A stretch of 64,000 bases of DNA from an uncultured Chloroflexia bacterium (GTDB lineage: Bacteria > Chloroflexota > Anaerolineae > B4-G1 > SLSP01), in NCBI GenBank assembly GCA_963751345.1, contig CAVVUS010000011.1:352001-416000 (forward strand), in the 5' to 3' direction. Each line of letters opens with the position of its first letter. The stretch's first letter is position 1. Both the position numbers and the translations under genes were made by a program. Of the stretch, positions 1 to 64,000 are shown in pieces. The notes under the pieces were generated by a model. That model ran no database searches. It saw only the letters and a program-made list of their open reading frames with translations, and was not told the origin of the DNA.

Positions 1-499
1 CCTCCATCAGGGGAAGCTCCGGAAAGCCGCCGATCGCTTCAAATACCGCTCGATACATGAACTGGGCGCGATCTCCGTGGATGACGCGCCAATCCGCCGG
101 AAAGCGAACGTGGTTGATCAGCCAAAGCAGTGGGCCGCGCTGTGGTTCGTATCGGACCTGAAATGCGCCGCCACTGACCCCGGGTCGCGCGAGGGTGTCG
201 ATGACGGCGTCTCGCCACCCGGCCGGAAGCCTGGAATCGGCATGGCAGAAAACGAGGATGTCGCCTCGGGCTGCATCCGCGCCGCGGTTCATCTGAACCG
301 CACGTCCCCGTGGCGCGTTGATGGCTTGTGCCCCTTCTGGCACGCGCTCGACGGTCCGATCCGTGCTGCCACCATCGGCGACGATGATCTCGACTTCGCT
401 GGAGAGGTAGGTGCGCCGTGCTGCCTCAACACACGATCGGATGTTCAGCGCTTCGTTGAGCGTCGGGATGATGACGGAGACAAGGACAGTCGCCGGCAC
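1..499 (-). CDS. GT2 glycosyltransferase, TIGR04283-like (3' end off window; start could be ATG at 598)
   Basis: Manual minus-strand translation: VSVIIPTLNEA..IIVADGGSTDRT..GRAVQMNRGA..ILVFCHADSRLP..HGDRAQF..FEAIGGFPELPLME. Not in the ORF track because it runs off the edge. Confidence 0.85.
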   Translation of the reverse strand, partial: MPATVLVSVIIPTLNEALNIRSCVEAARRTYLSSEVEIIVADGGSTDRTVERVPEGAQAINAPRGRAVQMNRGADAARGDILVFCHADSRLPAGWRDAVIDTLARPGVSGGAFQVRYEPQRGPLLWLINHVRFPADWRVIHGDRAQFMYRAVFEAIGGFPELPLME

Positions 500-617
500 G
501 TCAGGGATACGCCGAAGCCGTCGGGTGTCGCTGCCCACAGGGACTCCTCTCGCTGTTATCGCATGGACGTGCTGATCCCGGCGGATCTTACGTCCCATCC
601 TGACGCCGCAGGCCGTC

Positions 618-644
618 GTAGAGACGACCCGCCGGGTTGCCGTC
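618..644 (+). repeat. GTAG-type REP-like palindrome
   Basis: GTAGAGACGACCCGCCGGGTTGCCGTC, intergenic; same GTAGAGACG head as the copies at 16105 and 16233. Confidence 0.55.
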
Positions 645-655
645 CGCCCCGTAGG

Positions 656-1301
656 TCACCGGTGGTCGTAAGGTTGTCCCAGCGTCCGGACCCACACCCC
701 GTAGTCCTCGACGACATCCATGTCCGTCAATTCGGGCAATCGCACGAGGGAGATGTGGTGCGCCTGCGCCGACGTCTCGGTCTGCGTCAGCACCTCAGAC
801 GTGCTCCAGGCGATCTCGTCAAAAAGGGGTGCCCCCGGCGCCTGCATGCCGATGAGGTAGTAGCCACCGTCTGCTGCCGGCCCGATGACGCCCGGGATGA
901 CACCGTCCACGGGTGCCGTCCGAAGTACGCCAAAGGCGTTCCGGATGATGGCAACCGTAAGGCCGGGGATATCGCTGCCCACCAGCACCACCGTGTCTGC
1001 GCCTTCCTCAAAGGCCCGCTCGAAGGAGACGGCCATCCGGGTGCCCAGGTCGCCGGGCGCCTGGGGCCGAACGAGGAACTCGGGGAAGGCGCTCTCGAAG
1101 TAGGCGCAGTCGTCGGGCGTTGCCACGGCCAATTCCACGGCGGTGTCGGGCATCGTCGGCGATGGCGACCTCGTTCAGCAGTTTGTACATGAGCCGCGCA
1201 TAGACGCCGGCCGCCTGCTCACACCCGATACTGGCGCCAAGGCGGGTCTTGGCGTGATTCGGCAGCGGGCGCTTGGCATAGATGATGAGGTGCTGTCTCA
1301 C
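656..1301 (-). CDS. TIGR04282/DUF2064-like glycosyltransferase, frameshifted near 1150
   Basis: N-term HLIIYAKRPLPNHAKTRLG in ORF 1008-1430; C-term QAPGDLGTRM..LVGSDIP..GPAADGGYYLIG..WST..DMD in ORF 656-1153. Confidence 0.85.
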
Positions 1302-2310
1302 GATGTCTTTCCCAAGGTAAGGGTCGAACATCCCTCTTTGGAATGCCAGGTCCAGGTATGAAGTGACCTTGCGGAAGGTATCTGCATTGCGCACCGCGTG
1401 GTCTCCCGTCTGGTAAGCTACCCACGCCATCGCCGACCAGGAGATGCCCCTGCAGGTAGTTGAAGGGGTCCCGCAGCCGGATCCGCTCGACGATGGTATC
1501 GCGAAGATGCGGGTCGGTGATGGCGTCCCGGTAGACGTCGATGAACCGTGCCTTCTCCGCGTCCGGCATTCGGTACTCGCTCTTCCATAGGGTCGTCATA
1601 GGGGCACAGAAATGCGACAGGTCCTGGGAGGGATCCCCATAGAGGGGCTTCTCCCAATCGACCAGGTAGAGCCTGCCTTCCTCACGGTTCGCGATGAAGT
1701 TCCCCGAGTTGACCTCGGTATTGATGATAGCGGGCCAGCGGTCCTCGACGAAATACGCCTCCCTATGGCGCGCTTCCGCGGCCCAGGCGAGGACGTCGGT
1801 CAGGTAATCCCGCAGGTCGGGATCCGCAAGGTCCGATTCCAGATAGACGGGCAGCAGGCGGCTGCATTCCTCATAGGTCATGGTGAGAGGTCGCGTCTCC
1901 ACAATCAGCGAATGGTCTTCGGGGACGTCGACGGAGTGGATTCGGGCGAAGAGATGTGCGACGTCATCGAGGTCCCGCTCGTAGTCGAGGCTCTCTCCCG
2001 GCAGGTATGACATGGCCAATGCGCCGTAAGCAAGCACCTCACGACTGTCGTCCACGTCATAGGGCAGGGGCGTCACCCCGGTGCCCTTGAGCAAGCAGAG
2101 GGCCTTGTATTCGTAGGCGATCTGGTCGTCTCTCTGAATCTGCGACCCGATATTCACCCGCAGGACCCATCGCCTGTCGCTCTGATGTACCAGGTAGTTA
2201 AGATTGTACTCACCTTGGGCCAAGGGTGTGACGACGAAGGGCGAGGCAGGATCCCAGTGGGGGACCCCTGGCAGAGCGCCCTGGCGCAGGTAGGCCTGCA
2301 CGTCGGGCAT
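1298..2310 (-). CDS. Aminoglycoside phosphotransferase/choline-kinase-family protein, frameshifted near 1450
   Basis: GEYNLNY, VLRVN, INTEVNSGNF and LVDWEKP motifs; C-terminus continues in the 1008-1430 frame. Confidence 0.75.
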
Positions 2311-2342
2311 CAGCGCAAGCTAAGTCCATACGCATCGCTCCT

Positions 2343-4119
2343 CTACGGTGTGAGTGGCCAGATGATGGGCACCAGCAGGATGCTGACGATGTAGACGATG
2401 GCGGTGAGGAGCAGGCCGACCTTGGTGAAGTCGAAGAACTTGTAGTGACCCGGGCCATAGACGATCAGACAGGCAGGCTCCAGGGGGGTGATGAAGGAGC
2501 AGCTCGCGCTGAGGGCGATCATGACGGCAAAGGTACGCGGGTTCAGGCCAAGACGAAGCGCGCTCTGCACGGCAATGGGGAGCACCAATACGGCGGCCGC
2601 CTGGTTCGACATCGGTTGGGTCAGCAGCATCGTGATGGCGAAGAAGAGCGTCAGCAGGACGATCGGATGGGTGACCCCCAGGAGGCTGACCACCTGCGTG
2701 GCGAGGAACTGGGCGGTCCCCGTGTACTCCATCGCGGTGCCCAGAGCCAACATGCATCCGATCACGATCAGCACCTGCCACGCGACTTCGTGATAGGCCT
2801 CATCGGGGGTGATGCACCGGGTCAGAAAGACGGCTAGCGTGCCGAGCGTGACCGCGATGGGCAGGCTCACGATCCTAAGTGAGGCCAACAGCAGCACCCC
2901 GAGAAAGATGGCGATTGAGATCGGGGCCCGCTGGTGGTTGGGGCGCGTTCGCTGGACCATGCCGATCGTGTAAAAGTGTTCGGGATCGAGTGTTGCGATG
3001 TTGGTGCGGGGCCCCTGTACCAGCAGTTCGTCGCCGGCGCGCAGCCGTATCTGGCTCAGCTTGCTGAACACATCTCTGCCGCGACGGTTCATCCCCAGCA
3101 CCTGGAGGCCGAACCGCTGGCGGAACTGGAGCGTCTTGAGCGTACGCCCGGCTAGAGATGAACCGGGTAACAGGACGATCTCAGCGAGTTGCAGCTCTTC
3201 GCCCTGCAGTCGTGGATCCGACAGCTTTACTTCGGCTTTGAAGGCGAGCCCGGCCATGTCCTTGATGTCAAGGACTCTGCCGCGCTCGCCTTTGACCAGG
3301 AGTTCATCGCCTGCCTTGAACTCGAGCTGTGGCCTGGGCACCAGATACCGGTTCTCATTCCGGATGACCCTGACGACCGTCAGGTCGAGGTCACGTCCCA
3401 GCGAGGACTCGCTCAACGTCTTGCCGATGAGCGGCGAACCCGGCAGGACGATCACTTCGGCAAGATAGGGGCGGATGTCGAAGACCGTCGTGTCGACTTC
3501 GCTGTCCCGGATGGGAATCAAACGATTGCCGATCAAGTGCATGTAGAGGAGTCCGGCGGCGGCGATCGGCAGCCCTACGCCGGCAAGCTCGAACATGCCC
3601 AGAGGGGCCAGACCGTAGTCCACCATCAGGCCGCTGATCAGGACGTTCGTGGAGGACGCGACGAGCGTGATGGAGCTGGCCAGGATGGTTGAGAATGCCA
3701 TCGGCATGAGCAGTTGGGCGCGCGGTGTCTTGGTGCGGCGGCTCAAGTCGAGGACCACGGGGAGGAAGAGGGCCGCCGTGGCCGTGTTGCTGACAAAGCT
3801 GCTCAGCGCCGTCACGATGACCATGACCGCCGGCAGGAGGCGGCTCGGCTTGTTGCCCACGAGCCTCAGGATCCGCCGGCCCACCTGATCTATGACACCG
3901 GTGCGCGTCACGGCTGCGGTAAGTACGAGGAGCCCGAAGATCATAACGGCTGTATCGCTGCCGAAGCCTGCGAAAGTGGCGTTCGGCGGGTATCAGGCCC
4001 GTCAGGCTGAGTGAGAGCAGGATTCCTATCGCAATGATGTCGGCGCGAAACTGGTCGAGCGAGAACGCCACTACGGCGGCGAGGATGATGATGAGGAGCA
4101 GCCCGATCTGGAAGGTCAT
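2343..4119 (-). CDS. SLC13/CitMHS-family permease with TrkA-C domains, frameshifted near 3975
   Basis: SSFVSNTATAA, TLVASSTN, two TrkA-C repeats (GSPLIGKTL, GSSLAGRTL), SNQAAA, SFITP. Confidence 0.88.
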
Positions 4120-4121
4120 GG

Positions 4122-4845
4122 CTAGAGCCACCTCCCGAAGAGCGCGGCCAGGATTGGGACAAGCACGGCCGTGAGAATGCCGTTGAGCCCCATCCCCAGT
4201 CCTGAGAACGCCCCGGCTTCCTCATCCATCTGGAAGGCCCGCGCGGTACCGATGCCATGCGAGGCCAGTCCGATGGCGAAGCCCCGGATACTGTGGTCGT
4301 CGAATGTGCAGCAGGTCGAGAATGTACTTGCTGGTGACGGCGCCGATGATCCCCGTGAGGATGACCAGGACAGCCGTCAGCGGGGGCAATCCCCCCAGCT
4401 TTTCGGAAACGCCCATCGCGATGGCCGTCGTCACCGACTTCGGTGCAAGCGAGAGCAGCGTCGGCGTCGAGGCACCGAGCAGCTTTCCAAGGCCGACGGC
4501 GGAGAAGATCGCGGTGAGCGATCCCACGAGCAGCGCGACACCGATCGGACCGAGGAGATGCTGCAGTTTGCTGACCCGGTGATAGAGCGGCACCGCCAGC
4601 GCAACGGTTGCGGGGCCTAGCAGGAAGTGGATGAACTTTGCTCCCTCGAAGTAGGTGTCGTAGGACGTGCCGGTTGCCAGCAGCAGTGCCGAGACCGCGG
4701 CGATGGAGGTGAGCACAGGGTTCAGCCAGGCGTGCCCCGTACGATCGGCGAGCCACTGGGCGCCCTGGTAGATCACCAGCGTCGCCGTGAGCCACAATAG
4801 GGGGCTCTGTGCGAAGGTAGCCCAGAGATCGAGGAGCCTACTCAA
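4122..4845 (-). CDS. lrgB: LrgB family membrane protein, frameshifted near 4300
   Basis: LLGPATVALAVPLY, SLAPKSVTTAIA; C-term GLASHGIGTARA in the alternate frame. Confidence 0.88.
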
Positions 4846-4874
4846 CGCGGCCTTCCCCCTCTCGCCCTCCCTCG

Positions 4875-5237
4875 TCAGGGGAGGGAGAGTTCCGGAGGGC
4901 CACGTCGCCCCACCAGGTAACGCATGGTCAGCGCCGTAACCGCGATTGTGATGATCGTGCTGCCGGCGAGCGACACGGCGATGGGTAGCCACTCCCTCCG
5001 GATCAGCGCGAGGTAGGCGATGATCCCGGACCCTGCCGGGATGAAGAACAATGAGAGGTGCTTCAGGAGCCCCTCGCTGGCGGCGTCCACTGTCTTGGGC
5101 GCCTGGCCCCGGGCCAGCAGCGCGAGGAAGAGCAGGAGCATGCCGATGACGGGCCCCGGCACGGGCAGCGCGAAGGCGGATGAGATGGCCTCACCCGCAA
5201 GTTGGAAGAGCAACAGGACCGCCAATCCTCCAATCAT
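4875..5237 (-). CDS. lrgA: CidA/LrgA family protein
   Basis: LLLFQLAGE..PVPGPVIGMLLL..LSLFFIPAG; adjacent to lrgB. Confidence 0.9.
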   Translation of the reverse strand: MIGGLAVLLLFQLAGEAISSAFALPVPGPVIGMLLLFLALLARGQAPKTVDAASEGLLKHLSLFFIPAGSGIIAYLALIRREWLPIAVSLAGSTIITIAVTALTMRYLVGRRGPPELSLP

Positions 5238-5537
5238 TCTTGTGACCACCCTCCAGGCCGTGCGGCGCGCGGCGGCTTCGGGCTCTGTTCCGCACCCCTT
5301 GGCACCGCTGCGGCTGTCGCTGGCCCCCCAGCATTTTCATTCACTCCGTCATCCACACGATGCCGAACGCAGCGAATCGGGTGCCCCCATCGACATCCTT
5401 GATCGTGACCGGCAGCCGGTTTCGCCGAAAGACAGATCCTCTTGCGTTCGGTATTGTCGCCCCTCGTCAAAGCATCGCCAGGATACTCGGAAAGAAGTGA
5501 TACGCAAGGACGGAAGGTCTCAGGCGGTCGAACACAA

Positions 5538-7400
5538 TTACCGGAGCGACTTTGCGACGCGCACCGATGTTTCCGCCGCCGGCGTCTCAGACGTTGGGCT
5601 CGCACCCGCCAGCTCCCCATGCCAGAGACGCTGCATCTCCTCGCAGGTCTCCAGTAGATCGTCGAGGGTGCCCTCGGCCTCGACGCGACCGTCCTTGAGC
5701 ACGATGATGTGATCGGCGCGGCGCAGTGCCACGCGGCGATGAGAGACAGCCAGACAGGTCACGTCGGGCCGTTCGAAGACGCGCTCCCAGAGGATTCGCT
5801 CGGTCTCGACATCCAGGGCACTCGACAGATCGTCGAATACCAGCAGCTCGGGATCGCGGACGAACATTCGCGCCGCCGCCGTTCTCTGGATTTGGCCTCC
5901 CGACAGTTTGACGCCCTTGGGGCCAACCTTGGTCTCGAGCCCCTCGTCGAACTCGCCGACGTCGTACTCCATCACTGCCATCCGAATCGCCGTCCAGATG
6001 TCTTCTTCCCTCTTATCCATACCCATCAGGATGTTGTCACGTAATGAGTCGCTGAAGAGCCGCGGAACCTGTGCTGTGTAGGCGCAACGTGGCGGCGTGA
6101 ACCAGTTCCCGGCATCCTCGACCGGGACACCGTTCCAGCGGATCTCACCGCTGTCGCGGGGCAGCAGGCCCAGCAACACGCGAAGCAGCGTGGTCTTGCC
6201 GGCGCCGATGCGGCCCGTGACGACGGTAAGCTTCCCGGGTTGCAGCGTCAGACTGATGTCCTCGATCCCATGATCGCTTCCCGGATACCGGTAGCTTAGC
6301 GCTTGGACCTCCAGCGACCGAAGGCGATCTGCACCGGACCTCTCCGGGTAGGCGATGGCGGGGAAATTCCCGTCCATATAGACAGGGCCAAATTCGGTGA
6401 GTGCCTCGGGTGGGGCGCCCTCCATCAGGCGGCTCATCCGTTCGACGGAGACGCCGATCTGCTTGTAGCGGGCCACGAGCAGCCCGGAGAAGGTCGTCAA
6501 CTCGCTGATGCCGCTGAGCATAAAGACAAAGAGCGAGAAGTCGCCGACGGTGAATGTGCCATCCGTCATGGCGCGCCCGGCCAGGATCAGGATCACGCCT
6601 GTCCCGAGGTCGACGGCATTGCGGAACAGCGAGCTCAGCAGCGTCTGGAAGAGCCGGTCCTTGATCGCAACCTTCCGCCGTTCGTCATTGATCTTGTCGA
6701 AGTGCTTGAGAACGCTGTCCTCGGCCGTGGCGACTTTGACGGCCTGCACGGCGCCGAAGAACTCGCCGATGAACCCCGTGACGATCCCGGATGCCTTGCG
6801 GCTTGCCCGGCGATATTGCTCGATGCGCTTGGTGGCGCTGTTGGCGATCACGCCCACGACGACCAGCGGCAGGATCGCGACCGAAGCGATCCTTGCGTTG
6901 ATGGTGAACAGCGTGATGAGCCCCACGACGCCAAACGCGACCATGCCGAGCGTGTCGTTGATCCATAGCGCAAAGAGCGATATTTCGAAGACGTCGCCGC
7001 GGAAGCGGCTGATCGCCTCGCCGGGCGAATCCGGGAGAGCAGATGCGCCCGGACGCCGCAGGATGTGCCTCAGCAGGTTCTTGCGCAGCAAGGTCATGGT
7101 GTGGACGAAGAAGGGCACGTTGGTGCTGACGAGCCCGTAGATACCGAGGATGCTGCCCGCCTGGCAGGCGAAGAGAAAGGCGACCAGAGCCCACACGTCC
7201 CAGTGAACGGCAGCCTGGTTCGACAGCAGGTCGAAAAACGCTTTCATAATGTAGCCGGGGATCTGCCAGAAAGCGGTGAGCACGAGCATCGCTCCGAGGT
7301 TGGCCAACCAGAGCTTCCACCGGAAGCGGACCATATCGAGGATGACGCGCCAGGGAGGCAGCGCATTCACCTCTTCTTTCATCTCCAACGCACCGGTCAT
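5538..7400 (-). CDS. ABC exporter, fused permease-ATPase
   Basis: TMD plus [23 protein letters not shown]; GGAGG before ATG 7400. Confidence 0.92.
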
Positions 7401-7416
7401 CGAATACCTCCACAAC

Positions 7417-9169
7417 TCACGCCAGCATCTCCTCGAGCCCTGTCTGCAACAGACCCGCGAAGCGCGAGCCGGGGTCGGACGCCAGGGCTACCCGGTTGCC
7501 GTATTCCATGATCTGACCGTCCTGGAGAATCATGATGTCATCGGCCCGGTGGACTGTGCCCAGGCGATGGGCAATGACGACGGCTGAGCGGTCCTGCAGC
7601 AGTTTGTCCACCGCGCGCTCGATAAGCTGCTCGGTCGCGGGATCCAGTCTGGAGGACGCTTCGTCCAGGATGACAAGCCCGGGGTCGCGCAGGAAAACAC
7701 GGGTGAAGGCGAGCAGTTGGGCTTCGCCGGCAGAAAGACCCCGGCCTCCCGTTTCCAATCGTGTGTCGAGGCCCTCAGGAAGCGACCCGTACCAGTCCGA
7801 GAGATCCAGTGCCTCGATGACCTCCCGGAGCTGCTCGTCGGAGATCGTGTCGTCGAAGAAGGTCAGGTTCTCGCGGACGGTCGCCTGGAAGAGCTGCACA
7901 TCCTGAGTGACCAGCGCCACGCGTGTACGGAGGTGTCGCAGGTGGGGCTCCCGGATGTCGACGCCGCCCAGGCGGATCGCTCCGACCTTCGGGTCGAAAA
8001 GCCGGAAGACGAGCCGGGCCAGTGTGGTCTTCCCGCTGCCCGTCCTGCCCAGGAGGCCCAGCACCTGGCCCGGCGCGAGTTCGATATCGACATCCTTCAG
8101 CACCGGTTCCTCCTCGATGTAGGAGAAGGAGACGTGATCAAACTGCAGGGCCAACGGCCCCGACGAAATCTGAGCGCCGGGCCCGTCCTGCAGCTTGCTG
8201 CGCACCCTGCTGAGGTCCGACAGACGCTCCGTGGCGGCGCCGGCATTCTGCAGGTTCTCGGCCTGTTGGGTCAGCTCTCGAATGGGCCGGCCCAGCAAGT
8301 TCACGTAGTACACGATCAGGTACGACCGTACCGATGGTGATGAGGTTGGCCCGGAACAGATAGAAGCCGCCAATGATGGCCATGGCGTTGCCGGTCGTCA
8401 TCAGAACTCCCCCAACCGTGCGGACGATCATGAACTTCCGCTCTCGCTTTCGCCAATGGGTAAGTCCCAGATACTGAAGCTTGTAGAGCCCGCGCAGGAC
8501 GAAATCGACGGCACCGGACGACCGTATGTCCTCGGTGCCGGCAAGACGTTCCTCGAGATACCCGAACAGATCGGCTGTGGCCTGGCGAAACGCCTTCTGA
8601 TGCGGAACGGCGAGCCCGCGCACGGCGTTGAGCGCCAGGAGCGCCACGATGGCAAAGACAAGGATCGCGCTTCCCAGACGCCAGTCCTCCAGAAAGAGCG
8701 CCACGACGATGCCCGCGAGCAGGAACAGATTGCCGATCACCCGTATGACAAGCTGCGAGAAGAAGTTCGACAGCTCGGCGACGTCCCCGTCGATGCGCTC
8801 GATGAGCTCGCCGGGACTGGTCTCACCGTGGAAACTCATGTCCAGGTTGATGCAGTGGCGGGCAAGCTCTGCGCGGAGGGCGTTCGTCGCCGTCCACGCC
8901 ACGTTCTCGCCAAAATAGGAGGCTCCGACGGTGACGAACTGCTGAAGGATCGCCAGCCCGATGTACGTGATCGCGGTTGCGATGAGGATCTTGCCGTTGG
9001 CTGAGGACTGCGTCGCATCGATGAAGCGCCGCATGATCTGGGGATTGAAGATCTGCAGTCCGATGCTGCTCAGCAGCAGGACCGTGAGGATCGCAAACCG
9101 ACCCCTCTGCGGTCTTATGTGCTTGGCGAGTAGGTCCCAGTAATGTCTTAGGGGGATGTTCACCTGCAT
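7417..9169 (-). CDS. ABC exporter, fused permease-ATPase (heterodimer partner), frameshifted near 8325
   Basis: TMD in ORF 8138-9169; [22 protein letters not shown] in ORF 7417-8373. Confidence 0.9.
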
Positions 9170-9308
9170 ACCTCGTTGATTGAACGTATGTTCGAGCGCC
9201 TGCCTACTGTAAGGCTTTTGCCCTGTCTGTCAACTGCATCTACTGCATCCGGTGGTGAGAACAGAGGTGTTAAAACATACAATTGGCTACTAAATTTCGA
9301 ATTGCCTA

Positions 9309-9336
9309 TTGACAACTTCCACAGGCTTGGTATAAT
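9309..9336 (+). promoter_or_regulatory. Consensus sigma70 promoter with extended -10
   Basis: TTGACA 9309-9314, 16-nt spacer, TGG-TATAAT 9328-9336; points into a region with no credible gene. Confidence 0.85.
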
Positions 9337-9342
9337 GTAAAT

Positions 9343-9729
9343 ACTCTAAGGAAGGAAGTCCGGGAAGCCGGACGGAGAGCCAAGGAGTAAGGGAGTCCCG
9401 AGTAATTGGATGACACCCTATCAGAACCTTGACCGGTGCAGTGGATGGGCAGAGTCCCGTGGAAACTGTGAAACAGTTTTGGGACTGTCAGGAAGTGTCA
9501 GAGTCAAGGTTATCTCAAAGCGATGAAGCTTCAATGATTAGCAGAGATGTCATCATCCCTGACAGGATGACAGACAAAGCGAAGTCAGCGAAGTGGAGCG
9601 GAGAGAAGTCAAGTAGGTATGCCGGATTCTATCAGGGCGAGTAGAAACTAACGAGCCAGGATAGGAAGCGAAGGCAAACCGAAAGAGCGATAGGGAACAC
9701 AAAAGGTTACTTGGGACCCCTTCTTTTTT
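9343..9729 (+). ncRNA. Candidate large structured ncRNA, family not recognised
   Basis: Own promoter and terminator; purine-rich and ~50% GC; nested complementary segments 9389-9405/9707-9722, 9416-9422/9689-9695, 9425-9433/9503-9511, 9453-9458/9481-9486, 9358-9363/9368-9373. Confidence 0.7.
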
Positions 9730-9737
9730 GCGTACAG

Positions 9738-9774
9738 AGGCGCACAACGGCATCGTCCGCTTGTGCGCCTTTTT
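9738..9774 (+). terminator. Intrinsic terminator on the + strand
   Basis: AGGCGCACAA 9738-9747 / TTGTGCGCCT 9761-9770 followed by TTTT. Confidence 0.7.
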
Positions 9775-9790
9775 GCGTCCGGCGGTACGC

Positions 9791-10393
9791 TCACGCCTCG
9801 ACGTCGTTCTGGAAGACCTCGGGCTTGAGCAGCCCGATGAAGGGCAGGTTGCGGTACCGTTCCCGGAAGTCGAGCCCGTAGCCGACGACGAGACGATCGG
9901 GCAGGTCGAACCCTTTATAGGCGATGGGGATATCGATCAAGCGCCTGCGGGACTTGTCCAGCAACACGCAGACGTTCAGGCTTGCAGGGTCGCGTGCGCG
10001 CAGGTTGCGCAGCAGGTAGTTGAGCGTCAGGCCCGTGTCGATGATATCCTCCACGAAGAGCACGTGACGCCCCGTGATCGATAGGCTGAGGTCTTTCTCG
10101 AGGCGCACCATGCCCTGGTTGCGAGCCTCTGAACTGTAGCTGGCGACCGCCATGAAATCGATCTCTACCGGAATCGTGATCGCCCGCAGCAGGTCTGCGA
10201 TGAAAGGCACCACCCCCTTCAGCACGCCGACCAGAATCGGGTCCCTCCCCGCATAGTCCCTCGAGATGGCGTCTCCGATCTCGCGCACGCGCTGCTGAAG
10301 CTTGTCCGCCGGAATGAGGACCTCGCGGATCCCGTCGGTGAGAACTCCGTAGGCTTCGGGAGGATACCAACCGCCGGTTGTCGGGTCGCTCAT
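9791..10393 (-). CDS. hpt: Hypoxanthine phosphoribosyltransferase
   Basis: VGVLKG, DFMAVASY, VEDIIDTGLTL, VVGYGLD..YRNLP. Confidence 0.95.
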   Translation of the reverse strand: MSDPTTGGWYPPEAYGVLTDGIREVLIPADKLQQRVREIGDAISRDYAGRDPILVGVLKGVVPFIADLLRAITIPVEIDFMAVASYSSEARNQGMVRLEKDLSLSITGRHVLFVEDIIDTGLTLNYLLRNLRARDPASLNVCVLLDKSRRRLIDIPIAYKGFDLPDRLVVGYGLDFRERYRNLPFIGLLKPEVFQNDVEA

Positions 10394-10755
10394 TGGGCCT
10401 CTCCCCCCAGGATCTCCCTGGCTTGCTCGTCAATCCCGTACTTGATCATCATGTCCCGGACATTGCGTCGCTTGAACAGCTTGATGTTGATGTCCGGGTA
10501 GAGCTCTCGCAGGCGCTCGATCTTGTGGTTCTTGATCCTGATAAGCTTCGGACGCAGGGTCGTCAACTCGACATAGAGATCCTGCTGCGGAAGGTAGAAG
10601 TCGGGTGAGAAGGCCTCCAGTACGTTGCCGTGCTCGTCCTTCTCCAGGACGAAGGTGCGTGGCTCGTACTTCCACTCAATCCCATAGTAATCCAAAATCC
10701 TGGCGAATTCCTTCTCCGATGGATGTGCGAAGGTGGGGGTGGGGGCGTCGTTCAA
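10390..10755 (-). CDS. Small PD-(D/E)XK-like protein overlapping the hpt start
   Basis: SEKEFARILD..WKYEP..FSPDFYLP..LYVELT; 4-nt overlap with hpt. Confidence 0.7.
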   Translation of the reverse strand: MNDAPTPTFAHPSEKEFARILDYYGIEWKYEPRTFVLEKDEHGNVLEAFSPDFYLPQQDLYVELTTLRPKLIRIKNHKIERLRELYPDINIKLFKRRNVRDMMIKYGIDEQAREILGGEAQ

Positions 10756-10768
10756 GAGGGTTCCTTTC

Positions 10769-11338
10769 CTAGCTATGGGCCTCGAGTTGAGCCAGCGTTT
10801 GGATAATCAGGTCGGCTGCCATCGCGACCGTCAGGCGACGTGTGTTGATCACGAGGTCATAGAGCTCCGGGTCGTCCCAGTCGATCTTGTAGGCCTGGCG
10901 CACGTAGTTATACCTGGTGCGGTCACTGTTCTGCACCTGCGCTCTGGCCGCCGCGGCGGAGACGTGTTGGAGGGCAGCGGTCCGCTCGATGCGAAGCTCC
11001 ACGGGGGCGATGATTCTTGTGTGTAGGACGTGAGGCTGATCGCGCAGGACGACCTGGCCTGCGCGTCCCACGATGACGACGTCACCCGCGCTTGCCAGCT
11101 CGGCCAAGACCTGCCGGACACTCTGGTGATACGCCCGACGCTGTTGCAGGGTGGGCCGCACCTCAAGGAGCCCGAGGTCATCGAGGGCATCCAGCGCCAT
11201 CTCAGGCGCGCCTGACCGGGCAGCGGCCTCGTTGATCACCTCACGCCACACCATCCGATAACCGAGTGCTTCGGCTACCTGGCGGGCGATGGCGGTGCCC
11301 AGACTACCCATTTCGCGTGAGAGGGTGACAACCGGCAT
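10769..11338 (-). CDS. Cytidylate kinase-like family protein
   Basis: VTLSREMGSLG, VVIVGRAG, YDLVINT. Confidence 0.88.
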   Translation of the reverse strand: MPVVTLSREMGSLGTAIARQVAEALGYRMVWREVINEAAARSGAPEMALDALDDLGLLEVRPTLQQRRAYHQSVRQVLAELASAGDVVIVGRAGQVVLRDQPHVLHTRIIAPVELRIERTAALQHVSAAAARAQVQNSDRTRYNYVRQAYKIDWDDPELYDLVINTRRLTVAMAADLIIQTLAQLEAHS

Positions 11339-11392
11339 ACCTACACTCCGCGTCTGTCCACCTGCAGTCTGCTAGTGCTCAATGCTCTTCCC

Positions 11393-11401
11393 ATTATAGC
11401 A
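11393..11401 (-). promoter_or_regulatory. Extended -10 promoter for the cmk-like/hpt operon
   Basis: TGCTATAAT on the minus strand ~55 nt upstream of ATG 11338. Confidence 0.55.
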
Positions 11402-11516
11402 CTTCTCACGCTGGAAGTTTGCGGCGGCTCAAGTAAAATCACGATGCATAGCGTCGGCGTTGTTGGTGGTCACACCTACGCCGACACTCGTGCTCACTGG
11501 GTAGTGGAGGATCGCT

Positions 11517-12116
11517 ATGGTCGATGATGCACCGAATGCAGAGTCTCCGCCGGATGTGGAGACCGAGTCGAAGCAGAGCCGGCGACGGCAACGCCTGCTA
11601 CAATTTGGGGGGCTGATTCTCGCCCTGGCGATCACAGTCGTCGTCTATTCCTTCCGCAACCGGCTGCGCAGCGTCACCAGCTACGGCTATCTCGGGCTCT
11701 TCCTGATCAGCATCATCGGCAATGCCACGATCATCCTTCCCGTGCCGACCTTCCTGACCGCGTTTCTCGGCGGGGGGATCTACAACCCGGTGCTCGTCGG
11801 CGTTATTTCTGCCGCCGGGGCCACCATCGGGGAGCTTACCGGCTATCTTGCCGGCATCGGGGGAAAGGCCATCGTAGAGAACCAGGCGATGTACGACCGG
11901 TTCAGCCGCTGGATGGAACGATATGGGCTCGTGGCGCTCTTCGTCCTGGCGGCGATCCCCAACCCCTTCTTCGACGTCGCAGGAATCATCGCCGGGATGT
12001 CGCACATGCGCGTGTCGACCTACATGCTGGTGGTGTGGGCCGGCAAGATCGTGAAGTTTGTCCTGATTGCGTACCTTGGTGCGGGATCCATCGGCCTGCT
12101 GAATAGGCTGCCGTAG
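11517..12116 (+). CDS. VTT/DedA (SNARE-associated) membrane protein
   Basis: GATIGELTGYLAG, AAIPNPFFDVAGIIAG; GGAGG RBS. Confidence 0.88.
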   Translation: MVDDAPNAESPPDVETESKQSRRRQRLLQFGGLILALAITVVVYSFRNRLRSVTSYGYLGLFLISIIGNATIILPVPTFLTAFLGGGIYNPVLVGVISAAGATIGELTGYLAGIGGKAIVENQAMYDRFSRWMERYGLVALFVLAAIPNPFFDVAGIIAGMSHMRVSTYMLVVWAGKIVKFVLIAYLGAGSIGLLNRLP

Positions 12117-12133
12117 ACGCTGAGAGCGCTATG

Positions 12134-12220
12134 GGTGCCTGGCACCTGAGACGGAGACCCCGCCGCCGCGGGTTCTGCGCCTCAAGTGCCGGGGACTGCA
12201 GAAAGTCCCCGGCACTGCAG
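12134..12220. repeat. Composite palindromic element between convergent genes
   Basis: GGTGCC-T-GGCACC plus 13-bp stem AGTGCCGGGGACT/AGTCCCCGGCACT (12185-12216). Confidence 0.65.
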
Positions 12221-12235
12221 AAGCTACCTAACCAC

Positions 12236-13159
12236 CTACTCGACCGGCGTTAACCACCCGTACCGGTCATCTGCCTTGCCCGACAGAATGTCAAAGAAGG
12301 CGGTTTGCACGGCCTCGGTGATGGGACCGCGGTGCCCTTCGCCCACCGTGATGCGATCGATGGAGCGGATCGGTGTGACCTCCGCCGCTGTGCCGCTGAA
12401 GAAGGCCTCATCCGCCATATAGAGCATCTCCCTGGTGATGAACTCCTCCCTCACAGGGTAGCCCAGATCGTCCGCAAGCGTCATCACGCACTGGCGTGTG
12501 ATGCCCCTCAAGATGCTTGAGGCGAGCGGAGGCGTGAGGATGACGCCGTCGCGGATCACGAAGATGTTCTCGCCGCTGCCCTCGCTCACGAAGCCATTGG
12601 CGTCCATCGCGATGCCTTCGGCATAGCCGTTTTCGACGGCCTCCATCTTGATCAACTGCGAGTTGATATATTGCCCACCGATCTTGGCGTTGGCGGGGAA
12701 GGTGTTGTGCGCCATCCGCCCCCACGAGCTCACGCAGGCATCTATCCCTTGCTCGATCGCCTCTGGCCCCAGGTAGCGCCCCATGTAGATGGTCATCACG
12801 GCCACGTGGACCGGGCAGGGACGCGGGTCGACGCCGATCGTGCCGGATCCTCGATAGACGAGCGGACGCACGTAGGCCGATGTCAGCTTGTTGGCCTTGA
12901 CGGTGTCCACGCACGCCTGGGCTACGGCCTCCGGCGTGTAGCCCACGTCCATGCGATAGACTTTGCACGAGTCGAAGAGACGCCGGACGTGCGCTTCCAG
13001 GCAGAATATCGCGGGCGCGCCCTTCACGTCATACGCGCGGATGCCCTCAAAGACACTCGATCCGTAATGAAGCGCGTGAACAGAGATATGCACATTGGCC
13101 TGGTCCCAGGGCACCAGGATGCCGTCCATCCAGATGAAGTCCGTGGCATCAAGGGGCAT
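12236..13159 (-). CDS. ilvE: Branched-chain amino acid aminotransferase
   Basis: HALHYGSSVFEGIRAY, EGSGENIF, ILRGITR, GTAAEVTP. Confidence 0.96.
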   Translation of the reverse strand: MPLDATDFIWMDGILVPWDQANVHISVHALHYGSSVFEGIRAYDVKGAPAIFCLEAHVRRLFDSCKVYRMDVGYTPEAVAQACVDTVKANKLTSAYVRPLVYRGSGTIGVDPRPCPVHVAVMTIYMGRYLGPEAIEQGIDACVSSWGRMAHNTFPANAKIGGQYINSQLIKMEAVENGYAEGIAMDANGFVSEGSGENIFVIRDGVILTPPLASSILRGITRQCVMTLADDLGYPVREEFITREMLYMADEAFFSGTAAEVTPIRSIDRITVGEGHRGPITEAVQTAFFDILSGKADDRYGWLTPVE

Positions 13160-13185
13160 AATACTTCTCCTTCTCGGTTAGGTTG

Positions 13186-13260
13186 AGACCTTTGGGGTCA
13201 AGCCCGAATCTGCTCGGGTCTCAAGCCCGAGTCTGCTCGAGGCCGTAACCCCAAAGGTCT
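13186..13260. repeat. REP-like inverted repeat enclosing two 20-nt direct repeats
   Basis: AGACCTTTGGGGT...ACCCCAAAGGTCT; internal TCAAGCCCGA(A/G)TCTGCTCG x2; same arms as 24117-24148. Confidence 0.75.
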
Positions 13261-13267
13261 TCCGGAT

Positions 13268-14923
13268 CTACTTCAGAACCGCGCCCTCGCTGGCGGACGT
13301 GACGTGGGCCAGGTAGCGTGAGAGATAGCCTGTCTTGACCCGTGGTTCCGGCGGCGACCACCGCGCGCGGCGCTTCGCCAGGTCCTCGTCGCTCACGTGG
13401 AGCGTGATGCTGCGCTTCGGGATGTCGATCTCGATCAGATCGCCCTCCTCGACAAGTCCGATAGGTCCGCCGCTGGCCGCTTCAGGGGAGACGTGCCCGA
13501 CGGCCGCGCCGCGGGTCGCACCGGAGAATCGACCGTCGGTGATGAGCGCGACATCGTGGTCCAGTCCCATACCGGCGATGACCGACGTCGGCATCAGCAT
13601 CTCGCGCATCCCGGGCCCACCGCGCGGCCCTTCGTAGCGGATGACGACGATGTCGCCGGACTTGATCTCGCCGGCGAGGATCGCGGCAAGCGCCGCTTCC
13701 TCGCCATCGAAGACCCGAGCCGGACCGCTGTGGTGCATCATCTGCGGGGCGACGGCGCCTGCCTTCACGACGGCTCCGTCGGGTGCCACGTTGCCTCTCA
13801 GGATGGCCAATCCACCATTTGCGCTGTAGGGATCGTCCAGGGGGCGGATGACATTCGCGGATCGGAAGACAGGGCGGGCGTTCTCCGCGACCGTCTTGCC
13901 GGTCACCGTCGGAAGGTCACCGTGAATCAGCCCCTTTTCCAGAAGCTCTCCCATCACGGCAGGGATGCCCCCGGCTTCGTCGAGATCCTGCATGTGGTGG
14001 GGGCCTGCGGGCCGGAGCTTGACGAGGTAGGGAGTCCGGTCGCTGATCTCGTTATAGAGATCGAGCGGAAGTTCGATACCTGCGTCGTGGGCCACCGCGG
14101 GCAGATGGAGTACGGTATTGGTCGACCCACCGATCGCCATGTCGGTGGTGATGGCATTCTCAAAGGCGGCCAGCGTCATGATGTCACGCGGGCGGACGTT
14201 ATCCTTGACCAGGCTGAGGATTCGCATCCCGGCCATCTTTGCCAGGCGGATGCGCGCGGCCGTCACAGCCGGGATGGTGCCGTTGCCCGGCAGTCCCATG
14301 CCCAGTGCCTCGGTGAGGCAGTTCATCGTATTGGCTGTAAACAGACCCGAGCAGGACCCGCAGCCCGGGCAGGCCGCGAACTCCAGATCCCTGACCTCAT
14401 CCTCGCTGATCTTGCCGGCCTGGAAGCGCCCGACAGCCTCAAAGACGGTATTCAGGTCGATGTCATCGCCTTCGTACCGACCGGCCATCATCGGCCCACC
14501 GCTGACAAAGACCGACGGCACGTTCACGCGCCCTGCGGCCATCAGCATCCCCGGCACGATCTTGTCGCAGTTGGGGATGAAGACGATGCCATCGAAGGCG
14601 TGGCCGATGGCCATCGACTCGACCGAGTCGGCCACGAGCTCGCGGCTGGGCAGCGAGAAGTTCATACCCCCGTGGCCCATTGCGATGCCATCGCAGATAC
14701 CGATGACGTTGAATTCCAATGGCGTGCCCCCCGCTATGCGGACGCCCGCCTTGACCGCCTGGGCGATCTGGTTGAGGTGGATGTGGCCGGGCACGATCTC
14801 ATTGAACGAATTGGCGATGCCGATGATGGGCCGGTCCAGCTCCTCGGACGTCAGCCCGTTGGCGTAGAACAGACTCCTGTGGGGGGCTCGTTCGAACCCC
14901 TTCTTGACTAGATCACTTCGCAT
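13268..14923 (-). CDS. ilvD: Dihydroxy-acid dehydratase
   Basis: [45 protein letters not shown]. Confidence 0.97.
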
Positions 14924-14971
14924 GATGCCTCCACTCATTTGACACTTGCTGATTGTCCCGTGGGGATTTGG

Positions 14972-16039
14972 TTACTTGAGCGCCGCCACGGCCTGATCGC
15001 CCATCTGGACCGTACTGATGGGTGTGACGCCGGGACTTGCGATGTCCGGTGTCCGGTAGCCCGCCTCCAGCACGGCGACGACGGCCGACTCCACGGCCTG
15101 CGCCTCGGTCTCCAGTCCCAGGGAATAGCGCAGCAGCAGCGCCACGCTCAGGATTGTGGCCAGCGGGTTGGCGATGCCCTTGCCTGCAATATCCGGGGCG
15201 CTGCCATGAATCGGCTCGTAGACGCCATTGGTGCCGTCGCCCAGCGAGGCCGACGCGAGCATGCCCATCGAGCCTGCCAACATCGAGGCCTCATCGGTGA
15301 GGATGTCTCCGAACATATTTCCGGTGACGATCACGTCGAAATCCGAGGGCCGGCGCATCAGGTGCATGGCGGCCGAATCCACCAGCATATGCTCCAGGGT
15401 CACGTCCGGGTAGTCACGGCTGACCTCAACGACGACCTGTCGCCAGAGTCGAGAGACCGCGAGAACGTTGGCCTTGTCGACCGAGGTTAGCTTGCTGCGT
15501 CGCACGCGCGCCAACTGGAAGGCCTTATGCGCGATCCGCCGCACCTCGTCCGCTCCGTAGATCATCGTATCAAAGGCTGTCGGCACCTCGGCGGTCGCTT
15601 CCTGCCGGGCGCCGAAGTAGATGCCACCGGTCAGCTCTCGCACGACGAGCAGGTCCACACCCTCGAGACGCTCCGGGCGGAGCGGGGAGGCGTCCCTCAG
15701 CATCGGGAAGATCTGCACCGGGCGCAGGTTGGCATAGAGGCTCAGCCCCTTGCGCAACCCCAAGAGCCCCTGCTCTGGGCGGACCTTGGCCGTGGGGTCC
15801 GACCATTTGGGGCCACCCACGGCGCCGAGCAGAACCGCGTCCGCTGAGCGGCAGGCCGTAAGCGTCGAATCGGGGAGAGGGCTGCCGGTCGTGTCGATGG
15901 CGCCGCCTCCGATGGGGCACTGCTGGAATGAGAAGTCGTGGCTGTAGGCTTTCGCGACGGCCCTGAGCATCTTGACGCCCTCGGCGACGACCTCGACGCC
16001 GATGCCATCGCCGGGCAGCGTGACGATCTGAGCTTTCAT
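14972..16039 (-). CDS. leuB: 3-isopropylmalate dehydrogenase
   Basis: [41 protein letters not shown]. Confidence 0.97.
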
Positions 16040-16104
16040 TGGATCTCCTTAGTTTTGTCTGAACCTTGCGAAGGGCGTGCGTATGTTTTTCGGCATTGCC
16101 CTTG

Positions 16105-16233
16105 GTAGAGACGGGGCGGCGCCCCGTCTTCTGGCGTGCAAGCTCCCTTGGACGCCGGCATGGTCTTCGTCGTGCACGCCTCCACATCGGTTGCTGCCCC
16201 GCGTCCGAAGACGTGCCGCCGGCACGTCTCTAC
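16105..16233. repeat. Inverted pair of GTAG-type REP palindromes
   Basis: GTAGAGACGGGGCGGCGCCCCGTCT (+, 16105-16129) and GTAGAGACGTGCCGGCGGCACGTCT (-, 16209-16233). Confidence 0.75.
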
Positions 16234-16245
16234 GAGAAGCTGTTG

Positions 16246-16923
16246 CTAAGCATACACCTTCATTCTCCCCACCTCAGCCTCGGGTGAGACGAGACGCACG
16301 TAGTCGCGCAAGCTCCCGAGATGCTCCTCGACTGCCGGCTCGCCGATGCCTGCGGGCGCATAGACCGTAAAGAGGACGCTGCGGGTCTCGGGTCGTATCC
16401 TTGTCCGCTGGTCCGGCCCATAGATGATGCTCGAAAGCACCCCGATAGTGTCGGCGATATACATGTCCTGCGGCTTGAGTGTCTGCAGATCGCCCCTGAT
16501 CCCGGTGTAGGATTCGCTCCCGTCCGCCACGTGGATCGTGACCGGCGGCTCCACGATATCCAGATCGTGGCCTGCCGTGAGGAGGAGATGCTCCAACTCC
16601 GCCATAAACATGGCCTCGACCAGGGGAGCCGTGCTGGCAATCGGGCGCCCCTTCAGGACCACCGACTCCAACTGCTGCTGTACGTGGTACGTTTTCTTGA
16701 ACCTCTTGTAATAGGCGGTGTAGGCCTCGATCACGGGCAGGGCTTTGATCCCGGCGCGGTCCAGCCCGCCGTAGCGCTGCCGGAGGCGATCCTCCAGCGC
16801 TGCCTTCTGGGCATCGAGATCCGTACACGCGTCGGGATTCGCCACACCGTGCATCGTGAGAACCCCGATGCAGGCCCCGGGATAGGCTGCCCGCCAGTCG
16901 TCTGCAATGGCCAGCTCCATCAT
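16246..16923 (-). CDS. Standalone B3/4 (PheRS beta editing-like) domain protein
   Basis: LPVIEAYTAYYKRF, LLTAGHDLD, DMYIADTIGVLSSIIYGPDQRTRI..TRSVLFTVYAP. Confidence 0.8.
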   Translation of the reverse strand: MMELAIADDWRAAYPGACIGVLTMHGVANPDACTDLDAQKAALEDRLRQRYGGLDRAGIKALPVIEAYTAYYKRFKKTYHVQQQLESVVLKGRPIASTAPLVEAMFMAELEHLLLTAGHDLDIVEPPVTIHVADGSESYTGIRGDLQTLKPQDMYIADTIGVLSSIIYGPDQRTRIRPETRSVLFTVYAPAGIGEPAVEEHLGSLRDYVRLVSPEAEVGRMKVYA

Positions 16924-16952
16924 GTCTGCAATCCTTTGTCGTCCTGCTTGGC

Positions 16953-18531
16953 TTAGGTTACGGTCAACCCGTACTCTATCCCGTCTGCCAGGGCTGTCCA
17001 GGAGGCCTCAATGATGTTGGCGGAGGCGCCGACGGTACTCCACCGGCGCGAGCCGTTCTGCATATCGAGCAGGACCCGCGTCGTAGCCGCCGTTCCCGCG
17101 TCGCTGTCGAGGATGTGCACCTTGTAGTCGGCGAGCTCGAAGTCTGCCAGATGCGGGTAGACCGGAACCAGCGCCTTGCGCAGGGCCTGATCCATCGCGT
17201 TGACGGGGCCGTTTCCCTCGGCTGCAGTATGGTAGATCTGGTTGTTGACCCTGATCTTTACCGTGGCCTCGGCAAAGACGCCTCGGCCCTCCCGGTGCTC
17301 GACCACGGCCATGAAGTCGATCAGCTCGAAGGGTGGCTTGTACCCATCGCGCGACCGGAGGAGCATCAGCTCGACGGACGCGTCGGCACCCTCAAACGTG
17401 AAGCCCCGGTATTCGAGCTCCTTGATCTGCTGCAGCACCTCCGGGAGATCCTCGAGCTCCTTGGTATCCAGCCCCATCTCGTCGGCCTTGCTCAGCAGGT
17501 TGCCGCGCCCGGAGAGCTCTGAGATCACCACGCGGGATCCGTTACCCACCAGTTCAGGGTCGACGTGCTGGTAGCTCAGGATGTTCCGTCGCATCGCGGC
17601 GACGTGGATCCCACCCTTGTGCGCAAATGCACTCAGTCCCACGTAAGGTGCGTGCCGGTTGGGGGGCTGGTTCGCCACCGATGTGACGGCGCGGGCCGTT
17701 CTCGTCAACTGCGCCAGTTGTCCCTCGGGCAGCGCCTTGAGCTGCATCTTGAGCTCCAGCGACGGGATGATCGTGCAGAGGTCGGCGTTGCCGCATCGTT
17801 CGCCGTAGCCGTTCATTGTGCCCTGCACTTGACTGGCTCCGGCGCGGACCGCGGCAAGCGTGTTCGCCACGGCTACACCGCCGTCGTTGTGCGCGTGGAT
17901 GCCGTATGCGATGTCGGGGAAGCGCTCGCTCAACGCTTGTCGCACCTCCCCGACGATGGTCTCGACCTCCCAGGGCATTGTTCCCCCGTTGGTATCGCAA
18001 AGACAGAGCAAGTCTGCCCCGCTGCCTGCGGCAGCCTCCAGCGTGGCAAGCGCGTAGGCGGGGTCGGCCTTATAGCCGTCGAAGAAGTGCTCGGCATCGT
18101 AGATGACCTCTTTGCCGCACTGCCTTGAGATAGGAGGTGCTGTCGCGGATGATGCGCAGGTTCTCCTCCGGCGTGGTGCGCAGCACGTCGCTGACGTGAA
18201 GCATCCAGCTCTTCCCAACCAGGGCGATGGTTGGCGTATCCGCGCCGACCATCGCCTGGATATTGGCGTCATCCTCCGGCTTGCTGCCCACCCGACAGGT
18301 ACTGCCAAAGGCCGTGATTCGCGCGTGTTTGAGGTCCAGATCCCGGACGCGCTCGAAGTAGGCCACGTCCTTGGGGTTGGAGCCGGGCCATCCGCCCTCA
18401 ATGTAGTCGACGCCCAGGTCGTCCAGCAGTTGGGTGATCTTTATCTTGTCCTCGACGGACAGGGAGATCCCCTCCGCCTGCGTGCCATCACGCAGCGTTG
18501 TATCGTATAGCCAGACTCGCTCTTCTCCCAT
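16953..18531 (-). CDS. cimA: Citramalate synthase, frameshifted near 18125
   Basis: YDTTLRDGTQAEG, EGGWPGSNPKD, YDAEHFFDG, HAHND, AFAHKGGIH, SELSGRGN. Confidence 0.92.
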
Positions 18532-18677
18532 TGTGCTCCCCCTCTTTGCTCAGACTCGCGGAACCGCGGTTCGTAATAATCACACCCTCGTACGATCCGC
18601 CACCCGGCGATCAAGTCGCCGGGCTACCTGCAACACCCCATCAATGGGGCTCAGCACTCCATCTGTGGACCTGAGAA

Positions 18678-18736
18678 GCCCGATTTATCGGGCGCAGCCT
18701 GGTAGCACGGGGATTCATCGCGCTTGATCCCCGTGC
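18678..18736. repeat. Two REP-like palindromes in the leuD-cimA spacer
   Basis: GCCCGATTTATCGGGC and GTAGCACGGGGAT...ATCCCCGTGC. Confidence 0.6.
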
Positions 18737-18759
18737 AGTGACTGATGAAACTCACCTGA

Positions 18760-19284
18760 TCAACCCTGCAGCCTCGCCCTGGTATAAGGTACCAACCCTC
18801 CCGCCTCGATGATGCCCATGATGAAGGGCGGGAACGGCGAGGTCTGATAGACCTTGCCGGACGTAAGATTCGTGATCTGGCCGGTCTCCAGGCTGACGCT
18901 CATCTCGTCGCCCTTCTTGGCGTCACGGGCGGCGTCGGCGCAGACGAGAATCGGCAGCCCGATGTTGATCGCATTGCGATAGAAGATGCGGGCGAAGCTC
19001 TCGGCGACCACGCAGGAGATCCCCGAGCCCTTGATGGCGAGGGGTGCGTGCTCACGCGACGACCCACACCCGAAGTTCTCACCCCCAACGATGATGTCGC
19101 CGCTCTCGACGCCGTCGACGAAGGTGGGGTCGATATCCTCCATACAATGCTGCGCCAGCTCCTCGGCCGTCGACATGTTCAGATAGCGAGCCGGGATGAT
19201 GACGTCGGTGTCGATGTTGTCGCCGTACTTCCACGCCTTACCGTGTAAGGTCCTGCCCTGCAGGGCCACGCCTTGCTGCGTCAT
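18760..19284 (-). CDS. leuD: 3-isopropylmalate dehydratase small subunit
   Basis: [33 protein letters not shown]. Confidence 0.95.
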
Positions 19285-20558
19285 GCCACCACCTCCTCAG
19301 GACCGGCAATGCGTCCCAGGACGGCAGAGGCTGCCGCGACCGCGGGCCCGCTCAGGTAGACTTCGCTGTCCGTATGTCCCATCCGGCCGCGGAAGTTGCG
19401 GTTGGTCGTGCTCACCGCGCGCTCACCCGCGGCAAGGATGCCCATATAGCCGCCCAGACACGGGCCACACGTGGGCGTGCTGACCACGGCGCCTGCCTCG
19501 ATGAAGGTCTCGATCAGGCCCTCGCGGAGCGCATCCAGGTAGACCTGCTGGGTCCCGGGAATGACGATGCAGCGCACATCCGCATGGACGCTCCGCCCAC
19601 GCAAGATATCGGCCGCAACCCGCAGGTCCTCCATCCGCCCGTTGGTACACGAGCCGATCACGGCTTGGTCGATCTTCACGTCGGCCGCGTCGGAGACGGG
19701 TCGGGCGTTCTCCGGAAGATGCGGGAAGGCGACCTGGAGTGGGATCTTCGACACGTCGATCTCGATCACCTCGGCGAACCGGGCGTCATCGTCCGTGCGC
19801 AGAACGCGATAGTCGCGCTTGGCCCGGCCCTCGACGTAGCTCGTCGTGGCATCGTCCACCATGAAGAGCCCCGCCTTGGCCCCGGCCTCGATGGCCATAT
19901 TGGCCATCGTGAACCGACCGGCCATCGACAGTGCGTCGATCGCGGGCCCGGTGAACTCCATCGCCCGGTAGAGCGCGCCGCTCACGCCGATCTGGCCGAT
20001 GGTGTAGAGGATCAGGTCCTTGCCCCCGACCCAGGGTTGGAGCTCGCCCGTATAGACGAAGCGCATCGTCTCGGGGACGCGCATCCAGATCTGGCCGGTT
20101 GCCATCGCCACGGCGATGTCCGTGGATCCCATACCGGTGGCGAAAGCGCCGAGGGCGCCGTAGGTGCACGTGTGCGAATCGGCGCCGACGATGAGATCCC
20201 CCGGCAGAACCAGGCCTTTTTCCGGCAGCAACACGTGCTCGATGCCCATCTTGCCGACGTCGTAGTGATAGGGCAGGTTCTGCTGATGGGCGAACCGGCG
20301 CATCATTGCGCACTGCTCGGCTGACTTGATATCCTTGTTGGGCGCGAAGTGATCGGCAACCATCACGATCTTGTCCGGATCGAAGACCCGGTCGACCCCC
20401 AGTTTCTCGAACTCGCGCAGCGCAATCGGCGCCGTGATGTCGTTGGCCAACACCACGTCGACGGCGACCTCGACCAGGTCGCCGGGGCTTACGTCCTGCC
20501 CCCCGTCCTGGCCCGCGACATGCTCTCCGATGATCTTCTCAGCTAGCGTATGTCCCAT
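19281..20558 (-). CDS. leuC: 3-isopropylmalate dehydratase large subunit (short type)
   Basis: [37 protein letters not shown]. Confidence 0.95.
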
Positions 20559-20575
20559 ATCCCATTCCCTCTGAA

Positions 20576-20776
20576 CTATGCCTCGTCATCGAGACGCTCT
20601 GTTTGTTCCTTCGGACCGTTCAGGCGCGGGGGCTTCTCCAACTCTTCGAAGTCCCACTTGGCCGACCAGCCCGCAGGCTGTGGAAAAGACTCCCAGTGCT
20701 TCGCCGCCCGTTCGGCCCCCTCGGTCGTAAGGACGGTGTCCGCATCGACGGTGCTTGGTTCTCGCTTTGTCTTCAT
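20576..20776 (-). CDS. 66-aa hypothetical protein within the leu operon
   Basis: GGGAGG RBS then ATG 20776; fills the leuA-leuC gap. Confidence 0.55.
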   Translation of the reverse strand: MKTKREPSTVDADTVLTTEGAERAAKHWESFPQPAGWSAKWDFEELEKPPRLNGPKEQTERLDDEA

Positions 20777-20867
20777 CGCACGCCTCCCACCTGATAGCCT
20801 TGCTTGGTATCCGGGTTGCGCGCCGCAGACGGCGTTGCGCAGCAACCCGGAAGGTTCCTGATGTCAC

Positions 20868-22442
20868 TTACACGTGCTGCGCGTCCCGCCGCGCGGCGAT
20901 GAGCCGGTTCAGTGCAAACATATAAGCCCTGGCGCAGGCGACCACGATGTCGTTATCGGCGCCGTGGCCGCTGAAGATTGTGCGCGCCTCCCCGTTGACG
21001 GGCTCCTGCGCGCGGATGCGGATCGTCACCCGCCCGACCGCATCCAAACCCTCGGTGATGGCCTCGATGGAGAACTCGGTGAGCTCGTTGGCCTCCCCGA
21101 TGACACGATTGATGGCGCGGTAGACGGCATCCACCGGGCCCGAGCCGTGGTCGGCGTCGCAGTAGACCGTGCCGTCCGGGCCCGTGATCTGGACCGTCGC
21201 CGTGGGTATGCTGTGATCGCCGCACGAGACCTGTACGTGGTCGAGGTGATAGGTTTCCTCGAAGAACATCTCGGCCTCGTCGGCGACGATGGCCTCCAGG
21301 TCGCGCGTTTCGACCGTCTTCTTCTTATCCGCCACGTCCAGGAACCGGTGGTAGACCTTCTCGAACTTCTCGTCGCCGAGTTTGTAGCCCAACTCCTCCA
21401 GGCGATGACGGAGTCCGTGCCGGCCCGATCGTGCCGAAAGAATGATTTCGGAGTCGGGTACGCCCACGTCCCGTGGGTTGATGATCTCGTAGGTGGTGCG
21501 CTCTTTGAGCACGCCATCCTGGTGAATGCCCGACGAATGAGCAAACGCGTTGGAGCCGATGATGGCCTTGTTGGGCTGCACCGGGATGCCGGTGAGGTTG
21601 CTGACGAGGCGACTGATCGGGTAGAGCCGCTTGGTGTCGATGCCGACGCCGATGCCGAAGCTGTCCCGGCGCGTCATCAACGCCATAACGACCTCTTCCA
21701 GGGAAGCGTTCCCCGCTCGCTCGCCGATCCCATTGACGGTGACCTCGACCTGGCGCGCCCCGTTGCGGACACCGGCCAGCGTGTTGGCGGTCGCCATACC
21801 CAGGTCGTTGTGACAGTGCACGGAGATGACGGCCTTGTCGACGTTGGGCACGTTGTTCGTGATGCCCCGGATCAACGCCCCGAATTCCTCCGGTGTCGTG
21901 TACCCGGTGGTGTCCGGGATGTTGATGACGGTCGCCCCTGCATCGATCACCGCCTCGAGCACCCGATAGAGGTACTCGGGGTCGGCGCGTCCGGCGTCCT
22001 CGGTGTAGTACTGCACGTCATCCACGAACGTCTTGGCATAGCGGACGGCCTCCACGCCCATCTGCATGGCGCCCTCTCGCGTGGTGTGTAGCTTCTGCAA
22101 GACGTGCACGTCGGAGACGCCCAGCCCGGTGTGAATCCGCGGCCGAGCGGCCCCCTTGAGGGCCGCAGCCGCCGATTCGATGTCGCCCTTCCGGGCGCGG
22201 GTGAGGCCGCAGATGGTGCAGTTCCGTATCTCCTGAGAGATAAGCTGTACCGCACGGAAGTCGCCCGGTGAGGAGATGGGGAACCCCGCTTCGATGACGT
22301 CGACGCCCAGGGCCTCCAACACCCTGGCGATCTCCAGCTTCTCGTCTACGTTGAGCGCAGCGCCCGGCGATTGTTCACCGTCCCGCAGGGTTGTGTCAAA
22401 GACGATAATGTTGTTGTCCGTACTAACCCCACTCTCATCCAT
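20868..22442 (-). CDS. leuA: 2-isopropylmalate synthase
   Basis: [37 protein letters not shown]-terminal allosteric domain. Confidence 0.96.
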
Positions 22443-22466
22443 ACGAATTGTCCTCCTTACCCGCTA

Positions 22467-23522
22467 CTAACCTTCCCAGTTCTCCGGTCGCAGTGAGCGA
22501 ACGGCTGCCCCGGCGCGCCACATCTCCGACTCGCGCATAGCCTTGAGCTCTTCCTCCAGCCCCTCGCGGTAGTCGGGTGCGCTGTTGGCCTCGAGCACGA
22601 TGCGGGTTTCTTCGCCGGACATGACGCTCTCGTAGAGGTCGTCGAAGACGGGTGCGACAGCGTCGCGGAAGCGGGGGAGCCAATCAAGCGCGCCGCGCTG
22701 CGCCGTCGTGCTGCAGTTGGCGTACATCCAATCCATCCCGTTCTTGTCGACCAGGCGGATAAGGCTCTGCGTCAATTCCTCGACGGTCTCGTTGAAGGCC
22801 TCGCTGGGGGAGTGCCCGTGCTTGCGGAGGACGTTGTACTGGGCCTCCATGACGCCGGCAAGCGCGCCCATCAGCACGCCTCGCTCGCCCGTCAGATCGC
22901 TGTGGACCTCGTTCTCAAAGGTCGTCGGGAAGAGATAGCCCGACCCAATGGCGATCCCGAGCGCCAAGGTGCGTTCCTCGGCGCGTCCCGTGAAGTCCTG
23001 CTCGACCGCGAAGCTGCTGTTGATGCCGCTGCCGGCCAGGAAGTTGGCGCGGACGCTCGTGCCGGACCCCTTGGGGGCGACCATAATGACATCCACGTTG
23101 TCAGCCGGTACCACACCGGTCTGGTCCCGGTAGACAATGGAGAAGCCGTGCGAGAAGTACAGCGCATCGCCTGCGTGGAGATGGGGCTTGATCCGCGGCC
23201 AGGTCATCGTCTGCGCCGCGTCGGAGACCAGGAACTGCACGATCGTGCCGCGATCCGCGGCTTCCTCCAGGTCGAAGAGCGTCTTGCCCGGAACCCAACC
23301 GTCGGCCACGGCCTTGTCCCACGCTGCCTGATCGCCCTTCCACTGCCCGACAATGACGTTGATACCGTTGTCCCGCATATTGAGCGACTGCGCGGGACCC
23401 TGCACGCCGTAGCCCAGGACGGCCACGACCTCGTTCTTAAGCACCTCGCGTGCTTTCTCCAGGGGAAACTCGTCACGTGTGACGACGGTCTCAACCACAC
23501 CACCGAAGTTGATCTTTGCCAT
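22467..23522 (-). CDS. ilvC: Ketol-acid reductoisomerase
   Basis: GYGVQG, FSHGFS, VAPKGSG, SDLTGERGVLMG, NETVEE, CSTTAQRG. Confidence 0.95.
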   Translation of the reverse strand: MAKINFGGVVETVVTRDEFPLEKAREVLKNEVVAVLGYGVQGPAQSLNMRDNGINVIVGQWKGDQAAWDKAVADGWVPGKTLFDLEEAADRGTIVQFLVSDAAQTMTWPRIKPHLHAGDALYFSHGFSIVYRDQTGVVPADNVDVIMVAPKGSGTSVRANFLAGSGINSSFAVEQDFTGRAEERTLALGIAIGSGYLFPTTFENEVHSDLTGERGVLMGALAGVMEAQYNVLRKHGHSPSEAFNETVEELTQSLIRLVDKNGMDWMYANCSTTAQRGALDWLPRFRDAVAPVFDDLYESVMSGEETRIVLEANSAPDYREGLEEELKAMRESEMWRAGAAVRSLRPENWEG

Positions 23523-23590
23523 CTCTCTATCTCCTTTGTCTGCTAGTTTCGGATCTGATGAGGGCGCACGGCCCGGATTAGGCGCGCGGC

Positions 23591-24085
23591 CTAAGCCGCG
23601 ATATCGTTGCCGCCACGCACCATAGCGACGCGCCCGGTGCGCACCAGCTCCTCGATACCGTAGGGGCGCAGCACCTCAACCAGTCCGTTGATTTTGTCGT
23701 CCGTGCCGGTCACTTCGACCATCAGTGTCTTCAGTCCAACGTCGACCACGCGCGCGCGGAACGTCTCCACGATCTGCATGATCTCGGCGCGGGTTGACCC
23801 GTCGTCGGCGCGAACCTTGACCAGTGCCAGGTCGCGCATCACGGTGGGAACCTCGGTCACGTCCTCCACCTGGATGACGTTGACCAGTTTGTAGAGATTC
23901 TGGACCACCATCTCGACATCGGTACTGGCACTGTCGACGACGATGGTCATCCGGCTGACGCCGGGCCGTTCTGTGTGGCCGACGGCCAGGCTCTCAATGT
24001 TGAAGGCGCGTCGCCGGAATAGGCTGGACACTCGGTTGAGCACACCGGGTTTATCCTCCACCAGAGCGATCAACGTGTTTTGCAT
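23591..24085 (-). CDS. ilvN: Acetolactate synthase small subunit
   Basis: VEDKPGVLNRVSSLFRRRAFNIESLAVG, ELVRTG. Confidence 0.96.
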   Translation of the reverse strand: MQNTLIALVEDKPGVLNRVSSLFRRRAFNIESLAVGHTERPGVSRMTIVVDSASTDVEMVVQNLYKLVNVIQVEDVTEVPTVMRDLALVKVRADDGSTRAEIMQIVETFRARVVDVGLKTLMVEVTGTDDKINGLVEVLRPYGIEELVRTGRVAMVRGGNDIAA

Positions 24086-24116
24086 CTCATTCTCCTTTTG
24101 GCACTCGACTCGCTGG

Positions 24117-24148
24117 GACCTTTGGGGTTTTCCCAAACCCCAAAGGTC
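24117..24148. repeat. REP-like 14-bp hairpin
   Basis: GACCTTTGGGGTTT-TCCC-AAACCCCAAAGGTC. Confidence 0.75.
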
Positions 24149-24169
24149 TTTCCCGAAAGGCGCAACGCC

Positions 24170-25876
24170 TCAGACTTCATCGTCGGGATGGGGACGGCGG
24201 ATCATTTCGTTTAGCGCCGCACCCGAGGGCACCATCGGATAGACGTTTCCATCCTCTCCCTCTTCGGCGATCTGGAACTCGATAAAGGTCGGGCCGTCGT
24301 GCTCTCGCGCTTCGGCAATGGCCTTGCGGGCCTCGGTTCGGGTCGTGGCGCGCCAGGACGGGATGCCATAGGCCTCCACCAGTTTCACGAAGTCAGGGTT
24401 GATCAGCCTCGTGGACTCATAGCGCTTCTCGTAGAAGAACTCCTGCCACTGCCGGACCATGCCCAGGTAGTTGTTGTTGGAGAGCGCGATCTTGATCGGC
24501 AGATTTTCCTGGATCACGGTTCCCAGATCCTGCATCGTCATCTGGAATCCGCCGTCGCCGGCAATCGCCCAAACTTCGCGGTCCGGCTGGCCGAACTTGG
24601 CCCCGATGGCTGCCGGAAGGCCAAAGCCCATCGTGCCCAGCCCGCCTGACGTGACGACGGAGTAGGGGCGGTCGTTGAGATAGTATTGGGCGGCCCACAT
24701 CTGGTGCTGGCCCACGTCCGTCACGACGATGGCCTCGCCCTCCGTGGCTTCCCAGATGTCGTTGATGAAGTGCGCTGCAACGAGGTGCCCGTTCTCCGGA
24801 CGGTTCAGGATGTCCCTGCGGTGGCTCTCTCCGCGCCATTCTGCGATCGTGCTGATCCAACTGGCGTGTTTCGCCGGACGAAGCAGGGGCAGCAACTGAT
24901 CCAGTACCTGGCGTAGGTCGCCCAGAATCGGCACGTCGACCTTCACGATCTTGTTCAGTTCGGCGGCGTCGGCATCCACGTGGATGCGGTGCGCATTGGG
25001 CGAGTAGGTCGCCAGCGTGCCCGTGACCCGGTCGTCGAAGCGCATCCCGAAGGCCAGGATGAGATCGGCCTCCTGGATGGCCTGGTTCACATAGGCCTCG
25101 CCGTGCATCCCCATCATCCCCAGTGCGAGAGGATGCGACTCGGGGAACCCGCCCTTGCCCAGCAGGGTCAAGGCCACGGGGGTCTCCGTCTTCTCCACGA
25201 ACGCCATCAGTTCACTCATCGCCCCGGACATCAGGACGCCCTGGCCGGCGAGGATGACCGGACGCTCCGCCTGGTTGATCAGTTCTGCAGCACGCTGCAC
25301 CAGGTCGGACGCTCCTTTTCCAACCGGGTGATAGCCCGGCAGGTCGATGTCGCCCTCGGGTGCCTCGAATTCGGTCGCTGCGATCTGAACGTCTTTGGGA
25401 AGATCGATCAACACCGGCCCGGGACGACCGGTGCGCGCGATGTAGAAGGCCTCGCGGATCGTATAGGCCAGATCAGCGACGTCGGTGACGAGGTAGTTGT
25501 GCTTCGTGATGGGTAGGGTGATGCCCGTGATATCCGTCTCCTGGAAGGCGTCCGTGCCGATCAGATACGTCTGCACCTGTCCGGTGATACAGACGATCGG
25601 GGAGGAGTCCATGGCCGCCGTGGCGATGCCTGTGACCAGGTTGGTTGCACCGGGACCCGAGGTCGCGATGGCGACCCCGACCTTGCCCGATACTCGCGCG
25701 TACCCATCCGCCGCGTGTGCGGCACATTGCTCGTGTCGCATAAGGACGTGGTGAATGCCGTAGTCCTGGCGGGGATGGTAGGTATGCATGATAGCACCCC
25801 CCGGGATGCCGAAGACGACCTCGACCTCCTCACGTTTGAGCATCTCCCATACGATTTCCGCACCGGTTTTCTTCAT
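24170..25876 (-). CDS. ilvB: Acetolactate synthase large subunit
   Basis: RHEQ, TSGPGATN, DVGQHQMW, GDGGFQM, GMVRQWQ. Confidence 0.97.
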   Translation of the reverse strand: MKKTGAEIVWEMLKREEVEVVFGIPGGAIMHTYHPRQDYGIHHVLMRHEQCAAHAADGYARVSGKVGVAIATSGPGATNLVTGIATAAMDSSPIVCITGQVQTYLIGTDAFQETDITGITLPITKHNYLVTDVADLAYTIREAFYIARTGRPGPVLIDLPKDVQIAATEFEAPEGDIDLPGYHPVGKGASDLVQRAAELINQAERPVILAGQGVLMSGAMSELMAFVEKTETPVALTLLGKGGFPESHPLALGMMGMHGEAYVNQAIQEADLILAFGMRFDDRVTGTLATYSPNAHRIHVDADAAELNKIVKVDVPILGDLRQVLDQLLPLLRPAKHASWISTIAEWRGESHRRDILNRPENGHLVAAHFINDIWEATEGEAIVVTDVGQHQMWAAQYYLNDRPYSVVTSGGLGTMGFGLPAAIGAKFGQPDREVWAIAGDGGFQMTMQDLGTVIQENLPIKIALSNNNYLGMVRQWQEFFYEKRYESTRLINPDFVKLVEAYGIPSWRATTRTEARKAIAEAREHDGPTFIEFQIAEEGEDGNVYPMVPSGAALNEMIRRPHPDDEV

Positions 25877-25926
25877 TGTGCTCCTCCTCTTCCTGGCTGT
25901 GAACGTCGCAGCTCCGGCCGTCGGCC

Positions 25927-25953
25927 AACAAAAAAGCCGCCCTTTGGGCGGCT
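25927..25953 (-). terminator. Attenuator terminator 2 upstream of ilvB
   Basis: AGCCGCCC-AAA-GGGCGGCT followed by TTTTTGTT on the minus strand. Confidence 0.88.
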
Positions 25954-26010
25954 CTCCTTTGGCTTCTTCTGGCCTTCTCCTACCTTGGTCTCAGGCTCCT
26001 GCTTGCCAAT

Positions 26011-26169
26011 CTAACCGCCCACGCTCCCGCTCTTAAGCAGGAGCTCGACAATAACTAGGACGACAAGAATGAGCAGACCGAGAAGGTCCCGGCTGACATC
26101 GATCTCATTCAGTTGGGCAGCAACTGCAATGGCTTCTGCAGGCGCTGTAGATTGGTGAACGCGTGTCAT
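26011..26169 (-). CDS. ilv leader peptide, 52 aa
   Basis: MTRVHQSTAPAEAIAVAAQLNEIDVSRDLLGLLILVVLVIVELLLKSGSVGG*; Leu/Ile/Val run; GAAGAGG RBS; alternative pairings with the terminator. Confidence 0.82.
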   Translation of the reverse strand: MTRVHQSTAPAEAIAVAAQLNEIDVSRDLLGLLILVVLVIVELLLKSGSVGG

Positions 26170-26186
26170 CGAACTAGCCTCTTCAG

Positions 26187-26217
26187 ATAAAACTTGAGCC
26201 GCCCTGTTGGGCGGCTC
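26187..26217 (-). terminator. Attenuator hairpin 1 (weak U tract)
   Basis: GAGCCGCCC-AACA-GGGCGGCTC then AAGTTTTAT. Confidence 0.6.
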
Positions 26218-26263
26218 CGGTTCGCACTAGAATCCAGGTGCTGGCCTTGTCCTGCCCAAAGCG

Positions 26264-26336
26264 CTAGGCCTTGGCCCTAAGTGCTAGGACAAGTAGGTTG
26301 CGCAGCAGAACGATACGCGAGCTTTCCTGGATACAT
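26264..26336 (-). CDS. Putative Leu-rich leader peptide 1 (needs one base removed in the GGAAAG run)
   Basis: Frame ..SSRIVLLRNLLVLALRAKA* with two CTA codons; ATG 26336 is one base out of frame (span 73 nt). Confidence 0.55.
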
Positions 26337-26365
26337 AAGGCGTGGTCTCTCCCTGATTAACCGGG

Positions 26366-26394
26366 ATTATACAATACCCCCCGAAACCTGTCAA
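26366..26394 (-). promoter_or_regulatory. Consensus sigma70 promoter of the ilv/leu operon
   Basis: TTGACA (26394-26389), 17 nt, TATAAT (26371-26366). Confidence 0.88.
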
Positions 26395-26561
26395 GTATCA
26401 CTTGACACGCGATGCGCAAATTGCCCCGCCGCCGCAGGTTTGGCGCAGAGGGCACGTGCGACTTGCCCCGTGGCTAAGATGGGGTATGCTCGCTGGAGTT
26501 TCAGCCTGGTGGCTGCGAAAGCAGCCGACGAATCCCCCAAAACCAGCTAAGGAGAAGCGAG

Positions 26562-27813
26562 ATGACTGAGGAACTGAACCCGTTCGAGATCGCACAAAGG
26601 CAGCTTGATGAAGCTGCCGAGATCATGCAGTTGGAGCCGGCCCTGCACGAGCTGCTTCGCTGGCCACTTCGTGAGCTGCACGTGACGCTGCCGGTTCGCA
26701 TGGACGATGGAACATCCGAGATCTTCCACGGTTTCCGCGTGCAGTACAACGATTCGCGTGGGCCGACAAAGGGCGGTCTCCGCTTCCATCCCCACGAGAC
26801 GATCGACACGGTCCGCGCTTTGGCCGCCTGGATGACGTGGAAAACCGCGGTGATGGACATCCCTCTCGGGGGAGGCAAGGGCGGCGTCATCTGCAATCCC
26901 AAGGTGATGTCGCCGGGCGAGCTGGAGCGGCTGAGCCGCGCCTATATCCGGCAGGCCGGCCGAATCATGGGAGAGGATATGGACGTACCGGCGCCGGATG
27001 TATACACCACGCCCCAGATCATGGCGTGGATGATGGACGAGTACTCGTATATGCGCGGGTACAACGTGCCGGGCATGATCACAGGCAAGCCGTTGCCGCT
27101 AGGGGGATCGGCAGGGCGCGGTGATGCGACGGCACGCGGTGGGATGATCTGCATTCGCGAGGCGGCCAAGTTGCTGGGGATCAACACGGTCGGCGCGCGG
27201 ATGGCGATTCAGGGGTTCGGCAACGCCGGCCAATACGCAGCCACGCTTGGGCCCGAGATGCTCGGCGCAAGCGTCGTTGCCGTGTCCGACTCGCAGGGCG
27301 GCGTCTACAACTCCGCCGGGCTGGATCCGAACGCCCTGATCGCTCACAAGCAGGAGACCGGGTCGGTTGTCGGCTTCCCGGGGGCCGACAGTGTCACCAA
27401 CGCGGAGTTACTGGAGTTGGACGTTGAGATTCTGGCTCCCGGCCGCGCTGGAGAATCAGATCACGACCGAGAACGCATCGCGGATCAAGGCCAAGATCAG
27501 CGCGGAGCTGGCCAACGGGCCGACGACGCCGGATGCCGACGCTATCCTGCACGACAACGGCGTCTACGTGATCCCCGACTTCTTGTGCAATGCCGGTGGT
27601 GTGACGGTCTCGTACTTCGAGCAGGTGCAGAACGCCTACCGTTACTACTGGAAGGAAGCTTACGTTCACGAGCTTCTGGATGAGAAGATGACGACGGCCT
27701 TCACCACGGTGGCGCAGACCGCGGCGGACTACAAGATCAACAACCGCATGGCTGCCTACGTGGTCGCGGTCGGGCGCGTCGCAGAGGCCTGCAAGCTGCG
27801 AGGCTGGGTGTAG
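26562..27813 (+). CDS. gdhA: Glu/Leu/Phe/Val dehydrogenase (glutamate dehydrogenase type), frameshifted near 27440
   Basis: [51 protein letters not shown]. Confidence 0.9.
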
Positions 27814-27895
27814 GTCGGTCGAGTAACGACTTCGTCGTCCGGTATGCGAGCGCTTGCGTTGGAAGCGCGGCGTATGGGACGAGCGCTTGGTTGAG

Positions 27896-27924
27896 AAGGC
27901 GCCTGCGTATTTCGCAGGCGCCTT
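27896..27924. terminator. Hairpin between convergent genes
   Basis: AAGGCGCCTGCG-TATTT-CGCAGGCGCCTT. Confidence 0.65.
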
Positions 27925-27985
27925 GTCTATTCGGACGATGCTAACCTTCGCAAGGTTCAGGAGGCGTCAGACTTGCGAAGCTCAA

Positions 27986-30378
27986 TCACCCCCGCCCGCC
28001 CTGCGGCCTGGGATCCTTCAGATAGGCAACTGCCCGCTCCTGCTCGTCGTTCATGATGATATCCAGATAGCGGCCCCGGGTAACCGACGGCACGTCAATC
28101 ACCTGGATGTAGGAGCTGTAAGCGCTATCTCCGGGCAGGAGCTCCGACAAGCTGTTGGGCGCGCCATCGAGGAACGCGGTGTTGACCACCGCGCCATGGC
28201 TGCCCAGGGTGATGGGGAGCGGATAGATGCCGGCCTCGACGAGGTCCTGGAAGAAGTGGGTGCCGTAGGAGGGTTCAGCCTCTGTGCCGTCCGCCGCCGA
28301 GGAGACCTCGACGAGCACCCGCGTGTTGAAGATGTCGGCGTACGTCACCTTGACCCCCAGATCCACGTCAGAGCTTCCCCAACGTCCGGGCCCGATCAGG
28401 ATGAACGCATCTCCTGCCAGTGCCTGATTCAGCCGCCCGATGACGCGCGCGATCTCCAGCTTCGTATCGTAGTTCGGCGCGTGCTGATAGCGGTCGGGGC
28501 GGACGTGAACGATGTAGCGTACGTTCGAGACCGCGCCGTGGGGCACGAGCTCGGTGGTTTGCAGGATAAGGTCCGCCATGGGGATGGTTTCGGGAATGTC
28601 GACGGCTTGCCGCTGCTTGCGGCTGACCTGCGGCCTGCACTGCAGGAGATGAACCGTGTAACTCGTCCCTGACGCTCTCCTGGTTGATGTCGACCGCAAA
28701 CTCGATGTCCACCGGCCACTTGTGATAGCGCTCCAGCCTTTCCAGGATCGCCCGCATCAGCCCGATGAAGTTCCGATCCTTCACGAGCTGGTCGAAGGTC
28801 AACAGCAGGTTATCGTCCTCGTCTGCGAGGCACGCGGGCGATGATGGGCGCGATGTAGTCGCCCTTGTCGAGGGACGCCAGATAGCGCACGCCCGGATAG
28901 TCGGCCTTGATCACATCCTTGGCCGGCAGGGTGACCATCCGATCGTTCTTCAGGTCCAGCACGTCCATATAGCGCTGGGCATACTTGCGCAGCTTGATGG
29001 AGCCGACGTACGGGCGAAGCTCAGGGTGGCTCAACGCGACCATCCGGGGGAAGTCGTTGGCGACGCGATTCACGGCGCGCGTGCCGAATCCCACGACGAG
29101 TCGCAGGAAGCCGTCCTCCCGCTGGATCTTCGGGTTCCAGCGAAACGGATTGTGGCTGTATCCCACGCCGGCTACGGCAGGAAAGAGGTAGTCGCGATAC
29201 CGCGTGCCCTCGACCTTCTGGATGAGCACGGCCATGCGCTCATTGTAGTCCACCAGTCCCATCTGTTGGCGATAGAGGAGAGCATCAGGGCTGAAGATGC
29301 TCACGTAGACTCTGCTGACGGCCCTGAGCAGGTCGCGGAGATTCTGCTCCGGCGTGCCCTGGTTGGGGCAGAAGACGCTCTCGTATTTCCCTGCCAGTGC
29401 GGCGCCGAAGTGAACCTCCAGCAGGCTTGAGGAGCGCACGATCAGCGGGGCATCCCCCACCTCGTCCAGGAGCTTCTTGAGGCCCTGCACGATCTCGTCC
29501 GGGAAGTCAGCCGCCATATAGGCTTCGCGGATCTCGGGGTAGTCCGCCTTGATCTCGTCGCTGGTGCGGTACTTCTGGTTCATGTACGCGGTGAAGCCAT
29601 TCAGCATCAGGAACTCGTAGAAGACGTCCGCGCCGATAAAGTACGAGTCGGGGATCTGGACGTGGTGAAGCAGCTCATTCTCAGCGTGCTCGCCGCTCTC
29701 GGTCTTGTGGAGGATCTTCTGGGCCAGGAGCAGCCCGGCTGCCTTGCCGCCGATCTTGCCGCATCCGATGAGGTGCTTCCGCACCTCCAGGAGATCCTTG
29801 ATGGTAAAGACCTCCTTGGCGATGCCGACGAACTCCAATTGGTCGCTGAGCATTCCCTTAATCAACACGACGATGATCTCGCGCAGATGGTGTCTCACCG
29901 TGTCCAGTTGGTGCGGCGGCAGCGACTCGAACGCCTCGCCCTGGGCGAAGAGCAGATCCATGGGCGCCAGTTCCGGATTGAAGGAGAGCGTGAGGGGATG
30001 CGGCGCGTCGTGCGATGCCGATTCGGCCAAGGTGTCCTCGATGATCTCACTGAGCCGGTCGGGCGGGAAATTGTAGGCGAAATAGAAGTCGGTGAGCTGG
30101 TCGCGGATGACGGCCATGCGCGTGTTCCAGGTGGGTTCGGACTCCTGCCCGAAGGGGTCGGCAAGTCCCTCACGGTGCTGAGAGAGCACGGCCTTCTGCT
30201 TCACCTCGGTCTCAAAGGCTACGGCGGCGATGATGCCCTTGACGAACAGCTCGCGACGCATGCGCTCGCGGATCTTTGGCGCCAGGGTGGGATACTGGGC
30301 CAATCGGATCTGGATCCCGTAGGCCTCGTGCAGTTGCTCGTAGCTTCTGGTAATCGCGTCCGGACAATCCACGGCCAT
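27986..30378 (-). CDS. PEP/pyruvate-binding (PPDK_N) domain protein, two frameshifts (~28680, ~28830)
   Basis: IGGKAAGL, IVRSSSLLE, AGKYES, ERMAVLIQ, PVDIEFA, LLQCRP, GPGRWGS, PSYGTHFFQDL. Confidence 0.85.
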
Positions 30379-30497
30379 AGTGTCCTCCCCGGGGTCGGGG
30401 TGTGCTCTACTAGCTATTCTACCAGAACCTGGCGGATCGCGCACGGAGGAGACGGGTAACGGGTGTGCGCGGGCCGGCCAGGTGGCGAACGAGCGAA

Positions 30498-31358
30498 TCA
30501 GACCAGCACGATCAAGAGCGAGATCAGGAGGCAAGCCGCAAGCGCAGCGACGTCTGTCTTCTGAAATCGAAGCCGCACGAGCGATGTCCGTTCCCCATAG
30601 CTGCTGTATCCGCGCGCCTCCATCGCCACGGCCAGGTTCTCTGCCCGCTGCAGGCTGACCAGAAAGAGCGGGATCAGGATCGGGAGCGCCTGCCGCACCC
30701 TGCGAAGCGGGCCGGCCCTGCCCGTGCCCCATTCCGCCCCTCGCGAGGCCTGCGACTTGGCGATCCTCTCAGCCTCGCGCGCCAGCAGGGGCAGGAAGCG
30801 CAGCGCGACCTGGACCATCAGCACGAAGTCCTGTACCGGGAGCCCCACCTTGCGCAGCGGGCGCAGCAGGGACGCGAGGCCCTGCACGGTCTCGGTCGTC
30901 GAGGTGCATGCCGAGAACGTTGTGATGATCAGAATGAGCGCCGGGAAGCGCAGCACGAGCTTCGCGCCGTTGAGCAGGCTGACCATGGACACGTTGAACG
31001 GCCCCCAACTCCAGAGCGGCGCGGTGGATGCCTGCCCCTGTGACAGCAGCGTCCCTGCGCTCTGTCCGAAGCTGCCCGGACCCAGGACGATCTGCAGGAC
31101 GGCGAGAAAGAGGATGAACGGCAGCGGCGGCAGAAGCCCCTTGAGGGCGTAGGCCAGCGGCACCCGGGCGACGGCGGTCACGATCAGGAGGGCGGCTAAC
31201 GCGATGCCGAGGCCCGCCAGATGGGGGGAAACACTGGCAGCGATGACGAGCATGAGGGCACCGACGACGCGCGTGCGCGGATCGAGGTGGTGGATGGCCG
31301 AGTCTGACGGAATGTACTGGCCGATGGTGATGTAGCGCTGGAACTCGAACTCTTCCAT
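30498..31358 (-). CDS. ecfT: ECF transporter T component
   Basis: HHLDPR, ALRFLP, SQASRG, AMEARGY. Confidence 0.92.
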   Translation of the reverse strand: MEEFEFQRYITIGQYIPSDSAIHHLDPRTRVVGALMLVIAASVSPHLAGLGIALAALLIVTAVARVPLAYALKGLLPPLPFILFLAVLQIVLGPGSFGQSAGTLLSQGQASTAPLWSWGPFNVSMVSLLNGAKLVLRFPALILIITTFSACTSTTETVQGLASLLRPLRKVGLPVQDFVLMVQVALRFLPLLAREAERIAKSQASRGAEWGTGRAGPLRRVRQALPILIPLFLVSLQRAENLAVAMEARGYSSYGERTSLVRLRFQKTDVAALAACLLISLLIVLV

Positions 31359-31360
31359 GG

Positions 31361-33252
31361 CTACGCGTCCAGACAGCCAAGCAGAGCGTCGATCAGCCGG
31401 TCTTCATCGACGATGCCTGCGGGCAGGGGCCAGCCCCGCGCGATGAGCGCCTCGGCGACCTGAGTGGCTATGGGCTGTTCGAGCCCCCATTCCTGCAGTC
31501 GCTCTCGCTGCGAGAAGACCTCCGGGGCGCTGCCACCCGAAACCGTGGTCCCTTCCAGCATCACGGTGACGTGGTCGCAGAGGGCGGCAATGTCCTCCAT
31601 CTGGTGACTGGAGAGGACTAAGGTCATAGCGCCAGCAGCCTGGCGGGCGCCAGCAGCTTGGCAGGGCGCCTGGCGGCACTGCAGGTGCGCCAGGCGCGTC
31701 TCAGGTGCGCCGGCGCCCCCGTCGGGGTGGGGCATTGCGTGCCCATCTCCTTCCTGCCCGAACCGGCGGAGCTGGGCGAGAAGCTCATGTCGTGAGGCGG
31801 GGTCCAGGCCGGCCGTGGGTTCGTCGAGCAGGAGGACCGCAGGGCGGAGGGCGAGAATGGAGGCCAACGCGACCTTGCGTTTCTCCCCCCCGCTCAACGC
31901 AAACGTCAGTCGATCCTTGAAACCCTCGAAATCGAGCCCCACCAGGCCCATCGCCCACCGGACACGCTCCCTGAGCGCCTCCCCGTCGAGCCCTGCCAGG
32001 CGAGGGCCGTAGGCGATCTCGTCGCCGACGTATTGCTCGAAGATCTGTGTCTCCGGCATCTGGAAGACAAGGCCCACCATGTGGCGCATCGCGCTGATGT
32101 CGTCGGCAGCGGCCCGCTCACCGCCTCGGAATATGAGACCGTCAACCCGAACGGTGCCCTCCTGGGGGCGCAGCAGAGCGTTGAGGTGCTGCAGCAGCGT
32201 CGACTTCCCGGCTCCCGTGGCTCCGATCAGGCCGTGAGCGCTCTGCGGACCTACGGCGAGGTTCACGTGCTCCAGCGCGCGTTGTGCGAAGGGCGTGCCC
32301 CGCATATAGACGTGACCCAGATCGGTGACCTCGATGATGTCAGGTTGCCGGCCTGGAATTGCGGCGACCGCGTTCCCTGCCGCGTCTTGGGGTCCCGGCT
32401 TCGTCCGGCCGTGCTCGGACCTCCCACCCAACGCTGCCGCCAGGTCGTCGACCGTGTACAGCCGGGCGGGTAGGGTCCGGAATCCGAGACCGCAGGATGT
32501 CGGCCAGCCGTGCGACCACCGGCACATCGAGCCCGAGGTTCTGCAAGAGACCCCTCTCGGCAAACACGACCGCCGGGCGATCGTCGAGCACCACGCCGCC
32601 CGCGTCGATCACGACGACGCGATCGGCATCGAGCGCTTCCTCCATGACGTGGGTAATCGTGATGATCGTCATACCCTGCCGGTTCAGCTCGGCCATCAAC
32701 TGCCGGACCACGCGCTTGCCCACCGGGTCAAGCATCGCCGTCGCTTCGTCGAAGACAATGCATCGCGGCCGCATCGCCAGAACGCCCGCCAGCGCCAGGC
32801 GCTGCATCTGCCCCGCCGAGAGCATTGTAGGGCGGACGCGTCCGCTCCTCCCAGAGCCCCACGGTCTCCAGCGCATTCCTGACCCGCGCCCGGATCTCGT
32901 CGCGTGGCAGTCCGAGATTCTCCGGCCCGAACGCCACGTCGTCTTCGGCGACGGTGGCGACCACCTGATCCTCGGGGCGCTGGAAGACCATGCCGACGGT
33001 CCGCCGGATCTCCGGGTGGTTTTCCGGCTGTCGCGTGTCGAGACCCGCGACGGTCACGCGCCCTTGATCGGGGAGCAACAGAGCATTGAGATGGCGGGCC
33101 AACGTCGACTTCCCGGAGCCGTTGGCCCCGATCATGGCGACGTATTCACCCTCATCTATTTGCAGCGAAAGGTCTCGCAGCGCGGGGCGTGAGGTGCCGT
33201 CGCGAGCCTGGTAGGCGTACGTCACCTGGTCGACCGAGATCAATGAACTCAC
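31361..33252 (-). CDS. ecfA: ECF transporter fused double ATPase (A1-A2), frameshifted
   Basis: GANGSGKST and GATGAGKST; FQRPEDQ and FQMPETQ; LSAGQ and LSGGE across three ORFs. Confidence 0.88.
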
Positions 33253-33259
33253 ACCACAG

Positions 33260-33318
33260 AGTATAAAGGGCGACGGTTGGACGTCAACGCGTGTCGTCAG
33301 CGGGCACGCTGGTATAAT
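33260..33318. promoter_or_regulatory. Divergent promoters for ecfA (-) and panT (+)
   Basis: Minus: TTGACG-16-TATACT ending 7 nt before GTG 33252; plus: TGGTATAAT 33310-33318. Confidence 0.65.
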
Positions 33319-33385
33319 GAGCGGGGGAAAACCGGGTCGGCAACTTTCTGCCGCCTCGGGTCACAAGGAAAGGATGCAGGCGACG

Positions 33386-33943
33386 ATGTCAAGTGATAGA
33401 ACACGCAAGATTGTGATTGCCGGTGTCTTGGGGGCCATCTCAGCACTGTTGGGGTGGACGCGTCTGGGCTTCATTCCGTGGTTCTCGGGTGCCTCGTTGA
33501 CGATCATGCACGTCCCGGTCATTATCGGTGCGGTCCTTGAGGGCCCGTGGGTTGGGTCGGCCATCGGCCTGATCTTCGGCGCCTTCAGTATGCTTCAGGC
33601 TGCCATTGCCCCGAATGGGCCGACCGATGTGTGGTTCACAAATCCGCTGCTGTCGGTGTTGCCCCGGCTCTTCATCGGGCCGTTGGCCTGGCTCGCGTAT
33701 CGCGGGCTCAAGCGTTGGCCCGTGCCTGCACTCATCATTGCCGGTATCGTGGGAAGCGTGACCAACACGGTCCTGGTGCTTGGGATGATCGGTCTGCTCG
33801 GTGACCTGCCGTGGCAGGCCCTGCCCGCCATCGCGCTGGCCAACGGCGTTCCCGAGGCCATCGCGTCTGCGGTCATTGTGCTGGCTGTCGTGGCTGCCTG
33901 GCGCCAGATCCGCGTCGGATCGAAGCAGGGCTCAAAGCTCTAG
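33386..33943 (+). CDS. panT: ECF S component, PanT (pantothenate)-like
   Basis: LGFIP..TIMHVPVIIGAVLEGP..GLIFG..SVLPR..GSVTNTVLVL..NGVPEA. Confidence 0.75.
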   Translation: MSSDRTRKIVIAGVLGAISALLGWTRLGFIPWFSGASLTIMHVPVIIGAVLEGPWVGSAIGLIFGAFSMLQAAIAPNGPTDVWFTNPLLSVLPRLFIGPLAWLAYRGLKRWPVPALIIAGIVGSVTNTVLVLGMIGLLGDLPWQALPAIALANGVPEAIASAVIVLAVVAAWRQIRVGSKQGSKL

Positions 33944-33970
33944 TTCCGACCTGCTACTTTGGGTGACCTC

Positions 33971-34014
33971 TGGAGTTTCTTGTCGGGCAGGCACCCGCCC
34001 GACAAGAAACTCCA
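33971..34014. repeat. Perfect 18-bp inverted repeat after panT
   Basis: TGGAGTTTCTTGTCGGGC / GCCCGACAAGAAACTCCA. Confidence 0.8.
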
Positions 34015-34217
34015 AAAAGGCCTCAGCGCGAACGCAGATTCCCCCGGTCTGACCCCTCTCGTCGATTTTTCTCGCCGCGTTCCCTCGCGCCTCCGCGTAA
34101 CTTCCCGTGGGTCGGGGTGTATTAACGTGTTGAGCGCGATCTTGGCTAGCGCCGGGTCGCGCTCGAGTTGTGGCGCCGGGCCGGGGCCACCGATACCGAT
34201 AACCGACAAGGGGAGAC

Positions 34218-35786
34218 ATGACGGAGACGACAACCCTCTCACGATCCGTGACCGAGGCAGCACTGGAGGAGAGACGTGCCGATGCTCGCCAGGGTGGCGG
34301 ACAGGCCCGGATCGATCGTCAGCACGCCAAGGGCAAACTCACGGCGCGGGAGCGGATTGAGGCGCTGCTCGATCCGGGTACGTTCACCGAAGTCGGGACC
34401 TTCATTGCACACCGGGCTACCGGTTTCGGGATGGAGAGTTCTCATCCGGCGGGTGACGGGGTGGTGACCGGCTCCGGGATGATTGACGGACGTCCGGTCT
34501 GCGTCTTCGCCCAGGACTTCACCGTGTTGGGTGGCTCCGTGGGCGAAGCGCACGGGCGCAAGATCGCCAGGATCATGGAGATGGCGCGCCAGACCGGCGT
34601 CCCCCTGATTGGCCTCAATGATTCCGGCGGCGCGAGGATCCAGGAGGGCGTGGATGCCTTGGCCGCCTACGGTGAGATCTTCTACCAAAACGTGCAGGCC
34701 TCTGGCGTCATCCCCCAGATCTCCGTGATTCTCGGGCCCTGCGCCGGCGGCGCGGTCTACTCGCCGGCGATTACCGACTTCATCGTTATGGTGTCGCAGA
34801 CGTCTCACATGTTCATCACGGGCCCACAGGTGATCCGGGCCGTGACGCACCAGGAGATCGACTTCGAGTCATTGGGTGGGGCGGCGATCCACGGCGGGGT
34901 GAGCGGCGTCGCCCATCTTGTGGCCGCCGATGAGGAGATCGCCCTGTCGCAGGTGCGCTGGCTGCTCTCCTTTCTCCCCCAGAACAACCTGGATCCGGCG
35001 CCCTACTATCCTTCGGATGACGATCCCAACCGCGAGACCCCCGAGCTTTCCGGCGTGGTCCCGGATGACCCGCAGTATCCCTATGACGTCAGGGCCATTA
35101 TCGAGAGGCTCGTGGACGATGGAGAGTTCCTTGAGGTTCAGGAAGCCTATGCGCAGAACATGGTGGTTGGGTTCGCGCGGGTGGAAGGGTATCCGGTGGG
35201 CATCGTCGCCAACCAGCCGGATGTGCTGGCCGGCGTTATTGATATCAACGCCAGTGACAAGGGCGCGCGCTTTGTCCGTTTCTGTGATGCCTTTCACCTG
35301 CCGCTGGTGACGTTGGTGGACACGCCCGGCTTTCTTCCCGGCGTCGAGCAGGAGCATGGCGGGGTCATCCGCCACGGCGCGAAGTTGCTCTACGCCTACG
35401 CGGAAGCCACGGTGCCAAAGGTCTCACTGGTCCTCCGCAAGGCCTATGGCGGCGCCTACATCGTGATGAGTTCAAAGCATCTTCACGGCGACGTCAACCT
35501 TGCGTGGTCCGGAGCGGAGATCGCCGTCATGGGGCCGGAGGGCGCGGTCAATATCGTCTTCCGAACCGAGTTGGCTGAGGCAGAAGATCCGGCGGCGAAA
35601 CGGGCGGAGCTGGTTCAGGCCTATCGCGGCGAACTCGCCAATCCCTTCATCGCGGCGTCCCGCGGCTACCTCGATGACGTGATCTCGCCTGCCGAGAGCC
35701 GGTCCCGTATCGCTGCTGCGCTGCGACTCCTGCGGAACAAGCGCGAGAGCACGCCCAAGCGCAAGCACGGGAATATCCCACTCTAG
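34218..35786 (+). CDS. Acyl-CoA carboxylase carboxyltransferase (PccB/MmdA type)
   Basis: GKLTARERI, GDGVVTG, DSGGARIQEG, GPCAGGAVYSPA, RKAYGGAY, KRKHGNIPL. Confidence 0.95.
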   Translation: MTETTTLSRSVTEAALEERRADARQGGGQARIDRQHAKGKLTARERIEALLDPGTFTEVGTFIAHRATGFGMESSHPAGDGVVTGSGMIDGRPVCVFAQDFTVLGGSVGEAHGRKIARIMEMARQTGVPLIGLNDSGGARIQEGVDALAAYGEIFYQNVQASGVIPQISVILGPCAGGAVYSPAITDFIVMVSQTSHMFITGPQVIRAVTHQEIDFESLGGAAIHGGVSGVAHLVAADEEIALSQVRWLLSFLPQNNLDPAPYYPSDDDPNRETPELSGVVPDDPQYPYDVRAIIERLVDDGEFLEVQEAYAQNMVVGFARVEGYPVGIVANQPDVLAGVIDINASDKGARFVRFCDAFHLPLVTLVDTPGFLPGVEQEHGGVIRHGAKLLYAYAEATVPKVSLVLRKAYGGAYIVMSSKHLHGDVNLAWSGAEIAVMGPEGAVNIVFRTELAEAEDPAAKRAELVQAYRGELANPFIAASRGYLDDVISPAESRSRIAAALRLLRNKRESTPKRKHGNIPL

Positions 35787-35792
35787 GGGCTC

Positions 35793-37385
35793 ATGAAGAT
35801 GAAAGTCCTGGTGGCAAACAGAGGCGAGATCGCGGTGCGCATCTTGCGGGCATGCCGAGATCTGGGGTTGCCGAGTGTCGCGGTCTATTCGGAGGGCGAC
35901 CGCGAGGCCCTGCACACACGGTATGCCGACGAGGCCCTGCTGATCGGTCCCACTACAGCGGCCGAGAGCTATCTCAGGATCTCCACGTTGATCGAGGCCG
36001 CGCGCAGGTGCGGCGCCGATGCCATTCATCCCGGCTATGGTTTTCTGTCTGAGAACGCGGAGTTCGCCGAGGCCGTGGAGGATGCCGGCATGGCCTTCAT
36101 TGGGCCGCGACCGGAGACGCTGGCAATGACCGGGGACAAAGTGGTCGCCCGCAGGATCGCCCGCGAGGCCGGTCTGCCGGTGCTAGGGGGACCGGACCAT
36201 GCGGTCGAGTACGACCGGGCGGCCGAGTACGACCGGGCGGTCGAGTATGGCGGGCGGTCGACGACGGGCGGACGGCGACGGACAGCACGGTGGCTGCGGC
36301 GCGCGCTGCGATGGACGGGCTTTCGTACCCGGTGCTGGTGAAGGCCGTCGCCGGCGGCGGTGGGCGGGGGATTCGATTGGCGCGCAGCGCCGACGAACTG
36401 CTTCCAATGATTGCTGCCGCCCGCAGGGAAGCCATGGCTTCCTTTGGCGACGATGGTGTCTACCTTGAGCCCCTGGTCGAGCACGCGCGTCACATTGAGG
36501 TCCAGATTCTCGGGGACGGCCAGGGCAAAGTCCTGTGCCTTGGCGAACGTGAGTGTTCTATCCAGCGTCGCCGCCAGAAGCTTATTGAAGAATCCCCCGC
36601 TCCCGGCCTCACGGAGAGCCAGCGCTCTTTCCTGATGGAGGCTGCGATGCGCCTGGGTGCGGCCCTGCGATACCGCAGTCTGGGCACCGTGGAGTTTCTT
36701 CTCGATAGGGCCGGTGCCTTCCATTTCATCGAAATCAATCCCCGTATCCAGGTGGAGCATCCGGTCACCGAGATGGTCACCGGCATGGACCTCGTCAAAG
36801 AGCAACTGAGATTGGCTGCAGGGCGCCCCCTGCGGTGGCGCCAGGAGCAAATCTCCCCGCGGGGTGCGGCCATCGAGGCGCGGGTGCTGGCCGAAGATCC
36901 CACCAGCAACCACGGCACGAGCTTCCTGCCCACGATCGGGGAGATCACTTATCTCAAAGAGCCCGGGGGCCCCGGCATCCGGGTGGACAGCGCCTTGTAC
37001 CAGGGGATGCACGTGACCACGGACTATGACTCCTTGCTGGCGAAGGTAGATTGCGTGGGGTGAGTCGCGCGCGGTCGCCCTGTTGAGGTTGCGTCGAGCC
37101 CTGCGTGAGTTCCAGATTGGCGGCGTGGTGACCGATCTGGAGTTCCTGCTGCAGATTCTTGAGAGCGTGCCCTTTATGACCGCCAGGCTGGACACGACCT
37201 TCCTGGATGGTTTTGTGCCACCGCAGCCCGAGCATTCCCCGGCATCGGAATCCGAAATCGCCGCCGCTGCGGCCTTCTTGGCGCACCGGCGACGTGCGGT
37301 GGTCGTTCCTCTACCGAAGAGGAACGCCGGGAGTCTGGATGGCGCGGCTGTGTGGCGCGCCAGCGCCTGGCGAGAGCAGATGTAG
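35793..37385 (+). CDS. Biotin carboxylase, frameshifts near 36250 and 37050
   Basis: [49 protein letters not shown]. Confidence 0.9.
36201..36253 (+). repeat. 18-bp coding tandem repeat (AVEYDR)
   Basis: GCGG(T/C)CGAGTACGACCGG x2 plus a degenerate 17-nt third unit. Confidence 0.75.
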
Positions 37386-37450
37386 CCAACCACCCCTGAG
37401 CCTGGCCCTAGGGCCAGGTCACGCAGGGCAATGGAAAGGAAGAATAGGCC

Positions 37451-37955
37451 ATGACAATGTATGCTGTATCAGTCGGAGATCGTCAGTACTGCGTTGAAGT
37501 GCGGGAGTCGCAGCTACTCGTCGACGGTGAGCCTGTGAATTTCGAGCTGACATCGCTCAACGGGAATGGCATGCATCTCTTCCGGCAGGGCGAGCGCAAC
37601 ACCGAGATGTACTTCAAGGCTGTCGGCGACGATGACTACGAGGTCCACGTCCGAGGACACTACGTTGTGGCGCAGGTGGATCCGATGGGGGGACGCCGTC
37701 TCAAGCTGGGTGCGGGGCGCGCGCTCCGAGAAGGCGGCGGGTGACGTTACAGCCCCCATGCCGGGCCTGGTCGTGGATGTGCTGGTGCAAGCCGGTCAGG
37801 CGGTGGAGCAGGGAGACGTGCTGCTCACTCAGGAATCGATGAAGATGCAGATGCAATTGAGGGCGCCATTTGCCGGACGGGTCAAGGCCGTCCACGTGGC
37901 GCCGGGTGAGCAAGTGGACAAGGGCGCCCTGATGGTAGAGGTGCGTGCAGAGTAA
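37451..37955 (+). CDS. Biotin carboxyl carrier protein, frameshifted near 37710
   Basis: VTAPMPGLVV..ESMKMQ biotinylation motif. Confidence 0.88.
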
Positions 37956-37999
37956 GGCGTAAAGGACGGGGAATCGGGAATACCAAGGGAGACATAACG

Positions 38000-38540
38000 A
38001 TGGAAGAGGTGTTGGCAAGAGCTAATAGCCGGGGATGGACCCGGGCCGCCGTGAATACCGCAGCCGTGCTTGCGTGGGCCTATGTCATTGCGATCAGTTC
38101 GCAGGTTCGGCTGACGCTTCCTTTCAGCCCGGTGCCCATCACGGCCCAGACCCTGTTTGTGCTGCTGGGCGGCGCGCTGCTGGGGACGCGTCGCAGCGTG
38201 CTCTCTGTGGCTACCTATCTCATCGGCGGGGCGGTGGGGCTGCCGTTCTTCGCCGGTGGTGCGTTGGCCGGACCCACGGGTGGGTACCTGGTGGGATTCA
38301 TCGCGGCTTCCTATGTTGTGGGCACGCTGGTGGAGAGCGGATGGGGACGTCGCCCGACCACTGCGTTCGGCCGCGACTCTCCTTGGTAATATGGTAATCT
38401 ACCTCTTCGGCCTGCCGTGGCTGGCCGTGTACGTTGGGTGGGGACCGGTCCTCTCGCTGGGGCTGCTTCCCTTTGTCGCAGGAGATCTAGCCAAGGCGCT
38501 CTGCGCCTCGGGCCTCATCCTGGCACGATCTCGAGCCTGA
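38000..38540 (+). CDS. bioY: BioY biotin transporter, frameshifted near 38370
   Basis: PVPITAQT, GLPFFAGG..GPTGGYLVGF, PFVAGDLAK. Confidence 0.92.
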
Positions 38541-38629
38541 CGGTATTAGCGCGACCGTCCGCTGGCTGATCGCTGAAAGCTGAGAGCTATCACCTTTCAG
38601 CACACACCCTACAAAAGGACCATAACTCA

Positions 38630-41457
38630 ATGCAGATGTCACCTATTGCGATCGTCGGAAAAGCCGGCATCTTTGCCCAGGCTCACGACGCCCGCGAGTA
38701 TTGGCAGAACATCATCGACAAGATTGACTGCATCGCCGACGTTCCACCCTCGCGGTGGTCGATCGATGACTACTACGATCCCGATCCTCAGGCCCGAGAC
38801 AAGGTCTACTGCAAGCGCGGTGGCTTCATCCCGGATATCGACTTCAATCCGATGGAGTTCGGGATTCCCCCGAACCAGCTTGAGGTAACCGATGTCTCCC
38901 AGCTTCTGAGCTTGGTCGTCGCCCGCGACTTGCTGATCGATGCCCGGTATGGCGAGGAGTACGGTGGTCGGCCCTTCGACCGGGCGCGTGTGGGGGTTGT
39001 GCTGGGGGTCGCCGGAGGGCAGAAACTCATCACACCCCTGACCTCGCGGCTCCAGTATCCGGTCTGGGAACGCGTGCTGCGCAGCCATGGTCTGCCCGAG
39101 GATGAGGTAAGTGAGATCGTTGACAAGATCAAGCTCGCCTACGTCGAATGGAATGAGAACTCCTTCCCCGGCCTGCTGGGCAACGTGATCGCGGGCCGTA
39201 TCGCGAACCGCTTCGATCTGGGCGGGCTGAACTCGGTCGTCGATGCGGCTTGCGCCAGCAGCCTCAGCGCCATCAAGATGGCGGTGAGCCAGTTGGCCGA
39301 GGGGAGCGCGGAGATGATGATCACGGGTGGGGTGGACACCGACAACTCCCCCTTCTCGTTCATGTGCTTCAGCAAGACGCCGGCTTTCACGCCCGGCGAG
39401 GCTCCACGGCCCTTCGATGCCGACGCCGACGGTATGATGGTCGGCGAGGGGTTGGGCATGATTCTGCTCAAGCGATTGGCTGATGCCGAGCGCGATGGGG
39501 ACAGGATCTACGCCGTGATTCGGGGCATCGGTGCCTCCAGTGACGGGCGTTACAAGAGCATCTACGCGCCCCGACCGGAGGGGCAGGCGCTGGCCACGCG
39601 TCGAGCTTACGAGCAGGCCGGTGTGGATCCGCTGAGCGTTGGGCTCGTCGAGGCGCACGGCACCGGCACACGTGCCGGCGACCCCGCCGAGTTTGAGGGG
39701 CTCGTACAGGTCTTCGGGTCGGCTAATGGCAAGGGGCAGCACATTGCCCTCGGCAGTGTGAAGTCACAGATCGGCCACACCAAGGCGGCAGCGGGCGCCG
39801 CCGGCCTGATCAAGGCCGCTATGGCGCTGGACCAGAAGGTGCTACCTCCTACCCTCCACGTCACACAGCCCAACCCGAAGCTGGGCATTGACGATACGCC
39901 GTTCTATATCAACACCGCCAGCCGCCCCTGGATTCAGCCTGAGGGTGCAGGCCCGCGGCGCGCGGGTGTAAGCGCCTTCGGGTTTGGCGGAACGAATCTC
40001 CACGTCGTGCTGGAGGAGTATAGTGCGGACCATGCGCTCGCGGACGAGCGTGCGCGCCGCGGGTGGACGGGCGGATAGCTTACCGGATCAACCGTGTGAC
40101 TCAGCCGGTTGTCCTGGTCGCTGCAACGCCACAGGCGCTGCTCGAGCGCTGTGAGCAGCTTCTGGCGGCCATGGAAGGCCAGGGCGAGGCGGCGATGGCT
40201 GCCTATCAGGAGGTCACGCAGGCCGGCAAGGCTCCTGAGATACCTGCGGACGCTGCCCGGCTCGGCTTTGTCGCTGACACCTTGGAGGAGGCCAGGGGGC
40301 TTCTGAAGAGCGCCGTCACGACACTGCGGGCCCGTCTGGACGCTGAGAGCTGGGACCACCCCAAGGGAATTACCTACCGGCGCACGGGAATGGCGACAGA
40401 GGGACATCTTGTCGCGTTGTTCCCCGGGCAGGGCTCACAGTATCTCAACATGGGCGCCGATCTTGCGATGAACTTCCCCCCGATCCGCGAGATGTACGCC
40501 CGGATGGACGCCCTTTTCCTCGACGAGGGGCTGACCCCCTTGTCGACGGTCGTCTTCCCGCCGCCTGTCTTCGACAAGGAGAGCGAGAAGCTGCAGGATG
40601 AGGCGTTGCGGGCCACGGACTACGCCCAGGCCGGGATCGGTGTGTTCAGCGCCGGGCTCTTCAAGCTGCTGGCCGGAGCCGGGTTCCGGCCTGATTTCAC
40701 GGCCGGCCACAGCTTCGGCGAGCTGTCCGCTCTGTGGGCCGGCGGCATCCTGAGCGAGGACGATTTCCTGAAATTGGTCAAAGCGCGTGGCAAAGCTATG
40801 TGCCCACCCGATGACCCCGATTTCGACGCCGGAAGCATGGCCGCCGTCCAGGGCGCACTTCCGGAGATCGAGAACGTGATCGAGGCCTTTGAGAACGTCA
40901 TTATCGCCAACCAGAACTCGAATACGCAGGTGGTGATCGCCGGTCCGACGGAAGACGTCCGGCTTGCGGGCGAGGCCCTCGGTGCAAAAGGCATCAAGGC
41001 CACGATCCTTCCGGTCTCTGCGGCATTCCACACGCCGGCAGTTGGCCACGCGTCCGAACCGTTTGCCAAAGCCGTGATGCCTACCACCTTCCACAAGCCT
41101 CGGGCCGTCGTCTTCTCGAATACGACGGGAGACCCCTATCCAGGGGAGGACGATGCTGAGGCCGCCAAGTCATTGCTCGCCAACCACATCCTCAATCCCG
41201 TGCTTTTCAAGCGACAGATCGAGCGCATCTATGAGGCCGGCGGGCGCATCTTCGTGGAGTGTGGGCCACGGCGCATCACGACAGGACTGGTCGAGGACAT
41301 TCTCGGAGCTGCTGCGGATGGCGGGGAATTCGTAGCCGTAGCACTCAACGCAAGCCGCACCGCATCAAGTGACCGGCAATTCCGCGAGGCCGTGGTCCGG
41401 CTGCGGGTCGCCGGCCTCAACCTTGGCGACGTCGATCCTTACGAGCTGGCGGCGTAG
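38630..41457 (+). CDS. PfaA/HglE-like KS-AT, frameshifted near 40070
   Basis: DAACASS, EAHGTGT, KSQIGHTKAAAG, FGFGGTN; AT FPGQGSQ, GHSFGE, AAFHT. Confidence 0.92.
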
Positions 41458-41484
41458 CGGCACAAAGAAGCCGGGAGGATAGGT

Positions 41485-43027
41485 ATGGCATACAAAGTAA
41501 AACTCAATGGAAGCAACTACGTAAGTGACAATCGGGTTCAGGCTTTTCAGCAGTCCCTGACGGAAGGCCGTCCGGCTGACGGCGGCAGGCAGAGCAGCCA
41601 TCAGCAGCCGGCTGCGGCACAGGCAGAGGTGCGAACGCCCCCACCTGCAGCTCCGGAGCCGGCGAACGGCGCTCCTGCGATCTGCCGGGGGTTCACCGCC
41701 GGCTGGGGTGGCACCCCAGGTCATGCAACCGTCGGTGGACTACTCACAGGTGCTTGAGAGCCTGGAGCGAGGGTTGGCACAGTCCTACGAACACCAGAGC
41801 GAAACGCTGCGGGTTCACCAGTACTACCTCAACAACGAGGCGGCCTACGCCAGCATCTTCTCACAGCTCATGGACCAGGAGAGCAAGCTCATGCTGGAGG
41901 GGGCCGCATCACCCGAGCGGTCTGAGGTCGTGCTCAACGTGCTCGAGACCTTGACACACAGCGTGGAGCAGTTCCACACACACCAGACTGAGACGCTCAA
42001 CGTGCACAGCCAGTTCCTGAACCAGCAGGCAACCTATGCTGAGGCCTTCGTTGAACTCCTGCAGGACCATTACGGTACGGTGCTGCACGGCACCAATGGC
42101 AACGGGAACGGTAACGGCAATGGTCACGGGAATGGGAATGGCCATGGCTCGGGTAACGGGAACGGACACACGTCCGAGGCAACGGTGCAGGCCAAAGCCA
42201 CGGCCGGCCGGGGCAATGGCAATGGGCACGACCCCGCGCTGGGTCAGCCGCTTGCCGCCCAGCTCAACGCCGCGGCGCCTGTCGTAAGTCCACCGGCACC
42301 CGCTGTCAGGCCCGGTGTGCCGCAGCAGGCGATAGCGACCGCTGCGGTAGCGCCTCAGACGGCGGTGGCGCCTCAGACGGCGGTAGCGCCTCAGACGGCG
42401 GTAGCTGCCGCCCCTGCGACAACACAGGCCCCCGCCATCAGTGCCGAGGCACTTTCAGCGTCGCTGCTTGACATCGTCAGCGACAAGACGGGCTACCCGG
42501 CCGAGATGCTCGACCTCGATATGGACATGGAGGCGGACCTGGGCATCGACTCCATCAAGCGCGTTGAGATTCTGGGTGCGCTCCAGGAGGCCTATCCGGA
42601 AATGCCGGAGGTGGAGACCGACGCGCTGGCCGAGCTGCGCACGTTGGCTCAGATCGTGGCCTATACAGGGAGCCGGCTGCCATCCGGTGCGCCGGTTGAG
42701 ACGGTCGTCCCTGATGCGGTCGCCTCCGAGCCGGCGCAAGTGGCTCCCGAGCCCGCTACCGCAGCAGTGGATGTCGACGCACTTACTGAGGACCTGCTGG
42801 CGATCGTAAGCGACAAGACGGGCTACCCTGCGGAGATGCTCGAGCTCGATATGGATATGGAGGCCGACCTGGGGATCGATTCCATCAAGCGCGTCGAGAT
42901 CCTCGGCGCACTCCAGGAACAGCATCCTGAGCTGCCCGAGGTGGAGGCGGATGCCCTCGCCGAGCTCCGGACGCTTGCCCAGATTCTGGGCTATATGCAG
43001 GAAAGGACGGCACCAAAAAAAGCCTGA
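41485..43027 (+). CDS. PfaA-like linker with two tandem ACP domains, frameshifted near 41700
   Basis: KLNGSNYVS; two VSDKTGYPAEML..DMEADLGIDSIKRVEILG domains; GGAGG RBS. Confidence 0.88.
42344..42405 (+). repeat. 18-bp coding tandem repeat (AVAPQT)x3
   Basis: GCGGT(A/G)GCGCCTCAGACG x3. Confidence 0.85.
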
Positions 43028-43032
43028 AGCGG

Positions 43033-43875
43033 GTGGGCCTCGGCGAGCCAGAGCGCCTCGGAGAATCTGAGGGCGCTCGTCTTGAGGGCGACGTGCAGCC
43101 GGATGATGACAGGCTGCAGCCGGTCGCGGTTCGGGTTCGAGGTTTACCCGCTCCCGATACACTGGAGTTCGGCCTTCCCCAGGGCGACGTCTGCCTGGTG
43201 ACGGATGACGGCTCCGAGATTGCGCCCGCCGTGGTCGATCGGCTGACGACGCTTGGGTGGCCCGTGGTGATGCTGGGTCTGCCGGAGGGTGTGCAGCGCG
43301 AAGCGCCTGCCCGCGTGCCACGCTCTACGCCGGCGGTGCCGGTGATCGGTCTGACGGGGGTTGAGGAGTCGGACATTCGTGAGGCGCTGGCGCGCGTCCG
43401 GGCGGAACACGGTCCCGTGGGCATATGTATCTACCTGCATCCGCGCTTCCCCGCGCGCTCTCAGGCTGACCAGGCTCTGGCACCTGAGGACCGTGTCCTG
43501 CTGTCGGTCCCATTCCTGGTCGCCAAGATTCTTCAGCCGGATCTGGTAGCTGCGGCCACGGCCGCGCAAACCGAGACACTCAGCCGGGCCTGCTTTCTCA
43601 CGGTGACCGCGCTCGACGGTGTGTTGGGGCTCGACGGATGCGGCGATGCTGGCCCGATGGCCGGCGGGGTCGCAGGTTTGACCAAGACGCTCAGGCTGGA
43701 GTGGCCTGACGTCTACTGTCGTGCCGTCGATCTCGACCCTCGGCTGGCTGCCGATCAGGCCGCGGACGCGATCCTCGCGGAACTGCGGGATCCCAACCGT
43801 TTGGTGGCTGAGGTAGGGTATGGTCCCGAGGGACGGGTGACGCTGGAACAGGCCGATGGGCAGATCAGCAAATGA
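43033..43875 (+). CDS. Structural (N-terminal) KR subdomain of PfaA, HglF-like
   Basis: CLVTDDG, ICIYLHP, FLTVTALDG, GLTKTLRLEW, RAVDL, EVGY; no clear RBS. Confidence 0.78.
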   Translation: MGLGEPERLGESEGARLEGDVQPDDDRLQPVAVRVRGLPAPDTLEFGLPQGDVCLVTDDGSEIAPAVVDRLTTLGWPVVMLGLPEGVQREAPARVPRSTPAVPVIGLTGVEESDIREALARVRAEHGPVGICIYLHPRFPARSQADQALAPEDRVLLSVPFLVAKILQPDLVAAATAAQTETLSRACFLTVTALDGVLGLDGCGDAGPMAGGVAGLTKTLRLEWPDVYCRAVDLDPRLAADQAADAILAELRDPNRLVAEVGYGPEGRVTLEQADGQISK

Positions 43876-43996
43876 GCAGATCGATGCATCGACGGATCTG
43901 CAGACGGACACACGGGCATATGACGATGGAATACAGTGGCGGGTCGATGGCTGCCCCGCTGACGCGGGAGCGAATAGCGTGACGATAGGGAGTGAG

Positions 43997-45853
43997 ATGG
44001 CATTGGGCCGTGACCGAATGCCTACGGATCAGACAGTGTTTCTGGTCAGCGGCGGGGCCAAGGGCATCACGGCTGCCTGTGTCATTGCGTTGGCCCGCCG
44101 GTATAGGAGCCGCTTCATCTTGGTGGGGCGTTCGCATTTTGAGGCGAACGCCGAACCTGCGTGGGCTGCGGACGCTGCCGGTGAGGCCGATCTGAAGCGC
44201 CTGGCAATGGGAGCTCTTGCCGCTTCGGGGGAGCGTCCCACGCCCCGTCGTGTCCAGCAGATGGTGGCCCAGGTGACCTCCCAGCGGGAGATCGCCGCCA
44301 CGCTTGACGCCATTGCCGAGGTGGGCGGGACTGCGGTCTATGTCGCGGCCGACGTGACGGACGGCGAGGGGCTGGCGGTGGCTGTGGCACAGGCCGCCGA
44401 CGAGGTCGGTGCTGTCAATGGCATTGTCCACGGGGCCGGCCTACTGGCCGACAAGCTAGTGCAGGACAAGAGTGCAGCGGACTTCGACCGCGTGGTCTCC
44501 GTCAAGGTGGATGGCCTCCGCAACCTGCTCGCCGTTGTTCCGACCGAACGCCTCGAGTACCTGGTCCTCTTCTCGTCCGTCGCCGGCTTCTACGGCAATG
44601 TGGGTCAGGCCGACTACGCGGTGGCAAACGAGGTACTTAACAAGATGGCCCACTGGGTGCGGGCCCATTCGCCCGCGTGCCACGTGGTATCGGTAGACTG
44701 GGGTCCGTGGGATGGAGGGATGGTCACGCCTGAGCTCAAGAAGCAGCTTGCCCTGCGGGACATCAAAGTCATCCCAATCGAAGAGGGGACGGAGATCCTG
44801 GCCGATCTGCTGAGGCCGCGCCGCGTCGTTGGCCGCGCGAACTCACAGGTGATCGTTGGGAGTCCAATGCTCCCACCACTGCGTCAGCCTCCCACGGAAG
44901 AGCGCACCTACCACATTCGGCGCAGGCTGCGCGTCGAGGACAATCCCTTTCTCCTCGACCACGTCATCGGCGGAAATGCCGTGCTTCCCACGGTCTGCGC
45001 TGTTGCCTGGATGGCCAATGCCTGCGAGCAGCTCTATCCGGGGTACCAATTCCTGCGTGTGGATGACTACCGCGCACTCAAGGGCATCGTCTTCGACGAG
45101 GATCTTGCGGCAGAGCATACGCTGGATCTCCGCGTGCGAGCAGGTCGCCCTGAGAGCTCGGCAGCCGATGATCGCCGTACCGGGCGGCCGGGGGATCCCG
45201 CGGTTCCATCCACGATCGAGCGACTGAGTACAGTCGAGGCGGATGCGCTGATATGGAGTGACTCGGGTGGGGATCTGCCGCGCTATCACTACCGCGCCCA
45301 AGTGACGCTCTGCCGGACGTTGCCCGATGCGCCCACGCACCCCGTCCCCGACGCCGGTGTCGCGCCGGTGTTGAGGGGCGCCGATCTCTATGCGGATCGA
45401 CGTCTCTTCCACGGTCCGGGCTTCCAGGGGGTGCAGGAGATCCTCACGATGGATGAGACCGGCCTGACGATGAAATGCCTTTTGCCTCCCCTCTCGAGTG
45501 CGACGCAGGGGCAGTTTCCGGTGCAGGTGTTCAACCCCTACGTGGTCGATGTCCAGCTCCAGAGCTTGTTGGTCTGGGCCAATCACTATTTCGGCTATGG
45601 TGGGCTGCCCCTGCGCATCCGGCGGGGTGTGCAGTACCTGCCCTTGCGGTTCGGCGAGACCACTTACGCGTCGATGTACGTCAGGTCGCGGAGTCCTCGC
45701 AGTCTGGTCGCCGATGTGCTGATCTACGACGACGCGGGCATCGTTCATATGGAGGTGCGGGGCGCTGAGATCACCCTGAGCGAGCGACTCAACACGCTCT
45801 TCGAGCAGAATCGGTTGGAGATGGCCCTGCCGGTTGAGAACGGAGCCCTGTAA
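43997..45853 (+). CDS. KR plus PKS-type dehydratase, HglG/PfaA C-terminal-like (start uncertain, 43856-44018)
   Basis: SGGAKGIT, HGAGLLADK, FSSVAGFYGNVGQADYA, WGPWDGGMV, DHVIGGNAVLP, LFHGP. Confidence 0.9.
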   Translation: MALGRDRMPTDQTVFLVSGGAKGITAACVIALARRYRSRFILVGRSHFEANAEPAWAADAAGEADLKRLAMGALAASGERPTPRRVQQMVAQVTSQREIAATLDAIAEVGGTAVYVAADVTDGEGLAVAVAQAADEVGAVNGIVHGAGLLADKLVQDKSAADFDRVVSVKVDGLRNLLAVVPTERLEYLVLFSSVAGFYGNVGQADYAVANEVLNKMAHWVRAHSPACHVVSVDWGPWDGGMVTPELKKQLALRDIKVIPIEEGTEILADLLRPRRVVGRANSQVIVGSPMLPPLRQPPTEERTYHIRRRLRVEDNPFLLDHVIGGNAVLPTVCAVAWMANACEQLYPGYQFLRVDDYRALKGIVFDEDLAAEHTLDLRVRAGRPESSAADDRRTGRPGDPAVPSTIERLSTVEADALIWSDSGGDLPRYHYRAQVTLCRTLPDAPTHPVPDAGVAPVLRGADLYADRRLFHGPGFQGVQEILTMDETGLTMKCLLPPLSSATQGQFPVQVFNPYVVDVQLQSLLVWANHYFGYGGLPLRIRRGVQYLPLRFGETTYASMYVRSRSPRSLVADVLIYDDAGIVHMEVRGAEITLSERLNTLFEQNRLEMALPVENGAL

Positions 45854-48800
45854 TGGGCAAAGCCGGCATCATTGGTATGGACTGCGTCTTCGGGGACGCG
45901 GGCGACCTTGAGGTGTTTGCTCGCCTGGTCTATGTGGGCACGCCGTTACCCCTTGGTGCGCCTCAGATGTCGCCTGAGAGCGGGACCTCCACGCCAGGCG
46001 GGCTTGCTCTGCTCGTGAAGCGGCTCCTGGGCGCTCGACCCTCAGGGATGAGCGACGGGCCCGCCCCTCAGATCGGGGCCATTGTCTGCGCTACGGAAGC
46101 GAGTGTGGACGCAGCCACGATGGCGGCGACGCTCTCGTTCTATGGCACACCAGGTCCGAGCGAGGGCTTCGACCTGGGCCGGATCGCGGAGGCGTTGGAG
46201 CTCGCCCAGGCGTGGTTGACCCAGGGGGCCGCAGATCTGGTTCTGCTGGCGTCACACGATCAGGTCGGCACCTGTGGCATCGTGATAGCACCTGCCCAGG
46301 CCGTTTCCCCGGCTCGCATCTACGCTCTCGTCGAGAGCGTCACCGTGGGCGTCACAGAGCAAGGCTCCGCGCTCTATCGTCGGGGCTTGGCGGAGGCTGG
46401 CGCGACCCCGGCCGAGGTCGGGCTGCTGCAGGTCTCTGACTGGCCACCCAGTGCGGAGTTGGCTGCCGGATACATGACAGCATCTGAGGATCTCACGTGC
46501 GCTGTGGGCACGACGCCCGTAAGGCCGGACCCGCAGGGCGGTAGACCACCGGGCGAGGGCGCCGTATCCCCGCTCTGGAACGTGATCAAGGCGGCGCTCT
46601 GTCTCCACCGACGAGTGATCCCACCGACCGGCTTGTATTCCTTGCCGGTGACGGAATCCGCCGAAGCCGGCGTGCCCATTCGCGGCTCATCCGGCTGGCA
46701 GGACACACCTTTCTACATCGTACCGGAAGCCCGACCGTGGTTTGCGGGAAACGGGCGCCGCATCGCCTCCATTGTTCGCGAGGCGGACGTGGCCTGGCAG
46801 ATCGTCCTGTCGGAGCCTGCCCCGTCTCGGGAGATCGGGACATCCGGACGTATGGCCATCCGGCCCGGAGCAGCCGGTGAACCGAGCGTCCTTTTGCCCA
46901 TCGCCGGTGAGGACAAAGGCCAGATCCTCTCGCGGATGGACGCACTCCGTCGAAGTCTCGAGGGGGGAGCGTCGCTGCCGTCGGTGGTTGAGGCTGCCTA
47001 CGAGCGGTATGCCGCCGAGGCGGAGGCCCCCTATGCCCTCGCCCTGGTGGGGCGCAGGTCCGGGCGGTCGGAGTTGAAGGACGCGATCCTGAAGGAGATG
47101 GCGTTTGCGGCTGAGGGCGTCGAAGGGGCGGACCGGCAGGAGTGGCAGACGCCCGGTGGTAGCGTCTTCACGGCGCACCCGCTTGGGTCGCAAGGGGTGG
47201 CCTTCGTCTATCCTGGGGCGTTCAACTCCTACATCGGCCTGGGCAAGGACCTCTTCCAGCACTTTCCGGATCTGCACGAGCGCCTCTCCGGCCTGGTGTC
47301 CGATCTGGGGCGGGCTGTAGCCGATAGACATATCTATCCGCGCAGCCGAACGCGTCTGACGGAGAAAGACCTCGCTGGACAGGCAGGAGCAACTTACCGC
47401 AGACCCGCCGGCGCTGATCGAGTCGGGCACGGTCTTTGCCGTTGCTCACACGCACGTCATGTGCGAGGCATTCGGGGTGCAGCCACAGGCGGCGCTGGGC
47501 TACAGTCTGGGCGAAACGAGTATGCTCTGGGCGGCAGCCGTATGGCAGGACGGTGACGCGGGCGCGAGCGCTATGCGGTCGTCGCCTCTCTTCGGGGATC
47601 GAATTGTGGGGCCCAAGGCAGCGGTCCGTGAACACTGGGGCCTCGGTCCCGAAGAGGATGTCGATTGGGCGGTATTCCTGCTCAAGGCGCGCGTCCACGA
47701 TGTCCAGGAGGCGCTCAAGCGAGAGCCCCGGGTCTATCTGACGCTGGTCAACCAGCCCGGCGAGGTGGTAATCGCGGGCGACGCAGCCGGCTGCCAACGC
47801 GTCGTCGACGCCCTTGCGTGTCACGTGCTGCCCGTTCCCTACGACGTCGTCATCCACGCCGAGGCCATACGATCAGAGTACGGGGCGTTCGCCGAACTCT
47901 ATACGCATCCCGTGGCCAACCGCCCTCCGATGGATTTCTACTCGGCGGCGGACTACGGGCCTCTCACATTGGACAGCGCCGCGCTGGCGGACGCGATGGC
48001 GAGGATGACGTGCCAGCCCGTGGATTTCCCGCGCCTGGTTCAGCGCGTCTACGACGATGGCGCGCGTGTTTTTGTGGAGCTGGGTCCTCTCGGCACGTGC
48101 ACGCGGCGGATCAAGCGGATTCTGCGGGGCAGACCTCACGGCGCTGTGGCGATCAATCCTGGTGTTGGGGATGATTTCGATGGTGTTGTCCGCGCGCTCG
48201 CGTACCTTGTAGCGCATCGCGTGCCGATGGATCTTTCACCGCTATACGCGAGCGAGGCCGCGCTCCCTGTCCTTCCGGTTCTGTGGGCGGAGCCTGAGAT
48301 GGTAGAGGCGCCCTCGCCGTCTGAGGCGCCTTCGCCGTCCGAGGCGCCTTCGCCGTCCGAGGCGCCTTCGCCCCAGTCCCTTGAGGTGCTCCTGGAGGCG
48401 TATGGTCGCCGGCTGCTTCCCCACCGGCAGAGAGTGGCGATGTCGCACGAGAGATTCCTCGCGGCCCGCCATGCTGCCCAGGTGGGGGCCGGCGCCTTGA
48501 TTGACATGCAGCTTTCTGTAGGTCGGGTCATGCTGGGGACGCAGGTCCGGGTTCCCCATCGCGCCACCCCCCCCGCTCCTCCGCCTCCCTACGGGGAAGC
48601 GGAACTGCGCGCCTTCGCAATGGGTGACGTGGAGCGATGTTTCGGTCCTGATTTCGCCGTGTATCGCGGCAGGCGTCTGCCCAGGATCCCGAACGGGGAT
48701 CTGCTCTTGATGAGCAGGATTGTGCACATCGCGGGGAATTCAGACGACGGGCGTCATGCCGGCGCACCCGGTGCAGGACGCGGGCCGCCGTTCCGGTGCG

Positions 48801-49818
48801 GCGGGCGCTGCTGTGCCCGCCTTGCAGGGCGAGCACGCCCTCGTGAGCGAGTTCGATGTGCCGGATGATATCTGGTTCTATCGGGAGGCGGGCGCAGCCA
48901 CTCGTGGCTATCCCGGACTGCCACCTCACATCGCCTTGATGGAGATGGGGCTGCAGCCTTGTGGCTTCCTTTCGGCGCATCTGCGTTCCTCACTGCTCCT
49001 GCCGGAGGCGGATCTCTATTTCCGGAATCTGGATGGGGACGGCCGTATACTTGCGACTCCGGATCTCAGAGGGCGGACGGTTACCAATGAAGTGCGTATG
49101 CTCTCATCCGTACGCGGGCAGGGCACGATCCTCCAGAGCTTCGCGTATGGCCTCTCGTGCGAGGGCCAGCGATTCTACGAGGGTGAGGCGACCTTCGGCT
49201 ACTTCCGGCTCGATGCCCTGGTGCGTCAGGTGGGGCTCGATGGTGGGATGGAGGTCCGACCGTGGTTGGGGGATGCGTTGACTACGCCGTGCGGCTGAGG
49301 TCAGCCGTGCGCCGGCCGGCGGTGGGGTCCGTATTCCTCCGGCGCCGACGCCCGCCGTGCGGCAGTTGCAGGTCCTGGATGACCTGGTCGTGGTCCCCGA
49401 CGGTGGGCAGCATGGCAAAGGATACCTGTACGCCACGGGTTCGATCTCCCCTCGCGATTGGTTCTTTCACGCGCACTTCTACCAGGACCCCGTTATGCCG
49501 GGCTCGCTGGGCGTAGAGGCCGCACTTCAGGCGATGGCCTCCTATGCCCGGTGGAAGTATCCTGAGTTTGCGGCTGCCGGCGTTGGGTATCCGGTGGATG
49601 CTCACGCTGAATGGCGATACCGGGGCCAGATCACGCCCCAGGATAGGGACTGGTCGCTGGAGGTCCACATCTCCAATGTTGAGGAAACGCGCGATAGCGT
49701 GACGCTTGTCGGCGACGTGAGCGTCTGGAAGGCAGATCCTGAGCGGATTGGCGGCGCAGGTCGCCGGATCTATGAGGTGTCCGGCCTGGCGGTTCGGCTG
49801 GAGCACCCTCAGGGCTGA
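45853..49818 (+). CDS. PfaB/C-like fusion: degenerate KS/CLF, AT and FabA-type DH domains; several frameshifts
   Basis: IIGMDCVFG; AFVYPGAFNSYIGLG, GYSLGE; PRIPNGDL, MEMGLQPCGFL, FRNLDG; WFFHAHFYQDPVMPGSLGVEA. Confidence 0.85.
48305..48373 (+). repeat. 18-bp coding tandem repeat (EAPSPS)x3.8
   Basis: GAGGCGCC(C/T)TCGCCGTC(T/C) units. Confidence 0.85.
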
Positions 49819-49875
49819 TGTACCTGAAAATCTCCCAGCGGGCTGTGGCTGCCCGCGGAAGGCAGAAAGAGCACT

Positions 49876-51522
49876 ATGGTAGAGTATTCTCGAGCGCCGT
49901 CGGGTATGGCCGGGCTCGTGTGGTACGGTCGCCCCGACTCAATTGCGTACGATGAGCCCCGCATCCTGGAGAAAATCGAGAATCTGGATGCGCCCTGCTA
50001 TGTCGTCTATTCGAAGAATGGCAGCTCGGCGGATGACGAATCGGACCACCGGTCCATCGGGGTGACCAACGAGGGCGAGCTGTCGTCTTCCGGGACCTCC
50101 CCCTCGGAGGCTGAGAATCAGACGGGGTCCGAGGTTCGTGACTTCGCGTTTGTGACCCCTGCTATGTCTCGTCGGTCGCTGGGGGATCCCCGGTTCGTCG
50201 AGACCTACGGGTTGGAGTGCGCCTATATGGCCGGGGCCATGGCGAACGCCATCGCCAGCGAGGAGATGGTGATCGCTCTGGGCCGCGCGGGTATGCTGGG
50301 ATCCTTTGGCGCGGGTGGCCTCTCCCCGAGCCGGCTCGAGGCATCGATCCGCCGGATTCAGGAGGCGCTGCCTGATGGGCCCTACGCTGTCAACCTGATC
50401 CACAGCCCCAATGAGCCGGCTGCCGAAGAGCGAGCCGTCGATCTCTTTCTGCAGTACGGTGTCCACACCGTCGAAGCGTCTGCATACCTGGCCCTGACAC
50501 CTCACGTCGTGCGCTACCGGGCCGCCGGCCTGGCGGAGGATGGCGCCGGCAATGTCATCATCAGGAATCGGATCATTGCCAAGCTGTCGCGACGGGAGGT
50601 CGCCGCACACTTTCTGCAGCCTGCTCCCACGAGGATGCTGGCGCAACTCGTCGAGCAGGGCCTGATCACGACACAGCAGGCCGCACTCGCGGAGCGTGTG
50701 CCGATGGCGGATGACATCACCGTGGAGGCGGACTCCGGTGGCCATACAGACAACCGCCCGTTGGTCTGTATGTTGCCATCCATCCTCGCGCAGCGGGATG
50801 AGGTCCAGGCCGAGAGAGCCTATGCTACGCCGGTGCGCATCGGCGCTGCAGGGGGCATCGGGACGCCGCTCTCGGCCTTTGGTGCTTTCATGATGGGAGC
50901 GGCATACGTCGTGACGGGCTCGATCAACCATAGCTGCGTGGAAGCGGGCACGTCAGAGCACGTGAAGGCGCTGCTGGCTCAGGCTGATATGGCCGACGTC
51001 ATGATGGCCCCCGCAGCGGACATGTTCGAGATGGGCGTGAACCTGCAGGTGCTCAAGCGCGGCACGATGTTTCCGCTGCGCGCCCGCAAGCTATATGAGC
51101 TCTACCAGACCTACGACTCATTGGAGGCTATCCCGGCACCCGAGCTGGCGAAGTTGGAGAAACAGGTGCTCCGAAGGTCGGTGGACGATGTCTGGGAGGG
51201 GTGCGTGGATTTCTTCAGCGAGCGAGATCCCCGCCAGATCGAGCGCGCCAGGGAAAACCCAAAGCGCAAAATGGCCCTCGTCTTCCGATGGTATCTGGGT
51301 CTGGCAACGCGTTGGGGTATCGCCGGCGAGCGGGGCCGCGAGCTTGACTACCAGATCTGGTGCGGTCCGGCGATGGGAGCATTCAACGACTGGGCGCGGG
51401 GATCTGAGATGGAGTCGCCTTCGGGCCGCCGTGTCGCGGAGGTGGGCGGCGCGATTATGGATGGTGCGGCGCTACTCTACCGGAAGCAGATGCTCAAGCT
51501 GGGGGGCCTGCACGTGTCCTGA
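49876..51522 (+). CDS. pfaD: PfaD/HglA enoyl reductase
   Basis: GAMANAIAS, NLIHSP, EADSGGHTDNRP, GAAGGIGTP, APAADMFEMG, DYQIWCGPAMG. Confidence 0.95.
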   Translation: MVEYSRAPSGMAGLVWYGRPDSIAYDEPRILEKIENLDAPCYVVYSKNGSSADDESDHRSIGVTNEGELSSSGTSPSEAENQTGSEVRDFAFVTPAMSRRSLGDPRFVETYGLECAYMAGAMANAIASEEMVIALGRAGMLGSFGAGGLSPSRLEASIRRIQEALPDGPYAVNLIHSPNEPAAEERAVDLFLQYGVHTVEASAYLALTPHVVRYRAAGLAEDGAGNVIIRNRIIAKLSRREVAAHFLQPAPTRMLAQLVEQGLITTQQAALAERVPMADDITVEADSGGHTDNRPLVCMLPSILAQRDEVQAERAYATPVRIGAAGGIGTPLSAFGAFMMGAAYVVTGSINHSCVEAGTSEHVKALLAQADMADVMMAPAADMFEMGVNLQVLKRGTMFPLRARKLYELYQTYDSLEAIPAPELAKLEKQVLRRSVDDVWEGCVDFFSERDPRQIERARENPKRKMALVFRWYLGLATRWGIAGERGRELDYQIWCGPAMGAFNDWARGSEMESPSGRRVAEVGGAIMDGAALLYRKQMLKLGGLHVS

Positions 51523-51569
51523 GTACTGTTGAGCGTAGGATCTGTAGTGTTCCAGCCAGGAGGTCAGCG

Positions 51570-51809
51570 ATGATGAAGAAAGTCTGTCCGAACTGCCGGT
51601 CGACGCGCATCATACCCAATGCCGACGCGGTCGAAACCCAGAACCTCTCGATCCGGATCTACGAGCAACCGGATCTGGCGCTGCGGCGCGAGCGCCGCTA
51701 TCCGCTGAAGGCCTGGGTCTGTCTGGACTGTGGCTTCACCCAACTCTACGTAAGCCAACCTGCGGAGCTGGCCCGCAGCTACGACCGCTTCCTCGGCCGG
51801 GAGGCGTAG
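51570..51809 (+). CDS. Small zinc-ribbon protein
   Basis: CPNC...CLDCGFTQLY; GGAGG RBS. Confidence 0.75.
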   Translation: MMKKVCPNCRSTRIIPNADAVETQNLSIRIYEQPDLALRRERRYPLKAWVCLDCGFTQLYVSQPAELARSYDRFLGREA

Positions 51810-51821
51810 AAGGACGTCCGA

Positions 51822-51857
51822 ACGTGGGAACGTTTCAACGTGAGAACGTTCCCACGT
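51822..51857. repeat. Inverted repeat between convergent genes
   Basis: ACGTGGGAACGTT...AACGTTCCCACGT. Confidence 0.7.
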
Positions 51858-51866
51858 CCGTTCGCC

Positions 51867-52413
51867 TCACCACGCGACGGGCACCCGCTGAATGCGGTAT
51901 TGGCGGTCGAAGTACTGGACGTAGCGGTACTGTCTGCCGAATTCGTAGACACGGCGGGTCACGTCCACATCTTGTTGGCAGTAGTCGAATATCTCCTCAA
52001 CGCGGCCCTCTCGCCACCACTGCACAGCCTGCAGCCCGTCCGCGCTCTTCCCGACCTGAAGCGTTGCGGTCGCGACGGAGTCCAGTCTGAGTCGAAACCC
52101 CAGACGTTTCTGGATCTCAACCATCATGTCGAGGGTGGGGAGCTCTGCAAGAGCTCACGGCATCCGTGTACTGCTGCAGCACGATGTAGTCGAACCCGAG
52201 CAGGTTGTAGCCCACGATCGGGCCGTTCGTCGGACTGTGCGCGCGGTGCAGTAAGTCGAGCGCCAGTTGGGGCGCGTCAGCCTCGCTGTAGCGGTGGAAG
52301 GTCTCGTCCGATGTGTCGTAGGTGACCGCGACGGACATCCGCAGGCGCTCGGGATAGTGCCCACCGACTTCCTGGAACGAGTTCTGGGTCTCAAGGTCAA
52401 AGACGATCGGCAT
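51867..52413 (-). CDS. RNase H-like (DEDD) domain protein, frameshifted near 52140
   Basis: VFDLETQ, VGYNLLGFD, LDSVA..TL..GKSADGL, YCQQDV. Confidence 0.8.
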
Positions 52414-52544
52414 AGAGTGCTCCTTTGGGCGCTAATAGCCACTGATGAGTAACGAGTGACGATTGATCGGAAGTGTCTTGGATGTAGTATGCCATGGTCG
52501 CGCGGTTGATCCGTGAAATCTGTGCAATCCTTCGAATCCGTGAT

Positions 52545-53636
52545 TCAGACAATCACCCCGCCGCCAAGCACCTCCTCCCCGCTATAGAACACCAGCGACT
52601 GTCCTGGCGCGACGCCAAACTGGGGACCATCGAAGGTCACATGGGCCCGGTCGTCGCTGTCCACAGACACGGTGATGGGGACCAGCGGGGCACGATAGCG
52701 AATGCGTCCGAGTGCCGTGAACGGCGTCGCCGGTGGCGACCCCATAGTAAACGTCAGATCCGTCACGACACATTCCCGGCGCGCCAGGCCGGATCTGGGA
52801 CCGACGATCAAGGCGTTGTGTTCTGGATCCAACTCCAGCACGTACAGCCGCTCCGAGGCGGCGATGCCCAGGCCGCTCCGCTGCCCGACGGTGTAGAGGG
52901 CGAGCCCGCGGTGCTGCCCGATTTCGGTGCCCGCCTCGTCGTAGATGGGTCCCGGGCGCAATGCCTCCGGCCTGAGGGAGGCGAGCACGTCCGGGTATCC
53001 CGCACTCGCCACGAAGCATAGATCCTGGCTGTCGCCGGTCTCGGCGGAGGGAAGCCCCAGCGTTCGCGCGATGTCGCGGACCTCGTCTTTGCTCTCGACG
53101 TCTCCCAACGGCAGCAGTAGACGCCTGAGTTGGCGCTGGGTTAGCCGGTAGAGGGCGTAGCTCTGGTCCTTCGCCCTGGCACGCGCCATGACGAGATGGC
53201 GTGCCTGTTCCCTATCGCCTTCCGAGGTGAGCACTCGGGCATAGTGCCCTGTCGCCACCCAGCGTGCGTCGTGAGCGTCGGCCTCCTCGATCAACGTGGC
53301 GAACTTCAGCGTCGGGTTGCAGAGAGTACAGGGATTGGGCGTTCGCCCCGCCGCGTATGCGTCCACAAAGGGCGCCACGATGCGCTCGTAGAACGCCTGT
53401 CGAACGTCGCGCCGGATCAGGGGAATGTGCAGATGGTCCGCCACCGCCTGCACGCGCGCCGGAGACTCCTCCGGGTCCGCTTGACCCGCGGGTTCGGGTG
53501 CGTGCCAGGTCTCAAGGGTCACACCGATGACGTCGTAGCCCTGCGCCTGGAGCCGGGCCGCAGCCACCGCACTATCGACACCCCCGCTCAGCCCCACGAC
53601 CACTCGCCGTGCGGCACCTTTAGTTCTCGTGTGCAT
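52545..53636 (-). CDS. mnmA: tRNA 2-thiouridylase
   Basis: SGGVDS, TPNPC..CN..KF, ATGHYAR, KDQSY, SQDLCF, YTVGQR, PGQ. Confidence 0.95.
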   Translation of the reverse strand: MHTRTKGAARRVVVGLSGGVDSAVAAARLQAQGYDVIGVTLETWHAPEPAGQADPEESPARVQAVADHLHIPLIRRDVRQAFYERIVAPFVDAYAAGRTPNPCTLCNPTLKFATLIEEADAHDARWVATGHYARVLTSEGDREQARHLVMARARAKDQSYALYRLTQRQLRRLLLPLGDVESKDEVRDIARTLGLPSAETGDSQDLCFVASAGYPDVLASLRPEALRPGPIYDEAGTEIGQHRGLALYTVGQRSGLGIAASERLYVLELDPEHNALIVGPRSGLARRECVVTDLTFTMGSPPATPFTALGRIRYRAPLVPITVSVDSDDRAHVTFDGPQFGVAPGQSLVFYSGEEVLGGGVIV

Positions 53637-53689
53637 CGTGAGGCCATTATAGCGCAGCCTGGCGGTCGGGGAATGGGCCTCAACGGTGC

Positions 53690-53718
53690 TTGACATTTGG
53701 TTATATCGCCCATACAAT
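53690..53718 (+). promoter_or_regulatory. Sigma70 promoter
   Basis: TTGACA-17-TACAAT. Confidence 0.75.
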
Positions 53719-53784
53719 AGTACACGGAGCGTGAGACCTGCTCTTATCTAGCACCTGCAGCTCATTCAGCAAAGGAGATATACT

Positions 53785-54135
53785 ATGGCAGTAGTGGATC
53801 CTCAACCCTCTGTAGACATCACCGATGACGACAAACTATGGGCATTGCTGTCTTGGATCTTCTCACCGATCGTCCCGATCATCGTATTGTTGCTTGAGGA
53901 CAAGAAGCAGCGTCCGTTCATCAAGTACAATGCGATTCAGGGCATCGTCGTGAGTGTAGTGGGCTATGTGATCTCGGCCGTCCTCTCGGCTGTGGTCGTG
54001 GGCTGCTTCACGGGCCTGGCACTGCTGGTCTACATCATCTATCTGGCCATTCAGTCTTACCAGGGCAAGTGGGTGACCATTCCCGTGGTGACGGATTTCT
54101 GCGTCAACCAGGGCTGGATCGAGCGCGCTCCATAG
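53785..54135 (+). CDS. DUF4870-like small membrane protein
   Basis: DDKLWALLSW..RPFIKYNAIQ..YQGK..IP; AAGGAG RBS. Confidence 0.8.
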   Translation: MAVVDPQPSVDITDDDKLWALLSWIFSPIVPIIVLLLEDKKQRPFIKYNAIQGIVVSVVGYVISAVLSAVVVGCFTGLALLVYIIYLAIQSYQGKWVTIPVVTDFCVNQGWIERAP

Positions 54136-54457
54136 ATCCACCCTAGATAGAAGGATCACCTGCTTCGGCTAGCGCCTGGATGGCATCGTGTCCTCCACGC
54201 CTTAGCATGTCTCGATGTGTCCTGGCGGCGGCCTGTTGCGTGTGATGAACTCGCCACAGGTGGGCGGGTCTCGGGCGCACGATATGAGTTAGGTGAGAGC
54301 GGCTTTTCCTTTTCGGAAAGCCGCTCTTTTACATGCACCTACGCGGTGGTATACTACCGCGTTGCATTGGCATAGGTGGTCCCACTTTGGCGCGTCCGGG
54401 TCCGTCTCGGGGCCCAGAGGCCCCGTCCGCGACCTGACAGAACGACTCGAGCGATAC

Positions 54458-56241
54458 ATGGAAACATTGACCCGTAAGCGTTGGAAAATCGCAGCGCAGG
54501 CACCTGCCGAGTTTATCGGCGGCCTGCAGCCCTTGCACCCCCTGGTTGCCCAGGTGCTATACAGTCGGGGATTCGTCGACCCTGAGGCCGCCGGCCGATT
54601 CCTGGACCGTACCCCTCCGCTCGGCGACCCCTTCGCCCTCGATGGGGTCACGCAAGCGGTGGCGCTGATCCGGGACGCGCTGTCGCGTGGCGAGCTTATC
54701 GTCGTCTACGGTGACTATGACGTCGACGGTGTAACCGCCGCCGCCGTCCTTGTGGAGACGCTGCAGGCACAGGGGGCCAGAGTGAAGCCCTACATCCCCA
54801 GCCGCGAGGACGAGGGCTATGGCCTCAATCCGGAGGCGATCCGTGCGTTGGCCGAGGAAGGGGCGCGTCTGCTGATCACCGTGGACTGCGGCATCCGCTC
54901 GCTGGAAGACGTGGCACTTGCCCGCAGTCTCGGCCTTAAGATCGTCGTCACAGATCACCACCAGCTCGGCCCCGCGCTGCCGGATGCGGATGCCGTCATC
55001 AACCCCAAGCGCAGCAGCCGTCCGGCGGCAGTGGGCGGATGCCCAATGGCGTCACGTTGGCTTCCGATCTTGCCGGCGTGGGCGTGGCTTTCAAACTCGC
55101 CCAGGCGCTGATTGAGGCGAATCGCCAGGCGCCCCTGCCGACGACAGAACGGGATCTGGATGAGAGCGATCTGCTCGACCTCGTGGCGTTGGGCACGGTG
55201 GCCGATATGGTCGCGCTGGTCGACGAGAACCACACGCTGGTCTCGCGTGGCCTCGAGAGGATCAATGCTGCTCACCGTCCGGGACTCAGTGCACTGATGC
55301 GGGTGACCGGCGTAAACCCGGGCAAGGTCACGACAAAGACGATCGGCTTCACACTCGCACCACGGCTCAATGCGGCGGGGCGACTCGATGAGGCGATGAC
55401 CGCGCTCGAACTCCTGCTGGCACCCGATATGGCATCTGCGCTGCCCCTCGCACAGGAGCTCGAGGCGCTCAACCAACGGCGCCGCGAGATCACGATGGCG
55501 GTTCGCGAGAAGGCCACGGCTCTGCTGCAGTTTGCTGATGGCGTTCCCGCGCTGATCTTCGCGGCCTCCGATGAGTTCCCTCCCGGCGTGGTTGGACTGG
55601 CGGCGAGCCGGTTGCTGGACGACTATTACCGCCCGGCGGTCGTGGTGTCAATGGATAGTGAGTTCTGCAAGGGGTCCGCGCGATCTATCCCGGAGTTCCA
55701 CATCACAGAGGCGCTGGATTCGCTGGATGGGCTGCTCGAACGCCACGGGGGACACGCCGCCGCGGCCGGATTCACAGTTCGAACCTCCCGTCTGCAGGAG
55801 CTGGAGTCACGGCTCGTGGCTTTGGCCGAGGAGAAGTTGGGCGATCTGCTGCTTGTGCCGACCTTGAATGTGGATGCTGACGTGCCGCTGGAACAGCTTT
55901 CCTGGGACCTGCACAATCAACTGGAGCAGTTGCAGCCCTTTGGGTTCGGCAACCCTGAGCCGACGTTTGTCAGCCGCAGGGTGCGGGTCATGCACGCGCG
56001 TGCGGTCGGGAGTGAGGGCCGGCATCTGAAGCTCTACATCGCCGACGAACTCGGGAAATCCTGGGATGCCATCGCGTTCCGACAGGGGTATTGGGAGGAC
56101 CGTCTCCCCGCATGGGTGGATCTGGTCTACGTGCTTGAGTCAAACGAGTGGAACGGCAGGACCAATCTGCAGCTCAATGTGCAGGACATCCGGCCTTCAG
56201 AGGACATCGGGTGGGCGGATGCCCCGCCACCGACGAGGTAA
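54458..56241 (+). CDS. recJ: ssDNA exonuclease RecJ, frameshifted near 55040
   Basis: YGDYDVDG, EGYGL, TVDCG, TDHH, GTVAD, PRLNAAGR, GSARS, GGHAAAAG, PFGFGNP. Confidence 0.93.
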
Positions 56242-56247
56242 GAGACG

Positions 56248-57252
56248 ATGCGCATTCTGGTAACCGGGGCTGCAGGCTTTATCGGGAGTCACCTCGCTGA
56301 GGCATTGCTGCAGCGTGGCGACACGGTCGTGGGCCTCGACAACTTCAATGACTACTACAGCCCGGCACGTAAGCGCGCGAACGCTGCCCTGCTCGACCGT
56401 AACGATCGCTTCACGATGGTTGAGGCGGACCTGCGCGATGAGGGGGCGCTTGCCGCTGCCGCAGCCGGCGGCGGTTTCGATGCCGTCGCGCATCTTGCCG
56501 CGATGGCCAACGTCCGCTATTCGATCCTGCGCGCGCCTCTCTACACGGACGTCAACATCCGCGGGACCGTGAATGTGCTGGAGGCGATGCGATCCTCCGG
56601 CATACCGCACATTGTCTTCGCCTCGACCTCGTCCGTGTACGGCAAGACGGAACAGCTGCCGTTCCGGGAGGACGATCCCCTGGGCAAGCCGCTCGCTCCC
56701 TATCCCGCCTCGAAGATCACGGGCGAGCTAATGGGCTACACCTACCACAACCTCTTCGACATCAGCTTCACTGCGGTGCGCTTCTTCAGCGTCTATGGAG
56801 AGCGGGGACGCCCGGATATGATGCCCTACATCATCACAGACAGCATTGTCGCGCAGAAGCCCTTCAAGCTCTTCAATGCGGGAGAGATGTTCCGAGATTG
56901 GACCTATGTCGGCGACATCGTCAAAGGCGTGATGGCGGCGCTGGACCGGCCCCTGGGCTACGAGCGGGTGAACCTCGGACGCGGCCAACCCGTGCGCATG
57001 GCCGACTTCGTGGAGCTGGTCGAGTCCCTCGTTGGCCGGCGCGCCGTTATGGAGACGCCTCCCGCGCCCGCCAGCGAGCCGGTGATTACCTATGCCGACA
57101 TTTCCAAGGCGAAGCGGCTCCTGGACTATGCGCCGGCTGTCCCGGTCGAGGAAGGCATGTCGCGGTTCTGGCGATGGTACCGGGATGAGGTGATGGGCCA
57201 GGAGCGCCCGGTGCCGGTCATTGCCGAAACTCCGCCCTCGGCACGGTCTTAG
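56248..57252 (+). CDS. NAD-dependent nucleotide-sugar epimerase (UDP-glucuronate 4-epimerase-like)
   Basis: GAAGFIG, DNFNDYY, HLAA, YPASK, RFFSVYG..GRPDM. Confidence 0.9.
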   Translation: MRILVTGAAGFIGSHLAEALLQRGDTVVGLDNFNDYYSPARKRANAALLDRNDRFTMVEADLRDEGALAAAAAGGGFDAVAHLAAMANVRYSILRAPLYTDVNIRGTVNVLEAMRSSGIPHIVFASTSSVYGKTEQLPFREDDPLGKPLAPYPASKITGELMGYTYHNLFDISFTAVRFFSVYGERGRPDMMPYIITDSIVAQKPFKLFNAGEMFRDWTYVGDIVKGVMAALDRPLGYERVNLGRGQPVRMADFVELVESLVGRRAVMETPPAPASEPVITYADISKAKRLLDYAPAVPVEEGMSRFWRWYRDEVMGQERPVPVIAETPPSARS

Positions 57253-57404
57253 CTCCTGCGAGTGATATGTTTGAGGTGTGGGTCACCTGCGCCATAGGAT
57301 GCTGGGCGTGAGCATCTTCAAGATCCGGCTGCGCCGAGGCTGCGTCGTTGTGCCGCGCCTCTGAGCTGGCGCCGGCAGGCGAACTCGTGTAGGACGGTCG
57401 GCCC

Positions 57405-58919
57405 GTGTATCTGAAGCCTGATAGAAAGCTCTTTCGCGAGCGTCGCGGTTTCTGGGGGGCGCGCCTATTGATCGTCGCGCTGTTGCTGGGCGGGATGGGC
57501 TTCGTTGGTTATCGAGCCTTCCAGAGCTACGCCGAGCCACTGATCGCGGGGAGTAGCACGCCGACTCCGGTACCTACGGCGACGCCGGCTGCGGGCTACT
57601 ACGCGGCACAGGGCGATGATGCCTACTGGCAGGGCGCGACCGGTGAGGCCATCGCTGCATACCAGGCGTCGCTCGATATGCAGCCGGGCCAGACTGAGCT
57701 CTATCTTGCCCTGGCCCGCCTGTTGACCTTCCAGGGACACCCGGAGCGAGGTCTCGAGATGGCCCGGCAGGCACTGGCGCGCCAGCCGGATAACGCGCTC
57801 GCCTGGGCGCTGTTGGGGATGACTTATGATTGGCTGGGACTGACCAACCAGGCGGTGACCTACTGCCAGCATGCCGTGGACCTCGATCCGACGCTGCCCG
57901 AAGCTTACGCCTACCTCGCCGAAGCCTACATCGACGACGGCCAGTGGTTTTCGGCCAACGATGCTATGGCGACGGCGATGGAATTGGACGACACCAATGT
58001 GGATGTCCTGCGAGACCGGGCCTATGTTCTTGAAAGCCAGGGCAACTACTACGGTGCCATCCAGGCTTACCGCGATGCGATCGCCCTCAACGACAAACTC
58101 GTCCATCTCTACCTGGGGATTGGCCGCAACGCGGGCGCGCTGGGCAACCTCCAGACCGCGCTGGAAGCCTACCAGGACGCCGTCGCAGTTGATCCCAACC
58201 ACGCCCTCGCACTGGACCAGTTGGGCTGGACGCAGCTGCTGCTGGGCGACTATACCTCCGCCCGTGAGAACCTCACCGCAGCCCTGGAGCTCGATCCCGA
58301 TCTGGCGGATGCCTACGGACATCTGGGGACGCTCTACTTCCATCAGCGTAACTACGAGGACGCCATCGTCGAGTTCGGGCCGGCGATCGAATACGCGGAG
58401 GCGCGGTCCAGGCGACGAACCGTGCTCTTCGTGGTCACCGCCGAGGAGATCAATGCGATTGGCGAAACGCCCTCCGGGGCACAGGTTGCCGTGGCCGAGT
58501 TTCTCCATCCCACCGATCTTCAGACCCCCTTGCGCGGCCAGTTCACGGCCGCAGCCGGTGGAGCGTCGATTGATGGGCAGATCCGGTTTGACGTGATGAC
58601 GGGCAAGTACGATGGGACGGTTTCCGGGATTCCGCCCGCTCCTTCCGGAAAGGTCTACGTCGGTTGGTTCCTGCAGCTCTTCTCGCCGGAGGGGCGCTTG
58701 GTGCACACGGATCCGATCTTCCCCGCACCGAACGGGCAGGTTGTGCTGACGGGAACGACGGGCCACGTCAAAGGCCCTCCTATCGAGAACTACTACAGCT
58801 TCGCACTCTCGTACTATCTCCTGGATCAATGCGACAAGGCGATACCGCTGATCAACGTGGCATTGCAGATCGATCCGGCGGACGCCAACGCTCAGGCCGC
58901 GCTCGATCTATGTCGCTAG
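57405..58919 (+). CDS. Membrane-anchored TPR protein
   Basis: N-terminal TM, PT linker, multiple TPR repeats, inserted beta-rich segment. Confidence 0.85.
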   Translation: MYLKPDRKLFRERRGFWGARLLIVALLLGGMGFVGYRAFQSYAEPLIAGSSTPTPVPTATPAAGYYAAQGDDAYWQGATGEAIAAYQASLDMQPGQTELYLALARLLTFQGHPERGLEMARQALARQPDNALAWALLGMTYDWLGLTNQAVTYCQHAVDLDPTLPEAYAYLAEAYIDDGQWFSANDAMATAMELDDTNVDVLRDRAYVLESQGNYYGAIQAYRDAIALNDKLVHLYLGIGRNAGALGNLQTALEAYQDAVAVDPNHALALDQLGWTQLLLGDYTSARENLTAALELDPDLADAYGHLGTLYFHQRNYEDAIVEFGPAIEYAEARSRRRTVLFVVTAEEINAIGETPSGAQVAVAEFLHPTDLQTPLRGQFTAAAGGASIDGQIRFDVMTGKYDGTVSGIPPAPSGKVYVGWFLQLFSPEGRLVHTDPIFPAPNGQVVLTGTTGHVKGPPIENYYSFALSYYLLDQCDKAIPLINVALQIDPADANAQAALDLCR

Positions 58920-61759
58920 AGACCGGCCCCACAGAACGACCCGCACCCGTGCTCCCCTCGCATTCGGCGATCGAGCCGGAATCGACGACCGGCGAAGGAC
59001 GGTGGCATCCGGTCGGCGACCGGATCGAGATGATCCTGGCGCCCGTTGTGATGCTCGCCTTCGTCACGTGGGTCTACCGGCGTATCGTCGCAGGGCAGGT
59101 GCTGGCCGGAGGGGACCTCCAGCTCTATTTCTTCCCGTATTGGACTGCGGTGGTGCGGTCACTTCGAGACGGCAGCCTCCCACTTTGGAATACCTACCTC
59201 TTCGCCGGGTCCCCGCTGTTGGCAAACTCACAGGTCGGCGTCTTCTATCCGCTCAACTGGCCCTTCTGGCTGCTGTCACCGTCGTCACTTCTGGGTATCA
59301 CCCGCGCGATCCACTGGAGCGTCGTGCTGCATCTCTGGCTGGCTGCGGCGAGCGTCTATGTCCTCTGCCGTCGGACAGCCGCACTGGGGCGCTGGCCCAG
59401 TGCCCTGGCCGGGGTCATCTATGCAGGCAGCGGCTTCCTGGGCGTCCACGTCGACCATCTCAACCAGTTGCAGGCGCTGGCATGGCTGCCGCTCCTTTTC
59501 CTGCCCGAGGTGTCGTGGGGAGGGATCGGCCATCCTGGCGAGGGCGGGGGGCCTGAGGCGCTCGACCGACCGGTGTGGCGAGGACTGTGGATGCCCAACC
59601 CGCTGTCCATCCTGGCGTTTTCGATGATCCTGTTGGCAGGGCACACGCAGATGGCGTTCATTGGCGGGTGCGGCCTGGCGGTCTGGCACCTCGTGCGTTC
59701 CGGACGGGACACCGCCCTCGGACGGGGTGTCGCCTTGTCCATGCAGATTGGGCGGTGGCTTCTCGCCTTTGTCGTCAGGATGATGCCTTTCGCGTTGGCG
59801 GGCCTCATCGCTGCCGTGCAGCTCCTGCCTACGCTGACCCTTGCGGATCTTTCGGGACGCGGCGGTGGCTTGGATTGGCGCGAGGCCGTCTCCTTCTCCG
59901 TGCCGCCCTGGGAGCTCCTCAAGGTGCTACTGCCGCCCTATATCGCATCCCCGCTGCTGCCCGAGGGTGTGGCCTACCTGGGCATCCCCGCGTTGCTGTT
60001 GGCGGCGCTGGGCGGCTGGCGCAGCTTGCGCTCTTCATCCCCCCGCGAGAGAGGGTTGGGGAGGTGGGCGTGGCTGGTCATCGCTGCGATGGGGGTGCTG
60101 CTCGCGCTCGGCGGGTACAATCCTCTCTACCTGGCCGCGGTCCGGCTCGGCATCCCCGGCTTCATCCATTTCCGCGCGCCGGCCCGCTTTCTCGCCCTCT
60201 ACGTTCTGGCGGGGTCGGTGCTCGCGGGTATCGGGCTGGAGACAGTGAGGCCTGTCGAGCCTAGACCCGGGTCTGCTTGGCTCGAAAGCCCGGAGATCGG
60301 TGCCCCTGGTGGTACTTGTGGTGGTCGGCGTGGAGTTGGCGCTCGCAGGCCTCTACCTACCTTACGGGCGTGCGACCACACCCCAGGCCTACACGGACCT
60401 TCGCCCGGCGACCGCGGATCTCGTGGCGGCAACACAGGCCGCGGTGGAGGCCGGTAGCGTGCCGGGCCGCTTTCTGAGCATTTCGCAGACCCTCTTTGAG
60501 GTTGGTGACAAGGCTGAGATTGAGACTGCCTACGCCGGCGCGCTGGACGACGACGCACTGATGAGCTACCTGGTCGCCACCAAGGAGCGCGAAGTGTTGG
60601 CGCCGAACCTGCCGCTGGCGTTCGGCGTGCCGGCGGTGGATGGCTATGACGGCGGCCTCCTGCCGATGCGCCACTACATAGCATTCTCGAAGCTGCTGCT
60701 CCCCGATGGCACGACCGACGGTCGGCTGAGAGAGAACCTTGCCGATATCCCGGAAGCCCGTTGGCTCAAGCTCATGGGTGTTCAGTATCTGCTGACGGAC
60801 AAGACGACGGATGTGTGGGTCGACGACATCCTGTATGATCGCCAGTTCCATCCGACCCTCCAACCGGGGCAGGCCCTTGACGTGGCTTGGCTGCCTGAGG
60901 ATTTCCCTGCCAACGCCCTGGGACTGCTCTACACGGGTGAGGGAGGCGAGGTCGAACTCGGCCTCGCTGACGGGCGCGTCCTTTCGCTGCCGCTCCCTGC
61001 GTCGGATAACTCAGACGAGGTCCGGTGGGTTCGCTGGGACGACGCTGTGCCCATCCGGAGTCTCAGCATCATAGCTTCCCCTCCGGAGGACGGCGTCGTC
61101 GGTCCCCTGGCGCTGGGAGGGGCAAGTCTGGCCGACGGTCGCACGGGCGCGTTCTACCCGGTCGTGCTGTCGGATGTCTACAGATTGGTGCATTCCGGTG
61201 ACGTCAAGATCTACGAAGCACTGACCCCGGTGCCGCGAGCTTTCCTGGTTCACCGCGCGTGCACGGTCTCGGACCGAGGACGACGCCCTCAACCTGATGC
61301 GCGATCCGAGATTCGATCCATCGCAGGTCGTGGCGCTGACTGGTGCGCCATCGCCCGAAGAGACCTGTGATCTCTCCGCTGGGACGCTGGTCGGCGGCGG
61401 ACGAGTCGGTGTCCGTTATGCGGTACGATGCAACCGAGGTCACGGTGGACGTGGTCGCTGAGACGCCGGGTTACCTGGTCCTGACCGACACCTGGTATCC
61501 GGGCTGGACAGTGACGCGTGAGCCGCTCTCAAGGGAGGCGTTGGCCCAGCCCGAGGAGATCGTAAAGGCCGACCTGCTGTTCCGTGCCGTGCCGATTTCC
61601 TCCGGAACCTGGCGCGTGACCTTCTCCTACCGACCGGTGAGCCATATCATCGGCGCCGCGATCAGCGCCGTGGGGCTGATGACTCTGTTGCTTTATGCGC
61701 TGGCAGCGACAAAGGGTGTCGAGGTTAGAAATCGAGGGGGATTCTTCGCCATTCGTTAA
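58910..61759 (+). CDS. YfhO-like (GT-C) polytopic membrane protein, several frameshifts
   Basis: GDLQLYFFPY..LPLWNTYLFAGSP..FYP, AGHTQ, AVQLLPT, FRAPARF, DGYDGG, LVLTDTWYPGW. Confidence 0.8.
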
Positions 61760-61800
61760 CTCGTTGGTTATGATTAGGTTTGTGGGCCCCAACCGTTTCA

Positions 61801-61809
61801 TGCTATAAT
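61801..61809 (+). promoter_or_regulatory. Extended -10 promoter
   Basis: TGCTATAAT 46 nt upstream of ATG 61855. Confidence 0.55.
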
Positions 61810-61854
61810 GAACTCATTGCCCATCCCTATATACACTATCAGGTCGAGGTAAGG

Positions 61855-62223
61855 ATGAAGGTACTCTACATCGAGGACAGCCCATCAAACCGCCTGCTCG
61901 TCAAGCGGGTCCTTATGGCCGAGGGCTATCAAGTCCTTGAGGCTGAGGACGGGAGCGCTGGAATGGATGTGGCGAAGAGGGAGCGCCCTGACCTCGTACT
62001 GATGGACATGAACCTGCCGGATGTCGACGGATATGAGATGACGCGTCGCATTCGGGCAACCCCCGAGCTTGCCTCTATCCCGATCGTCGCGATGACGGCG
62101 AATGTCATGCATGGAGATCGGGAGAAGGCGCTGGAAGCGGGATGCGTGGGCTATCTTCCCAAACCTATCGATGTTGATGCATTGCCGATGCAGATCGCAC
62201 GCTTTATCGAGGCCAAGCTCTAG
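61855..62223 (+). CDS. Single-domain response regulator (DivK-like)
   Basis: IEDS, DLVLMDMNLP, AMTA, KP. Confidence 0.93.
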   Translation: MKVLYIEDSPSNRLLVKRVLMAEGYQVLEAEDGSAGMDVAKRERPDLVLMDMNLPDVDGYEMTRRIRATPELASIPIVAMTANVMHGDREKALEAGCVGYLPKPIDVDALPMQIARFIEAKL

Positions 62224-62308
62224 CTGCATCGGCGGTCCGTGCACGATGCGGTAGGTTGCCGGTTGAGACACCACGGATCTTGCCGTGGGAGCTGGAGGAC
62301 TATCGACT

Positions 62309-62728
62309 ATGAAGTGGAAGGTGATACCCCCGACGGAGGCGACCATCCTCATCGTCGAGGATAACCTCAGCAATTTCATCCTGATGACGCGTCTGCTCGC
62401 GTATCTGGGCGTAAAGAAGTGCGAATGGAAGGCGTCGGGGTGGAAGGTCCTTGAGTTCGCCGAGACGCTCGGCAGGATTGACCTCATTCTTATGGACATC
62501 GCGCTTCCGGATGCGGACGGGTTTGAGTCCCTGGCCTCGCTGCGCTCCGATGATCGCTTTCAGGGCGTGCCCATCGTCGCGGTGACGGCAGACATCTCTG
62601 CGGCAAATCTCAACCGTGCCAGGGATGTCGGGTTCAATGGATTTATCGGCAAGCCTCTGGACCCCGATCGCTTCCCCAACCAGGTTCGTCGAATCCTGCA
62701 GGGCGAGGAGGTATGGGAACAGGAGTGA
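62309..62728 (+). CDS. Single-domain response regulator
   Basis: VEDN, DLILMDIALP, AVTA, KP. Confidence 0.9.
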   Translation: MKWKVIPPTEATILIVEDNLSNFILMTRLLAYLGVKKCEWKASGWKVLEFAETLGRIDLILMDIALPDADGFESLASLRSDDRFQGVPIVAVTADISAANLNRARDVGFNGFIGKPLDPDRFPNQVRRILQGEEVWEQE

Positions 62729-62779
62729 GGGCCTGGGCCGCGCGCTGAGGGCACCTCCAGGGCGATCCCAACGACAGGG

Positions 62780-64000
62780 ATGCGGGGGGGCCTGGGCCGG
62801 ACGCTGCTGACTGCGTTTCTGATCCTCACGATTCTTCCTTTGGTCGTTATCGGCGGCTATGCAGTCCGCCAGAACCGGATGAACCTCGAACACGAGGTCG
62901 CATCTCGGCTGCTCTCTGTGGCCGCCGTCGAAGGCCAGACGTTGTCGCGTTGGCTCGATCAACTGGAGACCTCGCTCTCGACTGTTGTGCTGGTCGAAGC
63001 GAGCCGTGGTGTGCGAGATGCCGAGGCGTCGGGCTATGCGACGTGGTGGTCGGCGCAGCAACGGCAGGTGTCGGGGCTCACCGGGATGGTCGTGCTGGGA
63101 GATGCAGGTGCGGGCGCGACGCCCAGTCCGCTGGGCGCCTCGTCCAGTCCGCTGGGCGCATTCACCCCGGCAGTCCTCTGGCAGACCGGGGCGTGTCGAC
63201 CGGCTGCGGAGGCCATCACGCCTGAGCTACCTGACCTGATTTCCGCTGCACGCAAGGCTCAGCCCTCGGTCTCCCGTCAGGTCGTCGCCTTCGATCCGGG
63301 CACGGCTGGGCCAGAAGCGGGCTTGGCGGTCGTCGTGGGAGCAGCGGAGAACACCATCACCAACGGCGGGTGGCGGGCCGCTGTCTTGTGCGTCGATGCA
63401 GCAGCCGTCCAGGACGTCCTGCAAACTGGGGCGGGGATTGGCGAGACCGGGCGCGTCAGGCTCGTTCACGGATCGGTCGTATGGCCTGGCGGCGAGCCAA
63501 GCGTCATGCCTGCAGTTGCCCTGGCGAGCGACCGTGGCGATGGCGGACGGCCGCTCGGCAGCTACCAGGATCAGGATGGCACCCAGGTCGTCGGTGCATG
63601 GTACCCGCTCCCCGATCTTGGGGGGGGCATCCTGGTCGAGCAGTCTCAGGCCGAGATCACGCAGTCAACCGATAGTATAGCGGCGACCCTGATTGCGCTC
63701 ATCCTCGGCGTCGCCCTCGGTACGACCGCGATTGCGGCGGTCGTGATACGGCAGATCACGCGCCCCGTGATCGACCTGACCGAGTCGGCGGTGGCGATGG
63801 CCGAGGGTGACCTTGACCAGCACCTGTCCGTGCGCTCGCGGGACGAGATCGGGATTCTGACGTACGTCTTCAACGACATGGCGGCGCAGCTGAAGTCGCT
63901 GTACGAGGATCTGGAGGCGAAGGTTGTCGAGCGAACCAGGCGGCTCCAGGAGGCCAACACCCAGATTCAGCGGCGCGCGCTCCATCTGCAGGCGAGCCAA
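62780..64000 (+). CDS. Membrane sensor with extracytoplasmic and HAMP domains, probable histidine kinase (runs off window)
   Basis: Manual translation is open to the edge: TM1, Cache-like region, TM2, ITRPV..GDL..RDEIG..FNDM..LEAKVVERT. Confidence 0.85.
   Translation, partial: MRGGLGRTLLTAFLILTILPLVVIGGYAVRQNRMNLEHEVASRLLSVAAVEGQTLSRWLDQLETSLSTVVLVEASRGVRDAEASGYATWWSAQQRQVSGLTGMVVLGDAGAGATPSPLGASSSPLGAFTPAVLWQTGACRPAAEAITPELPDLISAARKAQPSVSRQVVAFDPGTAGPEAGLAVVVGAAENTITNGGWRAAVLCVDAAAVQDVLQTGAGIGETGRVRLVHGSVVWPGGEPSVMPAVALASDRGDGGRPLGSYQDQDGTQVVGAWYPLPDLGGGILVEQSQAEITQSTDSIAATLIALILGVALGTTAIAAVVIRQITRPVIDLTESAVAMAEGDLDQHLSVRSRDEIGILTYVFNDMAAQLKSLYEDLEAKVVERTRRLQEANTQIQRRALHLQASQ

What the first reader, a model, noticed from the sequence alone, without database searches (positions are those of the whole stretch)
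9309..9774. Stand-alone ~390-nt structured RNA gene with no recognisable family
Seen: a consensus TTGACA-16-TATAAT promoter with extended -10 TG fires on + between two minus-strand genes. The downstream stretch is ~50% GC and purine-rich, and ends in a U tract (~9721-9729) plus a second hairpin terminator (9738-9774). Helices nest consistently: a 5' hairpin GTCCGG-GAAG-CCGGAC; closing helix AAGGG-A-GTCCCGAGTAA (9389-9405) with TTACTTGGGACCCCTT (9707-9722); CCCTATC/GATAGGG (9416/9689); AACCTTGAC/GTCAAGGTT (9425/9503) enclosing AGTCCC/GGGACT and AAACTG/CAGTTT; ATCTC/GAGAT; GTCATC/GATGAC; TTCTA/TAGAA. I do not see the hallmark motifs of RNase P, tmRNA, SRP, T-box or group I/II introns. Inference: a highly expressed multi-branched ncRNA in the spirit of the OLE/ROOL/raiA classes, possibly undescribed.
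Basis: partly seen in the sequence, partly recalled or inferred. Interest (0 to 1): 0.85.

Follow-up and report, generated by a model that had tools for sequence, protein, structure and literature searches.

The report
New abundant structured RNA of Anaerolineae
This is a real, separately transcribed gene for a roughly 385-base folded RNA that makes no protein, matches no catalogued RNA family, recurs in several families of Anaerolineae bacteria, usually beside a purine-salvage gene, and has no known job.

Summary
Window 9343-9729 (+) is a stand-alone non-coding RNA gene. It has a 12/12 sigma-70 promoter with an extended -10. A long closing helix runs straight into a U tract, and a second terminator hairpin follows.

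- **No known family:** no Rfam 15 family matches it. RNase P, 6S, SRP and tmRNA genes lie elsewhere in the genome.
- **Distribution:** homologues occur in 15 of 21 genomes of the genus. Diverged forms occur in at least eight further families of the class. None was found in 150 other genomes sampled from the phylum, or in viral contigs.
- **Shared fold:** an optional 5' hairpin, a closing helix P2/P3, and a four-way junction with three variable arms. One locus holds a 124-nt short form; two genomes hold tandem double units.
- **Covariation:** P2/P3 is 90.6% paired against 60% or less in slid controls, and 18 of 27 pairs changed on both sides.
- **Expression:** contigs from four metatranscriptome runs cover 9344-9727.
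- **Context:** an HGPRTase gene (hpt) converges on the RNA's 3' end in 25 of 36 loci.

Function is unknown. My best guess is a stable trans-acting RNA whose invariant terminal helix is a docking site. The rival is a sensor coupled to hpt.

The parts
9309..9336 (+). sigma-70 promoter: -35 TTGACA (9309-9314), 16-nt spacer, extended -10 TGgTATAAT (9328-9336)
   Evidence: 12 of 12 with TG; one of 3 such sites in the genome.: -35 and -10 conserved in all 18 aligned homologues of the genus, with the -35 lying 69-83 nt before the P2 motif. The diverged members also carry a promoter.
9343..9729 (+). the ncRNA itself, about 387 nt, from the inferred start to the end of the U tract
   Evidence: Fold z = -7.45; homologues; covariation; metatranscriptome contigs cover 9344-9727. 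The ends are inferred from the promoter and terminator, not mapped.
9343..9388 (+). P1: 5' hairpin that starts at the inferred +1. It is optional in the family.
   Evidence: MFE fold. Base of the stem: 91.1% paired against 55.2% or less in slid controls, and 6 of 9 pairs changed on both sides. P1 is absent in L067 and L068, where the -10 element lies directly before P2.
9389..9407 (+). P2, 5' strand: AAGGG-A(bulge)-GUCCCGAGUAAUU
   Evidence: Pairs with 9705-9722. Invariant within the genus. Compensatory changes appear across families: UA 22 / CG 14 at one pair, 9 of 18 pairs changed on both sides, 94.6% paired.
9705..9722 (+). P2, 3' strand: GGUUACUUGGGACCCCUU, the most conserved stretch of the family
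   Evidence: Searches list the invariant columns. G-U pairs (GU 26, UG 27, UG 33 of 37) exist only on the + strand. In 3 of 4 RNA runs, contigs run into sequencing adapter directly after 9717.
9416..9422 (+). P3, 5' strand (CCCUAUC), which closes the four-way junction
   Evidence: Pairs with 9689-9695. About 90% paired, and every pair changed on both sides across 37 sequences (helices 4 and 5).
9689..9695 (+). P3, 3' strand (GAUAGGG)
9425..9511 (+). arm A: variable branched hairpin
   Evidence: Its base pairs covary: CG 7, GC 5, AU 3 at one pair, and CG 10, AU 4, UA 4 at the next (helix 6).
9513..9606 (+). arm B: conserved base UCUC-AAA-GC-GAU-GA-A-GCUUC (9513-9532) opposite GAAGU-GGA-GC-GGA-GAGA (9590-9606). 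The internal loop looks like a kink-turn.
   Evidence: 71.1% paired against 43.3% or less in slid controls. The k-turn-like pattern is present in 19 of 36 long forms. The k-turn reading is my inference from the sequence pattern.
9608..9688 (+). arm C, flanked by the conserved junction strands AAGUAGG (9611-9617) and CCGAAAG (9678-9684)
   Evidence: consensus.
9721..9729 (+). U tract (UUCUUUUUU) directly after P2. Together they make the first intrinsic terminator.
   Evidence: A T-rich run follows P2 in 34 of 36 loci (listing; the exceptions are L107 and L110).
9731..9777 (+). second hairpin followed by TTTTT (9770-9774): a back-up terminator for the + strand
   Evidence: 17-nt arms. By my criterion, a hairpin plus T-rich tail lies within 75 nt downstream in 17 of 36 loci.
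9791..10393 (-). hpt (hypoxanthine phosphoribosyltransferase), convergent. Its stop codon lies 61 nt after the U tract.
   Evidence: TIGR01203, 192.3 bits against a cut-off of 150; Pfam Pribosyltran. Convergent at 17-105 nt in 25 of 36 loci.

Best explanation
**Shown.** Window 9343-9729 (+) is an independently transcribed gene for a structured non-coding RNA.
- It belongs to a family that is not in Rfam 15. I found no description of it in print.
- In the samples searched, the family is confined to one class of Chloroflexota. Public record titles mostly call that class Anaerolineae.
- A near-perfect sigma-70 promoter sits in front of the gene.
- The RNA begins with a hairpin (P1).
- All the rest is enclosed by a long terminal helix, P2, about 18 bp with one bulged purine, extended by P3.
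- P3 opens into a four-way junction with three arms. The arms vary freely in sequence and length. The junction strands and the base of arm B are conserved.
- The 3' strand of P2 runs straight into a U tract.

**Inferred.**
- Given that U tract, the closing helix doubles as the intrinsic terminator. In about half of the loci a second hairpin terminator backs it up.
- The RNA acts in trans as a stable, abundant molecule.
- The nearly invariant P2 helix, its bulge and the purine-rich (tandem G·A) internal loop above it form a docking platform for a protein or another RNA.
- The junction, stiffened by a kink-turn-like bend in arm B, builds a compact core.
- The gene is dispensable and can be duplicated, so it is an accessory RNA rather than a core housekeeping one.
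- Its persistent position tail-to-tail with hpt is either ancestral gene order or a sign of a link with purine salvage. I cannot tell which.

**My odds.**

| Claim | Odds |
|---|---|
| Real ncRNA gene on the + strand | about 0.95 |
| Undescribed family | about 0.8 |
| Trans-acting docking scaffold, rather than a cis or antisense sensor | about 0.5 |
For: **Promoter and fold.** The promoter scores 12/12 with TG and is one of 3 such sites in 5.4 Mb. The fold has z = -7.45.

**Not a known RNA.**
- No Rfam family matches.
- RNase P (257.5 bits), 6S (68.4), SRP (73.1) and tmRNA (152) are found elsewhere in the same genome.
- ARAGORN finds nothing tRNA-like.

**Conservation.**
- 15 of 21 genomes of the genus carry it by BLAST.
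- The strict two-strand pattern found 19 of 145 genomes of the order, with 0 hits for the reversed control.
- The same pattern found 4 of 401 genomes of a class sample.
- The sequence model of the 3' module found 13 of 151 genomes in a second class sample.
- The same model found only the window's own genome among 151 of a phylum sample.

**Fold kept while sequence changes.**
- In independent MFE folds, 22 of 22 long forms had the 5' hairpin plus one closing helix, and 18 of 22 had exactly three arms.
- The 6 diverged members fold the same way: a closing helix around a branched interior. Two of them (L067, L068) lack the 5' hairpin.
- Of the 7 stretches folded, five are single units with that fold. 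L109 is two such units in tandem, and L110 is a first unit.

**Covariation.**

| Region (call) | Sequences | Cells paired | Best slid control | Pairs changed on both sides |
|---|---|---|---|---|
| Whole structure (45) | 18 | 70.5% | 42.6% | 75, against 35-43 slid |
| P2/P3 (67) | 37 | 90.6% | 60.0% | 18 of 27, against 6-10 slid |
| P1 base (83) | 20 | 91.1% | 55.2% | 6 of 9 |
| Arm B (82) | 20 | 71.1% | 43.3% | 17 of 28 |

- For the whole structure, the covariation score is 0.209 against 0.133 in shuffles (0 of 500 as high).
- For P2/P3, 0 of 500 shuffles reach the observed value on any of the five measures.

**Strand.** G-U pairs in P2 (26, 27 and 33 of 37) would be C·A on the other strand.

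**Not coding.**

**In RNA libraries.**
- 22 of the 24 public runs that hold words of the stretch are metatranscriptomes.
- In all 4 runs laid, from 4 studies, contigs cover 9344-9727.
- Single contigs of 307-330 nt span 9400-9719 with 11-22 differences.
- In 3 runs contigs end in adapter after 9717.

**Accessory nature.**
- 6 of 21 genomes of the genus lack it. For five of them the model found nothing credible either.
- Three genomes hold two copies.
- Two genomes hold tandem double units under one promoter.

**Stand-alone.** Where hpt is not the neighbour, the downstream genes differ in kind and in strand.
Against: **No function is shown.**
- No partner has been identified.
- The genome has no TROVE/Ro protein and no L7Ae-family protein. 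Two obvious candidates for binding a terminal helix or a kink-turn are therefore not found, in a genome that is 93% complete.
- No other site in the genome is complementary to the invariant 3' strand, tested as 11-mers.

**The kink-turn reading is weak.** The pattern is present in only 19 of 36 long forms.

**The structure evidence has limits.**
- RNAalifold predicted only 41 pairs on the full MAFFT alignment.
- It predicted no pairs at all on the two domain alignments.
- The structures I counted were taken from the MFE fold of the window's own sequence. That favours them over the slid controls.
- The sequences are related, so the shuffle counts are not probabilities.

**The expression evidence has limits.**
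- It rests on contigs of relatives, 80-99% alike, in RNA libraries.
- It carries no strand information, no reads and no mapped ends.
- DNA carry-over cannot be ruled out.

**The hpt neighbourhood is unexplained.** Its persistence across families, while the upstream neighbours change, is not what a purely trans-acting RNA predicts. It may point to a cis or antisense role.

Confidence: 0.6

Rival explanations
1. The RNA is a sensor coupled to hpt. The large junction binds a small molecule (a purine, PRPP, ppGpp or similar) or a protein. Binding decides whether the closing helix P2 forms. Because P2 plus the U tract is the terminator, the signal sets how many polymerases from this very strong promoter run on towards the convergent hpt gene. 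Those polymerases lower hpt expression by collision or by antisense RNA.
For: - hpt lies tail-to-tail 17-105 nt after the RNA in 25 of 36 loci, spread over many families, while the upstream genes differ.
- In some loci there is no room for a second terminator: 17 nt in L111, 22 nt in L007.
- The closing helix is itself the terminator stem.
- The junction strands are conserved, as in ligand-binding RNAs.
- Tandem units occur. As I recall, some riboswitches also occur in tandem.
- One RNA-library contig runs past the first U tract into what looks like a relative's second hairpin (loose end behind 9722).
- From recall, not from any call here: riboswitch-controlled antisense or non-coding RNAs are known, namely AspocR in Listeria and EutX/Rli55.
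Against: - 10 of 36 loci have no hpt beside the RNA, and one (L088) has it on the other side.
- In those loci the downstream genes vary, and some lie on the same strand.
- The RNA and the orthologous hpt occur apart from each other. G005, G014 and G180 hold both at separate places. G007 has the RNA without the orthologue. G010 has the orthologue without the RNA.
- A second + strand terminator shields hpt in 17 of 36 loci.
- I saw no conserved alternative pairing that could compete with P2.
- At 280-410 nt, with freely varying arms, the RNA is far larger than the known purine, PRPP or ppGpp aptamers, whose sizes I give from recall.
Confidence: 0.17
2. The RNA forms a ribonucleoprotein with the adjacent Hpt paralogue. 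The parallel would be PyrR, a phosphoribosyltransferase homologue that binds RNA. The genome keeps two further HGPRTase genes for catalysis.
For: - The genome has three HGPRTase genes. The one beside the RNA scores lowest against TIGR01203 (192 bits against 222 and 199) and carries about 24 extra N-terminal residues.
- In the genus, the RNA and this orthologue are present together in 14 genomes and absent together in 5. There is one exception each way.
- The protein also gives weak matches to PyrR models (30.6 bits against a cut-off of 140).
Against: - The protein scores above the equivalog cut-off for an ordinary HGPRTase.
- The N-terminal extension is not basic.
- The two genes are convergent, not co-transcribed.
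- G007 has the RNA without the orthologue, and G010 the reverse.
- The co-absence may be a single deletion in related genomes.
- No binding test was possible with these tools.
Confidence: 0.05
3. The RNA is a diverged member of a known RNA family that the Rfam models fail to recognise, or a family already published outside Rfam 15.
For: - Rfam models can miss distant lineages.
Against: - Nothing reaches a threshold in the window.
- Nothing relevant appears at E up to 10 on the region, or at E up to 0.05 in ten diverse loci.
- The four universal RNAs are found elsewhere in the genome.
- Full-text searches gave nothing that fits: the core motifs (2 unrelated papers) and Anaerolineae/Chloroflexota with ncRNA terms.
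- Two survey papers have no relevant passage.
Confidence: 0.07
4. The stretch is not an RNA gene of its own. It is either a small protein-coding gene (ORF 9429-9644) or the 3' untranslated tail of hpt read from the minus strand.
For: - A 71-codon ORF exists.
- The minus strand also folds better than shuffles, z = -5.37.
- The contigs carry no strand information.
Against: - The ORF is not kept in any relative at the same place and frame. Read from the same start, 16 of 17 homologues hit 2-6 stops. Substitutions fall evenly over the codon positions, for example 19/14/16 against the closest relative.
- The + strand has the conserved promoter and the U tracts.
- The G-U pairs fit only the + strand.
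- The RNA occurs without hpt in 10 of 36 loci.
Confidence: 0.02

Closest known systems
Orphan large structured bacterial ncRNAs: raiA motif, OLE, ROOL, GOLLD (Rfam families). I saw the abstracts and listing of the raiA, OLE and cryo-EM papers and one passage of the raiA paper.
   Same: - Hundreds of nucleotides long, multi-branched, with conserved junctions and variable arms.
- Own promoter and terminator.
- Patchy distribution limited to certain lineages.
- Not required by all relatives.
- Function not evident from the neighbouring genes.
   Different: - No sequence or structure match to any of their models.
- A different phylum. The raiA paper itself notes that Anaerolineae have few if any raiA genes.
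- Smaller than OLE, ROOL and GOLLD (sizes from recall).
- Not found in viral contigs. As I recall, ROOL and GOLLD are often phage-borne.
- Its own hallmarks: an invariant terminal helix that is also the terminator, and the hpt neighbourhood.
RNAs whose paired 5' and 3' ends form a conserved protein-docking helix: 6S RNA (RNA polymerase) and bacterial Y RNA (Ro/Rsr). Their features are given from recall.
   Same: - The two ends pair into a long helix, which carries a bulge and is the most conserved part.
- Possibly abundant: word depths are high in RNA-library contigs, which is a poor measure.
- Ends in a U run.
   Different: - 6S is already present elsewhere in the genome and is a rod with a central bubble, not a four-way junction.
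- No Ro/TROVE gene is found.
- No Y RNA, YrlA or 6S model matches.
Riboswitch-controlled non-coding or antisense RNAs (AspocR in Listeria, EutX/Rli55). Named from recall, not from any call here.
   Same: A structured sensor followed by a terminator and no downstream ORF of its own. The transcript, or its read-through, acts on another gene. This would explain the convergent hpt.
   Different: - No known aptamer is present.
- No ligand and no alternative fold has been identified.
- A second terminator is common.
- hpt is missing from 10 of 36 loci.

Membership tests
Any Rfam 15 family (including OLE, ROOL, GOLLD, raiA, HEARO, Chloroflexi-1, T-box and the riboswitches) | Scores at or above the family's gathering threshold with its covariance model | tested here: not met
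   0 of 4227 families in the whole window; 6 matches at E up to 10, all far below gathering (best S10-Clostridia, 20.4 against 35.1 bits); nothing on the RNA in 10 diverse loci.
RNase P RNA, 6S RNA, SRP RNA, tmRNA | It would have to be the genome's copy of that universal RNA | tested here: not met
   All four are found elsewhere in the same genome above their cut-offs. ARAGORN finds no tRNA or tmRNA at 9000-10000.
Bacterial Y RNA | A Ro/Rsr (TROVE) protein gene in the genome, usually adjacent | tested here: not met
   PF05731: 0 matches in the own genome, which is 93.4% complete. The control rings in Deinococcus.
Cis-regulatory leader or riboswitch | Lies upstream of, and on the same strand as, a conserved regulated gene | tested here: not met
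   The downstream gene is convergent in 25 of 36 loci. Elsewhere the downstream genes vary in kind and strand.
Cis-regulatory leader or riboswitch | Binds a ligand that switches between alternative folds | not testable with these tools
   Needs in-line or SHAPE probing. I saw no conserved competing helix in the alignments.
Structured ncRNA gene (generic) | Own promoter and terminator, conserved with the RNA | tested here: met
Structured ncRNA gene (generic) | Base pairs kept through compensatory changes | tested here: met
   Caveats: the structure was taken from one member, the sequences are related, and RNAalifold gave few or no pairs on the MAFFT alignments.
Structured ncRNA gene (generic) | No conserved reading frame | tested here: met
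Structured ncRNA gene (generic) | A discrete transcript of the expected size and strand | tested here: inconclusive
   Contigs in 4 RNA libraries cover 9344-9727. Several are 300-380 nt long in all. They are contigs of relatives, without strand information or mapped ends.
Kink-turn motif (in arm B) | C stem, 3-nt bulge, tandem G·A/A·G, NC stem | tested here: inconclusive
   The sequence pattern fits in 19 of 36 long forms. No L7Ae-family protein is found in the genome. Confirmation needs a 3-D structure.

The most novel reading that the evidence does not exclude
This is a new class of large ornate RNA, specific to Anaerolineae, that is functionally tied to purine salvage. The conserved four-way junction would sense a purine-nucleotide signal. 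The invariant terminal helix, which is also the terminator, would convert that signal into an output. The output could be read-through towards the convergent hpt gene, or release or capture of a partner by the abundant free RNA. On this reading the tandem double units and the second copies act cooperatively.
Probability: 0.15. Interest if true: 0.9.

Novelty: categorically new. Interest (0 to 1): 0.8.

Why it matters
Few large, highly structured bacterial RNAs lack a known function; OLE, ROOL, GOLLD and raiA are the usual list. From recall, those that have been solved have mostly revealed new biochemistry.

This family adds one from a phylum that is barely explored for RNA, and whose members are widespread in sediments, marshes and wastewater reactors. 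It is well defined:
- It has its own promoter, and a terminator built into the fold.
- Pairing across the four regions counted (whole fold, P2/P3, the P1 base, arm B) is backed by compensatory changes.
- A natural 124-nt minimal form and natural tandem forms exist.

It also appears at high depth in environmental RNA libraries. Reads from such RNAs go unassigned in metatranscriptomes, so a model for it would improve annotation.

The persistent tail-to-tail pairing with a purine-salvage gene gives a concrete, testable lead to function.

Tried and rejected
**Structure prediction that led nowhere.**
- RNAalifold on MAFFT alignments of P1 and arm B predicted no pairs.
- On the full alignment it predicted only 41 pairs. 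I therefore counted pairs for structures mapped from the MFE fold of the window's own sequence, which biases the comparison with the slid controls.
- A full-length covariance model could not be built. The alignments exceed 400 columns, and a model of about 360 positions would exceed the calibration limit. Only a sequence-only model of the 3' module was made. Distribution figures are therefore lower bounds.

**Searches that found nothing useful.**
- The simple terminator scan found nothing, because both loops exceed 8 nt.
- The metagenome scan with the G variant of the 3' motif gave one contig only.
- The viral-contig scan gave none.
- The 24-nt BLAST match in G026 (E 0.0014) was not followed up and is not counted as a member.
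- Three hits of the genome-collection scan (L044, L049, L052: Rubripirellula and Bacteroidetes records) lack the 5' strand and are chance matches.

**Partner searches that came back empty.**
- No Ro/TROVE protein.
- No L7Ae-family protein.
- No tRNA-like element.
- No second genomic site complementary to the invariant strand.
- The sub-threshold S10-leader match (E 0.094) overlaps the k-turn-like motif. I take it as chance.

- Bins 9200-9343 and 9728-9799 had no cover in any of the four RNA runs.
- hpt (9800-9895) had word depth 1.6-4.3 in X11, against 1,230-32,891 on the RNA.
- Depth of contigs is a poor measure of expression.
Their small shares of words are no evidence.

**Gene-neighbourhood reading.** The co-presence and co-absence of the RNA with the orthologous hpt within the genus (14 both, 5 neither, 1 each way) may reflect one deletion in related genomes. 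I give it little weight.
Full report
**1. The observation**

- TTGACA (9309-9314), a 16-nt spacer and TGgTATAAT (9328-9336) make a 12-of-12 promoter with an extended -10.
- In the whole 5.40-Mb genome (62.8% G+C), the perfect -35/-10 pair occurs 34 times. With the TG extension it occurs only 3 times.
- The + strand from 9343 to 9730 folds to -143.9 kcal/mol, z = -7.45, and none of 100 shuffles folds as well. The minus strand is weaker: -117.1 kcal/mol, z = -5.37.
- Two are not. ATCTC pairs long-range with GAGA 9603-9606, not with the nearby GAGAT. TTCTA/TAGAA is not in the fold.
- The U tract (9721-9729) and a second hairpin (arms 9731-9747 and 9761-9777, then TTTTT) are present. The simple terminator scan misses both because of their long loops.

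**2. Not a known RNA, not a protein**

- No Rfam 15 family reaches its threshold anywhere in the window.
- A permissive scan of 9200-9850 gave six chance-level matches. The best was 20.4 bits against a gathering score of 35.1.
- A permissive scan of ten diverse homologous loci gave nothing on the RNA. It found only an RNase P fragment and two tRNAs nearby.
- The genome has its RNase P, 6S, SRP and tmRNA genes on other contigs.
- ARAGORN finds nothing tRNA-like.
- The 71-codon ORF at 9429-9644 is not conserved. Read from the same start, 16 of 17 homologues hit 2-6 stops.
- Substitutions are spread evenly over the codon positions, and the longest ORFs of the homologues differ in place and frame.

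**3. Relatives**

The RNA is single-copy in its own genome.

*Within the genus.*
- BLAST found it in 15 of 21 other genomes of the genus, and two places in G004, G005 and G014. The 5' and 3' ends were conserved and the interior diverged.
- All 18 sequences first aligned keep the promoter at a fixed distance, the block GUAAGGGAGUCCCGAGUAAUUGGAUGAC near the 5' end, and AAGGUUACUUGGGACCCCUUCUUUUUU at the 3' end.

*Scan of one genome per GTDB species for the 3' motif, checked.*
- It gave 23 loci.
- 18 are the same genus-type RNA. Their titles read Anaerolineae, Anaerolineales, Thermoflexales and similar.
- Three are chance hits.
- Two ('Ardenticatenaceae' MAGs) are diverged forms. One of them, L053, is only 124 nt: P1, P2 and a single hairpin.

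*Wider searches.*
- A strict two-strand pattern found 19 of 145 genomes of the order, including 3 of 13 in a genus of a sister family. A reversed control gave 0 hits.
- The same pattern found 4 of 401 in a class-wide sample.
- A sequence-only model of the 3' module found 13 of 151 in a second class-wide sample. These came from six further families: f15, f30, f39, f43, f50 and f51.
- The model found none of 150 other genomes in a phylum-wide sample.
- It found nothing credible in five genomes of the genus that lack the RNA.
- No match was found in viral contigs.
- The family is therefore confined to the class in the samples searched, patchy, and dispensable. All these figures are lower bounds, because the probes need a conserved P2.

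**4. Architecture and covariation**

*Independent folds.*
- Of 22 long forms folded one by one, all 22 had a 5' hairpin followed by one helix closing all the rest. Eighteen of the 22 had exactly three arms inside.
- The six diverged members fold alike: a closing helix around a branched interior. In L067 and L068 the promoter sits directly before P2, so P1 is absent.
- Of the seven stretches folded, five are single units with that fold.
- In G215 and G255 two complete units follow each other under one promoter. L109, at 624 nt, is one such pair. L110 (G288) runs on in the same way after its first unit.

*Pair counts.*

| Region (call) | Sequences | Cells paired | Best slid control | Pairs changed on both sides |
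|---|---|---|---|---|
| Whole reference fold (45) | 18 | 70.5% | 42.6% | 75, against 35-43 slid |
| P2/P3 (67) | 37 | 90.6% | 60.0% | 18 of 27, against 6-10 slid |
| Base of P1 (83) | 20 | 91.1% | 55.2% | 6 of 9 |
| Arm B (82) | 20 | 71.1% | 43.3% | 17 of 28 |

- For the whole fold, the covariation score is 0.209 against 0.133 in shuffles (0 of 500 as high).
- P2 never varies within the genus but covaries between families. One pair reads UA 22 / CG 14.
- The G-U pairs of P2 exist only on the + strand.

*Caveats.*
- The structures were mapped from the window's own MFE fold.
- The sequences are related, so the shuffle counts are not probabilities.
- RNAalifold on the raw MAFFT alignments predicted few pairs or none.

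*Further conserved features.*
- Conserved features are the purine-rich junction strands (AAGUAGG, CCGAAAG, GAUAGGG) and an internal loop above P2. In most members outside the genus that loop reads UUGGAAGGC / GCCGGAAGGUUA, a run of possible tandem G·A pairs.
- A kink-turn-like pattern sits at the base of arm B in 19 of 36 long forms. The kink-turn reading is my inference.

**5. Ends and expression**

- P2's 3' strand is followed at once by a T-rich run in 34 of 36 loci. A second hairpin with a T-rich tail follows within 75 nt in 17 of 36.
- Of the 24 public runs that hold sampled words of 9200-9900, 22 are metatranscriptomes. The shares are small, so these are relatives.
- I laid four of them, from four studies. 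Their records label them salt marsh, estuary and two sediment samples.
- Contigs cover 9344-9727. Single contigs of 330, 314 and 307 nt span 9400-9717, 9403-9719 and 9401-9710, with 11, 12 and 22 differences.
- Contigs in three of the runs continue into sequencing adapter right after 9717.
- One contig runs past the first U tract into what looks like a relative's second hairpin.
- This fits a discrete, plentiful RNA of the predicted extent. But these are contigs, without strand information, reads or mapped ends.
- What the laid stretch did not show is recorded under Tried and rejected, as the tool requires.

**6. Surroundings**

*In the window.*
- The RNA lies between a divergent ABC-transporter membrane gene (8138-9169, minus strand) and a convergent gene (9791-10393, minus strand).
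- The convergent gene is a hypoxanthine phosphoribosyltransferase: TIGR01203, 192 bits against a cut-off of 150.

*Across the family.*
- hpt converges on the RNA's 3' end, at 17-105 nt, in 25 of 36 loci. These include the most diverged members.
- The upstream neighbour changes: an ABC transporter in the genus, a gene ending in a cysteine-rich motif in L050 and L065, and tRNAs in L111.
- In one locus hpt is on the other side. In ten it is absent. There the next genes are a sulfotransferase, a Zn-dehydrogenase, an ABC ATPase, an amino-acid permease or a GlmU-like enzyme, on either strand.

*Co-occurrence with the hpt orthologue.*
- The own genome has two more HGPRTase genes in tandem.
- Within the genus, the RNA and the orthologue of the adjacent hpt are both present in 14 genomes and both absent in 5.
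- G007 has the RNA only, and G010 the orthologue only.
- In G005, G014 and G180 both are present but apart.
- The association is therefore strong but not obligatory, and kinship inflates it.

**7. What it most likely is and does**

*Shown.* This is a promoter-to-terminator ncRNA gene of a family with a conserved, covarying fold.

*Inferred.*
- The closing helix plus the U tract is the terminator, and P1 protects the 5' end.
- The RNA acts as a free, stable molecule.
- The invariant P2 helix, its bulge and the adjoining G·A loop are the part under the tightest sequence constraint, so they are the likeliest contact surface for a partner.
- The junction and arm B build the core, and the three arms are spacers or peripheral contacts.

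*Partner searches that came back empty.* No Ro/TROVE protein, no L7Ae-family protein, and no complementary site in the genome.

*Rivals.*
- The main rival is a sensor whose folding sets termination, and so convergent transcription into hpt. It explains the neighbourhood. The loci without hpt, the frequent second terminator and the lack of a visible alternative fold weaken it.
- A PyrR-like pairing with the adjacent Hpt paralogue is possible but unsupported.

**8. Novelty**

- No Rfam family matches it.
- I found no matching paper. The searches were the core motifs, Anaerolineae or Chloroflexota with ncRNA terms, and passages of two survey papers.
- The closest things known are the orphan large structured RNAs (raiA, OLE, ROOL, GOLLD) and the terminal-helix RNAs (6S, Y). 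It resembles them only in general style, and it fails every membership test that I could run.
- I rate it a new RNA class. The reservation is that supplements, subscription journals and later database releases were out of reach.

Noticed in passing
L053:3322-3445 (- strand): A natural minimal form of the RNA, 124 nt: P1, P2 and a single hairpin in place of the four-way junction. It keeps its promoter, U tract, second terminator and convergent hpt. It would be a handy construct for probing.
   Followed up: partly
L109:1204-1827 (+); also L108/L112 (G255) and L110 (G288): In one family of the class (f30), two complete RNA units lie in tandem under one promoter. Each has its own closing helix, and only about 5 nt separate them. 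In L109 a long 5' hairpin precedes them.
   Followed up: partly
G000:C27:67248-68351 (L121:434-1564, - strand) and window 9791-10393: The genome carries three genes that each score as HGPRTase equivalogs (222, 199 and 192 bits). Two of them are a tandem pair, which is conserved in other genomes of the genus.
   Followed up: partly
L067:3128-3312 (-); L111:1871-1944 and 2038-2110 (-): Other stable-RNA genes lie just upstream on the same strand as the RNA. In G091 it is the RNase P RNA, about 1.3 kb upstream and cut by the locus end. In G271 it is two tRNA genes directly before the RNA's promoter.
   Followed up: no
window 7417-8373 and 8138-9169 (- strand): The ABC ATPase ORF and the ABC membrane-domain ORF overlap by 236 nt in different frames. 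This may be a fused ABC transporter gene with a frameshift, or a mis-set start. The neighbouring gene 5538-7415 is an intact fused form.
   Followed up: no
L116, about 1210-1400: A tandem array of roughly 30-nt units (GGTGGGCTTTAGCCCGCCATGTGGATGTGA-like) lies downstream of the hpt orthologue of G180. It is unrelated to the RNA.
   Followed up: no
window 10390-10755 (- strand): A 121-residue ORF between the cytidylate-kinase-like gene and hpt. It has no Pfam or NCBIfam match.
   Followed up: no
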